Part shown: positions 1 through 64,000 of the stretch, piece after piece
How positions within the stretch are numbered: the first letter of the stretch is position 1
Layout: the number at the start of each line of letters is the position of its first letter
Sequence record: NC_014792.1
Length of the DNA stretch: 64,000 bases
Origin: Escherichia phage vB_EcoM_VR7
Reading direction: 5' to 3' (one strand)
The notes under the pieces: generated by a model
Database searches by the model: none
Told to the model about the DNA's origin: nothing
The model's input: only the letters and a program-made list of their open reading frames with translations
Position numbers and translations under genes: made by a program

Positions 1-317
1 GTCGTCTTACGAATATGCTGAAGAAAAATATCGGTGACGCATCCAAATATAAACTGTTTGAGCTTAACGATAACTTCACTCGTGCATCATTCCGTATGGA
101 AACTTCTCAATACTTGGATGGTATTCGTGCGCTCGGTGGCATTTATGAAGGTCGTGTAGTTTGTGATACTACCAACAACACCCCATCGGTTATTGACCGA
201 AATGAATTTGTTGCTAGCATATATTATAAACCGGCAAGGTCGATAAATTATATCGTGCTTAATTTCGTAGCAACAAGTACGGGCGCTGATTTTGATGAGT
301 TGATTGGGGTGCAATAA
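1..317 (+). CDS. 18: Tail sheath protein gp18, C-terminal fragment (5' end outside window)
   Basis: Reading frame is open from window start to TAA at 315-317; lies immediately upstream of gene 19 as in T4; identity rests on synteny, sequence was not matched from memory. Confidence 0.5.
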   Translation, partial: RLTNMLKKNIGDASKYKLFELNDNFTRASFRMETSQYLDGIRALGGIYEGRVVCDTTNNTPSVIDRNEFVASIYYKPARSINYIVLNFVATSTGADFDELIGVQ

Positions 318-357
318 GACTTTACTTCTGATTTAACTTGGGTTATAATGCGCGTAT

Positions 358-369
358 GATATAAATACG
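358..369 (+). promoter_or_regulatory. T4-type late promoter (TATAAATA) upstream of the HNH gene
   Basis: Exact TATAAATA ~18 nt before the GTG start. Confidence 0.6.
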
Positions 370-384
370 CGCAAGGATTTACAA

Positions 385-990
385 GTGATTATTTCTAAAT
401 TTGTTGAAGTTCAAATACGAAATCATGCAAAGTGGTGGAGCGAATACTTAGGTAAACCTCTAACATACCATGATGTGATTTCTGTTCCAGTTGAACAAAT
501 GCCAGATAATAGTAATAAAAAGATTGAGTGTTCCTGTGATGAATGTGGGATACATTTTGAGCGAGGGATTCAGTTGCTTCGTCGCGTTGATAAACATTTA
601 TGTAAGGCATGTTCAAGAAAAGATATTGGACAAAAGAATGTTATTGCACAAGGCGGTGTGCCAAGACCATGGCAACGTGGTGAAAAACATCATAGCTGGA
701 AAGGCAATAAGCGTGAATTCTATTTGTACGCTCAACGTGTTCATGCATTGACAAGAGCAAAACATCTAAAGAATATTTGGTCAACATGGGAAAATGCAGA
801 TAAGATAGGAAAATGTGGGGAAGAAGGTGCATACCAACTTGACCATAAAGTTTCTATTGCGTATGGATTTTATAATCATATACCAGAGACTGTTATCGCT
901 TCGCTCAACAATTTAGAAATAGTCACTTGGGAATCTAATAGGTCCAAAGGAAAATCAAATAGTATTGACTTATGGGATATATTATCCTGA
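385..990 (+). CDS. HNH-family homing endonuclease (free-standing), N-terminal Cys4 zinc-finger-like motif
   Basis: C-terminal HNH-like motif (QLDHKVSIAYGF...NNLEIVTWESNRSKGKS); N-terminal CxxC...CxxC; GTG start with AAGGA SD ~7 nt upstream; sits between genes 18 and 19 where T4 has no gene. Confidence 0.6.
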   Translation: MIISKFVEVQIRNHAKWWSEYLGKPLTYHDVISVPVEQMPDNSNKKIECSCDECGIHFERGIQLLRRVDKHLCKACSRKDIGQKNVIAQGGVPRPWQRGEKHHSWKGNKREFYLYAQRVHALTRAKHLKNIWSTWENADKIGKCGEEGAYQLDHKVSIAYGFYNHIPETVIASLNNLEIVTWESNRSKGKSNSIDLWDILS

Positions 991-1034
991 CAGTAAATGT
1001 AATTAAGCAGTAAACCGTAGAACCATTATACAAT

Positions 1035-1046
1035 GCTATAAATAAA
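1035..1046 (+). promoter_or_regulatory. T4-type late promoter (TATAAATA) inside the loop of an inverted repeat
   Basis: Exact TATAAATA between the arms ccgtagaacc / ggttctacgg. Confidence 0.55.
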
Positions 1047-1123
1047 AGCATATCATCGGTTCTACGGACTCCTCAGAGCTTCCCCAGCGACCTAAATACA
1101 TTTATTGATGAATCATATTACCT

Positions 1124-1135
1124 AGTATAAATACA
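1124..1135 (+). promoter_or_regulatory. Late promoter for gene 19
   Basis: Exact TATAAATA ~50 nt upstream of the gene 19 ATG. Confidence 0.7.
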
Positions 1136-1185
1136 TGCATCAGGGACGCGTTCGCGCGACCTGTGTCTATAAAGAGGATTCCTTA

Positions 1186-1677
1186 ATGGAGTTGACCGAT
1201 ATCACACGCGCTTTCGAATCCGGTGACTTTGCTCGCCCTAACCTGTTCGAAGTCGAAATCCCATTCCTGGGTAAAAACTTTGCTTTCCATTGTAAAGCAG
1301 CCCCGATGCCAGCAGGCATTGTAGAAAAAGTACCAGTTGGTTACATGAACCGTAAAATCAACGTCGCGGGAGACCGTACATTTGATGACTGGACTATTAC
1401 GATTTATAACGACGATGCTCATAAAGTTCGTCAAGCAATTGTTGATTGGCAAAATATGTGTCACGGTATGACCAACGAAATTACCGGTGCAGCTCCTGCT
1501 GATTATAAGAAAACCGCTACTGTCCGCCAGTTCCATCGTGATGGCAAGACCATTACTAAAGAAGTTGTTATCACCGGTATGTGGCCAACTAACGTTGGGG
1601 AAGTCCAGATGGATTGGGATTCGAATAATGAGATTGAGACATTCGAAACTACGTTTGCAATTGACTGGTGGGAATAA
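1186..1677 (+). CDS. 19: Tail tube protein gp19
   Basis: Near-identical blocks to T4 gp19 (TRAFESGDFARPNLF, MNRKINVAGDRTFDDWT, WPTNVGE, DWDSNNEI); ATG at 1186 with AAGAGGA SD; ORF-track start 1135 is an upstream extension. Confidence 0.95.
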   Translation: MELTDITRAFESGDFARPNLFEVEIPFLGKNFAFHCKAAPMPAGIVEKVPVGYMNRKINVAGDRTFDDWTITIYNDDAHKVRQAIVDWQNMCHGMTNEITGAAPADYKKTATVRQFHRDGKTITKEVVITGMWPTNVGEVQMDWDSNNEIETFETTFAIDWWE

Positions 1678-1712
1678 GTATAAATAAAGTTATTATGAGG
1701 CTTCGGCCTCAT
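1677..1712 (+). promoter_or_regulatory. Late promoter for gene 20 followed by a UUCG-loop hairpin in the 5' leader
   Basis: TATAAATA at ~1679-1686; hairpin gaggc-ttcg-gcctc at ~1697-1710. Confidence 0.7.
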
Positions 1713-1734
1713 TTCCCAAACTTCGGAGACTCTA

Positions 1735-3309
1735 ATGGCAGGTTTTAATACAATACTAAATTTTCTTAAGCCTTGGGCTAAAGAAGATGAACAAGAATAT
1801 AAGCAACAAGAAAAAAATAATTTAGAGTCAATGACCGGGCCGAAGTTTGATGATGGGGCTCGCGAAATTGAGTCACAAGAACAAAACGTCCCGTATAATG
1901 CATTGATGCAACAGATGTTCGGGAGCAACGAACCTGAAGTAAAAAACACCAGGGAATTAATTGACACATACCGCAACCTACTAAATAATTATGAAGTTGA
2001 TAACGCGGTGCAAGAAATTGTGTCTGATGCTATCGTTTTTGAAGATGGTAAAGATGTCGTAGCTCTTAACCTTGATGCTACTGAATTTAGTCAGAAAATT
2101 AAAGACCGAATTCTCGAAGAATTCTCGGAAGTTAATAACCTCCTTAATTTCGAGCGTAAAGGTTCTGACCACTTTAAACGTTGGTATGTGGATTCTCGAA
2201 TTTTCTTCCACAAAATTATCAACCCTTCAAAACTTAAAGAAGGCGTTCAAGAACTTCGTCGCCTTGACCCAAGACAAATCCAGTTCATCCGTGAAATCGT
2301 TACACGCATGGAAAATGGTACGAAAATTGTTGACGGTTACAGAGAATATTTTGTATACGATACAGGTCATGAAAGTTATTGTGCCGATGGTCGTATATAT
2401 GAAGCGGGTACTAAAATAAAAATTCCTCGTGCGGCAATTGTATATGCACATTCCGGATTACTTGATTGTTGTGGTAAGAATATCATCGGATACCTGCAAC
2501 GAGCAATCAAACCTGCAAACCAATTAAAACTATTAGAAGATGCTTTAGTCATTTATCGTATAACTCGTGCGCCAGACCGCCGAGTCTTTTATATCGATAC
2601 TGGGAATATGCCGTCTCGCAAAGCAGCAGCACATATGCAACATATTATGAACACGATGAAAAACCGTGTCGTATATGATGCAACTACGGGTAAAATCAAA
2701 AACCAACAGCATAATATGTCAATGACAGAAGACTATTGGTTGCAACGTCGCGACGGTAAAGCAGTCACCGAAGTTGATACTCTCCCAGGTGCACAAGGCA
2801 TGTCGGATATGGATGATGTTCGCTGGTTTAAGAACAACCTATATCAGGCTCTCAGAATTCCATTATCTCGTATCCCTAATGACCAGAACAGTGGCGTTAT
2901 GTTTGATGCGGGGGCGACAATTACTCGCGATGAATTGAATTTCTCTAAATGGATTAGACAACTACAGAATAAATTTGAAGAAGTTTTCCTCGACCCGCTT
3001 AAAACCAACCTTATCCTGAAAAAAGTTATTTCAGAAGAGGAATGGGACAAGGAACTAAATAATATTAAAGTTACGTTCAACCGTGATAGCTATTTCACCG
3101 AAATGAAAGATGCAGAAATCATGGAACGCAGAATCAATATGCTAACGATGGCTGAACCGTTTATCGGTAAATATATTTCGCATCAAACTGCAATGAAGGA
3201 TTTCCTCCAGATGTCTGATGAAGAAATTAATCAAGAAGCTAAGCAAATTGAATTGGAGTCCAAAGAGGCTCGTTTCCAAAACCCTGAAGAAGAAGAAGAG
3301 GATTTCTAA
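1735..3309 (+). CDS. 20: Portal vertex protein gp20
   Basis: Full-length similarity to T4 gp20 ([56 protein letters not shown]); 524 aa. Confidence 0.97.
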
Positions 3310-3566
3310 TGGATGATTTATTTGAAGCCATTAAATCAAACGACCTCGTAGCCGTTCGCAAATATTTTGCTGAAAACATTGGCCCAGTATGCGGTAGTTT
3401 GATTCAAGAACGTAAGATTGAAATTGCACGTTCCATCATGATTGAAGGCGAAGAGCCTAAAGAAGATGATGAAGACAAGGACGACGACAAAGCAGAAAAG
3501 AAAGACAAAAAAGAATCTGACGACGCTGACGAAGGTGACGACGATGAAGATGAGGACGATGAATAA
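3309..3566 (+). CDS. 67: Prohead core protein gp67
   Basis: 85 aa, highly acidic C-terminal tail; position between 20 and 68; start overlaps gene 20 stop. Confidence 0.8.
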
Positions 3567-3994
3567 TGTTTATTATCCCTGATGATTACGAATTAACTCT
3601 TGAAAACATCGAAAGTGTTTCCGAAGAAGCTCAGGGACAATTTGATTCATTATCCGAAGCCTTAGAAAAAGACGATATAAATATTATTGTAGAAAACATG
3701 TTTGCAGCCGGTGAATATGAAAAAGCAACGGTTATCGGCGCACTGAATGAAGGTGTTCAGCTTAACGAATTTATCGTTAAACATGTATCGTCTCGCGGTG
3801 AGTTAACCCGCACAAAAGACCGAGCTACTCGTAAGCGTAATGCTTTCCAAACAACTGGTCTTTCTAAAGCTAAACGTCGTCAAATTGCCCGACTGGCTAC
3901 TAAAACGAAAAGAGCAAACCCATCTACGCAAATCAGAGCAGAGCGCAAGCGCAAAAAAGCTCGAGCTAAGCGTAAAGCATTCGGACTTGATTAA
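3566..3994 (+). CDS. 68: Prohead core protein gp68
   Basis: 142 aa, basic C-terminus; position between 67 and 21. Confidence 0.75.
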
Positions 3995-4632
3995 TGGAAC
4001 AGAAACCAGAGTTACTAATCGAACACTGGGGTCAACCGGGCGAAATTAAAGATGGTGTACCGATGTTGGAATCTCATGATGGTTCCAGCAGCGGTTTAAA
4101 GCCAGGACTTTATATTGAAGGTATTTTCCTACAAGCTGAAGTTGTTAACCGTAATAAACGACTTTATCCTAAACGTATTTTGGAAAAAGCCGTTGCGGAC
4201 TATATCGCCGAACAGGTTGAAACCAAGCAGTCTCTTGGAGAATTAAACCATCCACCTCGTGCAAACGTTGACCCTATGCAGGCAGCAATTATTATCGAGG
4301 AAATGTGGTGGAAAGGGAATGATGTATATGGCCGTGCGCGTATTATCGAAGGCGACCATGGTCCAGGTGATAAACTTGCTGCGAATATAAGAGCGGGTTG
4401 GATTCCTGGTGTATCTAGTCGTGGGCTCGGTTCCCTGACTAAATCAGCAAAAGGTTATAACATCGTCAATGAAGGTTTTAAATTGACGGTTGGAGTAGAT
4501 GCAGTATGGGGGCCAAGTGCTCCGGACGCTTGGGTCAAACCAAAGCAGATTACAGAATCACAAACGGCGGAAGCCGATACAAGTGCCGACGACGCCTTTA
4601 TGGCTCTCGCAGAGGCTTTAAAGACGTTATAA
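3994..4632 (+). CDS. 21: Prohead core scaffold/protease gp21
   Basis: 212 aa, same length and position as T4 gp21. Confidence 0.9.
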   Translation: MEQKPELLIEHWGQPGEIKDGVPMLESHDGSSSGLKPGLYIEGIFLQAEVVNRNKRLYPKRILEKAVADYIAEQVETKQSLGELNHPPRANVDPMQAAIIIEEMWWKGNDVYGRARIIEGDHGPGDKLAANIRAGWIPGVSSRGLGSLTKSAKGYNIVNEGFKLTVGVDAVWGPSAPDAWVKPKQITESQTAEADTSADDAFMALAEALKTL

Positions 4633-4637
4633 ATAAA
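4626..4637 (+). promoter_or_regulatory. Late promoter for gene 22
   Basis: Exact TATAAATA ~30 nt upstream of the gene 22 ATG. Confidence 0.7.
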
Positions 4638-4664
4638 TGTATATCTTAACAACAGGACTACAAA

Positions 4665-5483
4665 ATGCTTAAAGAACAACTCATTTCTGAAGCTCAAAAC
4701 ATCGATGCTTCCGTTGCTCTCGATAGTATTTTCGAATCAGTTAATTTGTCCCCGGAAGCGAAAGCTACCTTCGGCACTGTATTCGAAGCTACCGTCAAGC
4801 AACACGCCATCAAACTGGCAGAATCTCACATTCACGCCATCGCTGAAAAAGCTGAAGAAGAAGTCGAAAAGAATAAAGAAGAATCCGACGAAAAAGCAGA
4901 GAAAAAACTGAAAGAATCTGCAGCTAAATTCCTGGACCACGTTGCTAAAGAATGGCTTGCTGAAAACAAACTGGCTGTCGACCGTGGCATTAAAGCTGAC
5001 CTGTTCGAATCCATGTTTACCGGCATGAAAGAACTGTTCGTTGAGCACAACGTTGTTGTTCCAGAAGAATCTGTTGATGTTGTTGCAGAAATGCAGGAAG
5101 AACTGGCTGAACAGAAAGAAGAAACCGCTAGTCTATTCGAAGAAGTTTCTAAGCGTGATGCTTATATCAATTATGTCCAACGTGAAGTTGCGTTGACTGA
5201 AGCGACCAAAGACCTGACCGAATCTCAGAAAGAAAAAGTTGGTTCTCTGGTAGAAGGTATGGATTATTCCGATGCGTTCGGTACCAAAATTGGCGCTATC
5301 GTTGAAATGGTTAAAGGTCAGGTAGACACCACCGAAAAACCTATCACCGAAGCAGCTATAAATAATTCTGTAGACGATGCTGCGGCACTGAATTACATTT
5401 CAGAAGCAGTTGAAGAAAAAGGCGCCAAGCCTACCCTGTCCTTCGCGGACTTGTCTGCTCTCGCAGCATCACGAATTTCTTAA
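4665..5483 (+). CDS. 22: Prohead core scaffold protein gp22
   Basis: 272 aa, acidic and helical with E/K-rich repeats; late promoter upstream; position before gene 23. Confidence 0.88.
   Translation: MLKEQLISEAQNIDASVALDSIFESVNLSPEAKATFGTVFEATVKQHAIKLAESHIHAIAEKAEEEVEKNKEESDEKAEKKLKESAAKFLDHVAKEWLAENKLAVDRGIKADLFESMFTGMKELFVEHNVVVPEESVDVVAEMQEELAEQKEETASLFEEVSKRDAYINYVQREVALTEATKDLTESQKEKVGSLVEGMDYSDAFGTKIGAIVEMVKGQVDTTEKPITEAAINNSVDDAAALNYISEAVEEKGAKPTLSFADLSALAASRIS
5355..5366 (+). promoter_or_regulatory. Late promoter for gene 23, embedded in the 3' end of gene 22
   Basis: Exact TATAAATA ~140 nt upstream of the gene 23 ATG, inside the gene 22 coding sequence. Confidence 0.65.
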
Positions 5484-5504
5484 TTTAATAAGGTTATACA
5501 ACAC

Positions 5505-7064
5505 ATGAAAAAGAATGCATTAGTTCAAAAATGGTCCGCTCTGCTGGAAAACGAAGCTCTTCCTGAAATCGTTGGTGCTTCTAAACAAGCTATCATCGCT
5601 AAAATCTTTGAAAACCAGGAACAAGATATCCTGACCGCTCCAGAATACCGTGACGAAAAAATCTCCGAAGCATTTGGTTCTTTCCTGACCGAAGCTGAAA
5701 TCGGTGGTGACCATGGTTATGATGCTACCAATATCGCCGCTGGCCAGACCTCTGGTGCAGTAACTCAGATTGGGCCGGCAGTTATGGGTATGGTTCGTCG
5801 TGCTATCCCGCATCTGATTGCGTTTGATATTTGTGGCGTACAGCCTCTGAACAACCCGACTGGCCAGGTATTTGCCCTGCGTGCAGTTTACGGTAAAGAC
5901 CCTGTAGCTGCTGGTGCTAAAGAAGCTTTCCACCCGATGTATGCTCCGAACGCTATGTTCTCCGGTCAGGGTGCTGCTGAAGCTTTCGAACCTCTGGCTG
6001 CAAGCAAAGTTCTTACCGTTGGTAAAATTTATTCTCACTTCTTCGAAGCAACCGGTTCCGCACACTACCAGGCCGTTGAAGCTGTAACCGTTGATGCCGC
6101 CGCTACTGATGCTGCTAAACTTGACGCTGAAGTTACCAAACTGCTCGAAGCTGGTAAACTGGCAGAAATCGCTGAAGGTATGGCTACCTCTATCGCCGAA
6201 CTGCAGGAAGGTTTCAACGGTTCTCAGGATAACCCGTGGAACGAAATGGGCTTCCGCATCGATAAACAAGTTATCGAAGCTAAATCCCGTCAGCTGAAAG
6301 CAAGCTACTCTATCGAACTGGCACAGGACCTGCGCGCTGTTCACGGTATGGACGCTGATGCCGAATTGAGTGGTATTCTGGCTACTGAAATTATGCTGGA
6401 AATCAACCGCGAAGTTATCGATTGGATTAACTACTCCGCACAGGTTGGTAAATCTGGTATGACCAACACCGTTGGCGCTAAAGCTGGTGTGTTCGACTTC
6501 CAGGACCCGATTGATATCCGTGGTGCTCGTTGGGCTGGTGAAAGCTTCAAAGCTTTACTGTTCCAGATTGATAAAGAAGCCGCTGAAATCGCTCGTCAGA
6601 CCGGTCGTGGTGCAGGTAACTTCATCATCGCTTCCCGTAACGTAGTTAACGTACTGGCTGCAGTTGATACCTCTGTATCTTATGCTGCTCAGGGTCTGGG
6701 TAAAGGTTTCAACGTTGACACCACTAAAGCCGTGTTCGCTGGTGTTCTGGGTGGCAAATACCGTGTCTACATCGACCAGTATGCTCGCGCAGATTACTTC
6801 ACCATCGGTTACAAAGGCGCTAACGAAATGGATGCTGGTATCTACTACGCACCATATGTTGCACTGACCCCGCTGCGTGGCTCTGACCCGAAAAACTTCC
6901 AGCCAGTTATGGGCTTCAAAACCCGTTACGGTATCGGTATTAACCCGTTCGCTGACCCGGCAGCTCAGGCTCCGACCAAGCGTATTCAAAACGGCATGCC
7001 GGACATCGTTAACAGCCTCGGCTTGAACGGTTACTTCCGTCGCGTATATGTTAAAGGAATTTAA
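5505..7064 (+). CDS. 23: Major capsid protein gp23
   Basis: 519 aa; very strong codon bias; position and size as T4 gp23; followed by a strong terminator. Confidence 0.97.
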   Translation: MKKNALVQKWSALLENEALPEIVGASKQAIIAKIFENQEQDILTAPEYRDEKISEAFGSFLTEAEIGGDHGYDATNIAAGQTSGAVTQIGPAVMGMVRRAIPHLIAFDICGVQPLNNPTGQVFALRAVYGKDPVAAGAKEAFHPMYAPNAMFSGQGAAEAFEPLAASKVLTVGKIYSHFFEATGSAHYQAVEAVTVDAAATDAAKLDAEVTKLLEAGKLAEIAEGMATSIAELQEGFNGSQDNPWNEMGFRIDKQVIEAKSRQLKASYSIELAQDLRAVHGMDADAELSGILATEIMLEINREVIDWINYSAQVGKSGMTNTVGAKAGVFDFQDPIDIRGARWAGESFKALLFQIDKEAAEIARQTGRGAGNFIIASRNVVNVLAAVDTSVSYAAQGLGKGFNVDTTKAVFAGVLGGKYRVYIDQYARADYFTIGYKGANEMDAGIYYAPYVALTPLRGSDPKNFQPVMGFKTRYGIGINPFADPAAQAPTKRIQNGMPDIVNSLGLNGYFRRVYVKGI

Positions 7065-7084
7065 TCTTAGATTAAGTTAAATAA

Positions 7085-7115
7085 AAAGGGACCCTTGAGG
7101 TCCCTTTCTTGTTTT
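7085..7115. terminator. Rho-independent terminator after gene 23 (possibly bidirectional)
   Basis: gggacc-cttga-ggtccc hairpin flanked by an A-run and a T-run. Confidence 0.8.
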
Positions 7116-7396
7116 CATACCATACCATTTAAATGAACTTCTACCCGGCGCTTGATGAGGTCTCTGAAATTAACACTGTTCTCTTGAAGTTTCAACCAGT
7201 TACCTGATTTGTCTTTGGTGTGTGTAGAATAATTACCATTCCACCAAAAATCAGTATCATATGCTAAGTTTTCATATTTTTTAACTAGTTTGTTCAGAGC
7301 ATTACCATTAACACCATTTGGGTATTTGTTGACCAATGCAACAACTTCAATTTCCAGATTTTTAAAGGTATTCCGAAGGAAAGATACTTTGTTCAT
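7115..7396 (-). CDS. Hypothetical protein (93 aa from internal ATG; ORF track gives 97 aa to 7408)
   Basis: Opposite strand to the late genes; GGAG SD before the ATG at 7396; early-type promoter (GTTTAC, ~18 nt, CATAAT) directly upstream. Confidence 0.4.
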   Translation of the reverse strand: MNKVSFLRNTFKNLEIEVVALVNKYPNGVNGNALNKLVKKYENLAYDTDFWWNGNYSTHTKDKSGNWLKLQENSVNFRDLIKRRVEVHLNGMV

Positions 7397-7430
7397 TTTA
7401 GACTCCATTGTTTGGTAACTCAGTATGAAA

Positions 7431-7464
7431 TCATTATGTCTTATCTTAATCGGGTTGTAAACAA
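7431..7464 (-). promoter_or_regulatory. T4 early-type promoter for the 7115..7396 ORF
   Basis: Minus strand reads GTTTAC, ~18 nt, CATAAT. Confidence 0.55.
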
Positions 7465-7466
7465 CT

Positions 7467-7478
7467 TTTATAAATAAA
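7467..7478 (+). promoter_or_regulatory. Late promoter for gene 24
   Basis: Exact TATAAATA ~25 nt upstream of the gene 24 ATG. Confidence 0.7.
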
Positions 7479-7501
7479 GTATATCACAAAAGGAAAGCGC
7501 A

Positions 7502-8782
7502 ATGGCAAAGATTAACGAACTGCTGCGCGAGTCAACTACTACATCCAGCAACTCATTAGGCCGCCCGAATCTTGTTGCTTTGACCCGCGCTACAACTAAA
7601 TTGATTTACCGCGATATCATCGCTGAACAACGTACTAACCAGCCTGTTGCTGCGCTGTACGGTGTTAAATATATTACTCCTGATAATGAATTCAGTTTCC
7701 AGACTGGTGCTACTTATGGTGGTGAAGTCGGTTCTAAAGACCGTACAACTATTCCAGAATTAGCCACAGCTACTCAGCCTGTTGCTAAAGGCGAATATGT
7801 AAAATATCAAAATATCGTTTACAAAGCTCTGGTGGATAATCCATTTGCAACGACTACAGAAACAGTATTATCTGATGTTCTACAGGAAGGTCTTATTGCA
7901 TCGACTATTCGTTTAGTTCCTGATGCAGCGCATACCGAGAAATTTGAAGCCGGTGATGTTGAAATTAGCAACGCCGTGTTCCAGGTTAATAAATGGAATG
8001 CTCCTGTTAAATCCCGTAAATTGAAAACTGCACTGACTGTTGAACTTGCTCAGGATATGGAAGCAAACGGTTTTAATGCTCCTGCTTTCCTGGAAGACCT
8101 GCTTGCAACTACCATGGCAGACGAAATTAACAAAGATGTTCTGCAGTCTCTGATTACCGTTTCCAAGCGTTATAAAGTCGCTGGCATTTCTGATAAAGGT
8201 TTCATCGATTTGACATATGATTCAGCTCCAGAAGGCGCACGTAAACTGTACGAACTGGTTTGCGAAATGAACTCTGAAATTCAGAAAACTACATCTTACT
8301 CTGGTACATTCGTTGTTGCCTCAAGTCGTGTGGCCGCGATGCTCGCCGGTTCCGGCTGGTTGAAACATAAACCTGAAGATGAACAATGGCTCCCGGAAAC
8401 CGCGTACGGCTATTTGATTAATGGTCTTCCTGTATTCTGTGATGTTAACAGTCCATTGGATTATGTAACCGTTGGCGTTAAAGAAAATTACGGTGGAAAC
8501 GAAGTCGTAGGCTCAATCTTCTATGCTCCTTATACCGAAGGCCTGGACTTAGATGATGAAGAACACGTAGGTGCGTTTAAGGTCATTGTGGACCCAGACA
8601 GCTTGCAGCCATCTATCTCCCTGATGGTTCGTTATGCACTTTCAGCCAACCCTTATACCGTTGCTAAAGACGACAAAGAAGCTCGTATTATCGATGCAAC
8701 TAATATGGATTTAATGGCCGGCCAGAGCAACATGTCTTATCTGCTCGGTGTTAAACTTCCACCAATCATTTATGAGGCGTAA
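7502..8782 (+). CDS. 24: Capsid vertex protein gp24
   Basis: Near-identical N-terminus to T4 gp24 (MAKINELLRESTTT...GRPNL...TRATTKLIY) and conserved blocks (KSRKLKT, VELAQD, EINKDVLQSLITVSKRYKV, ANPYTVAKDDKEARIID). Confidence 0.95.
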   Translation: MAKINELLRESTTTSSNSLGRPNLVALTRATTKLIYRDIIAEQRTNQPVAALYGVKYITPDNEFSFQTGATYGGEVGSKDRTTIPELATATQPVAKGEYVKYQNIVYKALVDNPFATTTETVLSDVLQEGLIASTIRLVPDAAHTEKFEAGDVEISNAVFQVNKWNAPVKSRKLKTALTVELAQDMEANGFNAPAFLEDLLATTMADEINKDVLQSLITVSKRYKVAGISDKGFIDLTYDSAPEGARKLYELVCEMNSEIQKTTSYSGTFVVASSRVAAMLAGSGWLKHKPEDEQWLPETAYGYLINGLPVFCDVNSPLDYVTVGVKENYGGNEVVGSIFYAPYTEGLDLDDEEHVGAFKVIVDPDSLQPSISLMVRYALSANPYTVAKDDKEARIIDATNMDLMAGQSNMSYLLGVKLPPIIYEA

Positions 8783-10066
8783 ATGCAAAAGATTAACGCA
8801 CTAATTCACGAATCAACATTAACGGCGGCCAACCAGGTCGCCCGTCCTAATTTGCTTTCTTATACTCGGGCTACGAATAAACGAATTTTTAAAGCTCTTG
8901 TGGCCGAACAGAAAACTACTCAGCCAGTCGCAGCGCTGTATGGCGTTCGTGTTCTGAACCCAGATGATAAAATGACTTATCTTGGTGGAGCAACATTTGC
9001 AGGCCAGATTGGTATGTTCGAGCGTAAGAATATTCCAGAATTTACGAACAAAGACGAAGCTTATGCAGTCGGCGACATGTTCCAGTTTGAAAGCATTGTA
9101 TTCAAAGCTTTGGAAGCTTCTCCTTTTGCCGGGACCCTCGAAACTGATTTGGGTGAAGTTATTTCTGAAGCCATTGCGGCTGGCCATATAAGAATGATGT
9201 CAGATGCGGCTTTCACTGATAAATTTGAACAAGGACATCCTGAAATTGCTGAAGCCGGTTTCCGTATCGATAAATGGCAGACTGAAGTTAAATCTAGAAA
9301 ACTGAAAACCTCTTTAACTGTTGAGCTTGCGCAGGACCTGGAAGCAAATGGTTTCGATGCAACAGACTTCATTGATAATATCCTCGGTATTCAAATGGCA
9401 GAGGAAATTAATAAGGACGTACTGCAATCTTTAATTACCGTAAGTTCACGTTTTAAAGTCCAGGGTGTTTCCGAAAAAGGTGTACTTAATCTTACTGATG
9501 CCGCTTATGATAATGCTCAGGACCGTGCTCGAACTCTGTATTATTATATGTGCGAAATGAATTCCGCAGTTCAACGTCAGACTTCGTTCGCTGGTACATA
9601 TGCAGTCGCTTCTTCCCGTTGTGCAGCTATTTTAGCCGCTTCTGGCTGGGTTGAGAAAAAGGAAGACCAAGATGAATTGGCCTATGGTGTTCTGAAGAAC
9701 GGTTTGCCACTTTATGCAGATATGAATAGCCCGTGCGATTATGTTATTGTTGGTGTAAATGCTGATATGGGTGAAGGTCAGACGGTCGCATCTTTGTATT
9801 ATGCGCCTTATACGGAAGGTCTTAGTGAAGTTGATGATGAAGGTGACACCTCGGTTGGGGAATTCAAGGTTATTGTTGACCCTGAAAGTTTACAGCCTAC
9901 AGTTGCACTGTTAGCTCGTTATGCACTGACTGCGAACCCTTATACCGTTGCTAAAGACGATAAAGAAGCTCGCATTATTGATGGAGCTGATATGGATAAG
10001 ATGGCTAACCAAAGCCAATTGAGTTCTTATCTTGGTGTTAAACTTCCACCACTGGAAAAAGAATAA
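8783..10066 (+). CDS. Second gp24-like capsid vertex protein (tandem paralog)
   Basis: 427 aa; shares the same conserved blocks as gp24 but is diverged overall (~55% identity by eye); start 1 nt after gene 24 stop; terminator follows. Confidence 0.9.
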   Translation: MQKINALIHESTLTAANQVARPNLLSYTRATNKRIFKALVAEQKTTQPVAALYGVRVLNPDDKMTYLGGATFAGQIGMFERKNIPEFTNKDEAYAVGDMFQFESIVFKALEASPFAGTLETDLGEVISEAIAAGHIRMMSDAAFTDKFEQGHPEIAEAGFRIDKWQTEVKSRKLKTSLTVELAQDLEANGFDATDFIDNILGIQMAEEINKDVLQSLITVSSRFKVQGVSEKGVLNLTDAAYDNAQDRARTLYYYMCEMNSAVQRQTSFAGTYAVASSRCAAILAASGWVEKKEDQDELAYGVLKNGLPLYADMNSPCDYVIVGVNADMGEGQTVASLYYAPYTEGLSEVDDEGDTSVGEFKVIVDPESLQPTVALLARYALTANPYTVAKDDKEARIIDGADMDKMANQSQLSSYLGVKLPPLEKE

Positions 10067-10088
10067 GGGCCTTGCGGCCCTTTTTCTT
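10064..10088. terminator. Rho-independent terminator after the second gene 24 copy
   Basis: gggcc-ttgc-ggccc followed by TTTTTC. Confidence 0.8.
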
Positions 10089-11091
10089 ATGATACTAATT
10101 CAACCCATACTGGTCGCAATACTTCTTTGACCATTTCAATTAATTCTTTCTTAACTTCTGATGGGTTATCGGTTTGTTCTAGTGTAATTCCTTCACGAGC
10201 CGATTCTTCCAGAATATCCTGGACAGTCAAACCCATTACCTTACCAAAATCTTTAGTAGTTACTTTACCAATCTTACTGATAACGTTATTAACGCGATTT
10301 AATGTAACATAACAAGCCAGAATACTAAGCAAATTATTGTCGATTTCAGACAGTTCTACTTTAGCTTTAATAGGTTTATCAGACTTTTTCTTTTCACTGA
10401 ACTTAGAGTTCTTACATTTAATCGCTACGCGATTACCGTTTGGGGCCCATTTAGGATAACATGGCTTTAGAACATAACCTTCGGCGGTAAATGTCTCGCC
10501 TTTAGCTTCAGCTTTCCAAACATGGCTGTTGGCTTCAGTCAATCCGACATTATCAACCATGAAATTATAATCAGGAACAACTGAATCTAAGTCATTTGGC
10601 AATTGAATAAGGTCTTCAAATTTACCACGCCCTAATAACGGGGCAATTTTAAAACCGAATGATTTACAGAATGAATGCATCATGTAATCATCGACATAAG
10701 TCTCATCACCACTTTCGGTCGTAACGATAATATCGAACACATAAAAGTCTTTTGTGCCATAATCAACGCCTTTCTGGATTCCGCCGCCCGCAAACTCACC
10801 AAATACCTGATAAGATACGGCAGCCGCAGTTTCCATGATTTCTTGTACAGCTTTAATAGAATCAGCGTAATTCTTCAATACAATTTCATAACCATAAAAG
10901 TCTTCAGCTGGAAGAATGGGCCCGGTGCGCTTAGCGCACGTTACTGCATCACGTTCTATGATTAAACTAAAGTTGGTTCCATGAATCTTCTCACGTGCTA
11001 CCCATTCACCATCGGTCATACCATGGGTACGGAGTTTTTCAATGAACTTATTGTTGTAGTGGTTTTCAAGACTCGAATATTTCTTAAACAT
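10087..11091 (-). CDS. rnlB: RNA ligase 2 (Rnl2)
   Basis: N-terminus [13 protein letters not shown]...[15 protein letters not shown]...CAKRTGPIL matches T4 Rnl2 including the ligase KxHGxN motif; 334 aa. Confidence 0.93.
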
Positions 11092-11102
11092 AATTAATTA
11101 AC

Positions 11103-11114
11103 CTTATAAATATC
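11103..11114 (+). promoter_or_regulatory. Late-promoter motif (TATAAATA) on the plus strand, ~700 nt upstream of the collagen-like gene
   Basis: Exact TATAAATA; no exact late-promoter octamer lies closer to the collagen-like gene. Confidence 0.4.
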
Positions 11115-11181
11115 ATTATAAATTATACCCTCTATACTTTCTTTCTCTGAAAGGAATTAATCGTATCGGAAGGTCTAGAAC

Positions 11182-11210
11182 CATTATACCACAATTTTAT
11201 TTGAAGCAAA
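11182..11210 (-). promoter_or_regulatory. MotA-dependent middle promoter for rnlB
   Basis: Minus strand reads TGCTTCA (MotA box), 12 nt, TATAAT. Confidence 0.6.
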
Positions 11211-11214
11211 AAGG

Positions 11215-11478
11215 TCAGAATTTTACATACAATGTTGGCTTGTTTTCTTGCCAATTATAATTCCAGGTAAATGATGTAAATTTTTCTGCCCGCAGAAAAT
11301 CAGATATCTTTGCGCGATTTCCTTCTTCATACTCTTTTTCAGAAACTGCCATATTAACAGCATCTTTGCCATTCTCGGCAGCGGCAATAGCCACTTTGCG
11401 AAATATAACAATAAAGTCATTTGCAACTTTATCTTGTGATTCTTTAGCCATTTGGCGTAGTTCTTCTGCGAATGTCAT
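11215..11478 (-). CDS. Hypothetical protein (87 aa)
   Basis: Start overlaps the stop of the upstream 67-aa ORF (4-nt overlap); no recognisable motif. Confidence 0.4.
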   Translation of the reverse strand: MTFAEELRQMAKESQDKVANDFIVIFRKVAIAAAENGKDAVNMAVSEKEYEEGNRAKISDFLRAEKFTSFTWNYNWQENKPTLYVKF

Positions 11479-11678
11479 TTCTTCACCTTTTTGTTAAACA
11501 ACCGCTTGCGGTATACGATTTTCTCTCGTGACTTGAACTTTTCTTTAGCTTGTTCAACATCAACCCAGGCCTTTGCCATTTCTTTAGCGGTCCCGCCTAA
11601 TACCTTGGCGATTTCAATAAATGTCATACCAGTTTCATGCAGGAAATGTACTTTAACCTTATCCATAATGATTCCCAT
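11475..11678 (-). CDS. Small putative helix-turn-helix protein (67 aa)
   Basis: Segment MTFIEIAKVLGGTAKEMAKAWV resembles an HTH; basic C-terminus; first gene of a two-gene minus-strand module. Confidence 0.4.
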   Translation of the reverse strand: MGIIMDKVKVHFLHETGMTFIEIAKVLGGTAKEMAKAWVDVEQAKEKFKSREKIVYRKRLFNKKVKK

Positions 11679-11815
11679 GGTGAGTTAGGGAAGCTATCTT
11701 AACATGGAATTTTTAACTTGTAAACAGGAGTTTTATGCCAGATATTCTTGAACGTAAAGATTTACTTTACAACCGCCACTACCTTAATAAATATTAAATT
11801 AATAACGGAGGATTT

Positions 11816-13099
<1,284 letters not shown>

Positions 13100-13226
13100 T
13101 GCTACTGGGACTACACAACACGCCCACGAAGTAAAATATTTTATAATAGGACGCGACGGTTATACGGAAAATACTTCTGTTGGTGCTACTGTTACTATTG
13201 AAAAACTCTATAACTAAGGACTACAA

Positions 13227-14045
13227 ATGGCTATTACATTAAGTCCATCTTCAATAGACGTAGAATACGGTGACTCTTATACAGTCACTGCTAATATTCC
13301 AGATATTAGCCCTGGTTCATCTATTGTGTATAACTGGACTAAGAATAAAAAATTTATTAGTTCCGGAACTAATGTATTCACTGAAATAGCATCATCGGTA
13401 GAAACATTCAGTATTGCGTGCCGAATTGAAATTATATCACCGGATAAAAACACTGAATATATTTTATCGGATTCTTGCTTGGTTAATGTTAGTAAAAACA
13501 CAAAAGCGGACGGTATAAATTCTCAGCTAGTTTATTCACCAGATGTTCATAAAATAGGTGACCAAGTTATTCTTTCTGTAGAATCCCATCATGTAGACCC
13601 TGGCTATATTAAAGGAGTTATTTGGAAAGATCCATCGGGTAATGTCGTGTCAATTGGTAAAGAATATACGCATAAGATTAAGACGACAGAAGATGTTGTA
13701 GATGTAAAAATAGATTTGGCTTCTGAAAATTATGCCTATTACAATAAAACACTTCAAATTGTTCTTAAAGCTGTTGAAGAAGATAATTCGGAGTGTAGTG
13801 TAAGATATATTCATCCTTTAGACCACAGGGATTCAGGATACATCTGGATGGGTTGGTGGGTTATGGACGAAATTGAAAGGGCGACGGTAGAAGGATTAAA
13901 TTGGAAAGCGCCGGACGGTACTGACCTGAAGTATAAGTGTGACTTGAAAACTCTTTCTATAATGCTTGACTTATATAATAATGTTGAAGTACAAGAATCA
14001 AGGAATGGTTATATTCTAAACAGGGCAGATTTACTTCCAAAATAA
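13227..14045 (+). CDS. Hoc-like protein paralog (Ig-like domains plus Hoc-type C-terminal capsid-binding domain)
   Basis: C-terminus (YIHPLDHRDSGYIWMGWWVMDEIERA...YNNVEVQESRNGYILNRADL) parallels the C-terminus of the canonical Hoc here and in T4 (YVHPLP..SAYIWCGWWVMDEIQK...YPEVDVQESRNGYIIH). Confidence 0.8.
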   Translation: MAITLSPSSIDVEYGDSYTVTANIPDISPGSSIVYNWTKNKKFISSGTNVFTEIASSVETFSIACRIEIISPDKNTEYILSDSCLVNVSKNTKADGINSQLVYSPDVHKIGDQVILSVESHHVDPGYIKGVIWKDPSGNVVSIGKEYTHKIKTTEDVVDVKIDLASENYAYYNKTLQIVLKAVEEDNSECSVRYIHPLDHRDSGYIWMGWWVMDEIERATVEGLNWKAPDGTDLKYKCDLKTLSIMLDLYNNVEVQESRNGYILNRADLLPK

Positions 14046-14068
14046 AAAAGGGCCGCAAGGCCCTTTAT
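14043..14068. terminator. Bidirectional terminator between the Hoc-like paralog and hoc
   Basis: gggcc-gcaa-ggccc with an A-run on one side and a T-run on the other, between convergent genes. Confidence 0.8.
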
Positions 14069-14070
14069 CA

Positions 14071-15174
14071 TTAATAGACGTAATCGTATATAATACCAGC
14101 TTCCAATGCCGAACGGTGGACGATACGACCGTTACGAGATTCCTGTACATCAACTTCCGGGTAATCACTAAGCATTTTGGCTAATACCGCCAGATGACAA
14201 TAATATGGTGTATCCTCTTTAGTGGCTTTTTTCCAATCTGTACTTTCAGATGTTAATTTCTGAATAGCGTCCATAACCCACCAGCCACACCAAATATACG
14301 CAGTATTACGGACAGGAAGTGGATGTACATAAATTAAAGGGCATTCTTCTGGAATAACAGGCTCTGCTTCTTCCACCGTAACAGACTTATTACCTGATTT
14401 AACTGAATTTGTAAAGCCTGTTTGCGATGCGGTAACTTCACAAGTATATGACTTCAAGCCTTCAGTGGATTCCGTTATTGCTCTTGTTGCTTCTGTTGAG
14501 TTGTCGTCCCATTTATATGCAAGAGTAGCACCAGGGATAGCAGGAGACACAGAAGCTGTCAAATTGAATGGAACATCAACCGTCGCAGTAGACGGGCCTG
14601 AAATCTCAACAGTGAACTCAGGAAATGTATTGTTTTCGACCGTAACAACTACTGCCTCAGGATTAATAACTTGATTGTCATAATCTGCAGCAGAAACGGT
14701 AATTTGACAAGTTAAAGAAACTGGTCCTGCGACAGTAGCAGTACGAGTAATATCTTTAGTAATTTCACCGGTAGACCACAAATATGCTATTGTAGCTCCA
14801 CCAGGTTCACCTGTTACGTCGGCCGAAGCGTTATATTCCTCGCCAACTTTAACGGTTGGAGTGGAAGTTGTTAATGTTGCAGTTGCAGACATAGTCTTGT
14901 TATTAACTGTAATAGTTGTTTGAGCCTCTGCCGTTTCAGGCTCTCCTTCTTCCGGCGTTGTGGTGGCAACAACTTTAATTACTTTTGAACCTGCTGGGCC
15001 AGCTGCAATATAATCCATAGTAGCAATAACAGAAGCTTGTGGAACATCATCAACGGTCCATACAAAAGATTCGGTACCAGCGACAGCGGCTCCAGCTCCA
15101 GTGGCAGTAAAATTAGTTGTTGCACCTATAACCGCTGTAGGTGTTAAAGGGGCAATTGATACAGTATAAGCCAT
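14071..15174 (-). CDS. hoc: Hoc, highly immunogenic outer capsid protein
   Basis: Ig-like repeats plus C-terminal capsid-binding domain near-identical to T4 Hoc; start moved to internal ATG (MAYTVSIAP..., GGAG SD). Confidence 0.9.
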   Translation of the reverse strand: MAYTVSIAPLTPTAVIGATTNFTATGAGAAVAGTESFVWTVDDVPQASVIATMDYIAAGPAGSKVIKVVATTTPEEGEPETAEAQTTITVNNKTMSATATLTTSTPTVKVGEEYNASADVTGEPGGATIAYLWSTGEITKDITRTATVAGPVSLTCQITVSAADYDNQVINPEAVVVTVENNTFPEFTVEISGPSTATVDVPFNLTASVSPAIPGATLAYKWDDNSTEATRAITESTEGLKSYTCEVTASQTGFTNSVKSGNKSVTVEEAEPVIPEECPLIYVHPLPVRNTAYIWCGWWVMDAIQKLTSESTDWKKATKEDTPYYCHLAVLAKMLSDYPEVDVQESRNGRIVHRSALEAGIIYDYVY

Positions 15175-15201
15175 AAAAATCTCCAAAAGGCCATAGTGGC
15201 C

Positions 15202-15882
15202 TTAGTTTAAACGAATAAAAGATGAGTTACGTGTTTCACGAATAAGAATGGAACCGTCACGATTGATATAGTAAATCAAACTAAACAATGTTTGGTGTGC
15301 GCTTGCATGAGTAAAAGAAGTAGGGCGTTCTTTCCAGTCCGGGGTCTCTTTAATCCACTGGTAAATCCACCAAGGGAGAGTACAATATCCAGGAGCTTTG
15401 CCCAGCATAAGCAGATTGGGGCTAAAATTTTTAGGCAGTGTAAATTTAGGAGTTTCAGCTTCGATGATTTGAGCGACAGCTTCTTCAAAGTCTTCGGAAA
15501 CAAACGGCACTTCAATTTCAACGAGTTTAACTTCTGATTCAGGAACAACTGCCTGGGTAACTTCGACTACTTCAACGGGTGCTTCTGGAGCATCAAACAA
15601 AAGAACAGCTTCAGGTTTAGCTGATTCTTCACCTTCAAACTTACTACCTGATAATTCATCATCAGCATTAATAAGGTCGGTGATGCTTAAGCCTTCGTTA
15701 TCGTCCGGCATAGGCATGTCAGCAAATGCTTTAAGTCCTGCTTCCAGGTCAATCAACATATTATTGAAAGTTTTTGTTTTCTTAACATCAACACCAAGCG
15801 ATGATGCATATTCAGCTAATTTTTCTTTGGCTTCTTTTTTCTCGAGGACACGAATTTCCTCAATATAGTTCTTATCAATCAT
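15202..15882 (-). CDS. inh: Inh-like protein (inhibitor of prohead protease)
   Basis: 226 aa, same size and position (between hoc and uvsW) as T4 inh; sequence not independently recalled. Confidence 0.6.
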   Translation of the reverse strand: MIDKNYIEEIRVLEKKEAKEKLAEYASSLGVDVKKTKTFNNMLIDLEAGLKAFADMPMPDDNEGLSITDLINADDELSGSKFEGEESAKPEAVLLFDAPEAPVEVVEVTQAVVPESEVKLVEIEVPFVSEDFEEAVAQIIEAETPKFTLPKNFSPNLLMLGKAPGYCTLPWWIYQWIKETPDWKERPTSFTHASAHQTLFSLIYYINRDGSILIRETRNSSFIRLN

Positions 15883-15897
15883 AATGAACCTCGGTTA

Positions 15898-15910
15898 TTG
15901 TATAAATATA
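15898..15910 (+). promoter_or_regulatory. Late promoter for uvsW
   Basis: Exact TATAAATA ~30 nt upstream of the uvsW ATG. Confidence 0.65.
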
Positions 15911-15936
15911 GATATATTTATTACCTTGGAATCATC

Positions 15937-17436
15937 ATGGATATCAAAATCAACTTTTTAAATTTTAGTCATGTACATGTTGAATGTGAAGATAGTATCT
16001 TCTATGAACTCCGTGACTATTTCAGTTTTGAAGCCGAAAACTATCGGTTTAACCCTAAATTCAAAGCGGGAGTTTGGGACGGACGTATCCGTCTCCTGGA
16101 TTATAACCGTAAATTACCATACGGCTTAGTTAACCAGATTAAAAAATTCGCTGACCAGTTTGGTTATTCATTTTGGATTGACCCTCAAATCACCGAGAAA
16201 GAGGAAATCTCTCGTGCGGATTTCGATAAATGGGTCGAGTCAAAAGAAATCTATTCAGGCCATACCAAGATTACTCCCCATTGGTACCAAACAGACGCCG
16301 TATACGACGGTCTGGTCAACAGAAGAAAGATATTGAACTTACCTACGTCTGCAGGTAAAAGCCTCATCCAGGCGCTTCTGGCGCGATATTATCTCGAGAA
16401 CTATGAAGGCAAGGTTCTTATCCTTGTACCTACAACCGCGCTTGTTGACCAGATGATTAACGATTTCGTCGATTACAGATTGTTCCCTCGAGAAGCTTGT
16501 CTCGGTATCCGTTCCGGAACTAAACGTGATTCAGATGCAATGATTTATGTGTCTACTTATCAGACGGCAGTAAAACAACCTAAAGAATGGTTTTCACAGT
16601 TCGGTCAGTTTATGAATGATGAATGCCATATGGCTACTGGTAAATCCATTTCGACTGTTATCGAAGGCCTGACTAATTGTATGTTTAAATTTGGTCTCTC
16701 TGGTTCTCTCCGTGACGGCAAAGCAAACCTTATGCAATATATGGGTCTGTTTGGTGATATCTTTAAACCAGTATCCACATCCCAATTAATGGATGAAGGC
16801 CAAGTTACTGACCTTAAGATAAATAGTATTTTCCTTCGTTACCCTGATGAATTCACCGTTAAAATGAAAGGCAAATCTTATCAAGATGAAATCAAGGTAA
16901 TTACAAAAGCTACACGTAGAAATAAATGGGTAACAAACCTCGCACTCAAGCTTGCTAAAAAAGATGAAAACGTCTTTTTGATGTTTAAGAATATCGAGCA
17001 TGGTAAATCGATGTTTGAAATGCTTAAGGAAGCAGGTCATGAGAACGTGTATTATGTTTCTGGGGAAGTTGATACAGAAACACGTAACGCATTAAAGGTC
17101 ATGGCAGAGAATGGAAAGGGAATTATCGTTGTAGCTTCATATGGTGTATTCTCGACGGGGATTTCCGTTAAAAACCTCCATCATATTATTTTCGCTCACC
17201 CGGTCAAGTCAAAGGTAATTGTACTCCAGACAATTGGTCGTGTACTTCGAAAACATGAATCCAAATCGCAAGCAAACGTTTTTGATATCGTGGATGATAT
17301 GGGTGTTAAACCTAAATCGGCAAATGCTAAAAAGAAATATGTTCATTTGAACTTCGCCCTAAAACATGGCCTTGAACGTATACAACGATATGCTGATGAA
17401 CGTTTTAACTATGTAATTAAACAGGTGGAAATATAA
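15937..17436 (+). CDS. uvsW: UvsW DNA/RNA helicase
   Basis: Matches T4 UvsW from MDIK...; helicase motifs (LNLPTSAGKS, DECH); ORF-track start 15898 is a TTG extension overlapping the promoter. Confidence 0.95.
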   Translation: MDIKINFLNFSHVHVECEDSIFYELRDYFSFEAENYRFNPKFKAGVWDGRIRLLDYNRKLPYGLVNQIKKFADQFGYSFWIDPQITEKEEISRADFDKWVESKEIYSGHTKITPHWYQTDAVYDGLVNRRKILNLPTSAGKSLIQALLARYYLENYEGKVLILVPTTALVDQMINDFVDYRLFPREACLGIRSGTKRDSDAMIYVSTYQTAVKQPKEWFSQFGQFMNDECHMATGKSISTVIEGLTNCMFKFGLSGSLRDGKANLMQYMGLFGDIFKPVSTSQLMDEGQVTDLKINSIFLRYPDEFTVKMKGKSYQDEIKVITKATRRNKWVTNLALKLAKKDENVFLMFKNIEHGKSMFEMLKEAGHENVYYVSGEVDTETRNALKVMAENGKGIIVVASYGVFSTGISVKNLHHIIFAHPVKSKVIVLQTIGRVLRKHESKSQANVFDIVDDMGVKPKSANAKKKYVHLNFALKHGLERIQRYADERFNYVIKQVEI

Positions 17437-17663
17437 TGAAGTCATTTGAAGAAATTATGTATGAAGCGGCAATTGAAAGCTTCATGTCTAAGATAGGTTC
17501 TTGTCAGACCATGGACGGTCTGAAGGAGCTGGAAGGTTATTATAAAAAGCGCAGCAAAGAAGCTGAATTGAAAGATTCCGATGATATCAGTGTTCGCGAT
17601 GCTCTAGCAGGTAAACGTGCCGAGCTTGAGGATATGGACGACGAAGAAGACGAAGATTTCTAA
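17436..17663 (+). CDS. uvsW.1: UvsW.1
   Basis: 75 aa with acidic tail directly after uvsW, as in T4. Confidence 0.8.
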   Translation: MKSFEEIMYEAAIESFMSKIGSCQTMDGLKELEGYYKKRSKEAELKDSDDISVRDALAGKRAELEDMDDEEDEDF

Positions 17664-17720
17664 ATAAAAAGGCCCCAACCAAAAAGGAAGGGGCAAAACC
17701 AAAATGGTTAACAACACTAG

Positions 17721-17888
17721 CTAAATTAAAAGTTGGGTCTCGTTCAGTTGCTCTTGAGTATTTTCCGTAACTGGCAAACTCTGAACATAATTATAACAGG
17801 CGCCCGGATGCACCGGACCTTGGTCTGTATCCACAACCAATGCAGAATCGATTGGAGTTTTACAGACAACACAAATCTTATCTGACAT
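17721..17888 (-). CDS. Small Cys-containing protein (55 aa), possible uvsY.-2 equivalent
   Basis: Manually translated, below ORF-track cutoff: MSDKICVVCKTPIDSALVVDTDQGPVHPGACYNYVQSLPVTENTQEQLNETQLLI; GAGGAG SD; downstream of uvsY on the same strand. Confidence 0.4.
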   Translation of the reverse strand: MSDKICVVCKTPIDSALVVDTDQGPVHPGACYNYVQSLPVTENTQEQLNETQLLI

Positions 17889-18021
17889 GATTGTCTCCTC
17901 AGTTAAACTTACATATCTATTTAGTGCTTCTTTAATGCGGCATTAATAAACTGTTGAAATTCACGCATCTTCTCTTCAGAAGGTTTTAATGGTTTTCTAA
18001 TATTTGCTTTACGACAACCCA

Positions 18022-18456
18022 TCATTTACCTGCCTCAAATTGTCTTATTTCTAACATATGTTTAAGTGCGAAACTTCGTGACTTAACACCATCTAATGCA
18101 GCGCTACAGAAGTCCTGGAGCAGTGCCCAATATTGAATTGAAGTATCAATCTTAAGCACGCTTGAATCTGCAGCCATGACTGTTTTCAATTCTGACTTCT
18201 CGTACACATCCATGCATACTTCTTCCCCTGGGTCACCCCTTCCTGTATAATGGTCTAGTCGTTTTTTCAGTGCAGTCTTCTTCTGAATCTCAAGACGCAT
18301 TATTTCTTTCTTGCAGTTAGTATACAATCTCAACCATTTGCTATGCAACAAAACGTTGTTTTGTGTTTCATATTGAATTTGTGTACCATCAATTTTTAAA
18401 TCTGCATCCAACTCATCCTGAAATACTTCCAACTTATATTCAATCTCTGTTTTCAT
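18022..18456 (-). CDS. uvsY: UvsY recombination mediator
   Basis: Strong similarity to T4 UvsY (YSKWL, KKEMLRIE.QKK.ALK.RLD.Y.GRGD, KSE.KTV..AD..VLK.DTS.QYW); start at internal ATG; MotA-type middle promoter upstream. Confidence 0.93.
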   Translation of the reverse strand: MKTEIEYKLEVFQDELDADLKIDGTQIQYETQNNVLLHSKWLRLYTNCKKEIMRLEIQKKTALKKRLDHYTGRGDPGEEVCMDVYEKSELKTVMAADSSVLKIDTSIQYWALLQDFCSAALDGVKSRSFALKHMLEIRQFEAGK

Positions 18457-18482
18457 AATGTATCCAATGTAAGGGTCTAGAA

Positions 18483-18511
18483 CCATTATACAGCCATAAA
18501 ATTAAAGCATT
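18483..18511 (-). promoter_or_regulatory. MotA-dependent middle promoter for uvsY
   Basis: Minus strand reads TGCTTTA, 12 nt, TATAAT. Confidence 0.65.
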
Positions 18512-18899
18512 AACCGTTTTGACTTAACTGAATCCTGATTTGTTCGAGGGTGTCAGGGTCATCAACAATGCTGAACTGAACCGTTACGATGATGGAGTTA
18601 TCATCATACATAGGGACAACCGCAACCTGTAGATTGCTTATCCTTGGTTCGAAGTTCCGCACCGCGGAGACGATGTTGCGTTTAATAGTATCTGTGATTA
18701 ATGGAGTGATATTCTCAAAAAGCTGATTACTTATATCACATCCAAATTCAGGCATAAAAGGCCTTGACCCTTTTCTTGTGGTGATTATTCCCAGAAGACT
18801 GTTCTTAACAGACCTTGCACCAGTTACTTTAGCAACGTCTTTATCCCAACTCATTGACAAGTCGGGAGGCACATCGCTATACATTTTGTTTATATTCAT
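18510..18899 (-). CDS. 25: Baseplate wedge subunit gp25
   Basis: NINK.YSD...KNSLLGIITTRKGSRPF.PEFGCD.S.QLFEN.TPL..DT..RNI.SAVRN.EPRI, near-identical to T4 gp25. Confidence 0.93.
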   Translation of the reverse strand: MNINKMYSDVPPDLSMSWDKDVAKVTGARSVKNSLLGIITTRKGSRPFMPEFGCDISNQLFENITPLITDTIKRNIVSAVRNFEPRISNLQVAVVPMYDDNSIIVTVQFSIVDDPDTLEQIRIQLSQNG

Positions 18900-19529
18900 T
18901 TACATAAACTTAAACTTAAAGAATTCTTTAAGCCCCTTAATTACATGGACAGAATGCGCTCCACACTCACAAGAGATAGGAATAGCCATTTGGACCTGTG
19001 GCTTGAGAAGTTCTTCCGTTAGTGCATTGATATCATCGAGGGTAATTGCATTGTACAGGTCCTCGATTTCGGCCTCATTTAAGTCATCAACAACGATGCG
19101 CTCGCCGCCTTCGGTGATAATATATTCAATGCAACAAGCAATCATTTTTCCTTTATCACCGTCTTCAAACAGTCCAGGATAACGGAATTTGATTTTAAAC
19201 GACCCAAAATCACGAATAACTTCAGACTCGTCCACGATGCTCGCACGGCTAATCGTTACCGGAATATCTTGTTCCTTTCCACACTCACATACCCATGTAT
19301 GCTCGACGTTGACAGCTCCGAGACTATTTGCCCAGAGATTAATAAGAAGCAGCTCGGCTTCCTGTTTGTTTAACCCTTTAGCATCAGTGCATTTATTAAG
19401 CAGTTCAATTATTGCAGGTTCCATACGCTTTTCTAATTTTGCCTGAAGCAAATCTTTATATTCGCGCAAGGTAAAAGCCCTACAATTTATAGTTTTATTT
19501 TTAATTTGGACAATAAATTCATAAGTCAT
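18900..19529 (-). CDS. 26: Baseplate hub subunit gp26
   Basis: Position and size (209 aa from MTYEF...); GGAG SD; a minus-strand TATAAATA lies ~18 nt upstream of this start, so the longer ORF-track start at 19562 is unlikely. Confidence 0.75.
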   Translation of the reverse strand: MTYEFIVQIKNKTINCRAFTLREYKDLLQAKLEKRMEPAIIELLNKCTDAKGLNKQEAELLLINLWANSLGAVNVEHTWVCECGKEQDIPVTISRASIVDESEVIRDFGSFKIKFRYPGLFEDGDKGKMIACCIEYIITEGGERIVVDDLNEAEIEDLYNAITLDDINALTEELLKPQVQMAIPISCECGAHSVHVIKGLKEFFKFKFM

Positions 19530-19543
19530 AATTTGCTCCTTTA

Positions 19544-19560
19544 CTGTATTTATAAATATC
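19544..19560. promoter_or_regulatory. Overlapping divergent late promoters for genes 26 (minus) and 51 (plus)
   Basis: Sequence TATTTATAAATA holds TATAAATA on both strands, offset by 4 nt. Confidence 0.65.
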
Positions 19561-19582
19561 AATAAAGATAAAAGGGGATTCT

Positions 19583-20335
19583 ATGGCCAATATCGTAAGA
19601 TGTGAAATGCCAGACGGAGTTCATCGTTTCAAACCGTTTACAGTCGCTGATTACCGTGATTTACTGCTTGTGCGAAACGACATGAACAACAAACCCGTCG
19701 AAGAACAAAAACAATTATTAGACGAACTGTTAGAAGATTATTTTGGAGAGTATCCGAAAGCATGGAGACCTTACATATTCCTGAAGGTATTCACTTCCTC
19801 TATCGGCAAGACGAAAGTCCCGGTAGCGTTCGAATGTCAAAAATGTAAAAAGACAAAGCAGACTTTGTTTAACATGAGCCAAGGTCCATTGATAAATCCA
19901 ACGATGGAAACCGCAGGGATAAAAATACAATTTAAGTTCCCTGAAGTGGAATATAAAGATAAGTCGGAGCTTGTTCTAAACACCATCCAGACTGTCGAAG
20001 ACTCGGAACAAAAGTACAATTGGGAAGACCTTCCTGAAGAAACGAAGATGCAGGTTATTGATGCCATTGATATAGAGAGCCTCGAAGAGCTCCTTAAGAA
20101 AATGCACTCGATTTATCTTCCATTTACATATGGTTGTTGCGAAAAGCACAAAACCGAATACACTGACCTGCTTGATGTCTTTAAGCTCATCCTTAACCCG
20201 GATGAAGTCTTTGTATTTTATCAAATTAACCACTTGCTGGTAAAGAATCAATATTCGCTGGATAGCATCATGCAAATGATTCCTATCGAACGAGGTATCG
20301 CTTTATCGTTAGTTGAGAAGGACTTGAAGAAATGA
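19583..20335 (+). CDS. 51: Baseplate hub assembly protein gp51
   Basis: 250 aa; divergent from 26 with its own late promoter; T4 gene order. Confidence 0.7.
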
Positions 20336-21501
20336 CAGCTAAATCTATGCAGCGCGAAGGCTTTCCTAATATCAGCATACGCCTTTATGAAGATTATGAT
20401 GCCTGGCTTGAACACCGTTTTGTAGAACTGGCTGCAACATTTACAACGTTAACCATGCGTGATTCCCTTTATGGAAGAAACGAGGGGCTGTTGCAATTCT
20501 ATGACACAAAGAACTTACATACAAAAATGAATGGCGAACAAATTATTCAGGTCTCCGTTAAGAATGCCAACTCAGACCGAACCCAATCCAGGATATATGG
20601 AAGCAAGCACTTTGCTGTTTCTGTGGATGCAAAGGGTGATAACATAATTACAATTCAACTGGCGCCCATTCACGAAATTGAAGACCTGAAATTTAGTCGT
20701 ATGTTTTACCCGAGTGTACAAGAAACATTAGTCGAAATGACCGGGGTAATTTATCAGGACCGACCATTACTTGCTCCTCCGATAAACGGCATAAACGTTT
20801 ATGCTCCTAATGTTCCATGGTGTGATTCGATGAACCAATATATGGAATTCATAAGGGAAGTAGGTCTTGCAGTTGAGTCTGATAAATTTGTATTTGTATG
20901 GGAAGATATCGATGGCATAAGTATTCAGGATTATGAATGGTTAACTACACAAGAGCCGATTAATTTTGTGGTGGGTGAACCTCGATTGGTTGGTCAGTTT
21001 GTACAAAACCTCGAGACTCCGTTAGCCTTCGATTTTGAATGGTTAACAAAGGCAAACCAACATACAAGAAAACCATATGAAAACGCAACCGTGTACGCAC
21101 ATTCATTCCTTGACAAGAATGCAACCAGAATAACTTTTGGGGAAGGACAAAACAGCATTCTGGTATCTCGTTCCGGGGGATATTCGGATTACACATACCG
21201 AAATGGTTTCGAGGAAGCACAACGATTAATAACCATGTCTCAATATGATGGTTACGCGCACTGCAAAACATACGGGAACTTTGAATTAACCCCGGGTGAT
21301 AAGATTAACTTCTATGACCCGAAGAACCAATTCAAATATGATTTTTACGTAGACGAAGTTATTCATGAAGTGAGTAACAATACATCAATTACAAACCTCT
21401 ATATGTTTACCAATGGTAAGCCTATCGAAGTTGAAGAACCACCGAAGGTTAAAAATGAACTTAAAACTGATTCTGCCGACGAAGAAAATACAGCTGGGTG
21501 A
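20332..21501 (+). CDS. 27: Baseplate hub subunit gp27
   Basis: 389 aa; position and size as T4 gp27. Confidence 0.8.
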
Positions 21502-21973
21502 TAAAGAGATTCATGTACCTAAGCTTGGACTTAAGCATCACAATCTGATTAAAAACGAACCTAATCCTTATGCTGCATTAAGAAAGATTATGCAATCGGT
21601 ATTCCCTAATCTTACAGCAGCCGAATCCGACTTTGTATCTTTACATCTTCTGGAATTCAATGGTAAGCTAAAAGACAAACGCGAGATTAATGGATTTACA
21701 TATAAGCTGGATGATGTTTATATCTGTCAGCGCCTTGAATTCTCTTATCAAGGAAAGACATTTAAATTCCGCTCTAATAAACCGTATGAAGAATTCGGAC
21801 CAGTTGACAATCTCCTGGAGACCCTTTATCTCGGGGAAGATGTTCCAGACTTTCTGGATATGCCTGCTTTTGTTGCTAAGTGGGCAGACGATATCACAAG
21901 CACATTAGCAATCCCGGGTCCAAATGGTCCTGTTAAGGGGTTACTGAAAATAATGGAACTCCTAAATGAATAA
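21455..21973 (+). CDS. 28: Baseplate hub distal subunit gp28
   Basis: 172 aa from ATG with GAAGG SD; overlaps the end of gene 27; position as T4 gp28. Confidence 0.7.
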
Positions 21974-23711
21974 GAACTCCGAACAAACGAGCTTCAGACG
22001 CGGTGGACCTAATAAAAAGCTTATCGAAGAATTAGCACCACAAAGGAGGGCGGAAGCCCTCTCTGCTGAACAGAATGATGAATTATCGAATCTGAATACA
22101 ACTCTTACAAATACTCAGGCTGCAACCGAACTTGTATCGGAAGCTATTGAGGATAAGGGTAATCAGATTATTGAGAATATCCAGACCAACAATGGAGTCC
22201 TCCAGGACATCAGTGCTGGGGTTGAACTGACGGCCGAAGCCACCGAGAAGACTCAACAAGGGATTAAAAACCTCACGGATATTCTCTCGGATAAGCTCGA
22301 CAAACTCAGTGCAATGATAAGCGGTAAAATAGGCGTCACGTCTCCTGTGGCTGGTTCTGAAAGCCTTAAACCTGTGGAGGACGCACTACCAGAGCCTGAA
22401 GAGAATAAGCCCACAGCGAGCGTTCCAGCGCTCATACCGCCAGAAGAACAAAAGCCCGACGCTGACTTCATTCCGGAACCAGAGCAACCAAAAACCGATG
22501 CAGAAGGTAAAGAGACTAATACCTGGTCACTTGGCGATAAGCTTGACACACTTTCGAAGATAACCGAAAAAGGATTTAAGGCATCGATTTCTGTTGCCGA
22601 CCGAATCTCCGGGATGCTGTTCAAATATACAATTACGGCAGCAGCCGAAGCGGCCAAGCTTATTGGTGGATTATTGTTGTTGGTATTCGGTATCGATGCA
22701 ATACGAGTTTACTTCCAATATTTCATGAAGCAATTCGAAAAAGGATGGGCCGAATTTAATGACAAGTTCAAAGAATGGGGACCGTTGCTCGAAGGACTAA
22801 TGACTTGGGCTAAGAATGCTGAAGCAATGTTTAGTGAAAGAAATTGGCTTGGGCTGGCAGAAGCTATTATCCGTGGAATGGTTAACTTAACGAAGAATAT
22901 GGCTCAACTTCTTATGCTTGGCATTTCAAAATTAATCTCGGCTATCTTAAGTAAAATCCCCGGGATGGGTGATTTGGCAGATAATGTGGAAGCCTCTGCG
23001 TTGATGTCTTATCAGCAAAACACGGGCGCAACCCTTGATGATGAAGACCAAACGAAGATAGCTAAGTATCACGATAAACGTTCGGCCGAAGCAATGAAAA
23101 CTGCGGAGAAGATGAATAAGAAGTATAAGGATAAACCTGAACTGATTAATCAAGCCGAAAAATATGGCAACCTTACCAAGGAACAAGCTGACCAGCTTCG
23201 TGCGGGTGGTATTGACACAAGCTTCAGAGACCTTCCAGAAGAAGAACGTCTGGACTATTTCAAGAAGCGTGATAAAACCCAAGCCGATATTATTCGTTTA
23301 ACCCAGACTGCAGATAACTTAATGAAGCCAGATGCAACCGATAAAAAGAATGCTGAAGCCTCATATAAAGCAATCCAGGAACAGTTGGCTGACCCTGTTA
23401 TGGCAAAAGGTGGAGCCCCGAAAGACCTTAATATGCATGCCCTCCTGGAAAAACTCGATAAGTCTCTTGAGAAGTTCAAAGACGAACCGAAAGTTAAACC
23501 ACCTGATGTTAAGGCTTCTCCGGATGCACAACAAGCTGCGAAGGTTGACGAAGGCATGAAGGCCAAAGAAAATAAATACAAGGATGCACCAGCTAATGCG
23601 CAAATTAACACGGTCAATAATATTCAGAAGACTTCCAGGACGCAATACAATATGCCTCCTCAAAGTTCAACCCCTGCCCCTGGTATGAGACAAGCCACGA
23701 GAATTAACTAA
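21966..23711 (+). CDS. 29: Baseplate hub / tail length determinator gp29
   Basis: 581 aa; position and size as T4 gp29. Confidence 0.8.
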   Translation: MNKNSEQTSFRRGGPNKKLIEELAPQRRAEALSAEQNDELSNLNTTLTNTQAATELVSEAIEDKGNQIIENIQTNNGVLQDISAGVELTAEATEKTQQGIKNLTDILSDKLDKLSAMISGKIGVTSPVAGSESLKPVEDALPEPEENKPTASVPALIPPEEQKPDADFIPEPEQPKTDAEGKETNTWSLGDKLDTLSKITEKGFKASISVADRISGMLFKYTITAAAEAAKLIGGLLLLVFGIDAIRVYFQYFMKQFEKGWAEFNDKFKEWGPLLEGLMTWAKNAEAMFSERNWLGLAEAIIRGMVNLTKNMAQLLMLGISKLISAILSKIPGMGDLADNVEASALMSYQQNTGATLDDEDQTKIAKYHDKRSAEAMKTAEKMNKKYKDKPELINQAEKYGNLTKEQADQLRAGGIDTSFRDLPEEERLDYFKKRDKTQADIIRLTQTADNLMKPDATDKKNAEASYKAIQEQLADPVMAKGGAPKDLNMHALLEKLDKSLEKFKDEPKVKPPDVKASPDAQQAAKVDEGMKAKENKYKDAPANAQINTVNNIQKTSRTQYNMPPQSSTPAPGMRQATRIN

Positions 23712-23719
23712 GGAATAAC

Positions 23720-24826
23720 ATGAAAGTAAAAGAACTCGATTTCGATTTCGATATTGCGGGTTTATTTAACGGAGGTTCTAAGACCTCCGCTGGGCAGTCA
23801 AAAGCTGCCCAGACTCAAGCTACTATTGTGGCGCAATATCCAGCAGAACGAGCTTCCGGTAATGATTCTTCAGATGATATGCGAGTTAATGACCTTTATA
23901 AAAATGGTCTGTTATTCACGGCATACAATTTCAGTTCAAGAACATCTCCGGAATTACGCTCAGACAGGTCAAGCCAATTGACTTCATTAAAGAAAGTTTC
24001 CAATGGTGCTTCATTTAACCCGGTTAAAAGTTTAACATCTTTTGCTAAATCAAAATTAACCGGCTCCGGTTCAACAGGTAAAAGTTTTGATTCAAACGCT
24101 GTTGCAAATATCCTGTTGCCTCGTTCGAAGTCTGATGTAGAATCCGTATCGCATCGATTCAACGATGTTGGCGAATCTCTTATTACGAAAGGTGGCGGCT
24201 CAGCTACTGGTATTCTTAGTAACATCGCATCGACTGCAGTTTTTGGCGCGCTCGAATCAGTTACAAACGGTGTAATGGCCGACCATGGTGAACAGATTTA
24301 CACAACGGCAAGAAGCATGTATGCTGGTCCGGATAACAGGACAAAAGTTTACACATGGGAAATGACTCCACGTAGCGCGCAAGACTTAATCCAGATAGTG
24401 AAGATATACGAGATTTTCAACTATTATTCTTATGGTGAAACTGGTAAAAGCTCCTTTGCTTCCGAGCTGAAAGATAAAATCGATACGTGGTATAAATCCA
24501 CCTTCCCTTCAAAAAGGAAAGCAATCGATAACTTTGACGGTAAGTTGCTCGGTGAAGAGATAACAAGCTTCTTAACGAACGTTCTGGTGGTCTCTAACCC
24601 TACTATCTGGTATATCCGCAACTTCGGTGATACAAGCTCATACGATGGCCGTGGGGAGCTATTTGGGCCATGTCAGATTCAGAGCATAAGATTCGATAAA
24701 TCTCCGGATGGTCATTTCGGTGGATTAGCTATTGCTCCTAACCTGCCATCGACTTTTGTACTTGAAATCACTTTCCGTGAAATCATTACGCTTAACCGTG
24801 GCTCACTATATGCGGAAGGTTTCTAA
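23720..24826 (+). CDS. 48: Baseplate tail tube cap gp48
   Basis: 368 aa; position and size as T4 gp48. Confidence 0.8.
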   Translation: MKVKELDFDFDIAGLFNGGSKTSAGQSKAAQTQATIVAQYPAERASGNDSSDDMRVNDLYKNGLLFTAYNFSSRTSPELRSDRSSQLTSLKKVSNGASFNPVKSLTSFAKSKLTGSGSTGKSFDSNAVANILLPRSKSDVESVSHRFNDVGESLITKGGGSATGILSNIASTAVFGALESVTNGVMADHGEQIYTTARSMYAGPDNRTKVYTWEMTPRSAQDLIQIVKIYEIFNYYSYGETGKSSFASELKDKIDTWYKSTFPSKRKAIDNFDGKLLGEEITSFLTNVLVVSNPTIWYIRNFGDTSSYDGRGELFGPCQIQSIRFDKSPDGHFGGLAIAPNLPSTFVLEITFREIITLNRGSLYAEGF

Positions 24827-25785
24827 TGTTTACTTTACAAGAATTTCAAACACAAGCGATTAATATCGACTTGCAGAGGAATAACCTTTTTAGCGTGGTC
24901 TTCGCGACCGCGCCTTCCTCTAAATCTCAGAATCTTCTGGACCAGTTCGGTGGTGCGTTATTCAGCAACCTTCCTGTTAACTCGGATTGGTTTGGTTTAA
25001 CGCAAGGCGACTTAACCCAGGGAATAACAACTCTTGTTACTGCAGGAACTCAAAAGCTTATTCGTAAATCAGGGATAAGCAAATATCTTATCGGGGCAAT
25101 GAGTAACCGTGTTGTGCAATCATTATTAGGGGAATTTGAGGTTGGTACTTACCTGCTTGATTTCTTTAATATGGCTTATCCAACGGCCGGGCTATTAGTT
25201 CACTCCGTTAAGCTTCCGGACAACACATTGAACTACGAAATGGACCTTAACCATAACGCGCCAAATATCAAGATAACAGGGAGAGAATATTCTCCGTTGG
25301 TATTAAGCTTTAGAATGGATTCAGAGGCAGGGAACTTCAGAGCATTTAACGATTGGGTCAACTCTGTACAGGACCCAGTTACCCAGCTAAGGGCTTTGCC
25401 TGAAGATGTTGAAGCAGATATTCAGGTTAACCTTCACTCACGTAATGGATTGCCACACACGGTTGTTATGTTAACTGGTTGTGTTCCTGTAAGTGTATCT
25501 GCACCTGAATTGAGTTATGAAGGGGATAATCAGATAGCTACATTTGATGTGACTTTTGCTTATCGCGTTATGTCAACTGGGGCGGTGGGAAGAAATGCTG
25601 CATTAGAATGGTTGGAAGATAAGGTTATTAAGGGTGTATCTGGTATTAGTTCAGATAACAACTTGAACGCAGAAGTTGCCAAATTGAGTCGCTTGTCTGG
25701 TGCCCAATCTGGATTAACAAGTCTGTACAATACGTTCACTGGTTCTGGAAGAGCCGTCTCTGGTGGAAGTCAACGTATATTATAA
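24826..25785 (+). CDS. 54: Baseplate tail tube initiator gp54
   Basis: 319 aa; position and size as T4 gp54; strong terminator follows. Confidence 0.8.
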   Translation: MFTLQEFQTQAINIDLQRNNLFSVVFATAPSSKSQNLLDQFGGALFSNLPVNSDWFGLTQGDLTQGITTLVTAGTQKLIRKSGISKYLIGAMSNRVVQSLLGEFEVGTYLLDFFNMAYPTAGLLVHSVKLPDNTLNYEMDLNHNAPNIKITGREYSPLVLSFRMDSEAGNFRAFNDWVNSVQDPVTQLRALPEDVEADIQVNLHSRNGLPHTVVMLTGCVPVSVSAPELSYEGDNQIATFDVTFAYRVMSTGAVGRNAALEWLEDKVIKGVSGISSDNNLNAEVAKLSRLSGAQSGLTSLYNTFTGSGRAVSGGSQRIL

Positions 25786-25816
25786 AAAGAAAGGGACCCG
25801 AAGGTCCCTTTTTTAT
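25786..25816. terminator. Rho-independent terminator after gene 54
   Basis: gggacc-cgaa-ggtccc followed by TTTTTT. Confidence 0.85.
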
Positions 25817-26103
25817 TTGCGGAATGAAATGAAACCTGCTACAGTCATTACAGCTTCTTTCTTAACAAAGACTGTAATCGCAATTGGTGCTTCAGATTCA
25901 AGCTGTCCAGTTACTATACCATTAAAAATATTTTCTGTTTGTTCAGAATTTACAAAGTTTTCAACAGGGCGAAGGTCGAATTTCTTATCTTCACCAAATA
26001 CACGTCGTAATTCATTACCCACTGCGCTGTCAAACTCTTCTGAAGCTGGGATAACATTCTCAACTACCAGTTCCTGACCATTAAAGCGAAAAGATGATTT
26101 CAT
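25813..26103 (-). CDS. Hypothetical protein (alt.-x position)
   Basis: 96 aa from internal ATG with GAGGA SD; early-type promoter (GTTTAC, 18 nt, TACAAT) upstream. Confidence 0.45.
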   Translation of the reverse strand: MKSSFRFNGQELVVENVIPASEEFDSAVGNELRRVFGEDKKFDLRPVENFVNSEQTENIFNGIVTGQLESEAPIAITVFVKKEAVMTVAGFISFRK

Positions 26104-26132
26104 TTTGTTTTCCTCATGTGCAATTGATATGA

Positions 26133-26166
26133 ACATTGTATCGCACTTCCTTGTGCTTGTAAACCC
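26133..26166 (-). promoter_or_regulatory. Early-type promoter for the 25813..26103 ORF
   Basis: Minus strand reads GTTTAC, 18 nt, TACAAT. Confidence 0.5.
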
Positions 26167-26167
26167 C

Positions 26168-28219
26168 CTATGAAAGGAATTTAGGAGGAATACTTTCCAA
26201 ATTAATACAACTAGCAAGAATACCAAGGCCTTGGTTGACTTTCTTCGTCACCCTGGAGGATGCAAACGATGCGAAGTCAACAGATTCTTCTGGTTCCTCG
26301 CCTTTATAAACGACAAGCTCGCCAGTTTCCATCAACACATCACCATCATAGATAACTGCATTTTCATCCAGTTGGTCAGTGGTCTGAATGTCAGGTTCCA
26401 GCATTTTGACGTTCGCATTTCCTTGATACGACGCATCCGTAATTTTTGTAATCTTAACTATAGTTCCACGAGGAAGAATAACTTCTTGCTCGGTCGGGTT
26501 TCCTGACAATTCACCAGGAACAATTACGTTAATTAAGTCCGCTCCAGAAATTTTCCAACCGACATGCATCATTACGTGGTCGCGGCGGGCATCCGGCATA
26601 TCTGGTAAAACAATTTCGTCATCAGCCTGGAAAGATGTCCCATCACGATAGTCCTGATGAACTGCGGCCATAGCAACGTTCGCCACCCAGCCACCAAAGA
26701 TAATCGGTTTAAACGACGTTGATACATAGTTCCTGAAATAAAATAATTTAGATTTCTTAATTTTATCAAATGTAGGAACGTTTAAATATTGACCACGCCA
26801 AAGAGTTGTATTAGGCGGCAACTTATGTCCAATTTCAAAGGCCGAATCCAATTCCTTAATTGTTTCGACAACTCTGTCTAGATTTAGGAATTCAGCTTCT
26901 TCTTCATAATATTTGCCCATCAAATAATTATTAATATCGGCATAGTTTGCTCCACAATAATCTGCAATTGCTTCTCGCTGGCCATAATGGAAACGGTTGT
27001 CAGTATACCCTGCTGTGAAATTAAGAGTATTTTCTGATGCTTCTTCGGCAAAGTCTTTAACTGCAACACGAATGGCGCTTGTGTATTCTTTTTCCCAGAG
27101 CGAGGCTGCATAAGTGGCTGCATCTAGGTTAGGAGGAGCATCATTCATTTTTCTTTCGATAAATGCGGCTTTGCGAAGGTTAAGAATCTCTGCGCATGAT
27201 TCGGCAAAAATCTGCATCTGCTTCATGCTACCAACTGGGGCACGTTTAAGTTCACGATGCATACGGTTAAAAATTGGGTCAGAGTCTTCAACACGAATTT
27301 CTTCTTTCCAAACACCATTTGCGCGCATAGCCGTATCCGCGGCGCGCATACGAGCCATAGTATTCGTTTCGGAAGGTCGAACAAAAATTTCCAGTTCTTC
27401 GGCATCATCAATTAATTCAGCAGTTGCAGGTCGACTAAACTTAGCAGCTTCTGCATCAATTTCGTCCCAACCTTCTGGCACGGAATCACTTGGTGCGTAC
27501 TGGGCTTGTGCAATAGCTCGGCGACTGATTTTAGTTTTCTGGGCAACAGCAGCGTCGGTCTTTTTGTTTGCTGCGTCAATCAGAACTTCGGCTGCGATTT
27601 CTTGTTTGGAGACTTGCGCACCGTTATCTTTATTAGTGAATACGTCGCCAACTTTTGTTGTGACTTTTTGATATTTCTCAGGGACAGGTGGCATACCATC
27701 AACCGACAGCAGGTCAACGCCCTTTTTGTACATAATTACATAAGCGTTCTTTTTACCGAGACCAGAAGCATTCGGAAGAACATGATAACGCCCGGAAGTT
27801 TTCATTTGAATCAGTCGATTCATAATACGAATAACAGCTTGCTCTTGACCTTTCATCTTTTTGGAAGGGAAACGGAACAAGACTACATCAGGTTTGCCTA
27901 GTTTGATACTTTCCCAGACTGTGGTAAAAATCAGGTTAATCGCATCAAGAGGTTTTTCACCTAGGCCACCCTTCAGAGGAACAGCATGGCCGTGTGAAGT
28001 CCCAGAGAGCAGGAATACCTCGGCAATTGCATCACCACGTTTATATTGTTTAACAGTTTCTTTGCCCGTGAATTGCATTAAACGGGCCATAAGAGAATTG
28101 GTCCCAGGAACACCGAATTGCCAAACCTGCGGGACCTTGTATTTTGGATTCATATTAATGACAGGATAACCGAAGGCTTCGATATATTTGTCAAAGAGTT
28201 CATTTAATTGTTCAGACAT
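26168..28219 (-). CDS. alt: Alt-like ADP-ribosyltransferase (virion-packaged in T4)
   Basis: 683 aa, same size and position (between 54 and 30) as T4 Alt; minus-strand late promoter directly upstream. Confidence 0.65.
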   Translation of the reverse strand: MSEQLNELFDKYIEAFGYPVINMNPKYKVPQVWQFGVPGTNSLMARLMQFTGKETVKQYKRGDAIAEVFLLSGTSHGHAVPLKGGLGEKPLDAINLIFTTVWESIKLGKPDVVLFRFPSKKMKGQEQAVIRIMNRLIQMKTSGRYHVLPNASGLGKKNAYVIMYKKGVDLLSVDGMPPVPEKYQKVTTKVGDVFTNKDNGAQVSKQEIAAEVLIDAANKKTDAAVAQKTKISRRAIAQAQYAPSDSVPEGWDEIDAEAAKFSRPATAELIDDAEELEIFVRPSETNTMARMRAADTAMRANGVWKEEIRVEDSDPIFNRMHRELKRAPVGSMKQMQIFAESCAEILNLRKAAFIERKMNDAPPNLDAATYAASLWEKEYTSAIRVAVKDFAEEASENTLNFTAGYTDNRFHYGQREAIADYCGANYADINNYLMGKYYEEEAEFLNLDRVVETIKELDSAFEIGHKLPPNTTLWRGQYLNVPTFDKIKKSKLFYFRNYVSTSFKPIIFGGWVANVAMAAVHQDYRDGTSFQADDEIVLPDMPDARRDHVMMHVGWKISGADLINVIVPGELSGNPTEQEVILPRGTIVKITKITDASYQGNANVKMLEPDIQTTDQLDENAVIYDGDVLMETGELVVYKGEEPEESVDFASFASSRVTKKVNQGLGILASCINLESIPPKFLS

Positions 28220-28242
28220 AATAGGTTCCTTATAAAATATGA

Positions 28243-28280
28243 TGTATTTATACTAAAAAAGGGCCGAAGCCCTTTTGTTA
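28243..28280 (-). promoter_or_regulatory. Ligase terminator hairpin followed by a late promoter for alt
   Basis: gggcc-gaag-ccc hairpin with T-run, then minus-strand TATAAATA ~25 nt before the alt ATG. Confidence 0.6.
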
Positions 28281-29810
28281 TTTTAACCCCGTCTGTGACC
28301 AGTCGCCAAATACTTCTTCGAAAGTATCTGCCTTATCTTTATCGAATCTGAACCCTTTGATAATCGGAAGGAACAGTTTAACAGTATTATCTTTACGAGT
28401 TTCAGAAGTCAACCAACCATTACATTCACAGTCAGCAATCATTCCAACCAATTCACCTTTACGAGCCTTAATCATAAGAGCTTCGCGGTCCATTTCATGA
28501 CGCTCATCAATTGGGATAATAGCCCATTTCTTAGTCTTCGGGTCTTTGACTTGTGTTGTATCTTTGAAGCCTGACCCACAATTGGTAACAATTTTACCGC
28601 AAGAAGATTGAAGCACAACACCACCAATTTTATTTGGGTCTTTCTCGTGCTCATAGAATCCGATAATTTCCAAAGCGATGTCAATAACTTCTTTGAACTT
28701 GTACATATTCTTAGAACGCTTGTTTTCCCAAGGAGCTGCAGTGTTTTTAAGAATAATACCTTCGAGCTTTAAAGCAATATATTTCTTATAGATGGCTTTG
28801 GCTTCTTCGAGGTTATTAACCACGTGGTTTTCAATCAGAATCATGCGGTCGTAGCCATGAAGCACCACGTTATCTGCAATCATCTTCTCTAATACCGCGA
28901 ACCGCACATCATATTTCAGAGGGTTAAGAATTTTAACATCTGAATACACTTCAATCAACGGAACATAATCCCAGACCTGGAATTTCATGCCAGCTGCTTC
29001 AACCGCAGTGATAGTTCCTTTTAATGATTTGTTCGCTAGACCGTTTGACTTAGTACGAGATTCCGCAGATTCAATTTGAGTCTCGGCTTGCTCTGTATCA
29101 TCAAAAAGGAAGGCCAACCCATCATCCTGGACAACTGTTTTCTGTTCATGGTATACTAACTCACCATCAATCAAAACGCCCTCAGGATGTCTCTCACGCG
29201 CTTCACGGGTGGCTTCAATCAATTCCTTTTTAAGAAGGTCAAGCTTAAGATACTCATTTCCAGCGCGGGATAACAATCGAACATCATCCAACTCATCGCC
29301 ACGAACTTCTGCAAAACACCGGGCGCCATCGGCTTTCAATTGTGCAAAGGCCGGGAACTTAATGTTTTTAGCAATACCTGCTTCATCGTAAGAAGAAGCA
29401 AGCATCTGTGGCTGTTCAGGAATTAAACCTTTCCAAACTTTATTCGCAATCGATACGGATGCCCCACATTCCAGGTCACGCATCATCACACGACGCAGGA
29501 CTTCAACATCATCTTTTTTACCATCAGCAATATAGCCAGATAATTCCTCGATTGCCGCATTACCTGTTAATTTACGAGGGGCTAATGTAAATTCGATAAA
29601 GTCAAGCATATCACTTATATTCAACATGCCAAAGCTTTGAGTCGTTGTCCCAGGTTTTGGCCATTTCTTGATATAGAACTGAATGCCTTTGGAATATGTC
29701 AAACGATACACACGTTTAAGCGTTTCATTTTCAGAATACGATTCCAGGATAGCTTGTTTCTCTTTCGTAGAATCGGTTGCAGCAATTTCATTTAAAATAT
29801 CTAAAATCAT
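28278..29810 (-). CDS. 30: ATP-dependent DNA ligase gp30
   Basis: Very high similarity to T4 DNA ligase over the full length (MILDILNEIA...KQAILE, KFPAFAQLKADGARCFAEVRGDELDDVRLLSRAGNEY, ECECNGWL). Confidence 0.97.
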   Translation of the reverse strand: MILDILNEIAATDSTKEKQAILESYSENETLKRVYRLTYSKGIQFYIKKWPKPGTTTQSFGMLNISDMLDFIEFTLAPRKLTGNAAIEELSGYIADGKKDDVEVLRRVMMRDLECGASVSIANKVWKGLIPEQPQMLASSYDEAGIAKNIKFPAFAQLKADGARCFAEVRGDELDDVRLLSRAGNEYLKLDLLKKELIEATREARERHPEGVLIDGELVYHEQKTVVQDDGLAFLFDDTEQAETQIESAESRTKSNGLANKSLKGTITAVEAAGMKFQVWDYVPLIEVYSDVKILNPLKYDVRFAVLEKMIADNVVLHGYDRMILIENHVVNNLEEAKAIYKKYIALKLEGIILKNTAAPWENKRSKNMYKFKEVIDIALEIIGFYEHEKDPNKIGGVVLQSSCGKIVTNCGSGFKDTTQVKDPKTKKWAIIPIDERHEMDREALMIKARKGELVGMIADCECNGWLTSETRKDNTVKLFLPIIKGFRFDKDKADTFEEVFGDWSQTGLK

Positions 29811-29820
29811 TAATCACCTC

Positions 29821-30099
29821 TTAGTCGTTGGCTCTATTATATGCCACGTCTTCCAAAAGCAAATCCAGACGCTTATGATAAGTGAACACAAATTTCGTGG
29901 CACCGTCTGGTTTCATTTTAGTCATGAAGTGAACATAAATGAATCCTTGCTCAACACATTCACGCCAAACGGGATTATCTTTAGCCGGATTAATATCAAA
30001 CGAGTAATCATGATTCACATGACGAATAAACTGGTTAACATGACCATAATCCATCGTGGTGGTTGGACCACGGTCAGAAATAGTATGAACGACAAACAT
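29821..30099 (-). CDS. Hypothetical protein (30.1 position)
   Basis: 92 aa from internal ATG adjacent to the stop of the upstream gene. Confidence 0.4.
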   Translation of the reverse strand: MFVVHTISDRGPTTTMDYGHVNQFIRHVNHDYSFDINPAKDNPVWRECVEQGFIYVHFMTKMKPDGATKFVFTYHKRLDLLLEDVAYNRAND

Positions 30100-30100
30100 A

Positions 30101-30913
30101 TTAACCCCTTCCACAGGTCGGTTGATTATACCAGTATTCAATACCAGTACCTACGCCATATTGGTATGGATATGCTGGATTATATCCAGGAGTCCATGGC
30201 TGACCTGGCTGCCAGCCTTGTTGCATTTGTTGCTGAAGACGTCGAGTTTCACGAAACAGTTCTTCCAGTTTACGGAGTTCATCTGGTGTGAATTCTGGTT
30301 TGGTCGGTTCATCTTTGTGTTTCAGTTTAAGCTGTCCAGCAACATCGTCCCAATTAAAAACTTTGGAAGCTGTTTTAGGAATAGCATCACGTTCACCACG
30401 AGCCATCCAATAAACCGGAACTGCAAGGATTTCACTCGCATGGTCGCAATGGTGAGCAAGGTCATCAATATAACAAATGACATTATATTTGTCTTTTGCC
30501 TTCTGGAACAACTCCTCTTTAGAGGCTGTATGACCACACATCATAACTTCTTTAAACGCACCAGGGAACAAAGCATTCAGGTTGAATTGACGATTCAGGC
30601 GGGCGTCAATGGAATCACCCAGGGCTGTAACGGCCACAAAATCATATTGTTCTTTGAGGTTATTAATAACCCTTAACGCATCTGCATAAGGAGACAAATA
30701 ACGAATAAAATCCGAACAGTTATATTTCTCAATCAACTGTGCGCCCAACTCTTCATCACAATTGAACAGTTTGCCCGGGGTCACAAATTTTTCATCCTGA
30801 ATCATCTTAAGGATATGTTCCAGGGGTAAATTGTATTTTTGAGCGAAATAAGGCAAGCCAGATTGCCATGACAAACATACGCCATCAATGTCTGTTAAAA
30901 TAACGGGTTTCAT
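30101..30913 (-). CDS. HAD-like hydrolase-fold protein (30.2 position) with Q/P/Y-rich low-complexity C-terminal tail
   Basis: N-terminal ILTDIDGV motif (HAD motif I, DxDG); C-terminus QQQMQQGWQPGQPWTPGYNPAYPYQYG. Confidence 0.55.
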   Translation of the reverse strand: MKPVILTDIDGVCLSWQSGLPYFAQKYNLPLEHILKMIQDEKFVTPGKLFNCDEELGAQLIEKYNCSDFIRYLSPYADALRVINNLKEQYDFVAVTALGDSIDARLNRQFNLNALFPGAFKEVMMCGHTASKEELFQKAKDKYNVICYIDDLAHHCDHASEILAVPVYWMARGERDAIPKTASKVFNWDDVAGQLKLKHKDEPTKPEFTPDELRKLEELFRETRRLQQQMQQGWQPGQPWTPGYNPAYPYQYGVGTGIEYWYNQPTCGRG

Positions 30914-31377
30914 AATGCATCTCTCAATTGGTTAAGTATGTCAATAAATTCTTGTTCAGTCAATATTGTATCATGAACAGTAAGGTGGCTCGCCATCGAA
31001 TGCTTTAAAACTTTGCCCTTTGTAGCTTGTAATGCGTCGCGGAATCCTTTGTTTTGGAGAGCTGCTTCAAAATATGCACTTGTATACAACTCTTTCCATG
31101 CTGCAGAGTATCTTGAAAAGGGAATTCCAAGCCAGAAAAGCGTCCCACGGTCCGCAGCTCTTGCATAAGCTCTTCCAGTTTGTTGTGCGACCAGCCCGGA
31201 CATCCCAAATATACGTTTTTGTTGTTCATAATTTCTCACCTTGCACCCTTGTAGGAAGCCTTCAAGACCTCCAAACTGGATACCATCCATAACAAAAGGC
31301 CATTTGGCAAAGTTACTTAATGCGCATGATGGCCACGGGAAATTGCTTCTGATTTCTAACTCAGACATCTTTGACAC
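30910..31377 (-). CDS. NADAR/YbiA-like domain protein (30.3 position)
   Basis: 155 aa with SNFPWP...FWLGIPFSRYS-type motifs that resemble the NADAR (DUF1768) family; position matches T4 30.3. Confidence 0.55.
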   Translation of the reverse strand: MSKMSELEIRSNFPWPSCALSNFAKWPFVMDGIQFGGLEGFLQGCKVRNYEQQKRIFGMSGLVAQQTGRAYARAADRGTLFWLGIPFSRYSAAWKELYTSAYFEAALQNKGFRDALQATKGKVLKHSMASHLTVHDTILTEQEFIDILNQLRDAL

Positions 31378-31573
31378 TTATAATTTCGACATCAGCCCAA
31401 TGGCCATAACCCGGTAGACGGTCCGCAATGGATAATCCGCCGTCAGTTTTGAGCATTTTAATTGTCTTAGTATATGGTTCAATATTTCGGGCCCATGGAC
31501 TTACGTCAGTCACGCGATAAGTCACTTCAACCATTTCTGTGCCCAAAATTTTCTGAATCAATTTCTTAAACAT
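31361..31573 (-). CDS. Hypothetical protein (70 aa)
   Basis: ORF in the minus-strand operon; no motif. Confidence 0.35.
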   Translation of the reverse strand: MFKKLIQKILGTEMVEVTYRVTDVSPWARNIEPYTKTIKMLKTDGGLSIADRLPGYGHWADVEIISVKDV

Positions 31574-31574
31574 A

Positions 31575-31769
31575 TTATCCTCGCTTTAAACATTTGATTA
31601 CAGACAATTCTTGCCCCATGCGGACGTCTTCAGTTCCATCAACCCACAGGACTGCATAGGCTTCTTTAATGGAAATATTACTCAATTTGAAAGCAGGCAG
31701 GACCTTGGAAATCATTCCAGGAATACCCACACCTTTTAACTGAACAGTTTGTGATAAGAATAGTTGCAT
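31575..31769 (-). CDS. Hypothetical protein (64 aa)
   Basis: ORF in the minus-strand operon; tightly packed. Confidence 0.35.
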   Translation of the reverse strand: MQLFLSQTVQLKGVGIPGMISKVLPAFKLSNISIKEAYAVLWVDGTEDVRMGQELSVIKCLKRG

Positions 31770-32086
31770 TAGAACCTCATCTGGAAACCATGTGATTTGA
31801 CATTCTTGCCATTAATATCAGATGAATTAATTTCACGTGCCGCGATTGGGTCAATATCAATGTCACGACTAAGCTTGGTGATTGCCAGAGTATCGCGCCC
31901 ATTAACAGTCCTGAATTCAACTGGGCAAACTATATCCACATAGTTTTTAATGGATTCTTTAGTTGGTTGCTTATCAGCAGGTACACCTGGACCAGCTTTG
32001 GAGAAAACAACTTCACAGAAATTTTTACGTGTATCAAAGTAAGTAGTCATAAACATAGTATTTTCCTCAAGGGGCTTTCGCCCCAT
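31769..32086 (-). CDS. Hypothetical protein (105 aa)
   Basis: ORF in the minus-strand operon. Confidence 0.4.
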   Translation of the reverse strand: MGRKPLEENTMFMTTYFDTRKNFCEVVFSKAGPGVPADKQPTKESIKNYVDIVCPVEFRTVNGRDTLAITKLSRDIDIDPIAAREINSSDINGKNVKSHGFQMRF

Positions 32087-32092
32087 TTAAGA

Positions 32093-32458
32093 TTAGATAT
32101 CAAATTCATTAAGAACTACATCAAAGATTGCTTCCAGGTGTTCAGGTTTTGCTTTGTTGCTCAGAATATGGCGAATCCAAGTTTTAACCAACAGCTTGCG
32201 ATTAACACCATTCCAGCAAGGATGAGTACCTAAATCACGTTCGCGGAAATCATCATCTAAAGCAATTTTAAAGTTAGAACCAGTCATAGTGATTGAAAGA
32301 GTGATACCATTTTCAAATCGCATATAAACGTAGTTGGGAGTCATATACTGTTCAATTTCACACACTGAACCATTTTTATGTTTCCATAAACAAATAACTT
32401 CAGAAGAACCTGGGATACAGTTAGAAACATATTTGCGTTCAAAGTTGATGTAGTTCAT
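32093..32458 (-). CDS. Hypothetical protein (121 aa)
   Basis: GGAG SD; early promoter with hairpin upstream. Confidence 0.45.
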   Translation of the reverse strand: MNYINFERKYVSNCIPGSSEVICLWKHKNGSVCEIEQYMTPNYVYMRFENGITLSITMTGSNFKIALDDDFRERDLGTHPCWNGVNRKLLVKTWIRHILSNKAKPEHLEAIFDVVLNEFDI

Positions 32459-32481
32459 TTTATTCTCCAGTTGTTTTCATT

Positions 32482-32527
32482 TGTTGGTACAGGTCTATAA
32501 TATCATAACCTGTACCAAAGTAAACTG
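32482..32527 (-). promoter_or_regulatory. Early promoter embedded in a stem-loop (PeSL-like)
   Basis: Inverted repeat ttggtacaggt / acctgtaccaa around a TATAAT-like hexamer; GTTTAC on the minus strand. Confidence 0.5.
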
Positions 32528-32529
32528 TT

Positions 32530-32898
32530 TTATGCGACTTTAATCCAATTATCTAAATTTAATTCACCCTTAGCTTTCATTTTTTCAATCAGATTATCTG
32601 CAGTGGTGCGACCATTTTGATACCAGGTTACATCTTCAGAATAACCAGTTTCTTCATCTTCATAGGTCTTACAACGAATCTTACCAAGAATTAAAGTTTT
32701 CAGTTCGTAGGTATCACCAGTAAAAAAGTTTGTTACCATAATTTTCCAGGAGAAGTCATCAGAAGGACCTTCTGGAGTCATGCAAGAAACGAATTCAAAT
32801 TGTTCTTTATACAAGTGCCATTGCATTTCTTTAGTTTCAATGGCTTTGTAACCGTCGTGGTCTTTACCTTTGATGTATGAGTTAAGATTGATTTTCAT
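32530..32898 (-). CDS. Hypothetical protein (122 aa)
   Basis: GGAG SD; early promoter (GTTTAC, 18 nt, CATAAT) upstream; 5' leader nearly identical to that of 32093..32458. Confidence 0.45.
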   Translation of the reverse strand: MKINLNSYIKGKDHDGYKAIETKEMQWHLYKEQFEFVSCMTPEGPSDDFSWKIMVTNFFTGDTYELKTLILGKIRCKTYEDEETGYSEDVTWYQNGRTTADNLIEKMKAKGELNLDNWIKVA

Positions 32899-33014
32899 TT
32901 TATTCTCCAGTGTTTTATTGTGTAACTCAGTATGGAATCATTATGCACTGGACCAACCCTGTTGTAAACCCCTTTATGGAAAATAAAAAAAGGGACTCCG
33001 AAGAGTCCCTGAAC

Positions 33015-33176
33015 TTATGCTTTCGGCTTACCAAAGCAAGCTGCATCGGCACGCAATACCGCACGAGCACGAGCCTGAAGTTTATCAGTTACCTGATTGA
33101 TTCGCTTGTTGGACGCACGCTTGTAACCAGCGCGTTTGGAGGAGCCATCAACAACTTTAACTTCTTTCTTAGCCAT
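33015..33176 (-). CDS. Small basic protein (53 aa)
   Basis: Manually translated: MAKKEVKVVDGSSKRAGYKRASNKRINQVTDKLQARARAVLRADAACFGKPKA; followed on the minus strand by a hairpin plus T-run terminator; weak SD. Confidence 0.3.
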   Translation of the reverse strand: MAKKEVKVVDGSSKRAGYKRASNKRINQVTDKLQARARAVLRADAACFGKPKA

Positions 33177-33472
33177 ATTAAATTCTCTTTAAAATAGAAT
33201 GCAGGACTTATTGACATTGCCTGCGCAAGCCCTCGAAGGGAACATTAGGTTTCGGATATTTAACGACAGGATAACCATAAACCTCGTCATCATACCAACC
33301 ACGACTTAGACAGATAACCTTTTTCTGACGCGGGGTAGTACAAAATACATTCAAGAGGTACACCACAAAATTATCGGGGTCTAAAACTATAATGATTCGC
33401 AAATCATTAATCAGATAATTCGGTGGCTCCTCGATTTTCTAGCCGCACTTAAGGTAGCGAATCACCTACAGC

Positions 33473-33727
33473 TTACTTCAGGGTTACGACAAAATGGCGA
33501 ACAGCTTTGCGCGCAGCAGATGCCAGCGGCTTAGCAAATTTCAGTTCATCTTTTGCTTCGAGCACTGCGCGAAGGTCGGTTTGAATCGGGTTAAGATGTT
33601 TGAAATACTGCAGAATTTCCAGTGCTTCGGCTTCAACATCAATAGATGCGCCGTAGTTTTCGTGACCGTTATTCCATGCAGTGCGTTGCAGTTCGAGAGC
33701 GTGTTGTAATTGTTTGTTTAAAGACAT
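33473..33727 (-). CDS. rIII: rIII-like protein (lysis inhibition accessory)
   Basis: 84 aa from internal ATG with GAGG SD; same size and position (next to gene 31) as T4 rIII; the ORF-track start at 33862 would sit at the late-promoter start site. Confidence 0.6.
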   Translation of the reverse strand: MSLNKQLQHALELQRTAWNNGHENYGASIDVEAEALEILQYFKHLNPIQTDLRAVLEAKDELKFAKPLASAARKAVRHFVVTLK

Positions 33728-33865
33728 TTTAGAAGCCTCAATATGAGGTGAATATTTGGTGGACACGTTCTTCTGAATTTCACTTCCTTTCGGCAAGTCT
33801 CTCAGTTGTAGTCCACCGTTTAGGATTCTCCGGGTAACTAACTGGTCCGGCAGCCAATCCATATT

Positions 33866-33877
33866 ATTATTTATAAC
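33866..33877 (-). promoter_or_regulatory. Late promoter between gene 31 and rIII
   Basis: Minus-strand TATAAATA just downstream of the gene 31 stop. Confidence 0.55.
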
Positions 33878-33884
33878 GCTAATT

Positions 33885-34232
33885 TTACTTATAAAGACAA
33901 GGAACAGCTTTATAATGACAGGTCACAAATTTCTGCTTAACTTCTTTAGCCTGCTTAAGTCCCAGAGCAACCAGAGGATGTGGAACGTTTGCAATCTTGC
34001 CAACCGGAAGAGGAGTCAAATCACCTACTTCACAGAAGCCTTCAGGAACATCTGGACCAATCGAAAATACTTCACACATCTCTGGGATTTCACCCTGATG
34101 GAGTTTTCCGATAACAATACCTGATGCCGTAGTTTCTTCATCGCCAGCTTGCTTTGGCTCAGAAACCAAAATAATATATTCACCTACTGCTTTAATTGGT
34201 AATTCCATATTTAATCCATGTTGTTTGGTCAT
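33885..34232 (-). CDS. 31: Co-chaperonin gp31 (GroES-like)
   Basis: [22 protein letters not shown]...[50 protein letters not shown], near-identical to T4 gp31; exact start (MTKQ... or MELP...) unresolved. Confidence 0.93.
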
Positions 34233-34263
34233 GTATTAATAATAACACGCGTTGTTTGAAGCA

Positions 34264-34563
34264 TTAAAGGACGAGCAGAGTCTCGGTCTGTAATCCATTC
34301 ACAGAAATCAATTTATTGAAACAGAATGAACGCCACTCATTAAGCTTGGTATCAAATACCCTGATATAGCTAACCGGTTCTTTACTAGCTTCTGGGCCAG
34401 GGGCCTGGATTTCTTTATACGGCAACAGGTCCAGGTCGCGAGTGCAAGTCATACGACGGATACTTCCATCTGCTTTTTCAAACAGAACTTCGTGAAAACC
34501 AACAGACAAGATAGTCTTGACTTTTTCACGGAGGCGAATTGTTTCTTGTTCAGTTAAAATCAT
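34264..34563 (-). CDS. Hypothetical protein (99 aa)
   Basis: ORF in operon. Confidence 0.4.
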   Translation of the reverse strand: MILTEQETIRLREKVKTILSVGFHEVLFEKADGSIRRMTCTRDLDLLPYKEIQAPGPEASKEPVSYIRVFDTKLNEWRSFCFNKLISVNGLQTETLLVL

Positions 34564-34565
34564 AA

Positions 34566-34799
34566 TTATTCCAAAACAGTTTTAATGGTGGTTGTACCGC
34601 GCGATTTTAAAGCGCTCAACAGGTTTTTACATTTTTCAAAAACTGGGTCCGTTTTATACCGGATGCTTTCATCAATCCATTCGGATTTATAGTAAGACTT
34701 CCAGCGAGAGAAAAAGTTCTTTTTGTATTCTACTGAAAAAGCAATTATACCAGTTCCTCTTGAACTAAGCCCGGATATTTTAACCATACGAAATTTCAT
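34566..34799 (-). CDS. Hypothetical protein (77 aa)
   Basis: ORF in operon; start adjacent to the cd stop. Confidence 0.4.
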   Translation of the reverse strand: MKFRMVKISGLSSRGTGIIAFSVEYKKNFFSRWKSYYKSEWIDESIRYKTDPVFEKCKNLLSALKSRGTTTIKTVLE

Positions 34800-35380
34800 T
34801 ATTCACCACAAAATTCGTTAATGTTTTCCCAGTTCAATTTGTCTAGACTACGCTTAGGCACATTGAACACCTCAATTCCTGCATTCTTCAAGATATCATC
34901 CCAACCAGGAATATTCTTGTCATACGTTTCACAGTAAACCAATTTCTTGATTCCTGATTGAGAAATTGCCTTCGCACAATCAGGGCAAGGAGAAAGCGTT
35001 ACATACATAGTCGCTCCCTCAATTGACGAACCCATTCTTGCTGCAAACAGAATCGCATTAAGTTCTGCGTGGATTTCGTTGTTCTTTGACCATGCAGAAT
35101 GTTCTTCACGATGAGCTTTCGCCAATACAAAACGGTCAACCTTACTGAATCTCACACATTCTGGCTTGTGGCCAGGGACGAGAACAGGTTTAGGTTTATT
35201 CAGTAACCAACCTTGCTCCTCTGCATGCTCGCAACAGTTAACCCCACCTGCAGGGGAACCATTATACCCTGTAGAAATAATGCGACCATTCTTTTCAATA
35301 ACAGCTCCCACTTTCCAGGAGCAACATTTTGATTCTTGAGATACAAGGTATGCGATTTGCAGAACAGTAGTTGGTTTCAT
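34799..35380 (-). CDS. cd: dCMP deaminase
   Basis: 193 aa; cytidine/dCMP deaminase zinc motifs (CxHAE...PCxxC); position as T4 cd. Confidence 0.92.
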   Translation of the reverse strand: MKPTTVLQIAYLVSQESKCCSWKVGAVIEKNGRIISTGYNGSPAGGVNCCEHAEEQGWLLNKPKPVLVPGHKPECVRFSKVDRFVLAKAHREEHSAWSKNNEIHAELNAILFAARMGSSIEGATMYVTLSPCPDCAKAISQSGIKKLVYCETYDKNIPGWDDILKNAGIEVFNVPKRSLDKLNWENINEFCGE

Positions 35381-35719
35381 TTACATCACCATGATATAGG
35401 CAGATTTATCAGTTTCAACACGATATAATTCATGTCGCAATTTCGTGATTGATTTAACACGTGAGGTTAATATACCATAACCATCTTTAAAGCGTTTTTT
35501 CTTATCAAAGAATACCACGCCTGCTAATGAATTACCGATTTCAACTGGTAACATAGTCAACAACACGCCATCATAATCAGCTGGGCTAATGCTTTTAAAC
35601 AAAGTATCATTCATCAACAAAGCCCGGATAAATTGTATAGCACCATCAGAGAGACCGCGATGGTCTCCATCCTTGTCTTCCTGTAATGCAGTGGTAATAG
35701 CTTCTACTAAACTAATCAT
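35381..35719 (-). CDS. Hypothetical protein (112 aa)
   Basis: ORF in operon (cd.x position). Confidence 0.4.
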   Translation of the reverse strand: MISLVEAITTALQEDKDGDHRGLSDGAIQFIRALLMNDTLFKSISPADYDGVLLTMLPVEIGNSLAGVVFFDKKKRFKDGYGILTSRVKSITKLRHELYRVETDKSAYIMVM

Positions 35720-35949
35720 TGAATATACACTCGCTGCGCTTCAACCAGACCATCAGAACCCAATTTCAATTGAGTAAACTGGTCACCATCTTTTGGATTA
35801 ATGACAATCATAAAACTGCGTGCAGATTCCTGAATAACTTTCAAAGTTGCATCAGGAAATCGCTGTGATACGCGGTTAATCATCGCTTGAGCAAATGCCT
35901 TCACTTTTTCATGGAACTCTTCAACAGTAATTGGGGTTTCGCTAAGCAT
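35716..35949 (-). CDS. Hypothetical protein (77 aa)
   Basis: ORF; 4-nt overlap with neighbour. Confidence 0.4.
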   Translation of the reverse strand: MLSETPITVEEFHEKVKAFAQAMINRVSQRFPDATLKVIQESARSFMIVINPKDGDQFTQLKLGSDGLVEAQRVYIQ

Positions 35950-36491
35950 CAGATTGTCTCCTGTTTTACTTGTTTAACGATAGAAGCTTTTGTTATATCG
36001 CCTTTGATAATATAACAATCTTCTGCAGTACCACGGTTTAACAGGCGCTCTGCTTCGTCTTCCGCATATTCTTTTGACACATGACGAGAGTTAATCTCAA
36101 TCTTGCCATTTTTAACCACAAGCAATTTCCAAACTGATGCAAGTTTTACTGGCACAGGTTCAACTTCTGGCTTAACACCAACTTCCGCCTGGATGAAATA
36201 ATCAAATTCATCAGACAATGGACCAGCAGAAACAAACAGCGCACCATGATGCCTGTTCTGTGTGCTAGATATTTTTGCCAAATCCACAAAATCATTTTCA
36301 TCAATCAAACGAATCTCACAAACTTTTCTTCCACCGCTGATGGTATCAGGTACAATTTTCACTTCAAACGGAGTCATACCGATGTATCCAGCAATTTGGT
36401 AATTAGCTGCCCAGCCTCCGGCAATAAATTGTTTTTTGGCATTTTCAGACGTGAACTTGTAAAACTTACCTTCTTCAAAGAAATCACTCAT
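35949..36491 (-). CDS. Hypothetical protein (180 aa)
   Basis: GAGGA SD; consensus early promoter (GTTTAC, 17 nt, TATAAT) upstream. Confidence 0.45.
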   Translation of the reverse strand: MSDFFEEGKFYKFTSENAKKQFIAGGWAANYQIAGYIGMTPFEVKIVPDTISGGRKVCEIRLIDENDFVDLAKISSTQNRHHGALFVSAGPLSDEFDYFIQAEVGVKPEVEPVPVKLASVWKLLVVKNGKIEINSRHVSKEYAEDEAERLLNRGTAEDCYIIKGDITKASIVKQVKQETI

Positions 36492-36518
36492 TTTGTTTTC
36501 CTCATGTGTTGATGAAAT

Positions 36519-36551
36519 TCATTATACACCATCCATGGTGAAAGTAAACAC
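36519..36551 (-). promoter_or_regulatory. Consensus early promoter for the 35949..36491 ORF
   Basis: Minus strand reads GTTTAC, 17 nt, TATAAT; leader cacatgaggaaaacaaaATG is also found upstream of the 25813..26103 ORF. Confidence 0.6.
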
Positions 36552-36557
36552 TTTAAA

Positions 36558-36836
36558 TTAAATTGCTTCTGCAATTGCAGTTTGATTCTGGAAGTCAACC
36601 TTACAAGAAACAGTCAAGGTAGCTCCATCAATTTTGAATGGAACAATTGCAAATGCTGCACCAGGGTGGAGCTGGACAGTGATTGCATCAACTGCATCCG
36701 GGAACATGATTTCCAGAATAGCAGACAAACGACCATGCACTTTTAGTTCAGTCGACACGTCGACGATTTCGTATAGATAATCAGATACAATCTGACTAAA
36801 AACTAATTTAACAATTTCAGAATATGTAGGAAACAT
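36558..36836 (-). CDS. Hypothetical protein (92 aa)
   Basis: MotA-box middle promoter upstream. Confidence 0.4.
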   Translation of the reverse strand: MFPTYSEIVKLVFSQIVSDYLYEIVDVSTELKVHGRLSAILEIMFPDAVDAITVQLHPGAAFAIVPFKIDGATLTVSCKVDFQNQTAIAEAI

Positions 36837-36881
36837 TTCTTTTCTCGCTTAGTTATTGGGGTTATCCAAAGGACCTAGACC

Positions 36882-36909
36882 CATTATAACATAAAATTTT
36901 TAAAGCATT
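36882..36909 (-). promoter_or_regulatory. MotA-dependent middle promoter
   Basis: Minus strand reads TGCTTTA, 11 nt, TATAAT. Confidence 0.55.
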
Positions 36910-37123
36910 AATGGACGGTGTGAACCCGAACATCAACAACGAATCGGTCGGTGATTTCGACCATCGGTGCAAACTCTACATGATATTCACCTTTATATCT
37001 TGTGTTCATATCATTACGAATTTTTACCAGCTCATTAATCAGGGCAGGTGACATTCCTTGCCCAGCTAGTTTGTTAAGGAAGCCGTATGCTTCCTCTTTA
37101 ATTTCATCGTGTTTATCGTACAT
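36908..37123 (-). CDS. Hypothetical protein (~71 aa from internal ATG)
   Basis: ORF track 36908..37192 overlaps its neighbour, so an internal start is assumed. Confidence 0.3.
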   Translation of the reverse strand: MYDKHDEIKEEAYGFLNKLAGQGMSPALINELVKIRNDMNTRYKGEYHVEFAPMVEITDRFVVDVRVHTVH

Positions 37124-37370
37124 AATGCTCTTCCAGGAAGTCCAGGAGGGCCGTGGCGGAGGTAAAGATACCACCATCAACCTTGTCTTCATCTTGATAG
37201 TCCATCACATCCAGACCGATACGTCCATCAGTTAGCGGCCATACGCTGAAAAAGTATTCATAACCTTTTTCAATTTCTTCAATCTTGCGAAAAATCTTTT
37301 CGATATTGTTCATAGGTTTCCACATCTCTACTACTTGAGTATAAATATAGTATATCACCAAAGAGGACAT
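37113..37370 (-). CDS. Hypothetical protein (85 aa or shorter)
   Basis: ORF; start uncertain. Confidence 0.3.
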   Translation of the reverse strand: MSSLVIYYIYTQVVEMWKPMNNIEKIFRKIEEIEKGYEYFFSVWPLTDGRIGLDVMDYQDEDKVDGGIFTSATALLDFLEEHYVR

Positions 37371-37373
37371 ACA

Positions 37374-39213
<1,840 letters not shown>

Positions 39214-39217
<4 letters not shown>

Positions 39218-39696
39218 ACACCAAGCTCCTTATAAAGTTCTTCGCGACAAGTTTTCAGAATTTTACCAGTTTCATAAGCTGTGCTTTCAGAAACATCACC
39301 AAGTGCAGCGGCAGCTTGCATTTGGCCATGGCGTTTAGCAGCATATTCAAAACTTTTTACTAGCTCACGAATACGTTCTTTTTCATTGTATTCTTCAATA
39401 AATTCTGGATATTCCCAAACAGGTCGCATCATACGATACCACAGTTGGATGGTAATATAATTACTTCCATCCAGATTAATAATTTGTGAAGGCTTAATAG
39501 CGCCAGGAGCATAAAAAGTTACCTGTCTTACTACATCAATACCATCCACAATAGCCCAAGCAAAATCGAAGGTGGCCTTCTTTTCAATTGGCGTGCTCGC
39601 ACAAGACCCTAACTTTAAGAGCTTTTGTAATACAGGAGATTTAACTCCTGAAATGTACACAGGATTAGCTACAAAGCTGTTATCACGTAATGACAT
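39214..39696 (-). CDS. Hypothetical protein (~160 aa from internal ATG)
   Basis: ORF-track start 39750 is a TTG; first ATG gives MSLRDNSF... Confidence 0.4.
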
Positions 39697-39761
39697 AATA
39701 GTTTCCTCAAATATTTTATAATCCGTAGGAGCATTATACTCTGCTCCCAAGAGTTTGTAAA

Positions 39762-39869
39762 CTACTTACCAAAAAGACCATCAATACACATGCTGAATAC
39801 AATTCCAAAACAAAAGCATGCAAAACCCAATCTAAAAACATCCCAGCCATCGATACAGGCTTCAATCAT
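39762..39869 (-). CDS. Putative small hydrophobic membrane peptide (35 aa)
   Basis: Manually translated: MIEACIDGWDVFRLGFACFCFGIVFSMCIDGLFGK; strong GAGGAG SD ~7 nt upstream; start overlaps the last codons of the o-spanin gene. Confidence 0.3.
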   Translation of the reverse strand: MIEACIDGWDVFRLGFACFCFGIVFSMCIDGLFGK

Positions 39870-40155
39870 GGCAACGCTCCTCTTTTAGTTCAGAACGATA
39901 ATAACATAACATACCTTTTTGGTCATGTACATATCTTTTTACATCATTCATCCAAATCCTGAATTCTTGCGATGCTTCAAAAGGCATACCAACCCAGGCT
40001 TGACCGTCAATAACCTTCACTTCCCATTGCTGACGGTATTCCATTAATGTCTGTGGCCAATTAGGATGAACTTGAATTGTGGGCTCCGCAACGGGCTTCT
40101 GGGCACATGAAACGAGTCCAATAGCCAAACATACTGCCATGATAGATTTCATCAT
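39862..40155 (-). CDS. Outer-membrane spanin (o-spanin lipoprotein)
   Basis: Signal peptide ending in lipobox LVSC (MMKSIMAVCLAIGLVSC); 97 aa; directly downstream of and overlapping the i-spanin gene. Confidence 0.7.
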   Translation of the reverse strand: MMKSIMAVCLAIGLVSCAQKPVAEPTIQVHPNWPQTLMEYRQQWEVKVIDGQAWVGMPFEASQEFRIWMNDVKRYVHDQKGMLCYYRSELKEERCHD

Positions 40156-40505
40156 TTGGTGAGCTCCTGGAAGTCCTGGGCGAACTTATCAAAGGACTGA
40201 TTAATCTGTTTTTCAACTAATTTAGGCTTAGCTGCCACAACCTTAGTACGTTTTGCATCTACACGAAGTTTATCATTTTCCTTCTGCAGAAGTTCAACAT
40301 ATTCCTGGCGCTCCTGGTCAAGGAGATTAATTTGATTAACCTGGTCTTTTACTGATTGCAGATTTTTCGCGTTATCTTCTGCAACTTTGGTGACCGCAGC
40401 CACCTCTGTCTTGAGATTATCCACTTTTGCTTTTAGATAGAAACCACTACCAGCAGTTACTACCAGGGCGAGCATAAGCCCCGCAGTGATATTACTTATT
40501 TGCAT
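40152..40505 (-). CDS. Inner-membrane spanin (i-spanin)
   Basis: N-terminal TM helix (ITAGLMLALVVTAGSGFYL) followed by a charged coiled-coil region; 117 aa; paired with the o-spanin. Confidence 0.7.
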   Translation of the reverse strand: MQISNITAGLMLALVVTAGSGFYLKAKVDNLKTEVAAVTKVAEDNAKNLQSVKDQVNQINLLDQERQEYVELLQKENDKLRVDAKRTKVVAAKPKLVEKQINQSFDKFAQDFQELTK

Positions 40506-40999
40506 AACTTGATGATTACCTCAACAATATCATCCTGGGATAAACCATTCAGGAGGATGTGATTTGTACTGTCAGATGCTGAAATGCGGAACTGATTACC
40601 AACTTCATCCGCCATATCATCCTGGGTTAACACTGGATGTTTAATTCCCAGGCGGTGTTGAAGTGTCAGGGGTTCAACCACAACATAACAAACACATCCA
40701 TTGATATGCACATTAGGTTGGGTCTGATTGATGAACACTTCTGCATCATATTTAACCAAATGGTTCTTTAAGAAGTCAACCATTTCAGGAACAGATTCAT
40801 GAAGTGCTTCTTTACGCTCTTCTGATTTCTTATTGCGATATTCCTTCTGTTTGGTCTTCAACTTATTATCAGACGCCAGTTTCTTTCTTAAGTCAGTAAG
40901 GAACCCAACATTTTTGGAACCTTTATAAACATAGATTCCGTCATGGCGGTCACCATATACATCAACAATCATTTCATTTGAAATCAGTTGCATATTCAT
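40496..40999 (-). CDS. alc: Alc-like protein (167 aa from internal ATG)
   Basis: Position between the spanins and rnlA and 167-aa length match T4 alc; sequence identity not recalled, so the call rests on synteny and size. Confidence 0.4.
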   Translation of the reverse strand: MNMQLISNEMIVDVYGDRHDGIYVYKGSKNVGFLTDLRKKLASDNKLKTKQKEYRNKKSEERKEALHESVPEMVDFLKNHLVKYDAEVFINQTQPNVHINGCVCYVVVEPLTLQHRLGIKHPVLTQDDMADEVGNQFRISASDSTNHILLNGLSQDDIVEVIIKLCK

Positions 41000-41009
41000 A
41001 ATATTTTCC

Positions 41010-41276
41010 TCAATAGCGGTTATAACCTCTAGGACCAAAAGAGTTTGCACCCAGGCGCTCATCTTTCTTTTTGGCTCTTGCTCTAAACCCAGAATCACCT
41101 GTTTGGTCTTTCAGTTCTTTTAACAATTTGGCCTTCAGGTCAGTAATGAAACCAATCCGGCGGTCTCCCTTGTAGACATAGATTCCATCATTTCTGTCAC
41201 CATATGCCTTTGTAACTCTGTCATTTGAAATTAAGTTTAACATGTTTTGGTCCTCATCAGTAGTTGATGGAACCAT
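41010..41276 (-). CDS. Truncated paralog of the Alc-like N-terminal domain (88 aa)
   Basis: LISNDRVTKAYGDRNDGIYVYKGDRRIGFITDLKAKL aligns with LISNEMIVDVYGDRHDGIYVYKGSKNVGFLTDLRKKL of the downstream gene. Confidence 0.4.
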   Translation of the reverse strand: MVPSTTDEDQNMLNLISNDRVTKAYGDRNDGIYVYKGDRRIGFITDLKAKLLKELKDQTGDSGFRARAKKKDERLGANSFGPRGYNRY

Positions 41277-41287
41277 TATGTATAGAA

Positions 41288-41316
41288 AGAAGGGGCTTGT
41301 ACACCCCTTTTTTATT
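41288..41316. terminator. Hairpin plus T-run terminator downstream of rnlA
   Basis: gggg-cttgtaca-cccc flanked by T-runs on both strands. Confidence 0.6.
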
Positions 41317-42451
41317 ATTCAGGCAGGATTACATCCGCTTGGTAGTCCGCTGGGATGTAAAGTTTATGATTTTTAAGGAAAACATTATTGATTTGAGCGA
41401 TGGTTTGCTCTGTTTCCTGGGGACGTTGATACGTGTTCATTAATACGGAGAACAAACCCGGATATGGTTTACACAGTTCTTGACCTTTAATCGCAAACTC
41501 GCGTCGGTCTTTTCCTGCCAACTGTTTCTGGGCATCAAGCAACAGTCCCAGGGTATTGGACAGATAATCCAGATGGGTCAAAGTAAAGGCATTAACTTTT
41601 TCACGAGCATAATCATCGCCAGTAAACATGGCAATAACATCATCTGCACCGCCTGCGACAACAACTTCAAAAAGACGCTGGTTATTGTTAACAGAATCCT
41701 TTGTATGGTGTAAAGCACAATACCATTCTGTCTTAACTTTAAATTTGCGACCATCGACCAGCTCATAGACAAAGCCTTCAATCTCTTTCATATCACGGAC
41801 GTTTTCAATTGTAGCCGGGTCATATGCTTCAACCAGGAATGGGCGAAGCGCGGCATCTTTAAACAAATCCCGATAAGGGATATATTCACCAGTTTCATTA
41901 TGGCGAACGTTCAGTAAAATCAGGTCACGTTCCTGGTAAGGCAAAACAATGCGGTTGGTTGGCGCAACATATTCCATATTGCATGTATAACCAGCTTCAG
42001 TAATTTCAGTTACACGCTCACGGAAAGCTATACGGTGTTCTTGTTTGAATACCTGCAGGGCTTCTGCTGCCTGGGAGCTTTTGATTGACCCTTTGGATTT
42101 AAAAGCAATATTGGTCTGGTCCATATAAGTGGAGACAAGAGAGCCATCAGCCTTGGTCATGACCAGCGCAACTTCATCCATATTGATATCCATGGTCAAC
42201 GGATTTTCGCCCAAGTTAAAGAACTTTTCCATAGGACGAGCCGCAATACGAACTGGACCATCTGCATCCATTTCAAACATAATGCCACGGCACTCTAATG
42301 CATCATCAAGGAGCCAATCACTATAGGAAGCATAGTTATAGCTAAAGATGCGGAACTTAGTTTCAAATGGAGAAACGAAATCAGTATAGAAAAACTTACC
42401 TTTTTCAGATTCAGCGCACAGCTTCATTAAGTTGTCATATAATTCAATCAT
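41315..42451 (-). CDS. rnlA: RNA ligase 1
   Basis: Strong similarity to T4 gp63 (FRIFSYNYASYSDWLL.DALECRGIMFEMD...PVRIA.RPMEKFFNL.ENP, KADGSLVSTY, GKDRK). Confidence 0.95.
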   Translation of the reverse strand: MIELYDNLMKLCAESEKGKFFYTDFVSPFETKFRIFSYNYASYSDWLLDDALECRGIMFEMDADGPVRIAARPMEKFFNLGENPLTMDINMDEVALVMTKADGSLVSTYMDQTNIAFKSKGSIKSSQAAEALQVFKQEHRIAFRERVTEITEAGYTCNMEYVAPTNRIVLPYQERDLILLNVRHNETGEYIPYRDLFKDAALRPFLVEAYDPATIENVRDMKEIEGFVYELVDGRKFKVKTEWYCALHHTKDSVNNNQRLFEVVVAGGADDVIAMFTGDDYAREKVNAFTLTHLDYLSNTLGLLLDAQKQLAGKDRREFAIKGQELCKPYPGLFSVLMNTYQRPQETEQTIAQINNVFLKNHKLYIPADYQADVILPE

Positions 42452-42864
42452 TTCTTCACCTTATGTTGGTAGTTCCACGGGGGATTAAAAAGCTTTATGA
42501 ACATCGGCTCTTCCAGAGACATAGTTTCGACTGACATCGTACCAAGTTCATTGGTCATTGATAGATTGAAACATTGTCGTGCATAGAATACCACCTTTTG
42601 ACCTGCATGTAAAGCTTCATGTATCATCCGGGATTTGTTTGAATCACTCGTTTGTTCTATACGATTGATTGCAGTCCGGTAATAATTGATTCGCTTCTTC
42701 AGGTTGTTCGTCTTACCAATATACACTAGTTCATCGTCAACTGAAATAGCGTAGATAACATTTTTCTTGTTCGCGAGTGTAAGGGTAGGGATTTTACCAT
42801 CGACTAACTCTAACTCCGCATATTTTATAAAACTGTATTCGTCAGCGATTTGTTTCATAGACAA
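42448..42864 (-). CDS. denA: Endonuclease II (GIY-YIG family)
   Basis: Near-identical to T4 DenA (EYSFIKY.ELEL, NVIYAI...DELVYIGKT.NL.KRINYYRTAINR, VFYARQCFNLSMTNELGTM, FIKLFNPPWN). Confidence 0.92.
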   Translation of the reverse strand: MSMKQIADEYSFIKYAELELVDGKIPTLTLANKKNVIYAISVDDELVYIGKTNNLKKRINYYRTAINRIEQTSDSNKSRMIHEALHAGQKVVFYARQCFNLSMTNELGTMSVETMSLEEPMFIKLFNPPWNYQHKVKK

Positions 42865-42886
42865 AAAGGGCCGAAGCCCTTTCCTT
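42862..42886. terminator. Terminator hairpin between nrdB and denA
   Basis: gggcc-gaag-ccc with flanking A/T runs. Confidence 0.65.
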
Positions 42887-44063
42887 ATAGATATTTACGG
42901 AAACCAGCAAGAACATTCTCATCGACGTCATTGTCAATCTGGGCTACCAGGTAAGCGGACAACTCAACTTCTTGTGGCGCAGATTGCACATTATCAGAAT
43001 TGAGATATTCGCGAATCCATGGAATCGGGTGCTTAGTAGATTCTAACACGATTTCACAAGGGAGACCGCATTGCTTCATACGAGAAACTGTCAGGTAATC
43101 GATGAACCGGTTAAGAATCTCGACGCTCAGCCCGGGGAGTCCACCATCTTTAAACAGATGCACAGCCCATTCTTTTTCCTGACGATTGACTTCCATGAAA
43201 ATAGCTGCGGCTTCTGCTTCACATTCGTGAGCAATTTTAACCCATTCGTCACCGTCAACACCAGTCTGCAGCTGACGAAGAATATATTGGGTTCCCTTAA
43301 GGTGGAGCTGCTCATCACGTGCGATGAACTTCATTATCTTCGCATTGCCTTCCATGATTTCCATGTTCTTATGGAAGTTGAAAGTACAAGCAAAAGATAC
43401 ATAAAAACGAATTGCTTCCAGGGCGTTAATGACATGCAGGCAGAGATAAAGAGATTTCATCAATGCTCGTTTGGCAATAGCTTCTTGTTTGATAGCTCGT
43501 TCCAAACGTTGGTCCACTTCGGGAGTTTCTTTGGCCAGTTCAACAAAAGCAATCTGGTTTTGCCATTGACGAGTTTTATTCAGAACATCATCATAGTAAT
43601 AGCCAATTGATTCGGCTCGCTTCATGATTGCATCATCTAACAGGATTTCGTCGAATACCTTCGCCGGGTCTGTATAGAGATTTCGCATGATGTGTGTATA
43701 AGAACGAGAGTGAATTGTCTCGCTGAATGTCCAGGTCTGAATCCATGTATCAAGACTCGGGTCAGAAACTAATGCGGCTAATGCTGCAGCCGGAGCACGA
43801 CCCTGGATACTGTCCAGAAGTGATTGGTACTTCAGGTTATTGGTAAAAATATTTTGTTGATGTTCAGGAAGCTTATTAAATTGAGCTCCGTCCATCATCA
43901 GGTTTACTTCCTCGGGCCGCCAGAAGAATGACAATTGCTTTTCTGTTAATTCTTCAAAAACTTTATGACGCTGGATATCATAACGGGCGATGCCCAATCC
44001 TGAACCAAAAAACATCGGCTCGGCTAAAACATCCACCGGAGTGGTATTAAAAACTGTACTCAT
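42885..44063 (-). CDS. nrdB: Ribonucleotide reductase small subunit
   Basis: 392 aa, class Ia R2 fold; position as T4 nrdB; uninterrupted (no intron). Confidence 0.93.
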   Translation of the reverse strand: MSTVFNTTPVDVLAEPMFFGSGLGIARYDIQRHKVFEELTEKQLSFFWRPEEVNLMMDGAQFNKLPEHQQNIFTNNLKYQSLLDSIQGRAPAAALAALVSDPSLDTWIQTWTFSETIHSRSYTHIMRNLYTDPAKVFDEILLDDAIMKRAESIGYYYDDVLNKTRQWQNQIAFVELAKETPEVDQRLERAIKQEAIAKRALMKSLYLCLHVINALEAIRFYVSFACTFNFHKNMEIMEGNAKIMKFIARDEQLHLKGTQYILRQLQTGVDGDEWVKIAHECEAEAAAIFMEVNRQEKEWAVHLFKDGGLPGLSVEILNRFIDYLTVSRMKQCGLPCEIVLESTKHPIPWIREYLNSDNVQSAPQEVELSAYLVAQIDNDVDENVLAGFRKYL

Positions 44064-44101
44064 TTTATTTCCTCAATAGCTCATCCATGAGCATAATTAT
44101 A

Positions 44102-46357
44102 TCAAAGTTTACAAGCGGAGCAGTCTTCTGCTTTAGGAGCTTCGATTTCGTAATCGTCTGTTCCGGAACCGTCTCTAGTGTTATGATAATAAAGGTTTTT
44201 TCCACCAAAATACCAGAAGTACATCAAGTCGTCAAGCATAACTGACATCGGAACTTTTCCTTTCGGAAAAATCTGTGGGTCATAGTATGTGTTTGCTGAA
44301 GCTGATTGACATACCCATTTCAACATAATAGCTACCATCGTAAGATAAGGTTTATTACCTTTCTTAGCTAGCACCCATGCATAATCGTACAATCCTTTAT
44401 TGTGCTCAATATTGGGCACGACTTGATTAAAGGAACCCTCTTTTGACTCTTTAATAGAGACTGGTCCACGCGGAGGTTCGATACCGTTTGTACTGTTAGA
44501 AACTTGGGAAGATGACTCACAAGGCATAAGTGCTGATAATGTGCTATTACGGATGCCATATGCAACCAGGTCTTCCCGCAACTGCGCCCAGTCACAAACG
44601 TAGTTTGGAGCTGCGATTTGGTCAATCTTTTTATTGTACCAGTCGATAGGTAATTCGCCTCGAGCCCAACGAGTGTCTGAATAATATTCGCAAGGTCCTT
44701 TTTCTTTGGCGAGCTTGATTGATGCTCGGATAAGGCCATATTGTAATCTCTCAAATAATTCATGGGTTAAATCGTTTGCATCAGCGTAAGAAGCGAAATT
44801 GCTTGCCAGCCATGCAGCATAGTTAGTAACCCCAACACCCAGGTTACGGCGTTTTTTGGCTTTCAGAGCTTCTTTAACCGGATAACCTTGGTAGTCCAAC
44901 AGGTTATCAAGAGCACGAACTTGAACTTCAGCCAGCTCGTTAATCTTGTCTTGGTCCTGCCAGTCAAAACTATCCAGAACAAATGCAGACAATGTGCACA
45001 ATCCGATTTCAGCGTCTTCACTGTTTACATCAGTAGTCGGGATTGCAATTTCACAACATAAATTCGATTGACGAATCGGAGCCTTATCGCGGATGAACGG
45101 AGTATAGTCATTCACATTATCAACGAACTGCGGATAAACTCGGGCAGTGCCGGAACGTTCGGTCATGAATAATTCGAACAGGTCTTTTGCTTTGATGCGC
45201 TTCTTACGAACTGTCGGGTCTTTTTCCAAGGCTTCGTATAACTCACGGAATTTATCCGGGTTATCAAAATATGAATAATACAATTCACCACCGGCTTCGT
45301 GTGGACTAAACAGAGTGATGTAATCATTCTTAGCCAGTCGTTCCATCATCAGGTTATTCAACTGAACACCATAGTCCATATGTCTGATGCGGTTTTCTTC
45401 AACGCCCTTGTTGTTCTTCAGAACGAGTAAATTTTCAACTTCCAAATGCCATAAAGGATAATAAGCAGTAGCAGCGCCGCCACGGATTCCACCTTGTGAA
45501 CAGGATTTAACAGCCGTTTGGAAATGTTTCCAGAACGGAATAACACCAGTATGCTTGACTTCACCCATACCGATTTTCGAACCTTCAGCACGAATCATGC
45601 CAACGTTGATACCGATACCCGCCCGCTTACTGATATATTCGATGATTGAATTGGCGGTCTTATTGATTGACTTCAGGGAGTCAGCAGCTTCGATAACCAC
45701 ACAGGAACTGAACTGCCGGGTAGGTGTTCTGGCGCCCGCCATGATAGGTGTGGGCAACGAAACCTGTCTTGTGGATACTGCATCATAAAAACGGCAAACG
45801 TGCTTCAGACGGTCCGTTGGTTCATCCTGGTGCAGTGCCATGCCGATAGCCATGATAGCGAATTGCGGAGTCTCGTAGATTTTACCGGTGGTTTTATCTT
45901 TAACCAGGTATTTCTCTTTCAACTGCATCGCGCCTGCATAAGTCAGGTCAAAATCACGTTCGTGTTTGATACGAGATTCCAGATAAGTAATCTCTTCGGC
46001 GGAGTAGCTTGACAACAGTTCCGGGTCATATTTGCCTTCATTGACACAATAAGAAATCTGGTCAATAAAAGAACGTGGCTCGAACTGACCATAGACATCT
46101 TTACGCAGAGCAAACATCGTAGCTTTGGCCGCAACATATTGGTAATCTGGTTCTTCAACCGAGATAAGTCCAGCAGACACTTTGATGATAACCGTCTGAA
46201 TATCGCGAGTAGTCATACCATCGCGCAGATGTGGTTTGATTGTTTCGTATAATTCATACGGGTCGATATTAGTTCCTTCACATGACCAGGAAAGAACTTT
46301 AATAATTTTCTGGCCATCAAAATCTTGAGATACGCCACTACTTTTTTGTACTTGCAT
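44102..46357 (-). CDS. nrdA: Ribonucleotide reductase large subunit
   Basis: 751 aa; conserved RNR catalytic motifs (e.g. NLCCEI); position as T4 nrdA. Confidence 0.95.
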   Translation of the reverse strand: MQVQKSSGVSQDFDGQKIIKVLSWSCEGTNIDPYELYETIKPHLRDGMTTRDIQTVIIKVSAGLISVEEPDYQYVAAKATMFALRKDVYGQFEPRSFIDQISYCVNEGKYDPELLSSYSAEEITYLESRIKHERDFDLTYAGAMQLKEKYLVKDKTTGKIYETPQFAIMAIGMALHQDEPTDRLKHVCRFYDAVSTRQVSLPTPIMAGARTPTRQFSSCVVIEAADSLKSINKTANSIIEYISKRAGIGINVGMIRAEGSKIGMGEVKHTGVIPFWKHFQTAVKSCSQGGIRGGAATAYYPLWHLEVENLLVLKNNKGVEENRIRHMDYGVQLNNLMMERLAKNDYITLFSPHEAGGELYYSYFDNPDKFRELYEALEKDPTVRKKRIKAKDLFELFMTERSGTARVYPQFVDNVNDYTPFIRDKAPIRQSNLCCEIAIPTTDVNSEDAEIGLCTLSAFVLDSFDWQDQDKINELAEVQVRALDNLLDYQGYPVKEALKAKKRRNLGVGVTNYAAWLASNFASYADANDLTHELFERLQYGLIRASIKLAKEKGPCEYYSDTRWARGELPIDWYNKKIDQIAAPNYVCDWAQLREDLVAYGIRNSTLSALMPCESSSQVSNSTNGIEPPRGPVSIKESKEGSFNQVVPNIEHNKGLYDYAWVLAKKGNKPYLTMVAIMLKWVCQSASANTYYDPQIFPKGKVPMSVMLDDLMYFWYFGGKNLYYHNTRDGSGTDDYEIEAPKAEDCSACKL

Positions 46358-46377
46358 GTTTTCCTCTGTTATAAAAT

Positions 46378-46430
46378 GGGGTCATGCTTATACTAACACA
46401 TGACCCCTGGAGCGGAATCGTATTTATAGA
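46378..46430 (-). promoter_or_regulatory. 9-bp stem hairpin plus a late-promoter-like TATAAATA between td and nrdA
   Basis: ggggtcatg-cttatactaaca-catgacccc; minus-strand TATAAATA at ~46421-46428. Confidence 0.4.
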
Positions 46431-46488
46431 AGGAAGTTAAGTCCGACCATTACGACCAAAAATAAAATGCCAGCAATTTGAATTTTCA

Positions 46489-48147
<1,659 letters not shown>

Positions 48148-48151
<4 letters not shown>

Positions 48152-48486
48152 TTTAATTCCTTAACTGCCTTTTTAATGGCAGTAAAATCTTTGCGAATAT
48201 CGAGAACCAATTTGTAAAGATGTTTAATTGTATCTGTATCAAAATATGATACCGCGCAACGTGATTGGCGAATATCTTCTAATGAATATTTGCTTTCGCT
48301 TGTGCCATATCCAATGATACCACTAATGCACTTGTCATTAAGCGTATACTTCTGGGGGACATCAATAATATTTTTAGGATAGATGTAAAGGCTCCAATCA
48401 AATTTTTGTTCAAGCGTATTAACCTTAACTTCAAGAACCAGTTCAGGATGCGCATCATCTTTAGCAAAACAAGTGTATTCAACAAG
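48148..48486 (-). CDS. Hypothetical protein (~113 aa from internal ATG)
   Basis: ORF-track 48148..48726 overlaps the neighbouring ORF in another frame, so an internal start is assumed. Confidence 0.3.
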
Positions 48487-48499
48487 CATTATATTTTCC

Positions 48500-48739
48500 T
48501 CACGCTTTCTTAGCGATTTTCCAGTCAGCTTTAAATTGGTCAACATCAGAGTGGTGAATCCAGAAACCAGATGAGCTACCATCTTCATAAAGAGGACAAC
48601 CATCACACTCATCTTTCCAACCCATTGCACACAAAGTTTCTTCTGCTTTTTCCAGAGCTTCTGGATTGTTACCTTGGATTGTGAAGTACCATTTGCCTTT
48701 AACTTCTGAATCTTTGATGCTCTCACGTTTTAATTTCAT
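48500..48739 (-). CDS. Hypothetical protein (79 aa)
   Basis: ORF; early promoter and hairpin upstream. Confidence 0.35.
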   Translation of the reverse strand: MKLKRESIKDSEVKGKWYFTIQGNNPEALEKAEETLCAMGWKDECDGCPLYEDGSSSGFWIHHSDVDQFKADWKIAKKA

Positions 48740-48798
48740 TTTATTCTCCTCAAGTTGGTAAGGCTATAGTATCACTACCATAGCCCTGTTGTAAACAT

Positions 48799-49026
48799 TT
48801 ATTTTTGAATTAAGCCCATATAAAATTCAGCATCTTCAACATGCATACCATCACAATACTCGTCAGTCATAAAACGAGTCAGGTCTTCAAGAGGGCCTTG
48901 AACTTCAATTTGGATACTAAAGAATTGAGTATCTTTTATGTAAGTCATACTCAAAGAAGGATAACGATTACGGATAACTTCGTAAGTGTATTCAAAATCA
49001 ACAATATCAATATTAACTTTAGCCAT
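48799..49026 (-). CDS. Hypothetical protein (75 aa)
   Basis: ORF; early promoter and hairpin upstream. Confidence 0.4.
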
Positions 49027-49090
49027 TTTATTTTCCTCATGTAGTTGATAGGTCTATAGTATCTCAACCATAGACAGTGTACACTACTTT

Positions 49091-49357
49091 TTAAATTTTA
49101 TCAAGCCATTTGCCAAGTTTAGTCATTTCTTTAGTAGCTTTTTCTAGACTTCTGAACTTGACTAACAAAGGATAAGTATCTACACCCATAACTAAAGTGG
49201 TTACAAGACTATGCTCGCCTACAAGCCATAGAGAATACGTTTGAACATCAAGTCCGTAATTTCGGTCTTTATGAACACGTACACCCATCACTTCAAACTG
49301 TTCGCTGGCTTTTTCTACTGCATCCAGGAAATCATCTTTAGTCATATTAAATTCCAA
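49091..49357 (-). CDS. Hypothetical protein (88 aa)
   Basis: ORF. Confidence 0.4.
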   Translation of the reverse strand: MEFNMTKDDFLDAVEKASEQFEVMGVRVHKDRNYGLDVQTYSLWLVGEHSLVTTLVMGVDTYPLLVKFRSLEKATKEMTKLGKWLDKI

Positions 49358-49718
49358 AGGTAGCTTTAATCAAGGCAATGACTTCCGCTGCATTTTTGTG
49401 ATTAACCTGCACATGAATGGTTTGCGTGTCAACAACAGGAGCTGGAGCTTCATCCACTTCTAAGAAGTATTGGAATTCACCTTCAGCGAGCTCGAAATAG
49501 TATTCACCTTTCATGTCCATGGAAGTAAAGATTGTCCCGTCTTTCATTTCAATCATTTCAACAAAATACTCACCATAATAGCATCCCATATCCAGAACTT
49601 TAAAGGTGTCACCACACTCTGCCATCCGCTTAACCATAAGTGCATTATCATCTGGACAGTCAGCGATGAAACGTTTTTTAGCAGCGGGGTCTAATACGTA
49701 AGTTTTACCAGTTTCCAT
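49347..49718 (-). CDS. Hypothetical protein (123 aa)
   Basis: ORF; early promoter and hairpin upstream. Confidence 0.4.
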   Translation of the reverse strand: METGKTYVLDPAAKKRFIADCPDDNALMVKRMAECGDTFKVLDMGCYYGEYFVEMIEMKDGTIFTSMDMKGEYYFELAEGEFQYFLEVDEAPAPVVDTQTIHVQVNHKNAAEVIALIKATFGI

Positions 49719-49792
49719 TTTTATTTCCTCAGTTGTTATCAGCAGTTGATGGAATCATTATGCCTTAGCTCAAGGAGCTTGTACACTACTTT

Positions 49793-49826
49793 TTGAAAAT
49801 AAAAAAGGGACCCGAAGGTCCCCTTA
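49793..49826 (-). terminator. Rho-independent terminator after gene 32
   Basis: gggaccc-gaa-ggtcccc with a T-run on the minus strand. Confidence 0.8.
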
Positions 49827-49828
49827 TA

Positions 49829-50740
49829 TTAAAGGCCAGCCAGAAGGTCGTCAAGACCATCATCAGAAGGCTCTGGAGTGCTTGGAGCAGTCGCAGTGCG
49901 TTCAGACTTAGCAGGTTTGTTGGAAGTGAAGTCTTCCATATCTTTATCAAAATCGTCCAGGTCAGCGCCCAGTTTATCAGCTTGTGCAGCAGCTTTAGAA
50001 GCAGCACCGCCGAGAGCAGCCGTACCCATTACTTTAGAGAATTTCTTCTGATTCTCTTCAAGGGATTTAAACACCAGCAATTCATTCAGGTCAGACATTT
50101 CGTCCCAAAGTTTTTTCTGGAACGCTTCATCATTGATGCCAGCGATTTCAGACTGGTTCATGAATTTGGAATCATCGTAGTTTTTATAACCGGAAACCAT
50201 TTTAGATTTCAGTACGAAGTTCGCACCTTCAAAAGGACAAGTTACATCAATAGCTGTTTCGCCCATGTCAACATCGACTTCAACCATCTGGTTGATTTTG
50301 TCCATGATTTTCTTACCGAAGCGGTATTTGAATACTTGACCTTCGTTAGACGGAACAGCAGGGTCTTTAATGACCAGGATGTTAGCCCAGTAAGAAGTAT
50401 TACGCTTCAGTTTACGATATTCGGATTCGTTTGTATTGTACAGGTCATTCTTATTCATGTACGCACACACAGGACAGTTTTCATAGTCGCCGTGAGTAGA
50501 AGTACAGTTTTCAATATACCATTGACCAGCATTTTTAAAGCCGTGGTTAACCAACTTAATGAACGGAGATGGATTTTCTTCATTCTTAGAAGGCAGGAAA
50601 CGAATAACCGCAGAGCCGACGCCATCAGTATCTTTCAGTTTCCATTCTTTTTTATCGTCAGAAGAGAAACCGGCACCACCTTTCAGAGCGTTCAGGGAAG
50701 CGGCGAGGTCAGCTGGGTTACGACGTTTAAACATAGACAT
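49829..50740 (-). CDS. 32: Single-stranded DNA-binding protein gp32
   Basis: Strong similarity to T4 gp32 ([78 protein letters not shown]); acidic C-terminus. Confidence 0.97.
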
Positions 50741-50921
50741 AGTGATTTCCTTAGATTATTTGATTTTAACAGTTGTTTTGATTACGTATTAATTATACTA
50801 CTTTTTATTTAAAGCGCATTTATCACGGTGACGTTTTAAATGATTTATAGATGTTTCATATCCACATAAATCACAAATGGCCCTTGGTAATTTTTTACCT
50901 TTAAACCCTTTGGGATGAATA

Positions 50922-51470
50922 TTATCTGGGTTTGAGTAACGGCGCTTTAGCAGAATCACTAAGAGTTTTTATCACTTCAATACCTCTGATATTATTTATT
51001 TTATCATCTTTTTCATAAAAGCGATTTAAGCCTTCAGAAATTGATTTCTTATGCTCCGTGCTTTTTGGAACATCCTTTTGTGCTTCCGAAATACATTGAT
51101 TTGTGTATATGGAATTTTTCATTCCATATCTTGGTGCGCGTTCACCGGCACCACCAAATGCACCATGAGCTGTTGCTTTATTAAAGAATAGCGGTGATTT
51201 TGGTATATTATAATGAGAGTGGTACCACTCTTCCTCGTCCAAAACATCTTCACAGACATCGAGTATTTTAACTGTCGGCTTTTCGAGTTGAATAGCTTCA
51301 AGAAAATCAGCTTGCTCACATGAGGACCAATATTCTCTTCTTGAAGTATATTTCAAATCAATTATAACACCATTTTCAAAAGCGCAATTATGCTTTGACC
51401 CAATGTAAAAATAAGGAGGTGTTTTATTTTTCAGACGAGTTTCAAATGTAAACCAATATACAACATTCAA
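50922..51470 (-). CDS. Putative GIY-YIG-type homing endonuclease (SegG-like position next to gene 32)
   Basis: N-terminal VVYWFTFETRLKNKTPPYFYIGSKHN resembles a degenerate GIY...YIG motif; sits between genes 59 and 32 where T4 has segG. Confidence 0.45.
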   Translation of the reverse strand: MNVVYWFTFETRLKNKTPPYFYIGSKHNCAFENGVIIDLKYTSRREYWSSCEQADFLEAIQLEKPTVKILDVCEDVLDEEEWYHSHYNIPKSPLFFNKATAHGAFGGAGERAPRYGMKNSIYTNQCISEAQKDVPKSTEHKKSISEGLNRFYEKDDKINNIRGIEVIKTLSDSAKAPLLKPR

Positions 51471-52120
51471 AACTTACACCCTTTAACAGTCTCGATGAAC
51501 AATTTACGAGCTTCAAGAGCATCTATATTTAAGATTTTCTTATAAGCATTTAGTTTGGTTGAATACTTATCCCAAACCAAATCGTTAGTCTGTTCATCAT
51601 GTTTATTTATTATATGCAAAAATGAGTCAAGCAAACAAAACGTTTCAAATGAGATAACATTCGATTGGAGAAGTTTGAAAATATAACTTGTGTTCACTTT
51701 AGTATTATACTCAAAAATCTCTTGAAGCGATTTGACTTCACTTTTCTTACTAAAGTAATAGATGTTCTTTATATCATCTTCGTATACTTGTTTAATTCTT
51801 TTAAGTCTGCCGATGTATTCCCTATAAAATATCAGAGCATCGGCATCACTTATATCACCTATCCATGCATCCTGGTTCGCGACCAGGTTTGACATGAATA
51901 TTAACGTTAATTCTTTGAGAGTGTACTTATCGCTAAGCTTTTCGAAAAAATACTTGTCACGACGTTTTTGATAAGCACTATCGGAGATTCGCATGGTCCA
52001 GTTATATTTGATAATATCATAACGACCCGAAAAATGCTGTTTGATGGATAAGTACAGTTGATATACTGATTTACCATTTATGTATCGGTTGTTATTTGGA
52101 GGCATGCGAATCGTAATCAT
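51467..52120 (-). CDS. 59: Helicase loader gp59
   Basis: Near-identical to T4 gp59 (GKSVY.LYL.IKQH..G.YD.IKYNW.MR.SD.AYQKRRDKYFF.KLS.KY.LKEL.LIF.SNLVANQDAWIGDISDADAL.FYREYIGRLK); 217 aa. Confidence 0.95.
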   Translation of the reverse strand: MITIRMPPNNNRYINGKSVYQLYLSIKQHFSGRYDIIKYNWTMRISDSAYQKRRDKYFFEKLSDKYTLKELTLIFMSNLVANQDAWIGDISDADALIFYREYIGRLKRIKQVYEDDIKNIYYFSKKSEVKSLQEIFEYNTKVNTSYIFKLLQSNVISFETFCLLDSFLHIINKHDEQTNDLVWDKYSTKLNAYKKILNIDALEARKLFIETVKGCKF

Positions 52121-52437
52121 AACAAAAAGTCCAGCGTATTAGTTTTCTGTGTACGAGACATACTTGGACGAAGCAGGTTATCATCATATGCTTCGTTCAT
52201 AATCTTATCAATGATTCCTGCCGGGATATATCGAGCAAAATTACCCTCAGGAACACCACGTTCTTCTAACCAGGCAGTCGTAGCTTCCAGATAAGACATT
52301 TCAGTTGACTCAACCATGGCTTCAATATCAAGCCCGTTTTGCTGTTTACTAATCGCCCCGGAAGGCGATTCAGTTTTCTGTGTATCAAAATTAACTAAAG
52401 AGGACATCATAGAGCTCCACAGCTTCGGTTTTTTCAT
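52117..52437 (-). CDS. 33: Late transcription accessory protein gp33 (start uncertain)
   Basis: Position between 59 and dsbA as in T4; ORF-track start 52506 would overlap dsbA extensively, so an internal Met is assumed. Confidence 0.55.
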   Translation of the reverse strand: MKKPKLWSSMMSSLVNFDTQKTESPSGAISKQQNGLDIEAMVESTEMSYLEATTAWLEERGVPEGNFARYIPAGIIDKIMNEAYDDNLLRPSMSRTQKTNTLDFLL

Positions 52438-52660
52438 CTTCAAAACGCTCACGAGTACCTTTATGATACAGGCCGAGCTGTGTATTGAACATCTTACCGT
52501 CAACACCTAATTCAGTTTTTGCCTTATCTTTAAGGTCTTTAATTTCGTCTGCATATGCTTCCATTTTTAATTTAGTATCGGAAGCAGCTTTAATCAGCTT
52601 GGCCAGTTCAGCACCGTGAGTATCAGGACAAAATTCAACTTTCACTTTTTTCTCTTTCAT
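52391..52660 (-). CDS. dsbA: dsDNA-binding late transcription enhancer
   Basis: 89 aa, same length and position as T4 DsbA. Confidence 0.65.
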   Translation of the reverse strand: MKEKKVKVEFCPDTHGAELAKLIKAASDTKLKMEAYADEIKDLKDKAKTELGVDGKMFNTQLGLYHKGTRERFEDEKTEAVELYDVLFS

Positions 52661-52668
52661 AATATACC

Positions 52669-53613
52669 TTAATAAAATTCAGCAATATTTGCAGTTAGTT
52701 TAGACAGACCAGACTTAACAAAGTAAGGATAAACTTTACTTTTGGCTGGGATAGTGTAGTTATTATATCGTTCTAAGATTGAAGCGGATATTTCCGTTGG
52801 GATAAAGTCCATATCAATCAACAATTGGTTTTCACAGAATCTATTATATTGCTCTTCTGTTAAAAGCGTTTTCAGGACGTCATGGTCGTAATAGTTGAGC
52901 GCAATTTGTTCAAGCTCAGCAGCACGGGTCGGTGGAGTACGTTCACCTTCTTCGTGAGTGTAATAAAAATCACCACGAACTTTGATGCTTGACACGTTAT
53001 CTTTTTTGTCGCCTTTAACAACTTTTGTTACGCAATCCATAAGGGCATCGCCAGATTTTGTTTTTACATATTTTTTCTGCATCGGGGACCATTGTTTTAC
53101 CCCAGGGAATTTATGCAACTGGGTAAAGTCACCATCCGAAGAAACAATCATAACCGGATGTCCGAGACCGGTGAGCAACTTCGTTAATACTGCAATATGG
53201 TCGTCTGCCTCAACTTTATCCATATTCATCACGATGTAAGGCATGTATTTTTCCATTTCATCAATGATGATGTGCATGGCAGCATGTAGACCTTCCCAAT
53301 CGAATTGAGACTCTTCACGAGCTTTCGCACGGTTTTTCTTATAATAATAAGATTTCGTCCGGCGCCAATAACCATTCTTCGAGTTATCAACACAAATAAT
53401 TGGAATCGTATAACCGAGCTTCTTGAACTGCACAATATTTTTTCTGATGGAGTTCAGAACCAGGTGGCGGGTCATTGCGGTTGTTACCTTTGGATAACCA
53501 GCGTCTTTGCCGAATTCCTGGAATGCCGCAGCCATGATTAGCTGACTAAAATCGAGTAACTGAAAACCTTCTTTTTGACGGTCTTCTTCAGGGAGTAAAA
53601 AATCTAAATTCAT
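52669..53613 (-). CDS. rnh: RNase H (FEN-1 family 5' nuclease)
   Basis: 314 aa; acidic active-site clusters typical of 5' nucleases; position as T4 rnh. Confidence 0.9.
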   Translation of the reverse strand: MNLDFLLPEEDRQKEGFQLLDFSQLIMAAAFQEFGKDAGYPKVTTAMTRHLVLNSIRKNIVQFKKLGYTIPIICVDNSKNGYWRRTKSYYYKKNRAKAREESQFDWEGLHAAMHIIIDEMEKYMPYIVMNMDKVEADDHIAVLTKLLTGLGHPVMIVSSDGDFTQLHKFPGVKQWSPMQKKYVKTKSGDALMDCVTKVVKGDKKDNVSSIKVRGDFYYTHEEGERTPPTRAAELEQIALNYYDHDVLKTLLTEEQYNRFCENQLLIDMDFIPTEISASILERYNNYTIPAKSKVYPYFVKSGLSKLTANIAEFY

Positions 53614-53668
53614 ATGAACCTCTGTTCAATTAGTTGACTCGATTATATTAGCATAAAATTTTTAAAGC

Positions 53669-53680
53669 AATATAAATACA
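53669..53680 (+). promoter_or_regulatory. Late promoter for gene 34
   Basis: Exact TATAAATA ~30 nt upstream of the gene 34 ATG. Confidence 0.7.
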
Positions 53681-53708
53681 CGTATACCAATCAATAAGGA
53701 TAAAGCAC

Positions 53709-56700
53709 ATGGCCGATATTTTAAAACCAGCATTCAGAGCAACATCCGGTCTCGATGCTGCTGGTGAGAAAGTCATTAATGTCGCTAAAGCTGATTACTC
53801 AGTTTTGTCAGACGGCGTGAACGTAAACTTCTTTATAGAAGAAAACACAATTCAACAATATGATGCAACACGCGGATATAAGAAAGATTTTGCAGTTATT
53901 TATGATAACCGTATTTGGGTTTCCCAACGCGAAATCGCAGAACCAGCAGGCTCATTTGTTCAGCAATATTGGACTGCAACCCGTACTGACCCGAAATGGG
54001 AAACTGTTGCATCACCGACTCGTCAGCTTAATTCCGGGGAATTTATCGCGGTCGACTCAGCTGCAAGCTTTACCACATTTACATTGCCTCCGAACCCGAC
54101 TGATGGTGATACCATCGTTATTAAAGATATCGGCGGCAATACCGGTTATAATGAAATCAAAGTTCAATCTAGCAATGTGCCGGGGCAAGGTAACCAAAAA
54201 ATTGTTCGTTTTGGTAATCAGTATTCAGAAGTTTTAATTACCAAACCGTTCTCTTATAACATGCTTATTTTCTCCAACCGTTTATGGCAGTTCTGGGAAG
54301 CAGGGAACGAAGAACGTGGAATAAGAATTGAACCAAGCTCTGGTAAATATCGTGCTCAGGCTGCAGACTTTATTATGCGCCGCTACACGACTGCAGAGAA
54401 GATTACATTTGTTCTTCCTAAGTATGCTAACCAAGGTGATATTGTCAAATCGGTAGATATAGATGGATTAGGGCCATTATATCACCTGGATGTTGAAACG
54501 TTTGACGAGTCAAGCTCTCTGGGTAAACAGGGACAGCACAGTATGGAATTCCGTACAACTGGTGATGGCTTCTTCGTTTATAATGCCACTGAAAAACTGT
54601 GGGTGACTTGGGATGGTGATAACAAAACTCGCCTGCGTGTAATCCGTGACAGTGTGAAATTGCTGCCAAACGAAAGCATTATCGTATTTGGTAATGATAA
54701 CAGCACTCCACAGACAATTAACATCGACCTTCCAACGGGTGTTCGTCCTGGGGACGTAGTTAAGATTGCTCTGAACTATCTTCGCAAGGCACAGACTGTT
54801 AATATTAAGGCCACCGCGCTTGATAAAATCGCGTCTTCTGTTCAGCTGCTTCAGTTCCCGAAACGTTCGGAATATCCACCTGACACTGAATGGGTATTGG
54901 TTGACTCTTTGACTTTCAATGGCAACATAAGTTATACGCCGGTTATCGAATTAAGTTATCTTGAAGATACGGTTAAGAACATTAACTATTGGGTTGTTGC
55001 ACAAAACGTTCCGACTGTTGAGCGTGTTGACTCAAAAGATGATTTGACCCGAGCTCGTCTGGGTGTTATTGCACTGGCTAACCAGGCTCAGGTTAACGTT
55101 GACCATGAAAATAACCCTGAAAAAGAATTAGCAATTACCCCGCAAACTTTAGCTAACCGTGTGGCTACTGAATCACGCCGCGGTATTGCACGAATCGCTA
55201 ACACAGCACAGGTTAACCAGGATACGACTTTTGCTTTCCAGGATGATATTATCGTTTCTCCGAAAAAGTTAAACGAACGTACAGCTACAGAAACAAGACG
55301 TGGGCTCGCAGAAATCGCCACACAGCAAGAAACTGATGCAGGTATAGATGATACCACAATCATCACTCCACGCAAGCTACAAGCTCGCCAGGGCTCCGAA
55401 AGCTTATCGGGTATTGTCAAGTATGTTCCTACTACTGGGACTACTCCAGCTGCAAGTCGTATAACTGTTGGGACTAACGTTTATAATAAGAACACAACTA
55501 ATTTAGTTATTTCTCCTAAAGCTTTAGACCAATATAAAGCTGACCAGAATAACCAAGGTGCTGTATATCTAGCAACTCAGTCAGAAGTTAACGCAGGGGC
55601 AACAAATACAGGATTCAGTAACTCGGCAGTAACTCCTGAAACATTAGGTGCTCGCAGAGCAACAGATTCAAACCACGGTTTAATCGAGATTGCAACTCAG
55701 GTTGAAACTAATGCCGGTACTGATTATACCAGAGCTGTAACTCCTAAAACGTTGAATGACCGTAAAGCAACAGAATCATTATCCGGCATAGCCGAGATTG
55801 CTACGCAATCAGAATTTGATACTGGAACTGATGATACTCGTATTGCAACGCCATTAAAAATTAAAACTAGATTTAATAATACTGCTCGTACTTCTGTTAT
55901 TGCAGCAAGTGGTTTAGTAGAAACAGGGACGCTCTGGGACCATTATACGCTGAATATTCTTGAAGCAAATGAGACTCAACGTGGCACCGCAAGACTGGCT
56001 ACTCAGTTGGAAGTAAACACGGGTACTGACGATAAAACAATCGTTACTCCGCTTAAGTTGATGTCGAAAAAAGCTACAGAAGGCACCGAAGGTATTGTTC
56101 GCATCGCTACTCGCGCAGAAACCATCGCAGGAACAAGTTCAGTTCTGGCTGTTTCTCCGGTAAGTCTGAAATGGATTGTACAGTCCGAACCAACATGGGC
56201 AGCAACCACGACGACACGCGGCTTTGTTAAGATGTCTGAAGGCGCAATTACTTTTGTCGGTAATGCAACCGCAGGTTCCACTCAGGCTCTTGACCTGTAC
56301 GAGAAAAATAGCTATGCTATTTCGCCATACGAGTTAAACAAAACCCTTGGTAACTTCCTGCCGCGTTTGGCAAAAGCGGTAGACTCTGATAAATTGGACA
56401 ACCTGGACAGTACGCAGTTCGTTCGTCGTGATGTAGCCCAGGATATTAACGCTGCTATGACATTTAAACAGCCTGTAAGAATTGAAAGTACTTTAACCGT
56501 TACAGGTGTGGTTAATTTGAGTGGTTCTATTACTTCAAATAATACTACATTAACCGGTTCTACTACAATCAATAGCAATTCTACAGTAGGTGCTCTGAAT
56601 TACATTGAGTTTACTTCAGAATCTCAAGGCTCCGGTACTTGGAACTCCCAACATGATAGTAATGTTAAAGCTCCTGTATTTTTAAATATAACTACTCCGG

Positions 56701-57584
56701 TAGGCTCATCTAGATATGTTCCTTTAATTAAGCAACGTTATAAAGATGGGACATTTACCTTTGGTACATTGATAAATGAACCCACCTCAAATGATGAGGG
56801 TGCTTTTATTCTTCACTATATAGATGCGGTAAAACCCCAGCGCAAATGGACCTTTAGACGTAACGGCGATTTAGAAATAACTGCAGGTAATTTCGTTCTT
56901 GGTAATGGGTCTGCTATAATTAACGGGGGTCTTAGTGTTACTAAAGCTTCAGGTATCACAACCACCGGGCTAGTTGCTAATAGTGAATCTAGATTCGAAG
57001 GCGCTGTTACTATTAACAACTTCCTTACGGTAAGCAACAAAGCTACACTTAACAACGGCTTAGCTGTTCAGAAATATGCAAGGGTTGCAGGAGATAAGAC
57101 TTCTGATATCTATAGTAGAAAACCTACAATGGATACCGCAGGTTTTTGGTCTGTTGACATTAATGATTCAGCCACATATAATCAGTTCCCGGGTTATTTC
57201 AAAATGGTTGAAAAGACCAACGAAGTAACTGGTCTGCCTTATTTGGAGCGTGGTGAAGAAGTTAAATCACCGGGTACATTAACTCAGTTTGGTAACACAC
57301 TGAATTCACTCTATCAAGATTGGATTACTTATCCGAATACGACCACGGCAAGCACCACTCGCTGGACTCGTACATGGCAGCAGAACAAAAATGCATGGTC
57401 TGGTTTTGTTCAGGTCTTTGATGGTGGTAACCCACCGCAGCCTTCGGATATCGGTGCATTGCCTGCTGATAACGCTTCGATGAGCAACCTGACTATCAGA
57501 GATTGGTTAAGAATCGGTAACGTACGTATTGTTCCGGACCCAGTAACTAAATCCGTTAAATTCGAATGGATTGATACACCATAA
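53709..57584 (+). CDS. 34: Long tail fibre proximal subunit gp34
   Basis: 1291 aa; many near-identical blocks to T4 gp34 (LLQFPKRSEYPP, TAVTPKTLNDRKATESLSGIAEIATQ, WDHYTLNILEANETQRGT, FPGYFKMVEKTNEVTGLPYLERGEEVKSPGTLTQFGNTL, GNVRIVPDP). Confidence 0.97.
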   Translation: MADILKPAFRATSGLDAAGEKVINVAKADYSVLSDGVNVNFFIEENTIQQYDATRGYKKDFAVIYDNRIWVSQREIAEPAGSFVQQYWTATRTDPKWETVASPTRQLNSGEFIAVDSAASFTTFTLPPNPTDGDTIVIKDIGGNTGYNEIKVQSSNVPGQGNQKIVRFGNQYSEVLITKPFSYNMLIFSNRLWQFWEAGNEERGIRIEPSSGKYRAQAADFIMRRYTTAEKITFVLPKYANQGDIVKSVDIDGLGPLYHLDVETFDESSSLGKQGQHSMEFRTTGDGFFVYNATEKLWVTWDGDNKTRLRVIRDSVKLLPNESIIVFGNDNSTPQTINIDLPTGVRPGDVVKIALNYLRKAQTVNIKATALDKIASSVQLLQFPKRSEYPPDTEWVLVDSLTFNGNISYTPVIELSYLEDTVKNINYWVVAQNVPTVERVDSKDDLTRARLGVIALANQAQVNVDHENNPEKELAITPQTLANRVATESRRGIARIANTAQVNQDTTFAFQDDIIVSPKKLNERTATETRRGLAEIATQQETDAGIDDTTIITPRKLQARQGSESLSGIVKYVPTTGTTPAASRITVGTNVYNKNTTNLVISPKALDQYKADQNNQGAVYLATQSEVNAGATNTGFSNSAVTPETLGARRATDSNHGLIEIATQVETNAGTDYTRAVTPKTLNDRKATESLSGIAEIATQSEFDTGTDDTRIATPLKIKTRFNNTARTSVIAASGLVETGTLWDHYTLNILEANETQRGTARLATQLEVNTGTDDKTIVTPLKLMSKKATEGTEGIVRIATRAETIAGTSSVLAVSPVSLKWIVQSEPTWAATTTTRGFVKMSEGAITFVGNATAGSTQALDLYEKNSYAISPYELNKTLGNFLPRLAKAVDSDKLDNLDSTQFVRRDVAQDINAAMTFKQPVRIESTLTVTGVVNLSGSITSNNTTLTGSTTINSNSTVGALNYIEFTSESQGSGTWNSQHDSNVKAPVFLNITTPVGSSRYVPLIKQRYKDGTFTFGTLINEPTSNDEGAFILHYIDAVKPQRKWTFRRNGDLEITAGNFVLGNGSAIINGGLSVTKASGITTTGLVANSESRFEGAVTINNFLTVSNKATLNNGLAVQKYARVAGDKTSDIYSRKPTMDTAGFWSVDINDSATYNQFPGYFKMVEKTNEVTGLPYLERGEEVKSPGTLTQFGNTLNSLYQDWITYPNTTTASTTRWTRTWQQNKNAWSGFVQVFDGGNPPQPSDIGALPADNASMSNLTIRDWLRIGNVRIVPDPVTKSVKFEWIDTP

Positions 57585-57592
57585 GAGGTATT

Positions 57593-58729
57593 ATGGAAAA
57601 ATTTATGGCTGAATTTGGACAGGGATATGTCCAGGTTCCCGTGCTTTCTGAAAATAACGCAGTAAGATATAAATTGTCGATTGCAGGGACTTGTACTAAA
57701 TCGCCAAACTATCCCTACGTTAAGTTTCAAGATGAGGCCTTCGGGCCTCAGAACTTCCAGAATGGATTAAACCTTATTGAAATCGACCCGGTAACAAATA
57801 CAATTACAGCAACCAAAAACTATGGTTTCACAAAGGATTATGATGTAATTTCACAAGCTTTTGTGACTTACATTAATTCAATCCCGGCTGGTAGAATTGT
57901 TTGTTTGATATCACAGGGTAAATTAAATGCATCACAGACTTTAATAAATTGGTTTCGTACCCATGGTTCGACTGCATTCCCAGATAAGTGGTTAATCGAC
58001 CAGGTTGACACATCTTATGCAGCCTTTTATATCTCAGGTCGAAATGCAATCGTTAAAGAACATGTGCTGTATAATGATGGGGTAACTGTTGAGGATGTAT
58101 TGACTCCATTGGAAATGGTGTACGACGACTTTGCTGATGTGGGTGGCACAGGCTTCCCTGTACGAGTCGTGGAAGACGAAAATACATATTACAATAATGT
58201 TACACAAGAAATAAAACGCTTCCCCACAGACGACCCTATCACTCCTGTGGCCGCATATAATATGGCTCCTGGTGATACATTTTATCTGAAGTTTCAATTG
58301 ACATATGACCAGGCCCTTAAAGACCTTGGGACAACTCAAATGTCTGTACGATTCTTTACTGGTCAGACAATGATTCAGTCAAATGATTATGATATCCCGG
58401 CGACTGGTCAGGCAAGTCCGCCAGCTGGTGCATGGATGACGTTTGAACGTTATGTAGTTGTTCCACCGAATGCTGATGGATTTACATTATATGCAAGGAA
58501 GACTGTAACCGCAGGTCAGGGTGGAGTAAGGAATATTTTCTTCACAGAAATAGCGAGACAAGAAACTCAAGCCAAATCTGCTGAAATCGGTGTCAACGGT
58601 ATAAGAATGGTTGTTGCCGGAGAACCAGGTAATATGGGTAATGTCATTGCACAATTGAATGATAAAAATGCAACAAGGTCCAGTCAAGCTGGATTCGTAT
58701 TTGCGGCTGAATTCAGAGAAAAACAATAA
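57593..58729 (+). CDS. 35: Tail fibre hinge connector gp35
   Basis: 378 aa; position and size as T4 gp35; terminator follows. Confidence 0.8.
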   Translation: MEKFMAEFGQGYVQVPVLSENNAVRYKLSIAGTCTKSPNYPYVKFQDEAFGPQNFQNGLNLIEIDPVTNTITATKNYGFTKDYDVISQAFVTYINSIPAGRIVCLISQGKLNASQTLINWFRTHGSTAFPDKWLIDQVDTSYAAFYISGRNAIVKEHVLYNDGVTVEDVLTPLEMVYDDFADVGGTGFPVRVVEDENTYYNNVTQEIKRFPTDDPITPVAAYNMAPGDTFYLKFQLTYDQALKDLGTTQMSVRFFTGQTMIQSNDYDIPATGQASPPAGAWMTFERYVVVPPNADGFTLYARKTVTAGQGGVRNIFFTEIARQETQAKSAEIGVNGIRMVVAGEPGNMGNVIAQLNDKNATRSSQAGFVFAAEFREKQ

Positions 58730-58762
58730 GGGCCTTCGGGTCCTTTTTTCGTTATAAATACT
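58727..58762 (+). promoter_or_regulatory. Terminator after gene 35 followed by a late promoter for gene 36
   Basis: gggcc-ttcg-ggtcc hairpin with TTTTTT, then TATAAATA at ~58753-58760. Confidence 0.75.
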
Positions 58763-58785
58763 CCTATCTAATAAGGGGAACTAAT

Positions 58786-59445
58786 ATGGCCGATTTAAGA
58801 GTAGGCTCAACGACTGGCGGGTCAGTAATATGGCACCAGGGTAATTTTCCGTTGACGCCGGTTAGCAACGATGTTTTTTACAAAACATACAAAGTATACA
58901 CAGAATTCAATAAACCACAAGCAGCAGATAACGACTTTGTTTCTAAAGCAGCAGGTGGGACATATCTGAACACTGTAGGGTTTGATAAAGATTTACAGTT
59001 TAAAGACACCGATGGGTATTGGGTTAAATTAGGACGTAAAGTAAACAACTCCCCAATGTCTGCTACATATTCTTTCTCTTTTAGAATGAGTAAAGGAATG
59101 GGCCTTGAGACATCTGATGGTACTCCGTTTGTAATTTTTGACCCGACTACTGTTGTAGGTGCAAACCGTCTTACTGTAATGGGCGATATCCTTGGTCGTC
59201 AAATTAAAGACGAATCAGGTCGAGTGTTTTCTCCAGGGAATACTCCGTCAAAAGCACAAGTTGGCTTGAGTGATGTGGATAACGCCAAACAGGTCCAAAT
59301 AAATAATAGTAACATACAATCAATGGCTGGTGTTCTTTCAGCCCCAAATTTTATATCTAGGAACCCAGGTACGTTGAACGAACACGTTCCTCGTATTGAC
59401 CAGGTTGTTCTTAGAGGTACATACGAAGATTTTGGATATTATTAA
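58786..59445 (+). CDS. 36: Long tail fibre distal connector gp36
   Basis: 219 aa; late promoter upstream; position as T4 gp36. Confidence 0.8.
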
Positions 59446-59453
59446 GAGGCAAT

Positions 59454-62400
59454 ATGGCTACTTTAAAAGCGATACAATTTAAAAGAAGTAAGACAGCTGG
59501 TGCCAAGCCTACTGTAGACCAGTTGGTTGAAGGTGAACTGGCTATTAACTTACGCGACCGTACTATTTTTACCAAGTCTGACCAGAACCAGATTATTGAC
59601 CTTGGTTTTGCTAAAGGTGGTCAGGTTGACGGCAACGTTACTATTAACGGACTTTTGACCCTTAATGGCGATTACACCCAAACTGGTGGGATGCAAGTAA
59701 CTGGTGATATTTACTCTGGTGCAGGCGTTAGCGCCTTAGTTTATCGAGCAAGAAATGGCTCTTTTTATTCAAGAGCATCAAATGAGACGTCTAACGCCCA
59801 CATGTGGTTTGAAAATGCAAATGGTTCTGAACGTGGTGTTTTATATGCCAAACCACAGCTTGAAAATGAAGGTACTATTACCATGCGAGTTAAGCAGGGT
59901 ACAGCAGCAGGTGCCGGCAATATAGAATTCCATTTTATTTCTTCAGGTGGTGGTATTTTTCAGGCCCCTATTTTAAAGGCTACGACATCTATCACCACTC
60001 CTACTATTACGGTTAACCTGGTCAATCATGATTTCAAAGCGTTTGGTCAATACGACAGTCAGTCTTTAGTTAACTATGTTTATCCTGGAACCGGCGAAAC
60101 GAATGGTGTAAACTATCTTCGTAAAGTTCGCGCTAAGTCCGGTGGCACTATGTGGCATGAGCTTTGTACTGCTCAATTAGGCCAAGCTGATGAAATTTCT
60201 TGGTGGACAGGTAATACTCCACAGTCAAAACAGTATGGTATTCGTAACGACGGACGAATGGCCGGCCGTAATAGCCTTGCATTAGGTACATTCACTGAAG
60301 GTTTCCCATCTAGTGATTATGGTAGCTTCGGTGCAATGGGCGATAAGTATCTTGTTCTCGGTGACATTGCAACTGGTCTGAAATATATCAAACAAGGTAA
60401 TTTTGATTTAGTTGGCGGCGGATATTCTGTTGCGTCAATTACCACAGACGGGTTCCGTGGCACAAGTAAAACCTTATTTGGCCGTAGTAATGACCAAGGT
60501 TTAACATGGCTTCTTCCCGGCCAAAACTCCTCAATGGTTTCAATTCGTACAGAAATTGATGGTAATAACTCCGGTGACGGACAAACCCACCTTGGTTATA
60601 ACAGTAATGGTAAACTTTATCACTATTTTCGTGGTACAGGTCGTGTAGCTATTTCAATGGCTGAGGGGCTTATTGTTGAGCCAGGAATTTTAGATATTAA
60701 AACCGGTTCCAATGGCGTTGCTATTAGAGCGGACGGAACAGTATCTTCAATACAAAGAATTAAATTTGATAACGGATTAGTTCTTACTGGTGCTAGACCC
60801 GACGGTATTCAACTTGACGCTCCTACAGCAGCAGATGGCACTAAAACTATACTGTGGGCTGGTGGTACTCGCACAGGTCAGAATAAAAGTTATGTATCTA
60901 TTAAAGCGTGGGGTAATTCATTTAATGCCACTGGTGATAAATCTCGTGAATCTGTTTTCGAGGTTGCTGATGGTAACGGTTATTATTTTTATGCTCAACG
61001 CGTAGCTCCTACTGGTGTTGAAACGGTTGGTCCTGTGGTTATGCAATTAGCGGGTAGTTTATTGGCCCGTGGTACATTAAACACTGATAGCAATCTTTAT
61101 GTGAAAGGATTGAGTACACATGAAGGTGCTGTGACCATGAATAATGGTCTTCGCTTAGTCGGTGGTTCTTCTATTACCGGCCAAGTTAAAATCGGCGGAA
61201 CTGCTAATGCATTAAGAATTTGGAATGCCGAATACGGTGCTATTTTCCGTCGTTCTGAAAGTAACTTTTATATTGTTCCAACCAATCAAAATGAAGGCGA
61301 AAGTGGAGACATTCACAGCTCTTTAAGACCAGTGAGAATAGGATTAAGCGATGGTGCAGTTGGGTTAGGAAGAGATTCTTTTATAGTAGATCAAAATAAT
61401 GCTTTAACTACGATAAACAGTAACTCTCGCATTAATGCTAACTTTAGAATGCAATTAGGACAATCCGCTTATATTGATGCTGAATGTACTAACACAGTTA
61501 GCCCGGCTGGTGCAGGGACTTTTGCTTCACAAAATAATGAAAACGTTCGTGCTCCATTCTATATGAATATTAATCGTACAGATACAAGTACTTACGTTCC
61601 TATTTTGAAACAACGATATGTCCAAGGAAACAGTTGTTATTCTCTGGGAACTCTACTTAACGGCGGTAACTTCAGAGTTCATTATCATGAAGGCGGCGAC
61701 AATGATTCAACAGGCCCTTTAGTTAAATACTATGGGTGGGAATTCAATAGAACAGGCGATTTTATTTCCCCTGGTAAATTAGGTGCTGGTGCGGTTCGTA
61801 TTGGTACTGACGGTAATATTACAGGTGGTTCTGGCAACTTTGCTAACTTGAACAGTACAATCGAATCGCTTAAAATCGATATTGTATCAAGCTATCCAAT
61901 TGGTGCCCCTATTCCATGGCCAACAGATACTCCTCCTGCTGGTTATGCTTTAATGACGGGTCAAACCTTTGATACCGGAGCTTATCCTAAACTGGCTGTT
62001 GCGTATCCTAGTGGGGTTATTCCGGATATGCGTGGACAAACTATCAAAGGTAAACCAAGTGGTCGAGCTGTGTTGAGTGCGGAAGCTGATGGTATTAAGT
62101 CTCACAACCATGGCGGCTCTGTTGCGAGTACTGATTTAGGTACTAAGACCACCTCATCATTTGATTATGGTACTAAGACCACCTCATCATTTGATTATGG
62201 TACTAAAACCAGTAACACAACAGGTAACCATAACCATAGCGTTAGTGGTACTACTAGCTCGGCTGGTGCTCATACCCATACACTTACATTTCATAATGGC
62301 GCTTCCAGCGGTGGTTCTGTGGTCGGTGCAAGTCCTTCCGATTATACGGCAAAAACTACAACTACTAGTTCAGCCGGTGCTCATACTCATACTTGGTCAG

Positions 62401-62594
62401 GTACTACCAACACTACCGGTAACCATGCCCACACCGTTGGTATTGGTGCTCATAGCCATTCGGTCGGCATTGGTGCTCATACGCACACAGTAGCAATCGG
62501 GTCCCACGGTCATGGTCTTACCATAAATAGTACAGGTAATACAGAAAACACGGTTAAAAACATTGCTTTTAACTATATCGTTCGTTTAGCATAA
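59454..62594 (+). CDS. 37: Long tail fibre distal subunit gp37 (receptor-binding fibre) with His-rich C-terminal repeats
   Basis: 1046 aa; position and size as T4 gp37; C-terminal HxH-type repeats (GAHTHT, GNHAHT, GAHSHS, GSHGHG). Confidence 0.9.
62139..62216 (+). repeat. 30-bp in-frame tandem repeat in the gp37 C-terminal tip region
   Basis: ggtactaagaccacctcatcatttgattat x2 plus a partial third copy; encodes [10 protein letters not shown] repeats next to the His-rich motifs. Confidence 0.85.
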
Positions 62595-62597
62595 GGA

Positions 62598-62616
62598 GAG
62601 GGGCTTCGGCCCCTTC
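62598..62616 (+). promoter_or_regulatory. UUCG-loop hairpin immediately upstream of the gene 38 start
   Basis: ggggc-ttcg-gcccc between the gene 37 stop and the gene 38 ATG. Confidence 0.45.
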
Positions 62617-62621
62617 TGAAT

Positions 62622-63167
62622 ATGAAAATTTATCACTTTTATTTTGACACAAAAGAATTTTACAAAGAAGAAAATTATAAACCCATTAAAGGTCTTGGTC
62701 TTCCTGCTCATTCAACAATTAAAAAACCTTTAGAACCTAAAGAAGGTTTCGCTGTTATATTTGATGAACGCACTCAAGACTGGATTTATGAAGAAGACCA
62801 TCGAGGCAAACGTGCATGGACTTTTAATAAAGAAGAAATCTTAATAAATGACATAGGAAGTCCGATTGGTATAACTTTCGATAAACCTGGTGAGTTTGAT
62901 ATATGGACAGATGATGGCTGGAAAGAAGACGAAACATATAAACGAGTAATGATTCGTAATCGGAAAATCGAGGGGTTTTATAAAGAATTCCAGGTATTAA
63001 GTAATATGGTTGAAGCCTCTGTTGCTGATAAGAAAGAAAAATTCTATCACCAGAATCTTAAACGTTTCTTTGCTCTTTTAGAAAAACACGAACACTTAGG
63101 TGGTGAATTTCCGGCTTGGCCAGAGAAAGAGAAAAAATCCTTTTTCAAAAGATTGTTTAAAAAATAA
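62622..63167 (+). CDS. 38: Tail fibre assembly chaperone gp38 (T4 type)
   Basis: Near-identical to T4 gp38 from the N-terminus (MKIYH.YFDTKEFYKEENYKP.KGLGLPAHSTIKKPLEPKEG.AV.FDERTQDWIYEEDHRGKRAWTFNKEEI). Confidence 0.95.
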   Translation: MKIYHFYFDTKEFYKEENYKPIKGLGLPAHSTIKKPLEPKEGFAVIFDERTQDWIYEEDHRGKRAWTFNKEEILINDIGSPIGITFDKPGEFDIWTDDGWKEDETYKRVMIRNRKIEGFYKEFQVLSNMVEASVADKKEKFYHQNLKRFFALLEKHEHLGGEFPAWPEKEKKSFFKRLFKK

Positions 63168-63179
63168 TAACGCAAAAGC

Positions 63180-63191
63180 ATTATAAATATC
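63180..63191 (+). promoter_or_regulatory. Late promoter for holin gene t
   Basis: Exact TATAAATA ~20 nt upstream of the t ATG. Confidence 0.7.
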
Positions 63192-63207
63192 TTTAAAGGA
63201 GAAAAGT

Positions 63208-63861
63208 ATGGAACCAAAAGTAGGAATCTCAATTCCCGACCTACTTTTTGGACTTCTTGATAGAATTTTTAAAGATAATGCAACCGGGAAAGTTGTTTTT
63301 TCCCGGGTACTAGTTATTGTTCTATTATTTTTAATGGCGGTAATCTGGTATAAAGGTGATGCAATTTTAGATGCGTATAGGGATGCTTCATATGCCTCGT
63401 ACACAGAAATGATAAGGCAAGACCAGGATAACAGATTTAAAATTGCAGCTATCGAGCAAATCCAGATAGTTCACTCATCAAGCGGAGCAGACTTTACAGC
63501 GATATATTCCTTTAGACCCACTAACCTTAACTACTTCGTGGATATGGTGGGGTATGAGGGGATATTACCTGAATCAGTTGACGAAAAAAATTTGGGTGGG
63601 TTTCCAATAGATAAGACTTCAGCGGAATATTTGGCGGGGGTTAATGGTAATTATTTTGAATCTGGTACGGAATCTGTATTCTTACCAACAAAGAAAAAAA
63701 GCAGCTTCGCATATATGTTCAGCTGCCCATTCTTTAATTTGGAAAACGTTTATGCTGGCACGGTTTCGCTGTACTGGTATAAGCAAAAACCCGACCTTGG
63801 TTTTGATAGACTTTCTGCTATGTGTGGACAAGCAGGTCGTACGCTCGGGCGTACACGTTAG
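63208..63861 (+). CDS. t: Holin T
   Basis: Strong similarity to T4 T (D.LFG.LDR.FKDNATGKV, one N-terminal TM helix, VYSFRP.NLNYFVD, CPFFNL.N.YAGT...YWY); 217 aa; late promoter upstream. Confidence 0.95.
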   Translation: MEPKVGISIPDLLFGLLDRIFKDNATGKVVFSRVLVIVLLFLMAVIWYKGDAILDAYRDASYASYTEMIRQDQDNRFKIAAIEQIQIVHSSSGADFTAIYSFRPTNLNYFVDMVGYEGILPESVDEKNLGGFPIDKTSAEYLAGVNGNYFESGTESVFLPTKKKSSFAYMFSCPFFNLENVYAGTVSLYWYKQKPDLGFDRLSAMCGQAGRTLGRTR

Positions 63862-63862
63862 A

Positions 63863-64000
63863 ATCCGGAGGTATACATCATCAGATATCGGTGTATATCT
63901 TCGAATCCTTCGTTAAATTGTTCAATGATTTGTTCAATTTCATCTTCAGATAAACTTTTAAACAACTTGTTAAACGATACATTGTTTAACTCATTCCCAT
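63863..64000 (-). CDS. asiA: Anti-sigma factor AsiA, C-terminal portion (5' end outside window)
   Basis: Minus-strand frame ends ...EQFNEGFEDIHRYLMMYTSGF*, matching the T4 AsiA C-terminus (...DEFNEGFEGVYRYLEMYT..). Confidence 0.7.

Follow-up and report, generated by a model that had tools for sequence, protein, structure and literature searches.

What is the minus-strand gene that lies between the capsid genes 23 and 24 of Escherichia phage vB_EcoM_VR7, and how does it relate to segD of phage T4? An earlier note had claimed that T4 carries segD at the 23/24 junction, which proved correct, T4 segD being on the strand opposite to the capsid genes, and had offered two alternatives for the VR7 gene, a segD remnant or an unrelated early gene. 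The question was addressed by computational analysis of a window of 64,000 nucleotides of the VR7 genome (NC_014792.1), to which positions refer unless a locus of another phage is named.

Organization of the Gene 23–24 Junction

The region shows 97.6% identity to Escherichia phage vB_EcoM_VR26 (Gaprivervirus, Tevenvirinae), and the gene order is that of VR26: gp20, 67, 68, 21, 22 and 23, a minus-strand "hypothetical protein", two gp24 paralogs and rnlB. From the ORF list and the VR26 annotation, gene 23, encoding the major capsid protein, occupies 5505..7064 on the plus strand, and gene 24, encoding capsid vertex protein I, 7502..8782 on the same strand. The second gp24 paralog (8783-10066) directly abuts gene 24. 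Tandem abutting paralogs of this kind (here 7502-8782 and 8783-10066) are also present in VR26, JS10 and IME08, and a single gp24 is found in Mosigvirus ST0 and T4.

Terminator scanning and folding located an intrinsic terminator at 7085..7109 (GGGACC-loop-GGTCCC with an A-run and a T-run). This hairpin is GC-rich with U-runs on both strands, as in bidirectional rho-independent terminators, scored on both strands (−15.9 and −17.0 kcal/mol, z −3.6 and −4.2), and serves gene 23 on the plus strand and the small ORF on the minus strand. A hairpin is found at the equivalent position in JS10, ST0, IME08, T4 and 23/24 junctions that carry no gene. An Rfam search of the locus gave just sub-threshold sRNA matches, over the terminator.

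The mechanical ORF call on the minus strand was 7115..7408, 97 amino acids from the first ATG, four codons earlier than 7396. This first ATG (7408) overlaps a GGAG Shine-Dalgarno sequence at 7403..7406 (minus strand), which was read from the sequence and is kept as GGAG/GAGG in the alignment of upstream regions. The ATG at 7396-7394 has the GGAG 6 nt upstream, gives a protein of 93 amino acids and is kept as a start (M-N/T-K) in all the relatives aligned. The small ORF thus spans 7115..7396 on the minus strand, stop codon included, as defined by the ORF list, a profile match to phrog_6003 and dN/dS. A plus-strand ORF of 42 amino acids at 7290-7418 was dismissed as a by-product of the gene on the opposite strand.

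The 93-aa minus-strand ORF claimed in the earlier note was accordingly present (7396..7115, with its GGAG Shine-Dalgarno), and so were the two elements said to flank it, the terminator acting in both directions (7085-7109) and the late promoter of gene 24 (7469-7476). Its description there as an antisense gene was right as to orientation, which is opposite to that of the capsid genes, but the transcription unit stops at the hairpin short of gene 23 and is clear of both capsid genes, so that the ORF is antisense in orientation alone.

Early-Type Promoter and Late Promoter

A promoter of its own, GTTTAC/CATAAT, had been claimed for the ORF. Promoter scanning and alignment found it on the minus strand, with the −35 element GTTTAC at 7457..7462 (7462-7457), 18 nt, and the −10 hexamer CATAAT at 7433..7438 (7438-7433), and its position is kept across genera. 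Read in the register TTTACA (7461-7456)-17-CATAAT, it matches 10 of the 12 consensus positions, and its −35, spacer and −10 are those of a T4-type early (sigma-70) promoter. Six copies of the pattern GTTTAC-N18-NANNAT are present in the window, every one on the minus strand, versus 0.98 expected (maximum of 3 in 100 shuffles), and this enrichment and strand bias place the small-ORF promoter in a genuine class of strand-biased motifs. The remaining copies are located on the minus strand at 11696-11725, 26135-26164, 32940-32969, 39733-39762 and 8217-8246, the last one inside gene 24, and four of these five begin with GTTTACAA. These copies probably mark further early promoters, although the one within gene 24 (8217-8246) may be due to chance. 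Inspection of the sequence revealed no TGCTT MotA box near −30 of the small-ORF promoter.

The late promoter motif TATAAATA was counted 19 times in the window versus 4.8 expected. The copy assigned to gene 24 by sequence reading, motif count and alignment (7469..7476, plus strand) lies 26 nt 5′ of the gene 24 ATG and back to back with the GTTTAC −35 element. Its reverse forms an A/T tract upstream of the −35, where the UP element of the divergent early promoter would be.

The stretch from the start of gene 24 to the start of the ORF was aligned for the window, JS10, ST0, IME08 and T4. The late promoter and GTTTAC were invariant, T4 having ATTTAC, and the −10 was found at a fixed distance as CATAAT in the window, TACTAT in JS10, ST0 and IME08, and TATTAT in T4. 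An extended −10 (TGn) is present in JS10, ST0, IME08 and T4 but not in the window; the strength of the window promoter is uncertain, since its CATAAT lacks the TGn of the relatives and begins with C. Early promoters of T4 have been described as UP/−35/TGn/−10 (PMC2988021), and the consensus of the early-promoter cassettes in T4/PST is TTTACW-N17-TAYWAT (PMC4122927). The promoter of the relatives, with its TGn, fits both descriptions.

Family and Selection

The small ORF matched the phrog_6003 profile of PHROGs, labelled "function unknown", with an E value of 2.3e-49, residues 1-90 aligning on positions 1-90 of 90, and the same profile was matched by all ten of ten diverse relatives. Homologues were detected by tblastn in 236 phage records. 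Identity to the window copy was 91-100% in Gaprivervirus, about 65% in Dhakavirus (JS98, JS10, Bp7, IME08) and about 38% in Mosigvirus (JS09, ST0, moskry); in the loci inspected from these three genera the gene was always at the 23/24 junction and on the opposite strand. Two more T4-like lineages, both metagenomic, carry it at the same junction. When 1.84 billion representative proteins were searched exhaustively with the family profile, only about six genuine clusters emerged, all of 84-93 amino acids. The long matches of this search (P0009-P0015) were rejected as repeat proteins matching low-complexity NGN/SGNW strings. P0011, a metagenomic protein of 160 amino acids, has a 32-aa family stretch, ALVKKYETMAYATDFWWNGEYSTHTKD, fused to unrelated sequence and most likely represents a chimera produced by assembly or gene calling.

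Pairwise dN/dS of the small ORF, restricted to unsaturated pairs, was 0.07-0.33. It is the fastest-diverging gene of its neighbourhood: between the window and JS10 it shows 65% identity versus 87-97% for gp22/23/24, and between the window and ST0 37% versus 70-84%. The earlier note had made its proposal depend on conservation of the ORF, which the 236 phage records and this range of dN/dS bear out; judged by its sequence, the small ORF is a real gene under purifying selection.

No Pfam domain was found in the ORF and no GIY-YIG, in agreement with the lack of a visible GIY-YIG motif already remarked; the sole DUF5380 match (12 bits versus a cut-off of 29) was sub-threshold. DUF5380 was also checked as a neighbouring T4 family (24.2, 24.3, uvsY.-1, uvsY.-2), which it is not. 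NCBIfam and PADLOC gave scattered single-member matches with E > 0.002, and an HMM search of six-frame ORFs detected no paralog in the window. A literature search by accession, phrog identifier, and genus plus RNA-seq retrieved no publication on the small ORF.

An Optional Module at the Junction

The comparison of 23-24 junctions that had been proposed as a check was carried out, and showed the ORF kept in Gaprivervirus, Dhakavirus and Mosigvirus, and other junctions empty or with segD. Within the Tevenvirinae four states are found: empty, ORF only, segD only, and ORF plus segD. Empty junctions are those of most Tequatrovirus, of Jiaodavirus and of other Klebsiella phages, and segD alone is present in T4 and some relatives. 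In the empty junctions of Tequatrovirus G8 and Jiaodavirus UTI-K4 the hairpin comes after the gene 23 stop, and about 17 nt further on lie TATAAATA and then gene 24. Since nothing but these two signals, terminator and late promoter, is present in them, the early-type promoter with its ORF represents an insertion or deletion of about 360 bp between the two.

Tequatrovirus 310Ecol104PP holds a Dhakavirus-type copy of the ORF (3501-3767 of the locus), which is frameshifted and annotated as a 64-aa protein. Two lesions disrupt the copy, a small deletion and a duplication of 10 nt in tandem (aaaatccaag, twice). The finding of a broken Dhakavirus-type copy in a Tequatrovirus background points to lateral acquisition followed by decay.

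Copies outside T4-Like Phages

A copy with 36% identity was found in "Acinetobacter phage ABPH49" (MH533020.1, Vequintavirinae), amid small genes with no assigned function; the only sigma-70-like match there, TTATCA-17-TATAAT, is about 255 nt upstream of the gene. The record belongs to the Vequintavirinae, the rV5-like coliphage group, yet its listed host is Acinetobacter baumannii. The ABPH49 copy is about 41% identical to the Dhakavirus version versus about 32% to the Mosigvirus version. A second copy, 30% identical, is part of a long same-strand array of small genes on the metagenomic contig L008, with TTGAAT-17-TATTAT about 50 nt before the gene and a hairpin behind it. We read L008 as rV5-like from this gene array, no taxonomic marker having been identified on it. 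A third copy lies on a siphovirus-like contig directly after J-type tail genes, with a terminator at 4869-4892, a promoter (TTGACG-17-TG-TATATT) at 4915-4943 and the gene at 5001 of that contig.

A sigma-70-type promoter therefore stands directly before the gene in three of four contexts (the T4-like phages, L008 and the siphovirus). Comparison of the neighbourhoods revealed no neighbour gene common to the non-T4 contexts, from which it follows that the gene travels alone. The gene is thus mobile between unrelated phage types.

Properties and Predicted Structure of the Protein

The product (10.9 kDa, pI 9.6) is basic and soluble, and the family is hydrophilic, of about 10 kDa and pI 8.0-9.8. 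No catalytic motifs were seen in the small protein, which is related neither to SegD nor to the capsid proteins encoded on either side of it. AlphaFold2, run on a 10-sequence alignment, gave a model with pLDDT 90 and pTM 0.73, composed of helix 3-24, helix 31-48, a beta-hairpin (52-61 and 67-71) and helix 77-89. The residues K3, F6, L14, L21, N30-G31-N32, N35, A45, S57, G65 and Q71 are invariant or nearly so, and the NGNxxN cluster falls in the loop and the beginning of helix 2 of the predicted model. For the ABPH49 homologue (34% identical in one comparison), a BFVD model obtained independently superposed with TM 0.86-0.90. The AlphaFold2 model had no fold match to any solved structure, and the best hit of a sequence profile search of the PDB was a C2-domain protein (4rj9, E 0.079), with de novo helical bundles close behind.

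Expression Signals of T4 segD

On the minus strand of T4 (NC_000866; 1234-1323 of the locus), segD is preceded by ATTTACA, 17 nt, TGaTATTAT and CAAAC-GGAGT-gatgtt-TAAAATGAA. The counterpart in the window (7397-7501) reads GTTTACA, 17 nt, CATAAT and then CAAACaatGGAGTcTAAAATGAA. T4 segD therefore appears to sit behind the promoter and leader of the small-ORF cassette and seems to have taken these signals over. According to a 2010 review, a segD promoter was not found and "vanishingly low" transcripts were expected (PMC2988022). In a 2022 omics study T4 segD RNA was classed as early and the SegD protein was quantified (PMC9697503, supplements). Early segD RNA and detected SegD would fit an active promoter at T4 segD, and the position of segD behind the cassette promoter would explain both despite the 2010 review.

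M1 of IME08 SegD aligns with M4 of T4 SegD (1222-1233 of the T4 locus versus 2543-2545 of the IME08 locus), and at the annotated T4 SegD start (MFKMKY) the Shine-Dalgarno sequence is just 2 nt away. Judged from this alignment, T4 SegD more probably begins at its second ATG (MKYLIY).

Proposed Role

The likeliest role that we infer for the product is that of a non-essential early protein binding a host component. The sequence comparisons show an optional, self-contained cassette, made up of the early-type promoter, a leader, the 93-aa gene and the terminator, in the space that separates the gene 23 hairpin from the late promoter of gene 24. The host sigma-70 RNA polymerase would fire the GTTTAC/CATAAT promoter right after infection, a leader of about 30 nt with GGAG would drive translation, and the transcript would end at the hairpin common to gene 23. 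The small basic protein would then act stoichiometrically by binding an E. coli macromolecule early in infection, and would be an accessory factor of host takeover or counter-defence, useful to the phage and not essential.

Early timing is suggested by the promoter type and by the T4 data on the homologous promoter. Host binding is suggested by a protein that is small, basic and free of an enzyme signature, by its patchy spread, mostly in E. coli/Shigella phages, and by its fast divergence. The description as a cassette with an early gene is very probable, and the host-directed binding role is tentative. The combined statement of a self-contained optional early unit, whose product binds a host macromolecule, is considered reasonably probable.

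A more specific proposal, in which the protein would be an early effector of new fold neutralising an E. coli-specific component (for instance a defence system, or a factor associated with the nucleoid or with RNA polymerase), seems to us rather unlikely, though conceivable. If it were true, the fast divergence and the spread over T4-like, rV5-like and siphoviral coliphages would represent an arms race, and the promoter and leader would be a reusable "expression socket", hijacked by SegD in T4. The profile of the family, with a confident predicted structure that has no fold relative and with promoter-bearing mobility, is that of the small host-directed or anti-defence proteins that are now sought. 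In itself the gene is an ordinary optional early ORFan cassette, already present as "hypothetical protein" in GenBank relatives and already included in PHROGs.

Alternative Explanations

None of the alternatives was favoured over the early-cassette explanation. The gene could be tied to the mobility of SegD, as a landing pad or target region or as a co-converted helper. In Dhakavirus IME08 the minus strand carries the promoter, the small ORF (2549-2830 of the locus), segD (1874-2545) and the terminator, and segD starts 3 nt past the small-ORF stop in an apparent operon. The pairing of ORF and segD is also annotated in mobillu, F2, the LF82 phages (LF82-1/7/33) and JM10. Such tandem operons in several Dhakaviruses, together with the fusion of T4 segD to the promoter and leader of the cassette, speak for a link between the two genes, but most of the 236 carriers are devoid of segD, the family extends beyond the T4-like phages, and the target of SegD is unknown (PMC2988022). 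We consider this link improbable.

A point against the early-cassette explanation is that the place between the capsid genes is kept in at least five T4-like lineages (Gaprivervirus, Dhakavirus, Mosigvirus and the two metagenomic ones), which could mean a head-related role, the product modulating the expression or assembly of gp23/gp24. The promoter, however, is divergent and of the sigma-70 type, not late; most Tequatrovirus and the Klebsiella T4-like phages do without the gene despite having the same capsid genes; and the rV5-like and siphovirus copies are away from capsid genes. The gene is also independent of the gp24 duplication, ST0 having one gp24 and JS10 two. A head-related role is held to be quite improbable.

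It might also be that the promoter is what counts and the ORF is incidental, an early RNA reading into gene 23 in antisense. Such "anti-late" RNA is a known phenomenon of T4, the promoter is directed at gene 23, and T4 keeps it though its cargo differs. Against this, a strong hairpin terminator separates the ORF from gene 23, the dN/dS of the ORF is well below 1 with its Shine-Dalgarno and start conserved, and the family is kept in unrelated phages that have no downstream capsid gene; we give this explanation little credence.

The segD-remnant alternative of the earlier note, by which the small ORF would be a degraded GIY-YIG endonuclease of the segD type, for example its C-terminal DNA-binding part, did not survive the comparison. 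It draws on the equal place and orientation of T4 segD and on the homology of the promoter and leader to those before T4 segD, and is contradicted by the protein itself: BLASTP against T4 SegD gave an E value of 4.3, that is no similarity, no GIY-YIG or other domain was found, and the ORF is under purifying selection. Decisive is IME08, where the SegD encoded beside the ORF is an intact protein of 223 amino acids that shares 56% identity with T4 SegD along its entire length; the same tandem is present in other Dhakaviruses. Coexistence of the ORF and an intact segD at one locus is at odds with the mutual exclusivity expected of a remnant, and the family also occurs in phages with no nearby seg gene. 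A remnant is thus very hard to credit and is refuted at the sequence level. The other alternative of that note, an unrelated early gene, is supported by the results, namely no SegD similarity, a family of its own (phrog_6003) and a T4-early-type promoter conserved in position across genera.

The remaining suggestion, a chance ORF in an intergenic spacer, could invoke the many long spurious antisense ORFs of the window (such as one of 274 amino acids opposite gene 23), but is refuted by conservation and has next to no probability in view of the Shine-Dalgarno, promoter and terminator, of an intact frame even in homologues of just 30% identity, of the dN/dS of 0.07-0.33 and of the confident fold prediction.

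Comparison with Known Systems

With the T4 segD locus the VR7 locus shares the junction, the opposite strand, the terminator and the late promoter, and the −35/−10 and leader are homologous. It differs in its cargo, which has 93 amino acids and no nuclease motif in VR7 and 223 amino acids with GIY-YIG in T4.

The nearest concept in the literature is that of the ORFan cassettes with a promoter of their own in the hyperplastic regions of T4-type phages, termed PeSL for promoter-early stem-loop (Arbiol et al. 2010, PMC2839356; Comeau et al. 2014, PMC4122927), and, in a wider sense, the moron. In a PeSL, as in the present unit, a short ORFan, a stem-loop and an early promoter of TTTACW-N17-TAYWAT type occupy a plastic spot of the conserved core. 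The presence or absence of the ORFan between close relatives, as in the empty, ORF, segD and ORF+segD junctions, is a further likeness. PeSL is, however, a composite in which the stem-loop directly precedes the promoter, whereas the sole stem-loop here follows the ORF. No hairpin was found 5′ of the −35, where the late promoter and the start of gene 24 are located instead, and in this respect the locus is not a PeSL composite. The window promoter also differs in abutting a divergent late promoter and in a −10 that starts with C. The rV5-like arrangement of L008 is nearer to PeSL.

The unit is like a moron in having its own promoter and terminator, in lying between genes that are adjacent in relatives and in being present in unrelated phages as well, and the terminator-promoter-gene arrangement following tail gene J in the siphovirus is moron-like. 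In the classical sense, morons are genes of temperate phages and are expressed from the prophage. In contrast, the phage carrying the present gene is strictly lytic, and the gene is presumably expressed early.

From the small early host-directed proteins of T4 represented by AsiA, Arn, Dmd and MotB (PMC2988021) the product differs in resembling no solved structure, either in sequence or in fold, and in having no paralog in the window. It is like them in its size of about 90 amino acids, its sigma-70 promoter, its presumably non-essential character and the lack of an enzymatic motif.

Follow-up and report, generated by a model that had tools for sequence, protein, structure and literature searches.

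The capsid vertex protein gp24 of phage T4 is encoded by one gene 24 and is the sole gp24 with a structure in the PDB, which yielded no structure from a two-copy phage. The prohead protease removes the first 10 residues of T4 gp24, residues 11–20 reach a neighbouring hexamer, residues 26–29 form a parallel beta pairing with an I-domain linker that belongs to the next subunit of their pentamer, and the AP loop touches neighbouring gp23 (PMC9546572). Two gp24 genes in tandem have also been recorded, with the duplication stated for phages S16 and Melville in a 2019 genome announcement (PMC6486254). GenBank names the pair 24a and 24b in JS98, capsid vertex protein I and II in VR5, VR20, VR25 and VR26, and head vertex protein I and II in S16, Melville and CGG4-1. 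The 24a/24b pair is thus already known, being annotated and published in related phages; a full-text literature search for proteomic, genetic (knockout) or structural (cryo-EM) work on the second copy found none.

We analysed a stretch of 64,000 nucleotides of Escherichia phage vB_EcoM_VR7 (NC_014792.1), here called the window. An earlier note on this DNA had described two adjacent gp24-like genes of 426 and 427 aa with about 55% identity, and this description holds: gene 24a (capsid vertex protein I; 7502–8782, + strand, 426 aa) is followed by gene 24b (capsid vertex protein II; 8783–10066, + strand, 427 aa), both reading frames are intact, and BLASTP aligns the products over their full length with 56% identity and 75% positives (E = 4e-176). 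The pairs of JS98, the VR phages and S16/Melville/CGG4-1 occupy the same locus and consist of the same two orthologous genes in the same order, and we see no essential difference among them. As a sequence feature the pair is ordinary for the VR/JS98-type group; over 6 kb the window is 93.8% identical in nucleotide sequence to vB_EcoM_VR25 and 92.8% to VR26, and its 24b protein is 100% identical to the capsid vertex protein II of VR26.

The two genes lie downstream of a head-gene cluster in the order 20-67-68-21-22-23, in which gene 23 (5505–7064, + strand) encodes the major capsid protein (Pfam Gp23, 1.6e-122; annotated as gp23 in JS98 and VR25). The gap between genes 23 and 24a holds a terminator-like hairpin (7085–7107, both strands), a candidate from a consensus scan alone, and a 97-aa ORF on the − strand (7115–7408; phrog_6003, 2.6e-49) with homologs in VR25 (VR25_190) and JS98 (orf173), which is no part of the 24a/24b pair; T4 has segD at the corresponding place in its gene 23–24 gap. 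On the other side, rnlB (10087–11091, − strand; identified by Pfam) is convergent with the pair.

Both products are full members of the gp24 family. The Pfam Gp23 model (PF07068) matches 24a at 7e-99 and 24b at 2e-98, both far over the gathering cut-off, and among PDB sequences 24b matches T4 gp24 at 8e-149 and gp23 at 1e-11. An AlphaFold2 model of 24b (mean pLDDT 74.5, with low confidence in the N-terminal 33 residues and the 348–357 loop) has T4 gp24 in the mature capsid (5VF3) as its best match, with a TM score of 0.80 versus about 0.58 for gp23. Existing protein families do not separate the copies: phrog_138 takes both, PHROGs having no split between them, and no NCBIfam model for either 24a or 24b was found.

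The pair is widespread across several genera and numerous metagenome contigs, with at least 91 phage records encoding a protein at least 80% identical to the 24b of the window, and it is present in Enterobacter phage MY742. A search with the divergent copy of the Erwinia phage FBB1 adds the Erwinia phages Cronus and IT22, and finds two gp24-like genes in the Gelderlandvirus phages S16, STML-198, STP4-a, Melville, CGG4-1 and SEA1, in Proteus phage ABTNLPp2, and in Dhakavirus and VR/TH phages. The order 23, 24a, 24b is shared by all eight loci that were read (the window, JS98, VR25, MY742 and four divergent metagenome contigs), and the 24a stop and 24b start codons abut or overlap in seven of the seven lineages compared (TAA|ATG, TAATG or ATGA). 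No case of 24b without 24a directly upstream was found among those examined. The earlier note had further stated that T4 has a single gene 24, and one gp24 is what we find in T4, as also in a Moonvirus and a Jiaodavirus; no remnant of a lost 24b was found near gene 24 in these three, in about 4 kb on each side.

A gp24 phylogeny, proposed in the earlier note as a check, was built by neighbour-joining from 135 sequences (419 columns, 200 bootstraps). The 24b proteins (25 sequences) are monophyletic with a bootstrap of 100, and 24a groups with T4 gp24 and other enterobacterial gp24 proteins at 98, with 24b outside; 24a is therefore the ortholog of T4 gp24. Where 24b attaches to the remaining gp24 lineages, the bootstrap is 16–32. 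Within the 24a clade, the basal FBB1 group (bootstrap 100) has two copies in FBB1, the member checked. Of the 39 members of the JS98/VR/MY742 group (bootstrap 100), the check covered 18, which have two copies each, and in the T4/CC31/Moon/PM2/PEi20 group (bootstrap 87) the check covered T4 and Moon, with one copy each, and two metagenome lineages with two. These two lineages (L012 and L013) have 24b proteins unusually close to that of another clade, which hints at lateral exchange of 24b.

The two genes have diverged in step. Pairwise distances for 24a and 24b correlate among the 15 genomes with both copies (r = 0.81, Mantel p = 2e-4), and the deepest split in both trees separates FBB1-type sequences from the rest. 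With moderate confidence we infer from this distance-based tree that 24b dates back at least to the split of FBB1-type from T4/JS98-type phages, and that the single gene 24 of T4 more likely reflects a secondary loss than the ancestral state. An early lateral transfer of 24b is also conceivable. A horizontal origin from a Jiaodavirus-like phage was considered on account of 63% identity between 24b and a Klebsiella phage gp24; this signal is unspecific, as Jiaodavirus gp24 is short-branched and equally near to 24a (0.646) and 24b (0.622).

The earlier note's view of the duplication as old, with both copies kept intact, is borne out by the substitution patterns. Synonymous sites are saturated between 24a and 24b (pS 0.68), both frames remain open, and the two genes are under strong purifying selection, the constraint on 24b equalling that on the major capsid protein. 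Comparison of the window with JS98 gives dN/dS values of 0.049 for 24a, 0.024 for 24b and 0.048 for gp23, and comparison with MY742 gives 0.076, 0.092 and 0.113, respectively; the ranges overall are 0.05–0.09, 0.02–0.09 and 0.04–0.11. The tempo differs between the copies. The stem from their common ancestor measures 0.18 substitutions per site for 24b versus 0.06 for 24a, and the 24b crown is the shallower of the two (0.18 versus 0.25). A burst of change in 24b followed by tighter constraint fits a copy with a distinct role, unlike a redundant spare.

Gene conversion between the copies was suspected from a 26-nt identical run and 87% identity at alignment nt 1141–1200. This similarity reflects universal conservation, since a–b identity there is no higher within genomes than between them; within-genome and between-genome a–b identities are equal in every 90-nt window, and no gene conversion was found.

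The differences between the copies are unevenly placed. Fixed differences between the clades number 18, of which eight fall in residues 21–68 (p = 2.6e-4), and at 14 of the 18 it is 24a that retains the state of the outgroup (other gp24 lineages). Identity between the 24a and 24b consensus sequences is lowest at residues 61–80 in I-domain linker 1 (0.30), followed by 0.40 at residues 21–40 in the N-arm and 0.45 at residues 281–300, which overlap the AP loop region; the spine-helix region and C-terminal core reach 0.8–0.9. Alignment with gp23 residues 384–400 places the AP loop of gp24 at about residues 280–287, and 24b has a 4-aa deletion within or just past this segment in 19 of 25 sequences. 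The FBB1-type 24b copies are of full length here, so the deletion is not essential to 24b function. Nearly all 24b sequences (24 of 25) have a longer and more acidic 348–359 loop. As mapped through the T4 description in PMC9546572 and our gp23–gp24 alignment, the 24b changes sit in predicted contact elements, and the body of the fold is conserved.

The N-terminal processing site has been kept in both proteins. The N-termini in the window read MAKINELLRE|S for 24a and MQKINALIHE|S for 24b, with the bar marking the T4 gp24 cleavage position, and the flanking E10 and S11 do not vary among 48 aligned sequences. The motif L/I-x-E-S is retained in all 25 of the 24b N-termini, the residue before the glutamate varying freely. 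In 24a and 24b it comes with a short putative N-terminal propeptide, as against the 65-residue propeptide of gp23. This pattern suggests that 24b is under selection to remain a prohead protease substrate, which would imply its incorporation into the prohead.

Candidate expression signals are arranged as for a single unit, and the earlier note's statement that the copies share one late promoter and one terminator agrees with the motif matches. The T4-type late-promoter motif TATAAATA matches at 7469–7476 (+ strand), 26 nt upstream of the 24a ATG, and the motif scan found no second + strand copy from gene 23 through to the end of 24b; across the whole window there are 19 matches, where chance predicts 4.8. 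A putative Shine-Dalgarno sequence for 24a (AGGA, 7491–7494, + strand), identified by eye, lies 7 nt from the ATG, and one for 24b (GAGG, 8774–8777, + strand) lies within the final codons of 24a. The 24a TAA (8780–8782) directly adjoins the 24b ATG (8783), an arrangement that would allow translational coupling. A terminator-like, GC-rich hairpin (AAGGGCC-TTGC-GGCCCTT followed by a T run; 10065–10082, both strands) overlaps the last bases of the 24b stop codon and is common to the 24a–24b unit and the convergent rnlB. Promoter, Shine-Dalgarno and terminator assignments are motif matches, and together they support reading the pair as a unit with one predicted late promoter, one predicted terminator and probable translational coupling.

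Our leading explanation, which we regard as about evenly poised between right and wrong, is that 24a and 24b are both processed vertex proteins made in a roughly fixed ratio, with 24b forming pentamers of its own at a subset of vertices; the evolutionary part of this explanation is much firmer than the whole. A single late transcript would yield both proteins, and the abutting stop and start codons would hold their ratio roughly fixed. The 24a protein would retain the ancestral role of T4 gp24. The 24b gene would have arisen before the FBB1/Cronus-type, JS98/VR-type and T4-type lineages separated, passed through a burst of change whose fixed substitutions are concentrated in the N-arm and I-domain linker 1 and whose indels fall in the AP loop region and the 348–359 loop, and then become more constrained than 24a. 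Its product is predicted to be cleaved after Glu10 by the prohead protease, as gp24 is, and to form homopentamers at certain defined vertices among the 11 that lack the portal. A division that would suit near-equimolar synthesis is that between the five portal-proximal and the six distal vertices.

The suggestion in the earlier note that the second copy may form alternative or special vertices is compatible with these results. A stricter version, in which 24a and 24b are position-specific pentons of the prolate head (24b taking, for example, the five portal-proximal vertices or just the apical one, and 24a the others) and T4 is secondarily simplified through loss of 24b, we consider possible but rather unlikely. 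In T4 all 55 gp24* subunits look alike across vertex classes (PMC9546572); capsid geometry therefore makes no demand for two proteins, which counts against positional models.

Foremost among the rival explanations is the idea that 24a and 24b are interchangeable, that either can build all 11 vertices, and that the second serves as a conditional back-up, for example for other temperatures, hosts or gut conditions, or for escape from a host defence that recognises a capsid protein. We find this doubtful, although retention of the full fold and the cleavage motif by both proteins speaks for it. The resistance of T4 to environmental stress is affected by capsid composition, gp24 included (PMC10580926). 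The VR phages are low-temperature isolates. The CmdTAC defence system targets T-even phages and is reportedly triggered by the capsid protein gp23, which would suit a back-up against defence. However, we know of no defence system that senses gp24, and if the pair is co-transcribed as predicted, with abutting stop and start codons, neither copy would be expressed conditionally on its own. The constant presence of 24a directly upstream of 24b in the cases examined and the clade-specific fixed changes in the predicted contact elements also tell against interchangeability. The earlier note had allowed that the copies might be partly redundant; this is disfavoured by the same fixed changes and by the low dN/dS of 24b (0.02–0.09) across lineages whose 24a genes differ by up to 38%.

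A second rival, that each vertex is a mixed pentamer of 24a and 24b subunits, would sit well with the fixed-ratio co-production suggested by the abutting stop and start codons, and with the conservation of the core A and P domains, of which the pentamer body is built (0.8–0.9 at residues 181–220 and 381–400). We judge it improbable, however, as two subunit types would be asymmetric in a five-fold ring and it is in the N-arm and I-domain linker 1 that fixed differences are concentrated. In T4 part of the N-arm pairs with a neighbour's linker within a pentamer, which looks more like a co-evolved homotypic interface.

It is a little harder to credit that 24b acts outside the mature virion, as a prohead-only or assembly-phase nucleator, a placeholder exchanged later on, or a soluble decoy. 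The long 24b stem branch would fit such a functional shift; but 24b keeps a full-length gp24 fold including the I domain, its protease site is invariant, and its place behind a late-promoter motif in the head-gene cluster and its gp23-level constraint are as for a shell subunit. The notion that the pair is an assembly artefact, the outcome that the earlier note had set against its own reading, or else a recent duplication or a decaying pseudogene, is refuted by 56% protein identity, saturated synonymous sites, intact frames, dN/dS of 0.02–0.09, and conservation of the pair across over 90 phage records as well as separate metagenome assemblies.

How pentamers are placed and head length is set in the prolate capsid has long been a question in T4 head assembly. 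T4 offers one vertex protein to study it with, and several genera that have kept two under strong selection since before the T4/JS98 split amount to a natural experiment. If 24a and 24b occupy different vertex classes, vertex identity would be genetically encoded and open to genetic study, and position-specific pentons, if real, would give a handle on pentamer placement during assembly. The analysis also suggests that the one gene 24 familiar from T4 may itself be derived.

The closest known counterpart is T4 gp24 (PDB 1YUE, 5VF3 and 7VS5), with full-length identities to it of 70.8% for 24a and 55.7% for 24b. All three proteins have an HK97-type fold with an I domain, and the likeness extends to a 10-residue propeptide ending in L/I-x-E, a gene position after gene 23, and a late-promoter motif. 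T4 has one gene 24 where the window has two, and 24b differs from both T4 gp24 and 24a in changes that are fixed in its N-arm and in I-domain linker 1, an AP loop region with four fewer residues, and a longer, more acidic 348–359 loop. The older duplication that separated gp23 and gp24 likewise left tandem shell-protein gene copies, one of them specialised, and 24a/24b constitutes a second round of this. The gp23 and gp24 paralogs share about 21–28% identity and have known distinct roles, in hexamers and pentamers respectively, whereas 24a and 24b share 56%; the gp24-bypass mutations in T4 gp23 demonstrate that the roles of the older paralogs can nonetheless overlap.

The tandem capsid vertex genes 24a (the T4 gp24 ortholog) and 24b (its paralog) contain an identical 26-nt run, located approximately at 8666–8691 in 24a and 9950–9975 in 24b (alignment nt 1165–1190). 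The run lies within a 60-nt stretch encoding NPYTVAKDDKEARIID in which the two genes are 87% identical and synonymous positions are likewise conserved, compared with an average identity of 60% outside it. Gene conversion was considered as the source of this similarity and rejected: comparison across genomes shows the stretch to be conserved there too, so it reflects constraint.

The two members of the pair have discordant relationships in L012 and L013, two-copy lineages represented by metagenome contigs SRR22802695_265 and SRR22560167_1071, respectively. Their 24a genes are placed with the T4/CC31/PM2-type clade, which is mostly single-copy. With a b/a distance ratio of about 0.5, their 24b genes are about two-fold closer than expected to 24b from a different two-copy clade. 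This disagreement between the copies suggests lateral exchange of one pair member.

Some divergent two-copy lineages have one or two additional forward-strand genes between 24b and the convergent rnlB gene, all lacking Pfam matches: L011 (4890–6427; 346 and 165 aa), L014 (7326–8841; 337 and 166 aa), and L012 (7327–8046; 239 aa). These may be further head-associated genes; the window lacks them.

Further downstream, a forward-strand gene (11816–13099) encodes a 427-aa protein in which collagen-like G-X-Y repeats make up most of the sequence (Pfam Collagen, 9e-42), and includes a 90-bp tandem repeat (11911–12150; 2.7 copies, 95% identical). Its length differs among close relatives, as the homolog in the related phage VR25 is 1581 bp (about 526 aa); at the matching position JS98 lacks a collagen-like gene and has only hoc, on the opposite strand. 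Directly downstream in the window is a Hoc-like head-decoration gene (13227–14045, forward strand; phrog_1149, 1.8e-57). PHROGs labels the collagen-like protein a tail fiber, probably owing to the collagen repeats alone, and with its Hoc-like neighbor it could instead be a capsid fiber.

Between 24a and gene 23, which encodes the major capsid protein, there is a 97-aa reverse-strand ORF (7115–7408) belonging to phrog_6003, to which no function is assigned. VR25 and JS98 both carry this ORF, and the related phage MY742 lacks it; T4 instead has the homing endonuclease gene segD at this site.

Follow-up and report, generated by a model that had tools for sequence, protein, structure and literature searches.

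Sequence, position, conservation and published promoter statistics together suggest that the collagen-like and Hoc-like genes of Escherichia phage vB_EcoM_VR7 are transcribed late from a promoter of their own directly ahead of the first gene, and that the exact late box lying farther upstream belongs instead to the neighboring gene rnlB, where it would act as an antisense late promoter, with possible read-through into the two genes. This joint reading seems to us rather probable, though far from assured.

The window, by which we mean the whole stretch of DNA that was analyzed, is 64,000 nt long. The records nearest to the locus are those of Escherichia phages VR5 (90% identity over the region), VR25 and VR26, and the source phage is a T4-like coliphage of the VR5/VR25 (Dhakavirus/Gaprivervirus) group. 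The genes of the locus, together with one terminator, are the following.

7502-8782, plus strand: gp24 paralogue 1
8783-10066, plus strand: gp24 paralogue 2
10087-11091, minus strand: rnlB (RNA ligase 2)
11215-11478, minus strand: 24.2-like early gene (phrog_2416; VR25 annotation)
11475-11678, minus strand: 24.3-like early gene (DUF2774)
11816-13099, plus strand: collagen-like gene (Pfam Collagen; phrog_5073, labelled 'tail fiber protein')
13227-14045, plus strand: Hoc-like head decoration gene, second gene of the late cassette (phrog_1149)
14047-14066: GC-rich hairpin separating the Hoc-like gene from hoc; as a terminator it is strong on the minus strand (hoc) and weaker on the plus strand (cassette)
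14071-15174, minus strand: hoc
15202-15882, minus strand: inh
from 15937, plus strand: uvsW

The corresponding gene order in T4 is 24, rnlB, 24.2, 24.3, hoc, inh, and because T4 has no plus-strand genes between 24.3 and hoc, we interpret the collagen-like and Hoc-like pair as a cassette inserted between these two genes. The VR7 collagen-like gene has a frameshift near its 3' end relative to that of VR5. An IMG/VR search with the Hoc-like protein for further cassette homologues returned VR5 only, and tblastn against phage records added Kosakonia phage 305.

T4 late promoters work with the gp55 sigma factor, the gp33 co-activator and the gp45 sliding clamp, and carry TATAAATA at positions -13 to -6. 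The window holds 19 exact copies of this motif against 4.8 expected, a number that none of 100 shuffles reached. Thirteen of them lie 17-63 nt 5' of a called start on the same strand (start proximity was defined as 10-70 nt upstream, with starts from a crude gene caller), and three others, at 1037, 33868 and 37340, are probably near uncalled or alternative starts, which puts the copies that are not promoter-proximal at 3-6 of 19. The copies other than the one at 11105, 18 in number, behave as T4 late promoters do. Between the gp24 promoter at 7469 and the uvsW promoter at 15901, the plus strand has no exact copy other than the one at 11105, and the preliminary description was thus correct in calling it the only one upstream of the cassette. 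It is also the only intergenic exact copy without a nearby gene on its own strand, the next such gene being 703 nt off. Two opposite-strand genes separate the box from this gene; they are the two small minus-strand ORFs described earlier, now recognized as 24.2-like and 24.3-like.

Directly before the collagen-like gene there is, as had also been noted, only a box with one mismatch. It is accompanied by the following elements.

11696-11724, minus strand: candidate early sigma-70 promoter of 24.3 and 24.2 (TTTACA, 17 nt, TG-n-TAAGAT)
11736-11798, plus strand: 20-codon mini-ORF (MPDILERKDLLYNRHYLNKY) with an AGGAG Shine-Dalgarno sequence
11744-11815, plus strand: cassette-specific upstream segment with the proximal box and the Shine-Dalgarno sequence
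11786-11793, plus strand: proximal box AATAAATA (late promoter, A(-13) variant; start predicted near 11799)

The proximal box stands 22 nt ahead of the collagen-like ATG (11816), a spacing within the range of late boxes, and the GGAGG Shine-Dalgarno sequence of the gene occupies 11807-11811. The 10 nt 3' of the box, TTAAATTAAT, are 100% A+T; an A+T-rich segment directly 3' of the box is a criterion for T4 late promoters (PMC2988020). Geiduschek and Kassavetis listed 50 T4 late promoter sites, 32 of them perfect (PMC2988020), and A in place of T at -13 is the commonest variant, found at 9 of the 50 (PMC2988020). In several T4-like genomes, Nolan et al. described position -13 as poorly conserved, being A or T (PMC1524935). 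The very same AATAAATA precedes inh in both T4 and VR7, in the context gtAATAAATAtatctatatttatac in T4 and in the same context in VR7. Among the 24 one-mismatch variants of the late box, AATAAATA is the only one enriched 10-70 nt 5' of starts in the window (3 of 6 copies vs a background of 4%). The third of these start-near copies, at 50993 on the minus strand, is inside a 182-aa ORF and before a doubtful 53-aa ORF, and was given no weight.

The proximal box appears to have arrived with the cassette. Similarity to cassette-less relatives (VR20, SP18, P896 and many others) stops at 11743, and the box is located 43 nt into DNA that is found only with the cassette. The segment 11744-11815 is missing from cassette-less phages and also from KIT01 and JS10; homology to KIT01 restarts at 11813, and the site of the VR7 mini-ORF is where the collagen-like gene begins in both KIT01 and JS10. 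The candidate sigma-70 promoter at 11696-11724, which is back-to-back with the cassette, is kept in sequence in all relatives. In VR5, VR25, VR26 and ESCO10, the proximal box and the next 22 nt are unchanged, bar one A/G difference in the Shine-Dalgarno sequence, and the bases just 5' of the box vary among the same four phages. More distant cassettes, those of Kosakonia phage 305 and of a metagenomic phage (L032), have CATAAATA 31-33 nt before their first gene.

Because A(-13) is common, inh provides a precedent, the spacing is appropriate, the sequence is conserved and the box lies in cassette-borne DNA, the cassette would not need the distal box. On present knowledge, AATAAATA would be an adequate late promoter, and we infer from its sequence, position and conservation and from the published promoter statistics that it is the probable main driver of late cassette expression, with a predicted start at about 11799 and a short leader containing GGAGG. 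The premise that a one-mismatch box is inadequate, and that the cassette must rely on 11105, is not supported; to look for the nearest promoter 700 nt off is to misread the promoter grammar.

The proximal region can also be read as a sigma-70-type promoter that overlaps the box and would make the cassette early or middle rather than late, with TTTACA (11766-11771), 18 nt and AATATT (11790-11795) giving 9 of 12 consensus matches. However, pairs with 9 of 12 matches occur at background frequency (21 found vs 16.9 expected), the -10 is poor, and the cassette encodes virion decoration proteins, which are late in T4. Moreover, the ATAAATA core is kept in Kosakonia phage 305 and L032, where the flanks differ. 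We therefore consider it very unlikely that the cassette is driven in this manner.

The distal box has a different setting, in the 5' leader of rnlB, where three elements are of importance.

11105-11112, plus strand: distal box TATAAATA, an exact match to the late promoter (start predicted near 11118, A)
11117-11124, plus strand: second box in tandem, TATAAATT, mismatched only at its last position
11208-11183, minus strand: putative rnlB middle promoter of the MotA-dependent type (start predicted near 11176)

The box is antisense to the leader, 13 nt from the rnlB start codon in a spacer of 123 bp, and the 10 nt 3' of it are 90% A+T. An L020-type leader and Kosakonia phage 305 share the tandem TATAAATA-tcat-TATAAATT. 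No plus-strand late gene lies a short leader's distance 3' of the box. A hidden plus-strand gene at this place was considered and rejected, the antisense ORFs varying in length, frame and position between lineages. Replacement of TATAAATA by TACAAATA is an example of a change that would abolish the distal box and leave the rnlB coding sequence and Shine-Dalgarno sequence intact.

MotA boxes have the consensus (a/t)(a/t)(a/t)TGCTT(t/c)A and are positioned 11-13 bp upstream of a sigma-70 -10 element. This arrangement is found on the minus strand at 11208-11183, where tttTGCTTCA (MotA box TGCTTCA at 11208-11202) is followed by 13 nt and TATAAT (11188-11183); in 10 of 10 aligned divergent leaders the TGCTT core does not vary and the -10 is kept. 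The predicted rnlB leader is then about 85 nt long (11092-11176) and has the distal box on its opposite strand. The late box and the MotA-type promoter point towards one another, and their predicted starts, 11118 and 11176, are about 59 bp apart.

In VR7 alone, the distal box could be a chance product of an A+T-rich spacer, functionless on both strands: about 4.8 copies are expected in the window, 3-6 of the 19 copies found are away from promoter positions, and about 11% of dinucleotide shuffles of this 123-bp spacer yield the motif, which is not significant. We place the box above chance because it is conserved across phage lineages, not on account of the single spacer. The comparison set comprised 37 rnlB loci from viral contigs, with RnlB 45-84% identical to that of VR7. 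Fourteen loci resemble T4 in that a gap of about 1-31 nt separates rnlB from the gene before it, and none of the 14 has the box. Where rnlB has both a leader and a TGCTT MotA box, 22 distinct leader sequences were obtained (VR7 and one JS10 leader counted), and 19 of these have TATTTATA or TATTTATT on the rnlB strand, which corresponds to TATAAATA or AATAAATA on the other strand. The L035 leader has TATTTATG on the rnlB strand, that is, CATAAATA on the other.

Written as [T/A]ATAAATA, the box is antisense in 21 of 25 rnlB leaders and in 10 of the 11 divergent lineages that have an rnlB leader, against 0.58 expected from dinucleotide shuffles, a test that overstates independence, the lineages being related by descent. 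The control in sense orientation gave 0 of 11 lineages. The most widely shared 8-mer of the rnlB leaders is TATTTATA itself (9 of 11 lineages), and its 7-mer core is present in all 11. This difference between the two orientations, together with retention of the box where its flanks and position change, leaves pure chance hardly credible.

The manner in which the box varies is informative. Its variants are A (the VR5/JS98 lineage) and C (L035), both at -13 and nowhere else, and -13 is where genuine late promoters tolerate change. In the VR7, VR5, L020 and L034 types the box abuts the Shine-Dalgarno sequence; in L021, L031, L032, L036 and L043 it follows the -10 by about 12 nt. The two positions flank a conserved GGTAAGAAGA anchor on opposite sides, a shift of about 50 nt relative to both the Shine-Dalgarno sequence and the anchor. 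In JS10 the whole leader, including the box, precedes ORF0174, a gene inserted ahead of rnlB. The box is kept in cassette-less phages, namely VR20, P896, JS98 and most metagenomic loci. T4 has no rnlB leader and no plus-strand box from gene 24 to a box at locus position 6023; the latter is upstream of segE and uvsW. T4 was accordingly rejected as an experimental proxy, the rnlB leader and the distal box both being missing there.

Since cassette-less phages keep the box and leaderless rnlB genes are without it, the primary role of the distal box appears to lie with rnlB and its middle promoter and not with the cassette. Furthermore, since the box is conserved, shifts in position and varies only at -13, as a self-contained 8-bp gp55 promoter should, a conserved antisense late promoter is the best reading of it, and we think it fairly likely that such a promoter accompanies rnlB in many T4-like genera. 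Published surveys report late promoters solely 5' of late genes (PMC1524935), which counts against this reading. In the literature on antisense late promoters or rnlB promoters, we found nothing specific.

The main alternative to the antisense late promoter is that UAUUUAUA functions on the sense strand, as an RNA element of the rnlB leader, and that its match to the late box is coincidental and gives no late start. The types considered were a protein-binding or RNase E site, a translation enhancer and a hairpin-loop signal. In agreement with such a role, the box occurs strictly where rnlB has a leader; in L031, L032, L036 and L043 it occupies the loop of a hairpin near the 5' end, with stems that vary from lineage to lineage, and other leaders place it just 5' of the Shine-Dalgarno sequence, where A+U-rich enhancers act. 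The DNA flanking the box in L031, L032, L036 and L043 is G+C-rich, which is less typical of late promoters. On the other hand, conservation covers exactly the 8 bp of the late box, with variants confined to -13, and neither a translation enhancer nor a RegA operator would readily accommodate a shift of about 50 nt. The RegA operator is an unstructured A+U-rich site that overlaps or abuts the AUG, with a 5' poly(A) tract (PMC3014915); it was rejected for UAUUUAUA, which is 40-60 nt 5' of the AUG in five lineages and, in four of these, in a hairpin loop. The element matches no Rfam family, the scan giving just a spurious sub-threshold snoRNA match inside the collagen-like gene; the leader folds no better than its shuffles (z from -1.8 to +0.9, single-sequence), and no other early leader in the window has the element. 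We regard a sense-strand RNA role as unlikely, although it deserves to be kept in mind.

If the distal box is an antisense late promoter, it would belong to the rnlB middle-promoter/leader module and would most likely fire late. The RNA started there would be antisense to the 5' part of the rnlB leader, the middle promoter, 24.2 and 24.3, and initiation by gp55-RNA polymerase at the box would oppose the middle promoter once active. Through promoter occlusion, collision of polymerases or formation of RNA duplexes, this would probably damp rnlB and the early module late in infection, and the distal box may possibly shut rnlB off at this stage.

Some of this antisense transcription may also continue into the cassette and provide it with a second mRNA, one that has a long leader. 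The search for intrinsic terminators between 11118 and 11816 gave one weak hairpin (11456-11470, with a 5-bp stem and a poor tail), and in the long transcript no stable fold covers the Shine-Dalgarno sequence or the AUG (z from +0.5 to +1.0). Because the terminator is weak and no fold would hide the ribosome-binding site, read-through into the cassette is possible. The antisense RNA of about 700 nt is untranslated and contains C>G stretches, with C/G of about 2 at 11278-11340 and 11498-11570; it is therefore a plausible Rho substrate, and the read-through may be small. A late antisense transcript with some read-through into the cassette is plausible on these grounds. When the box was compared with the occurrence of a bidirectional hoc terminator, most hairpins proved to be flanked on either side by A-runs and T-runs, in loci with the box and in loci without it.

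The same observations bear on the stronger proposal that the distal TATAAATA is the principal late promoter of the cassette, the proximal AATAAATA being inactive and cassette expression being coupled to antisense RNA against 24.2/24.3. The distal box has the exact consensus, no credible intrinsic terminator precedes 11816, no fold hides the ribosome-binding site in long transcripts, and the late-type genes of KIT01, JS10 and L034 have the distal box alone. However, late promoters with A(-13) are normal, inh having this variant in T4 as well as in VR7; the proximal box is conserved, correctly spaced and brought by cassette DNA; most cassette-less phages have the distal box; and the long untranslated C>G leader would be exposed to Rho. 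We judge this proposal improbable. What endures of the preliminary description is the distal box itself, which is real, conserved and antisense in orientation to 24.2/24.3; its standing as the required promoter of the cassette is not supported.

In KIT01 and JS10, the collagen-like genes start about 70 nt from 24.3 and have no nearby late box within one mismatch, and a metagenomic phage (L034) has an opposite-strand gene of 539 aa that is likewise without a proximal box. In these three phages the box of the rnlB/ORF0174 leader, 375-1016 nt upstream, is the only suitably oriented one, and it would be the only recognizable late promoter for their opposite-strand late genes. These three relatives lend real, if limited, weight to the earlier idea. 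We speculate that the rnlB module of many T4-like phages may be portable, with MotA middle and gp55 late promoters facing each other across 20-90 bp, the late one serving as an off-switch for rnlB, 24.2 and 24.3 and being repeatedly co-opted as the sole or auxiliary promoter of capsid-decoration cassettes (collagen-like, Hoc-like) inserted downstream in opposite orientation. This broader picture is possible but, in our opinion, doubtful.

As predicted promoters, both boxes are new instances of known elements, namely T4-type late promoters and late antisense transcription. Similar to T4 late promoters, the VR7 boxes represent the exact consensus (distal) and the commonest variant (proximal), both are A+T-rich downstream, and the proximal box is at a typical distance from a virion gene; unlike them, the distal box has no adjoining late gene and points into an early/middle unit, and both starts are predicted. 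In coliphage 186, pR and pL form a face-to-face promoter pair that acts by transcriptional interference. The VR7 promoters likewise face each other across about 59 bp and are of different temporal class, but interference between them is purely inferred, and the sigma factors differ (sigma-70/MotA/AsiA vs gp55). The sense and antisense transcription of T4 gene 32 (Belin et al.) is comparable in that a late promoter directed against early/middle genes yields late antisense RNA; the rnlB-leader box differs in being conserved in one leader across genera and in facing a MotA-type promoter at 20-90 bp. T4 e and I-TevI have dual transcripts: in the long early ones the ribosome-binding site is sequestered, and translation is confined to those started at the proximal late promoter (PMC3014915). 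The VR7 cassette gene would similarly be reachable by long upstream and short late transcripts, but its long form has no structure over the Shine-Dalgarno sequence and AUG (z = +0.5). The late box of the rnlB leader has so far been unstudied because T4 itself is without it.

The interest of these findings is moderate to low unless the face-to-face switch proves to operate. If the portable module exists, it would couple the expression of decoration genes to antisense silencing of the early module. For annotation, T4-like late genes that have only an N(-13) variant box should not be called promoter-less, and the collagen-like and Hoc-like decoration cassette appears to bring its own promoter. 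The rnlB-leader box may offer a compact natural test case of how opposing promoters of different temporal classes end middle-gene expression, and it bears on how newly inserted late cassettes gain transcription, for which KIT01 and JS10 would serve as natural experiments.

RnlB (RNA ligase 2; gene at 10087-11091, minus strand) and the DNA ahead of its gene differ in their similarity to other phages. The protein shares 83-84% identity with the RnlB of three viral-contig loci, in which rnlB starts 9 nt after the preceding gene in a T4-like arrangement, and only 70-74% identity with the RnlB proteins of VR5, VR25 and VR20. Comparison of the region 10087-11112 revealed near-identity with VR25 in the DNA beyond the distal late box (11105-11112, plus strand), on its far side from rnlB. 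The stretch from the start codon of rnlB to the late box therefore contains a recombination junction.

Lineages also differ directly upstream of the cassette of collagen-like and Hoc-like genes, where the proximal late box (11786-11793, plus strand) is overlapped by a short reading frame:

11736-11798, plus strand: 20-codon mini-ORF with an AGGAG Shine-Dalgarno sequence, directly 5' of the collagen-like gene

A 9-codon counterpart (MPGNVCTVP) is present in cassette-less phages, and in KIT01 and JS10 the ATG position of the mini-ORF is the start of the collagen-like gene itself; the promoter-bearing segment of approximately 70 nt is therefore an indel between lineages.

At the other end of the collagen-like gene (11816-13099), a T-run at 13042-13045 reads TTTT in the window and TTT in VR5. 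The extra T shifts the frame, so that the VR5-type C-terminal domain of the collagen-like protein lacks its final ~64 residues, which give way to an 18-residue out-of-frame tail. The VR5-type end is retained in another frame:

13029-13217: ORF with the VR5-type collagen-like C-terminus, ending 10 nt 5' of the Hoc-like gene

The extra T could be a sequencing error, a genuine inactivating mutation or a slippery site.

A collagen-like and Hoc-like cassette in the same orientation was also observed in Kosakonia phage 305 (Kanagawavirus; L047, 2544-5197), where ~360 nt of non-coding DNA separates it from inh. This phage apparently lacks an intact canonical hoc, which may have been replaced by the Hoc-like gene.

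Elsewhere in the window, the vertex protein gp24 is represented by two tandem paralogues (7502-10066; 426 and 427 aa) in the place of a single copy in T4; in VR5 and VR25 the same pair carries the annotation 'capsid vertex proteins I and II'. Two divergent late-box pairs lie nearly back to back. At 15901-15922, 6 bp separate the uvsW box TATAAATA (plus strand) from the inh box AATAAATA (minus strand), and at 19547-19558 two overlapping copies of TATAAATA occur, one on each strand. T4 shares the sequence context of the inh box and of the plus-strand box facing it; there the latter is upstream of segE, followed by uvsW. A further exact late box (37340-37347, plus strand) lies where minus-strand genes leave a gap (37193-37717), with a Shine-Dalgarno sequence and an ATG after it (tagtatatcaccaaagaggacatacaATG); this layout suggests a small plus-strand late gene overlooked by the crude gene caller.

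The layout of the rnlB leader is conserved across genera (11092-11211 in the window; about 2880-3003 in the compared loci L012-L045): the MotA box is followed by one or two -10-like hexamers, next by the conserved anchor GGTAAGAAGA, frequently within a hairpin, and finally by a Shine-Dalgarno sequence. The 8-mer of the antisense late box is displayed in the loop of a 5'-terminal hairpin in L031, L032, L036 and L043, with lineage-specific stems. JS10 carries an insertion between the conserved leader and rnlB:

L006 (JS10), 2314-2798: EpJS10_0174, a 122-aa ORF

In this phage a different gene now follows the middle promoter with its leader and antisense box, and the leader module therefore acts as a portable unit.

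Follow-up and report, generated by a model that had tools for sequence, protein, structure and literature searches.

Downstream of uvsY in Escherichia phage vB_EcoM_VR7 lie two small open reading frames (ORFs) of 34 and 55 amino acids, and the locus raises the question of whether these are genes and whether they are the counterparts of uvsY.-1 and uvsY.-2 of phage T4, as the original prediction from the sequence had suggested. The stretch of DNA that was analyzed, referred to here as the window, comprises 64,000 nucleotides of record NC_014792.1. In this region the window is 97.4% identical to Escherichia phage VR25 (T4-like, Gaprivervirus, Straboviridae), and the gene order is that of T4, with gp26, gp25, uvsY, and the small ORFs followed by the convergent uvsW.1 and uvsW (Table 1). 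Because a mechanical ORF list contains 41 frames of at least 20 amino acids within 3 kb, ORF length alone is not significant and the case for either gene rests on the comparison with relatives. Conservation, the absence of which the original prediction had named as grounds for abandoning the idea, was found in relatives for both frames; it lifts both above chance, and on this comparative evidence both small ORFs look like real genes.

Table 1. Features of the uvsY locus, with positions in the window, strand, and the basis of each assignment
Feature	Positions	Strand	Basis or remark
uvsW.1, 75 aa	17436..17663	+	Pfam UvsW-1, E = 7.4e-25; convergent neighbour bounding the locus
Intrinsic-terminator-like hairpin GCCCC...GGGGC, then CUUUUUAUUU	17662..17694	-	Fold
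uvsY.-2 (DUF2685), 55 aa	17721..17888	-	Pfam, PHROG, BLASTP, alignments
GAGGAG Shine-Dalgarno (SD) of uvsY.-2, spacing 6 nt to ATG	17895..17900	-	Sequence reading
ACTAAATA, right-hand cassette junction	17918..17925	-	Aligns with the late-promoter consensus TATAAATA, two mismatches
34-aa mini-ORF	17921..18025	-	ORF list and comparison with relatives
uvsY, recombination mediator, 144 aa from MKTEIEYK	18022..18456	-	Pfam UvsY, E = 7.9e-50
MotA-type middle promoter (probable) of the uvsY operon	18485..18512	-	Sequence reading, T4 layout

The 55-amino acid ORF (MSDKICVVCKTPID...) is the orthologue of T4 UvsY.-2, a gene that is already known and annotated, and in this part the original prediction was right. 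The product matches the Pfam model DUF2685 (PF10886) with 99.9 bits (E = 9e-29, cut-off 25), residues 3–54 covering model positions 1–54 of 55, and phrog_1043 with an E-value of 4.4e-29. Identity to T4 UvsY.-2 is 80% across all 55 residues (BLASTP, E = 2e-35), and the counterparts in VR25, VR26, and SP18 are annotated as uvsY.-2. Compared with the T4 protein (NP_049797; PF10886; phrog_1043) nothing of substance differs: the two are equal in length and have the same C-x2-C...H-x3-C spacing and the same EQLNETQLL tail, and the T4 SD GAGGAGACAATCATG and the site of the T4 gene between uvsY and the convergent uvsW.1/uvsW match the window. The predicted CxxC...C pattern is present as C6-x-x-C9...C31, and the GAGGAG SD lies where it had been read (Table 1). 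The position of the gene, downstream of uvsY and convergent with uvsW.1/uvsW, is likewise that of the family, which was recovered by tblastn in 1241 of 50,697 phage records and occurs in Escherichia, Klebsiella, Acinetobacter, Vibrio, and Aeromonas phages.

An alignment across the UvsY.-2 subfamilies identified C6, C9, K10, G24, H27, G29, C31, E42, E50, and L54 as invariant, and within a closer set of sequences the entire tail EQL.ETQLL is invariant. The protein encoded in the window is small and acidic (charge −5.4) and has the family-invariant C6, C9, H27, and C31 together with the C-terminal L..E..LL motif, which falls in a conserved acidic/hydrophobic tail, EQLNETQLLI. In an AlphaFold2 model built on a 20-sequence alignment, mean pLDDT values for 10-residue blocks were ~79–88 over residues 1–40 and ~50 in the tail, which is predicted to be disordered. 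The modeled N-terminal module consists of a CxxC knuckle, a beta-hairpin (residues 19–26), and a helix (residues 30–37) beginning at a His/Cys pair (H27/C31). A Foldseek search of the PDB with this model placed LIM half-domains, GATA fingers, and ribosomal zinc ribbons at the top, none of them significant (best E = 0.2). The likeness consists of the knuckle, hairpin, and helix in the model of residues 1–38, and superposition on the zinc modules 2ehe, 1nyp, and 2dlo gave an rmsd of 1.6–2.3 Å over 27–33 columns (E ≥ 0.2). A PDB sequence search with UvsY.-2 returned chance matches only and no sequence relative; the resemblance to treble-clef and zinc-knuckle modules is one of predicted fold type, without sequence homology, and does not denote family membership.

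Taken with the invariant residues, the model suggests that the first ~38 residues of UvsY.-2 most likely fold round one zinc ion through C6, C9, H27, and C31, as a treble-clef or zinc-knuckle, and that the disordered tail, which ends LxExxLL-hydrophobic-COOH, most likely docks onto another protein. Both the C2HC zinc knuckle and the C-terminal docking motif are putative. In T4, dCas13d knock-down of uvsY.-2 was scored as ‘Semi-Fit’, with a fitness defect that was rescued by complementation, and uvsY.-1 and uvsY were scored as ‘Not Fit’ under the same knock-down conditions (PMC11879866). For a protein found in over 1,200 phage genomes that, by the knock-down data, contributes to the fitness of T4, the invariant C2HC site and the C-terminal motif are concrete mutational targets.

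The second part of the original prediction, in which the 34-amino acid ORF (MMGCRKANIRKPLKPSEEKMREFQQFINAALKKH) would be T4 uvsY.-1, did not hold. The ORF does lie directly 3′ of uvsY with its start overlapping the uvsY stop, as predicted (ATG at 18025–18023, TGA at 18024–18022). This positional feature of UvsY.-1 is common to every occupant of the site, and it is the only feature that the ORF has in common with T4 UvsY.-1 (NP_049798; PF26882; phrog_1541). A single BLASTP comparison of the two proteins gave an E-value of 0.03 over 26 residues, 7 of the 26 identical, and hhalign of the two family profiles returned a probability of 0.18%. The 34-amino acid protein has no match to phrog_1541, the uvsY.-1 family, to which T4 UvsY.-1 matches at E = 6e-47. 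The UvsY.-1 core DHP(C/V)GEDV(L/I)Y(I/V)KGKFAGY is absent from it, and the family runs to ~61–77 amino acids as against 34. UvsY.-1, at 74–77 amino acids, is acidic (−7.3), whereas the 34-amino acid protein is basic (+5.6), and the UvsY.-1 family occurs in 695 phage records compared with ~48 for the 34-amino acid family.

In the sister Gapriverviruses VR26 and SP18, uvsY is directly followed by a true 77-amino acid uvsY.-1 and then by a further 36-amino acid ORF, and the window has no uvsY.-1. When the window and VR25 are aligned with VR26 and SP18 the flanks are identical, and the differing segment, extending from the last uvsY codons to AGCACTAAATAG, is 239 nt shorter. A region 239 nt shorter than that of VR26, the position and overlapping start shared with uvsY.-1 in T4, VR26, and SP18, and the weak BLASTP match to the first 26 residues of T4 UvsY.-1 would all be consistent with a shortened local uvsY.-1, for instance a truncated or deleted remnant. 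Such a remnant is nevertheless very unlikely. The BLASTP match is driven by a KKH ending that is not conserved in the 34-amino acid family, the profile-profile probability and the opposite charges speak against common descent, and the family matched by the ORF is phrog_25483, not phrog_1541. Further, the DNA between the cassette junctions gave no alignment with VR26 uvsY.-1 or the ORF downstream of it, and the true relatives are equally short ORFs of Dhakavirus and Kanagawavirus. At the site of uvsY.-1, a replacement cassette is found in the window, VR25, and TH15.

The 34-amino acid gene adds a new member, so far unannotated, to an existing small family. Relatives were found by tblastn in 48 phage records, and the loci examined (twelve phage loci including the window, plus two metagenomic contigs) span Gaprivervirus, Dhakavirus, Kanagawavirus, and two metagenomic lineages. 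Every one of these loci, including those of VR25 and TH15, is arranged as uvsY, mini-ORF, and DUF2685, and the junction between the uvsY stop and the mini-ORF start is ATGA, TAATG, or TAAATG in all lineages. The match of the window’s protein to phrog_25483 is partial (residues 10–31, E = 1e-4); for members of the QL01 type the E-value is 4.9e-27, and for intermediate subtypes it is 2e-6 and 1e-4. The phrog_25483 proteins QL01_188, PSD2002_0129, CPT_CIP9_010, and QYN80360 (Kosakonia phage 305) are annotated as hypothetical proteins; at 32–35 amino acids, they have the same C-terminal block, synteny, and uvsY coupling as the 34-amino acid ORF. In JS98, Bp7, and VR25 the mini-ORF is unannotated. 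The subtype composed of the window, VR25, and TH15 is 42–67% identical to the other phrog_25483-like proteins, ends in KKH as opposed to (S/R)NK, and carries no name in the databases checked. When 1.84 billion representative proteins were searched exhaustively with the family profile, six representatives matched, one of them a spurious multi-stretch match of 1072 amino acids. Because only the other five, of 32–35 amino acids, were recovered at this scale, the family, meaning phrog_25483 and its wider relatives, is very narrow. The exact sequence in the window is absent from a collection of 15 billion proteins, and its nearest cluster there carries no name.

The abundance of short ORFs (41 of at least 20 amino acids within 3 kb), the absent annotation in the closest relative, VR25, and the absence of the exact sequence from the 15-billion-protein collection leave room for a chance frame in a non-coding spacer, the conservation of which would come from a DNA or RNA element, for instance a uvsY.-2 promoter or 5′ leader. 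The 3′ end of the frame also adjoins TAAATAG, a motif that resembles a late promoter and is conserved as far as T4, and by eye the codons of ‘AAL’ (GCN-GCN-TTA) resemble the core of a MotA box (GCTTTA) in some lineages. Against this, the mini-ORF frame is open in all 14 distinct coding sequences at 55–70% nucleotide identity to the window, while the other frames have stops in at least some members and one antisense frame is stop-free in only six of the 14. All lineages retain a start codon at the uvsY stop, and many relatives express uvsY.-2 from a gap of ~30 nt without any mini-ORF sequence. An RNA element was rejected: no Rfam match reached threshold, and the ORF region folded no better than shuffled sequences (z = +0.53).

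The manner in which the frame varies also argues against chance. The family block reads (K/R)M..(F/L)Q.FINAAL, represented in the window by KMREFQQFINAAL, and K14, Q24, F26, I27, A30, and L31 are invariant in the alignment of the family. Mean pairwise diversity by codon position among the 14 sequences is 0.27/0.24/0.38 over the whole frame and 0.24/0.15/0.39 within the conserved C-terminal block, so that variation is concentrated at third positions, in the FINAAL block as well (TTT/TTC, GCC/GCG/GCT, GCA/GCT). Comparison of the subtypes shows an N-terminal half that evolves under almost no constraint and a FINAAL block that is kept via synonymous changes. Comparisons with other lineages gave a pN of 0.22–0.37 and a pS of 0.55–0.80 (pN/pS of 0.31–0.49), statistics that derive from ~100 nt and a few lineages, because the family is tiny; pN/pS is 0.12 for uvsY and 0.14–0.27 for uvsY.-2, and selection on the mini-ORF is weaker than on these neighbours. 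Within the QL01 subtype dN/dS is 0.07–0.23. A chance frame is improbable in light of these patterns. The best explanation, and one that the comparative evidence makes quite probable, is that the 34-amino acid ORF is a real protein-coding gene with a family of its own, distinct from uvsY.-1, which encodes an accessory peptide in an operon with the UvsY.-2 orthologue downstream.

The contents of the slot between uvsY and uvsY.-2 were surveyed in 34 IMG/VR loci containing uvsY.-2. The slot is empty (~30 nt) in 13 loci, and holds uvsY.-1 alone in seven, uvsY.-1 with a second small ORF in three, and a member of the 32–35-amino acid family in six. Single loci have an ORF of the MKNISK type alone (VR20), a shortened derivative of 29 amino acids without INAAL (L041), and two other ORFs (L033), and the remaining two (L023/L024) have a 222-amino acid Seg-type homing endonuclease (phrog_314, E = 5e-17). 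The cassettes that were compared (the mini-ORF, the MKNISK type, T4 uvsY.-1, and the endonuclease) all end at a shared junction, the TAAATAG motif immediately preceding the uvsY.-2 SD; this SD is conserved as (A/G)AGGAGACAATCATG in all mini-ORF-carrying loci. Three slot states occur within one genus, with flanks that are 95–97% identical. Because the cassettes share one junction and three states are found in a single genus, the slot is best seen as a recombination-prone accessory position. In phage records uvsY.-2 is counted 1241 times, uvsY.-1 695, the 34-amino acid family ~48, and the MKNISK type 37 (uvsY.-2 and the 34-amino acid family by tblastn); uvsY.-2 is the conserved component of the locus. 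No homology was found between the 34-amino acid family and the MKNISK-type mini-ORF. Derivation of the 34-amino acid ORF as the stump of a Seg-type endonuclease was also considered and rejected, the two having no more in common than the final codons, TAATAAATAG, at the cassette junction. As the locus illustrates, uvsY and uvsY.-2 form a fixed frame in T4-like genomes, and small accessory genes or even a homing endonuclease are swapped in the slot of 30–700 nt between them.

The presence of unrelated MKNISK-type ORFs (36–38 amino acids) at the same place in VR20, VR26, and SP18 fits a role in which the 34-amino acid ORF is translated but the peptide is irrelevant, the ribosomes being relayed from uvsY to uvsY.-2 in a manner that protects the mRNA or opens the uvsY.-2 ribosome-binding site. 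The coupling of the mini-ORF to uvsY in every lineage would fit as well, as would an N-terminal half that is near-neutral between subfamilies (pN ~ pS for CIP9 compared with QL01). A pure relay, however, would not need a C-terminal block that is conserved at the amino acid level through synonymous changes. Furthermore, uvsY.-2 has a strong invariant SD of its own, 28–32 nt past the mini-ORF stop, it stands without any upstream ORF in the slot in 13 of the 34 surveyed loci, and no inhibitory RNA structure is predicted. A relay in which the peptide plays no part is given little credence here.

With the 34-amino acid ORF taken as a protein-coding gene, the locus would form a three-gene minus-strand operon, uvsY, the 34-amino acid gene, and uvsY.-2, with a probable start at a MotA-type middle promoter and an end at a hairpin with a U-run. 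The junction in the window is an ATGA stop/start overlap with a GAGG at 18036–18033, 7 nt upstream. With its start codon on or next to the uvsY stop in every lineage, the 34-amino acid gene is most likely translated by ribosomes that re-initiate after completing uvsY, and we infer from the arrangement that the gene is translationally coupled to uvsY, such that its product would be made simultaneously and in step with UvsY. It should be noted that stop/start overlaps are common throughout T4-like genomes, and alone imply no functional link to UvsY. A frameshift or readthrough fusion with UvsY was rejected on the basis that there is no slippery heptamer and that the junction type varies among lineages (ATGA, TAATG, TAAATG).

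The 34-amino acid protein has a pI of 10.3 and an N-terminal half rich in proline, lysine, and arginine (RKPLKPS). In the AlphaFold2 prediction the N-terminus is basic and disordered, and a single helix, over residues 17–32, is modeled with confidence (block pLDDT values of up to 96). The helix, which carries the conserved (K/R)M..(F/L)Q.FINAAL block, is amphipathic, with a hydrophobic moment of 0.44 compared with 0.23 for shuffled sequences, ~5% of which reach 0.44. Searches of Pfam, NCBIfam, and PADLOC gave no match, a sequence search of the PDB gave chance matches only, and no functional hint came from the libraries searched. The protein is most likely an accessory peptide, dispensable to the phage, which uses the hydrophobic face of the helix to bind a partner, and its basic tail would make contact with nucleic acid or an acidic surface. 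That the peptide is dispensable follows from L041, which has a 29-amino acid version without INAAL, and from the many phages with an empty slot. It is the coding status of the protein that is well supported; the accessory-peptide mode of action is what we infer.

At least two unrelated families of basic, probably helical peptides of 32–38 amino acids have independently come to occupy the site just upstream of uvsY.-2, that of the window (+5.6) and the MKNISK type (+4.5; VR20, VR26, SP18), whereas the invariant gene downstream encodes the acidic UvsY.-2 with its putative zinc knuckle and docking tail, which matters for growth in T4. As a long shot, such basic mini-peptides could act interchangeably as partners or regulators, either of UvsY.-2 or of the target of the UvsY.-2 tail, a candidate for which would be a component that reads the acidic tail of gp32 or SSB in recombination-dependent replication. 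If true, the UvsY mediator operon would have attached to it a small regulatory module that has so far gone unrecognised. Overall the finding is an ordinary one, with a modest gain in annotation and some concrete hypotheses for UvsY.-2. The 55-amino acid gene can be annotated as uvsY.-2 (DUF2685) and the 34-amino acid gene as a CDS in this phage, VR25, and TH15, and the latter is not to be named uvsY.-1.

The signals that would bound the operon can be compared with those of T4. Upstream of uvsY, a MotA box, TAATGCTTTA (18512–18503), is followed by a 12-nt spacer and the −10 hexamer TATAAT (18490–18485), as read from the sequence, and the T4 uvsY promoter has the identical arrangement (AATGCTTCA, 12 nt, and TATAAT). 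The T4 oriF/uvsY promoter has been described as MotA-dependent (PMC3016281), and by analogy a MotA-type promoter function upstream of uvsY is probable in the window. A generic sigma-70 promoter scan did not detect this promoter, which is expected because it has no −35 box. The position of the hexamer also bears on the start of uvsY: an alternative ORF of 154 amino acids starts at 18486, and because this start falls inside the −10 hexamer and VR25 also annotates the 144-amino acid start (a 435-nt version of uvsY), the 144-amino acid start at 18456 is the likely one.

The sequence TATAAATA is the T4 late-promoter consensus. Upstream of uvsY.-2, T4 has a perfect copy and the window has ACTAAATA instead, and a late-promoter function for this element in the window is doubtful. 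At the other end of the operon, the hairpin and U-run begin ~27 nt past the uvsY.-2 stop (RNA fold, −17.7 kcal/mol, z = −2.6). The hairpin is placed between uvsY.-2 and uvsW.1, and the U-run adjoins the stop codon of the convergent uvsW.1. A generic terminator pattern scan did not pick up the hairpin because the 13 nt enclosed by the GCCCC and GGGGC arms, which include an inner stem of 2 bp, exceed the 3–8-nt loop limit of the scan. The sole Rfam match in the region is a sub-threshold AniS on the terminator, at 24.7 bits compared with a threshold of 50 bits. The interval that the original prediction had assigned to the small ORFs, beginning at position 17664, also takes in this hairpin and its U-run.

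The interval between uvsY and uvsY.-2 (the 55-aa DUF2685 gene), which in the window carries the 34-aa mini-ORF, holds in other phages a second, unrelated family of small ORFs, basic and 36–38 aa in length (MKNISKILDEMVISANRIT...). This family was identified in 37 phage records and lacks annotation in VR26, SP18, VR20, and ECML-359, and no homology was detected between it and the 34-aa family of the window (hhalign probability 0.27%). In some Dhakaviruses the interval is instead occupied by a Seg-type homing endonuclease that replaces the mini-ORF and, in the two loci listed, ends at TAATAAATAG, a junction common to the mini-ORF. Endonuclease genes are likewise present in the uvsW/uvsW.1 interval of SP18, Bp7, UGJNEcP3, and PSD2002, and the entire uvsW–uvsY neighbourhood is a hot spot for homing endonucleases.

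The 29-aa variant in locus L041 may be a decaying copy of the mini-ORF, and such decay would fit a gene that the phage can do without. Three metagenomic relatives of UvsY.-1, each of 70 aa (P0036–P0038), match the T4 protein over ~25 residues and continue in an alternative frame (…FILKENLPDILMNIFILKIWALICI) that is also present in T4 as an overlapping ORF; they look like versions of uvsY.-1 that arose by natural frameshifts. Linkage of uvsY.-2 to uvsY is common, but not universal, because the two are not direct neighbours in the distant Straboviridae PhT2 and LPCS28.

Features in the window and in compared loci
Feature	Sequence	Coordinates	Strand	Remarks
MotA-box TAATGCTTTA + 12-nt spacer + TATAAT	window	18485-18512	-	5' of uvsY
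ACTAAATA	window	17918-17925	-	counterpart of T4 TATAAATA
TATAAATA	T4 (L004)	2186-2196	-	overlaps uvsY.-1 stop, just 5' of uvsY.-2
MKNISKILDEMVISANRIT-type ORF	VR26 (L003)	1118-1228	-	after uvsY.-1
MKNISKILDEMVISANRIT-type ORF	SP18 (L002)	1811-1921	-	after uvsY.-1
MKNISKILDEMVISANRIT-type ORF	VR20 (L019)	1856-1972		coupled directly to uvsY
Seg-type homing endonuclease, 222 aa	L023 and L024	1304-1972		phrog_314, E 5e-17
mini-ORF variant, 29 aa, MGNRTWKSYKKDKPSDVRIQKFLRFICNK	L041	1877-1966		without conserved INAAL block
uvsY.-2	Acinetobacter phage PhT2 (L051)	1501-1668		after gp25; no uvsY annotated nearby
uvsY.-2	Cronobacter phage LPCS28 (L054)	1498-1671		upstream of uvsY, one annotated gene between
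UvsW.1 (acidic tail …DMDDEEDEDF)	window	17436-17663	+	acidic, hydrophobic C-terminus
gp32 (acidic tail …GLDDLLAGL)	window	49829-50740	-	acidic, hydrophobic C-terminus
UvsY.-2 (acidic tail …EQLNETQLLI)	window	17721-17888	-	acidic, hydrophobic C-terminus

Transcription of uvsY.-2 may also differ among lineages. The T4 element is a perfect match to the late-promoter consensus, while Dhakavirus and Kanagawavirus have AATAAATA in its place; judged from these motifs and the window counterpart, a dedicated late promoter may therefore serve uvsY.-2 in certain lineages and be missing from others. Upstream of uvsY, the MotA-box, spacer, and TATAAT of the window have the same layout as the T4 uvsY/oriF middle promoter. 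The 154-aa version of uvsY used in the SP18 annotation would start at 18486 in the window, within the -10 hexamer, and thus the start at 18456 (144 aa) is more likely. Lastly, the similar style of the UvsW.1, gp32, and UvsY.-2 tails suggests that these tails might compete for partners.

Follow-up and report, generated by a model that had tools for sequence, protein, structure and literature searches.

Overlapping promoters for the divergent transcription of the base plate gene cluster of phage T4 were reportedly mapped by experiment, in work published in Virology in 1989 by Scarlato, Storlazzi, Gargano and Cascino. A companion study by the same T4 group, dealing with genes 25, 26 and uvsY (Gruidl et al., Virology 1991), is cited in PMC2988022. 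The late-promoter box of T4 is an 8-bp sequence, TATAAATA, placed at positions -13 to -6 (PMC1524935). T4 late promoters have an A/T-rich stretch from box to start and are without a conserved -35 region, and caution is needed in that not every listed T4 late site is proven active in vivo (PMC2988020).

As for the relatives of T4, the predictions of Nolan et al. (2006) include late promoters Pl:118620 (+) and Pl:118672 (-) of RB69 and both back-to-back promoters of the Aeh1 4/48 junction. The two RB69 predictions span the 12-mer TATTTATAAATA, which lies at 118641-118652 in that genome, between genes 26 and 51; a second pair of opposite-strand predictions is found in RB69 at 80613 (+) and 80684 (-). 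The record of Proteus phage Pm5461 (NC_028762) carries two promoters annotated on the same 12-mer, at 870-877 (-) and 874-881 (+) of locus L011. No promoter features are present in the 26/51 region of the T4 GenBank record, a keyword search of the literature for a bidirectional late promoter at 26/51 gave no relevant paper, and genes 26 and 51 are unmentioned in the DksA RNA-seq paper. Concerning bacteria, symmetric bidirectional promoters have been described by Warman, Grainger and colleagues, with starts 10, 18 or 23 bp apart and mutually exclusive binding (PMC12825309).

The locus analysed here lies in the genome of Escherichia phage vB_EcoM_VR7 (NC_014792.1), within a stretch of 64,000 nucleotides that is referred to below as the window. 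Its 12-bp palindrome is very probably a compact bidirectional late promoter for the divergent genes 26 and 51. Having the same 12-mer at a syntenic divergent junction, the element is read from its sequence as the orthologue of the overlapping T4 P26/P51 pair; since this orthologue has already been described or predicted in T4 and relatives, the feature is an already known and ordinary one, and current understanding is unchanged by the finding. The Pm5461 and RB69 pairs are the same element as well, but they are computational annotations and belong to other genera than the group formed by the window and phages VR25 and SP18. For the window, what is gained is a correct annotation, in which one 12-bp element would drive both baseplate-hub units and would give likely short-leader mRNA 5' ends.

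Gene context and layout of the 26/51 spacer

The features of the junction are given below in the order of their coordinates, together with the window's DsbA homologue, which is needed further on.

18510-18899, minus strand: gp25 homologue, baseplate wedge subunit, directly downstream of gp26 on the same strand
18900-19529, minus strand: gp26 homologue of 209 aa (baseplate hub subunit), which opens the leftward unit; the A of its ATG is at 19529
19536-19540, minus strand: gp26 Shine-Dalgarno sequence AGGAG, at +2 to +6 of the predicted mRNA; relatives keep CTCC on the plus strand
19541, minus strand: predicted gene 26 start, an A, 6 nt past the box according to the -13 to -6 rule
19554-19547, minus strand: TATAAATA box of the predicted leftward late promoter (gene 26-25 operon), exact consensus match
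19551-19558, plus strand: TATAAATA box of the predicted rightward late promoter (gene 51 operon), predicted -13 to -6, exact consensus match
19564, plus strand: predicted gene 51 start, an A, 6 nt past the box according to the same rule
19572-19578, plus strand: gp51 Shine-Dalgarno sequence AAGGGGA, read from the sequence; relatives have GGAG/GAGG-type motifs at the same place
19583-20335, plus strand: gp51 homologue of 250 aa (baseplate hub assembly catalyst), which opens the rightward unit; its ATG is at 19583
20332-21501, plus strand: gp27 homologue, overlapping the gp51 stop and followed on the same strand by 28-29-48-54
52660-52394, minus strand: DsbA homologue

The gene order around the site is that of T4, with uvsY, 25 and 26 on the minus strand and 51, 27, 28, 29, 48 and 54 on the plus strand. 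A 220-aa TTG-initiated ORF running up to 19562 was rejected as a mechanical extension of the gp26 ORF, whose real start is the ATG at 19529. Between the ATG of gene 26 and that of gene 51 there is a gap of 53 nt, which holds the palindrome and no further late box besides the palindrome's own pair; its order is ...CATAATTTGCTCCTTTACTG - TATTTATAAATA - TCAATAAAGATAAAAGGGGATTCT - ATG...

Direct reading and a pattern search placed the 12-mer at 19547-19558, and its sequence is identical to its own reverse complement. The two TATAAATA boxes which it contains lie on opposite strands with an offset of 4 nt and have the central TATA (19551-19554) in common, whereas 19547-19550 are part of the leftward box alone and 19555-19558 of the rightward box alone. 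Because only the first four bases of the box are self-complementary, this offset is the tightest divergent overlap that keeps two perfect boxes, as reasoned from the sequence with a register check. The preliminary description had put the box on both strands, 4 nt apart, in a single 12-nt element flanked by the divergent baseplate genes 26 and 51, and these points were confirmed, the reading and the pattern search bearing on the boxes and the homologues (49.8% identity to T4 gp26, 52.6% to T4 gp51) on the genes. It had also termed the element quasi-palindromic, which was wrong, the palindrome being perfect, and had given its extent as 19540-19562, a range that does include the element but reaches beyond its actual limits.

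In the whole window, TATAAATA occurs 19 times, vs. 4.8 +/- 2.2 times in dinucleotide-preserving shuffles (n = 100), none of which reached 19. The 12-mer occurs once, vs. an expectation of 0.01, and TATT directly precedes none of the 17 other boxes, which are one-directional. Two perfect boxes on the plus strand (1037-1044 and 1126-1133), 89 nt apart, lie upstream of one 163-aa ORF that starts at 1186; by its position, this ORF would be the homologue of tail tube gp19, and its two boxes may represent late promoters in tandem.

On the gene 51 side, the predicted leader is AAAGATAAAAGGGGATTCT, of 19 nt, and positions -5 to -1 read TCAAT; on the gene 26 side, it is AAGGAGCAAATT, of 12 nt, with CAGTA at -5 to -1. 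Both mRNAs would thus have leaders holding little beyond a Shine-Dalgarno sequence, and their predicted starts are 23 bp apart by the geometry of the boxes. From box to ATG, the distance is 24 nt for gp51 and 17 nt for gp26; this is similar to the 18-30 nt by which other late boxes in the window precede structural genes, e.g. the gp24, gp34 and gp36 homologues. The 26/51 pair of T4 has the same 12-mer, flanking genes and orientations, but its box-to-start-codon distances are 21 nt (gp26) and 17 nt (gp51); as a consequence of this different spacing, the predicted leader of the window is shorter for gene 26 and longer for gene 51.

Over this stretch, the nearest relative, Escherichia phage vB_EcoM_VR25 (Gaprivervirus, Tevenvirinae), shares 98.9% identity with the window, and Shigella phage SP18 about 95%. 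As to the late-transcription machinery, a gp33 homologue, 100% identical to that of VR25, is encoded in the window itself (52410-52120, minus strand), and the annotation of the near-identical VR25 genome includes gp55, gp45 and gp44/62, of which gp55 and gp45 lie outside the window. With their consensus sequence, their placement before virion genes, their A/T-rich flank and this machinery, both boxes have the attributes of predicted T4-type (gp55-dependent) late promoters, and we infer the start sites and the use of both promoters in this phage.

Two further observations were made on these genomes. On the minus strand, the homologues of dsbA (52660-52394) and gene 33 (52410-52120) share 17 nt, an overlap that agrees with the conserved arrangement of dsbA and 33 for translational coupling described in PMC2988020. 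The VR25 annotation (L080, 8280-16180, with the window's syntenic stretch about 1 kb lower) lists a tandem pair of gp24 paralogues (capsid vertex proteins I and II), an ORF with collagen repeats and, on the strand opposite to hoc, a Hoc-like ORF.

Conservation of the palindrome among T4-like phages

The junction was examined in a sample made up of named phages of 13 genera and 62 IMG/VR loci found with a gp51 alignment. The divergent 26/51 arrangement was present at 67 loci, corresponding to 33 distinct spacers, and 27 of these 33 contain the exact 12-mer TATTTATAAATA. Its carriers include phages of Acinetobacter, Proteus, Serratia, Klebsiella, Salmonella and Enterobacter, with gp51 identities going down to 40%, and in T4 the same 12-mer separates genes 26 and 51, which have the same orientations. 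When the spacers were aligned on the 12-mer, the information content was 2.00 bits per position within it vs. 0.47 and 0.45 bits in the two 30-nt flanks. In these flanks, only the Shine-Dalgarno sequences and the A at each predicted +1 are strongly conserved, this A being found in 28 of 31 distinct sequences on the gene 51 side and in 27 of 31 on the gene 26 side. The entire spacer, 45 to 53 nt in length, therefore follows the layout Shine-Dalgarno-leader-box/box-leader-Shine-Dalgarno. In the relatives, the A/T fraction of the 6 nt beside the 12-mer is 0.70 on the left and 0.80 on the right, and there is no conserved -35 region. At the level of the alignment, the conservation of the 12-mer shows that both of its halves are constrained, which is a statement on constraint and not on the strength with which each half fires. 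In this survey, the exact palindrome proved to be one of the best conserved non-coding features of T4-like genomes.

In Pseudotevenvirus and Slopekvirus, the hub genes are rearranged as 54-51-26-25 on one strand, and no late box was found upstream of gene 51 in these co-oriented genomes (L014-L016, L069-L076 and L079). They provide a natural negative control which supports the promoter reading. In their 28-nt 54/51 gap, directly before gene 51, a G+C hairpin leads into a T run (GGGGCGAAAGCCCCTTTT).

Among lineages with a different late box, the Aeromonas-type phages 44RR, phage 25 and IME13 carry a 10-bp perfect palindrome, TATTTAAATA, consisting of two TTTAAATA boxes with an offset of 2. At the Aeh1 4/48 junction (L082, 805-818), a 14-bp perfect palindrome, TATTTAGCTAAATA, is made of two abutting CTAAATA boxes between divergent late genes. 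The latter junction is like that of the window in its opposite-strand late boxes, its perfect palindrome, its short spacer and its divergent late genes, but it is another junction, it uses the CTAAATA box and its boxes abut instead of overlapping. These lineages keep the back-to-back layout, rebuilding it with their own box. The Krischviruses RB49 and JSE have, in a spacer of 70 nt, TATTTTATAAATA with an unclear leftward box, and the boxes of contig L051 are in swapped order (TATAAATATTTATA); from these two variants, it follows that the 4-nt overlap is common but not obligatory.

Predicted occupancy and choice of direction

The existence of two late promoters for genes 26 and 51, as put forward in the preliminary description, is supported by their position, by the conservation across genera, by the co-oriented control and by the annotations or predictions available for relatives. 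Late in infection, TATAAATA would be read by the core of the E. coli RNA polymerase, which carries the phage protein gp55 in the manner of a sigma factor, has gp33 as its co-activator and is held by the gp45 sliding clamp, and the shared TATA would let the polymerase dock either way. Docking in the rightward direction would lead to a start at about 19564 (A) and to the transcription of 51-27-28-29-48-54, and docking in the leftward direction to a start at about 19541 (A) and to that of 26-25, probably continuing into uvsY.

The unwound DNA of the gp55 open complex extends from -12 to +2, with gp45 beside gp33 at the upstream end (PMC7892883). The footprint becomes 13 bp longer on clamp activation, cross-links of gp33 are found at -39 and at -36/-35, and a T4 late promoter fires only with a gp45 clamp that was loaded at a break in the non-transcribed strand (PMC2988020). 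Transposed to the present site, the predicted bubbles (19552-19565 and 19553-19540) would abut with 2 bp in common, and the upstream duplex of each complex, bound by gp33 and gp45 to about -40, would cover the start region of the opposite promoter. With starts 23 bp apart and coinciding footprints, only one orientation would be occupied at once, and the orientation of the arriving gp45 clamp would most likely set which direction fires; both the mutual exclusion and the choice by the clamp are extrapolated from data on other promoters, e.g. P23.

It had been proposed earlier that the two promoters may compete for the same late-transcription complex. By geometry, it would indeed be the same DNA that is contested, but under the polarity rule of the nick the two promoters would be served by oppositely oriented gp45 clamps, so that the word 'same' does not extend to the complex. 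A competition between the two directions is sterically plausible, and whether it becomes measurable would depend on occupancy; at symmetric bidirectional promoters of E. coli, interference was measurable only when one direction was strongly activated (PMC12825309).

The maximal overlap might also act as a clamp-orientation toggle, the two complexes sharing about 65 bp and the direction of transcription reporting which strand carried the nick or primer end. We regard this as doubtful, and such a toggle is unlikely to exceed a consequence of the known rules. If it were true, each baseplate operon would be expressed mainly from one type of daughter duplex, the one from that of the leading strand and the other from that of the lagging strand, and the output of 26-25 vs. 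that of 51-27-28-29-48-54 would be balanced, or made less noisy, by mutual exclusion.

The element resembles the class of Warman et al. in that an overlapping -10-type element would be read on both strands, and the predicted 23-bp separation of its starts is one of those found in that class. However, the promoters of Warman et al. depend on sigma70, have -35 elements, are pseudo-symmetrical and show low basal activity, whereas the element of the window is perfectly symmetrical, has the 8-bp gp55 consensus box without a -35 and would depend on a sliding clamp for its activation. It would function in the manner of this class without belonging to it, as it is not of the sigma70 type. The site would be a handy natural substrate for following polymerase competition and the choice of clamp orientation at a clamp-activated bidirectional promoter.

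Alternative readings and sigma70-like sites

Three other explanations of the palindrome were weighed. According to the first, only one box works, most likely that of gene 51, the match on the opposite strand being a by-product of symmetry and gene 26 being expressed from elsewhere. A near-match on the opposite strand is indeed cheap, as the box starts with the palindromic TATA; a sigma70-like site at 19606-19578 (-) could in principle feed gene 26, and the RB49 record annotates -35 and -10 signals inside gene 51 on the gene-26 strand. Yet the TATT that completes the second box is invariant in 27 of the 33 diverged spacers and is absent from the 17 one-directional boxes of the window, the A at +1 on the gene 26 side is kept in 27 of the 31 sequences, and the 53-nt spacer offers no other late box. 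Moreover, the sigma70-like site is limited to the clade of the window (5 of 62 regions), with a count not above chance. On this evidence, a single working box seems improbable.

A second explanation, to which we give just as little credit, is that the palindrome has been kept mainly as the site of a dimeric DNA-binding protein, e.g. DsbA or another phage regulator, with a secondary role as a promoter. The dyad symmetry is perfect, a DsbA homologue is encoded in the window, and T4 DsbA is reported to bind, with low affinity, A/T-rich sites that overlap two late promoters (PMC2988020). Two opposed consensus boxes are nevertheless sufficient to yield the symmetry, so that an extra factor is not needed; unlike a fixed operator, the palindrome shifts in step with the late box of each lineage (TATTTAAATA in the Aeromonas-type phages and TATTTAGCTAAATA at the other junction), and the element is gone where the genes are co-oriented. 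Finally, the element could be an A/T-rich palindrome that arose by chance, or a structural one (cruciform or hairpin) that does not function as a promoter. This reading agrees with the A/T-rich spacer but is effectively refuted by the conservation data, the 12-mer being expected 0.01 times per window and yet conserved across genera, and the spacer folding as ssDNA at -2.8 kcal/mol (z = -0.21), no better than shuffles.

Concerning sigma70, the scan found no promoter using the 12-mer and no -35 partner for it. The sigma70-like site of the window (19606-19578, minus strand) reads TTCACA-17-TAGAAT, matches 10 of 12 positions, overlaps the gp51 start codon and points to gene 26; transcription from it would read across the palindrome, and the region count is 4 vs. 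5.1 expected. A different sigma70-like sequence, TTGCCA-17-(C/T)AAAAT, is found at about +158 in gene 51, on the minus strand, in T4 (L001), RB69 (L081) and Acinetobacter phages (L009 and L056), so that T4, Mosigvirus and Lazarusvirus share its place and its strand, that of gene 26. It was not detected by the sigma70 scan inside gene 51 of the window. The -35/-10 signals of the RB49 record (AJ489481) are located at L017 962-988, also inside gene 51 and on the gene-26 strand. This recurrent sigma70-like site internal to gene 51 may be an early or middle entry into the 26-25-uvsY unit.
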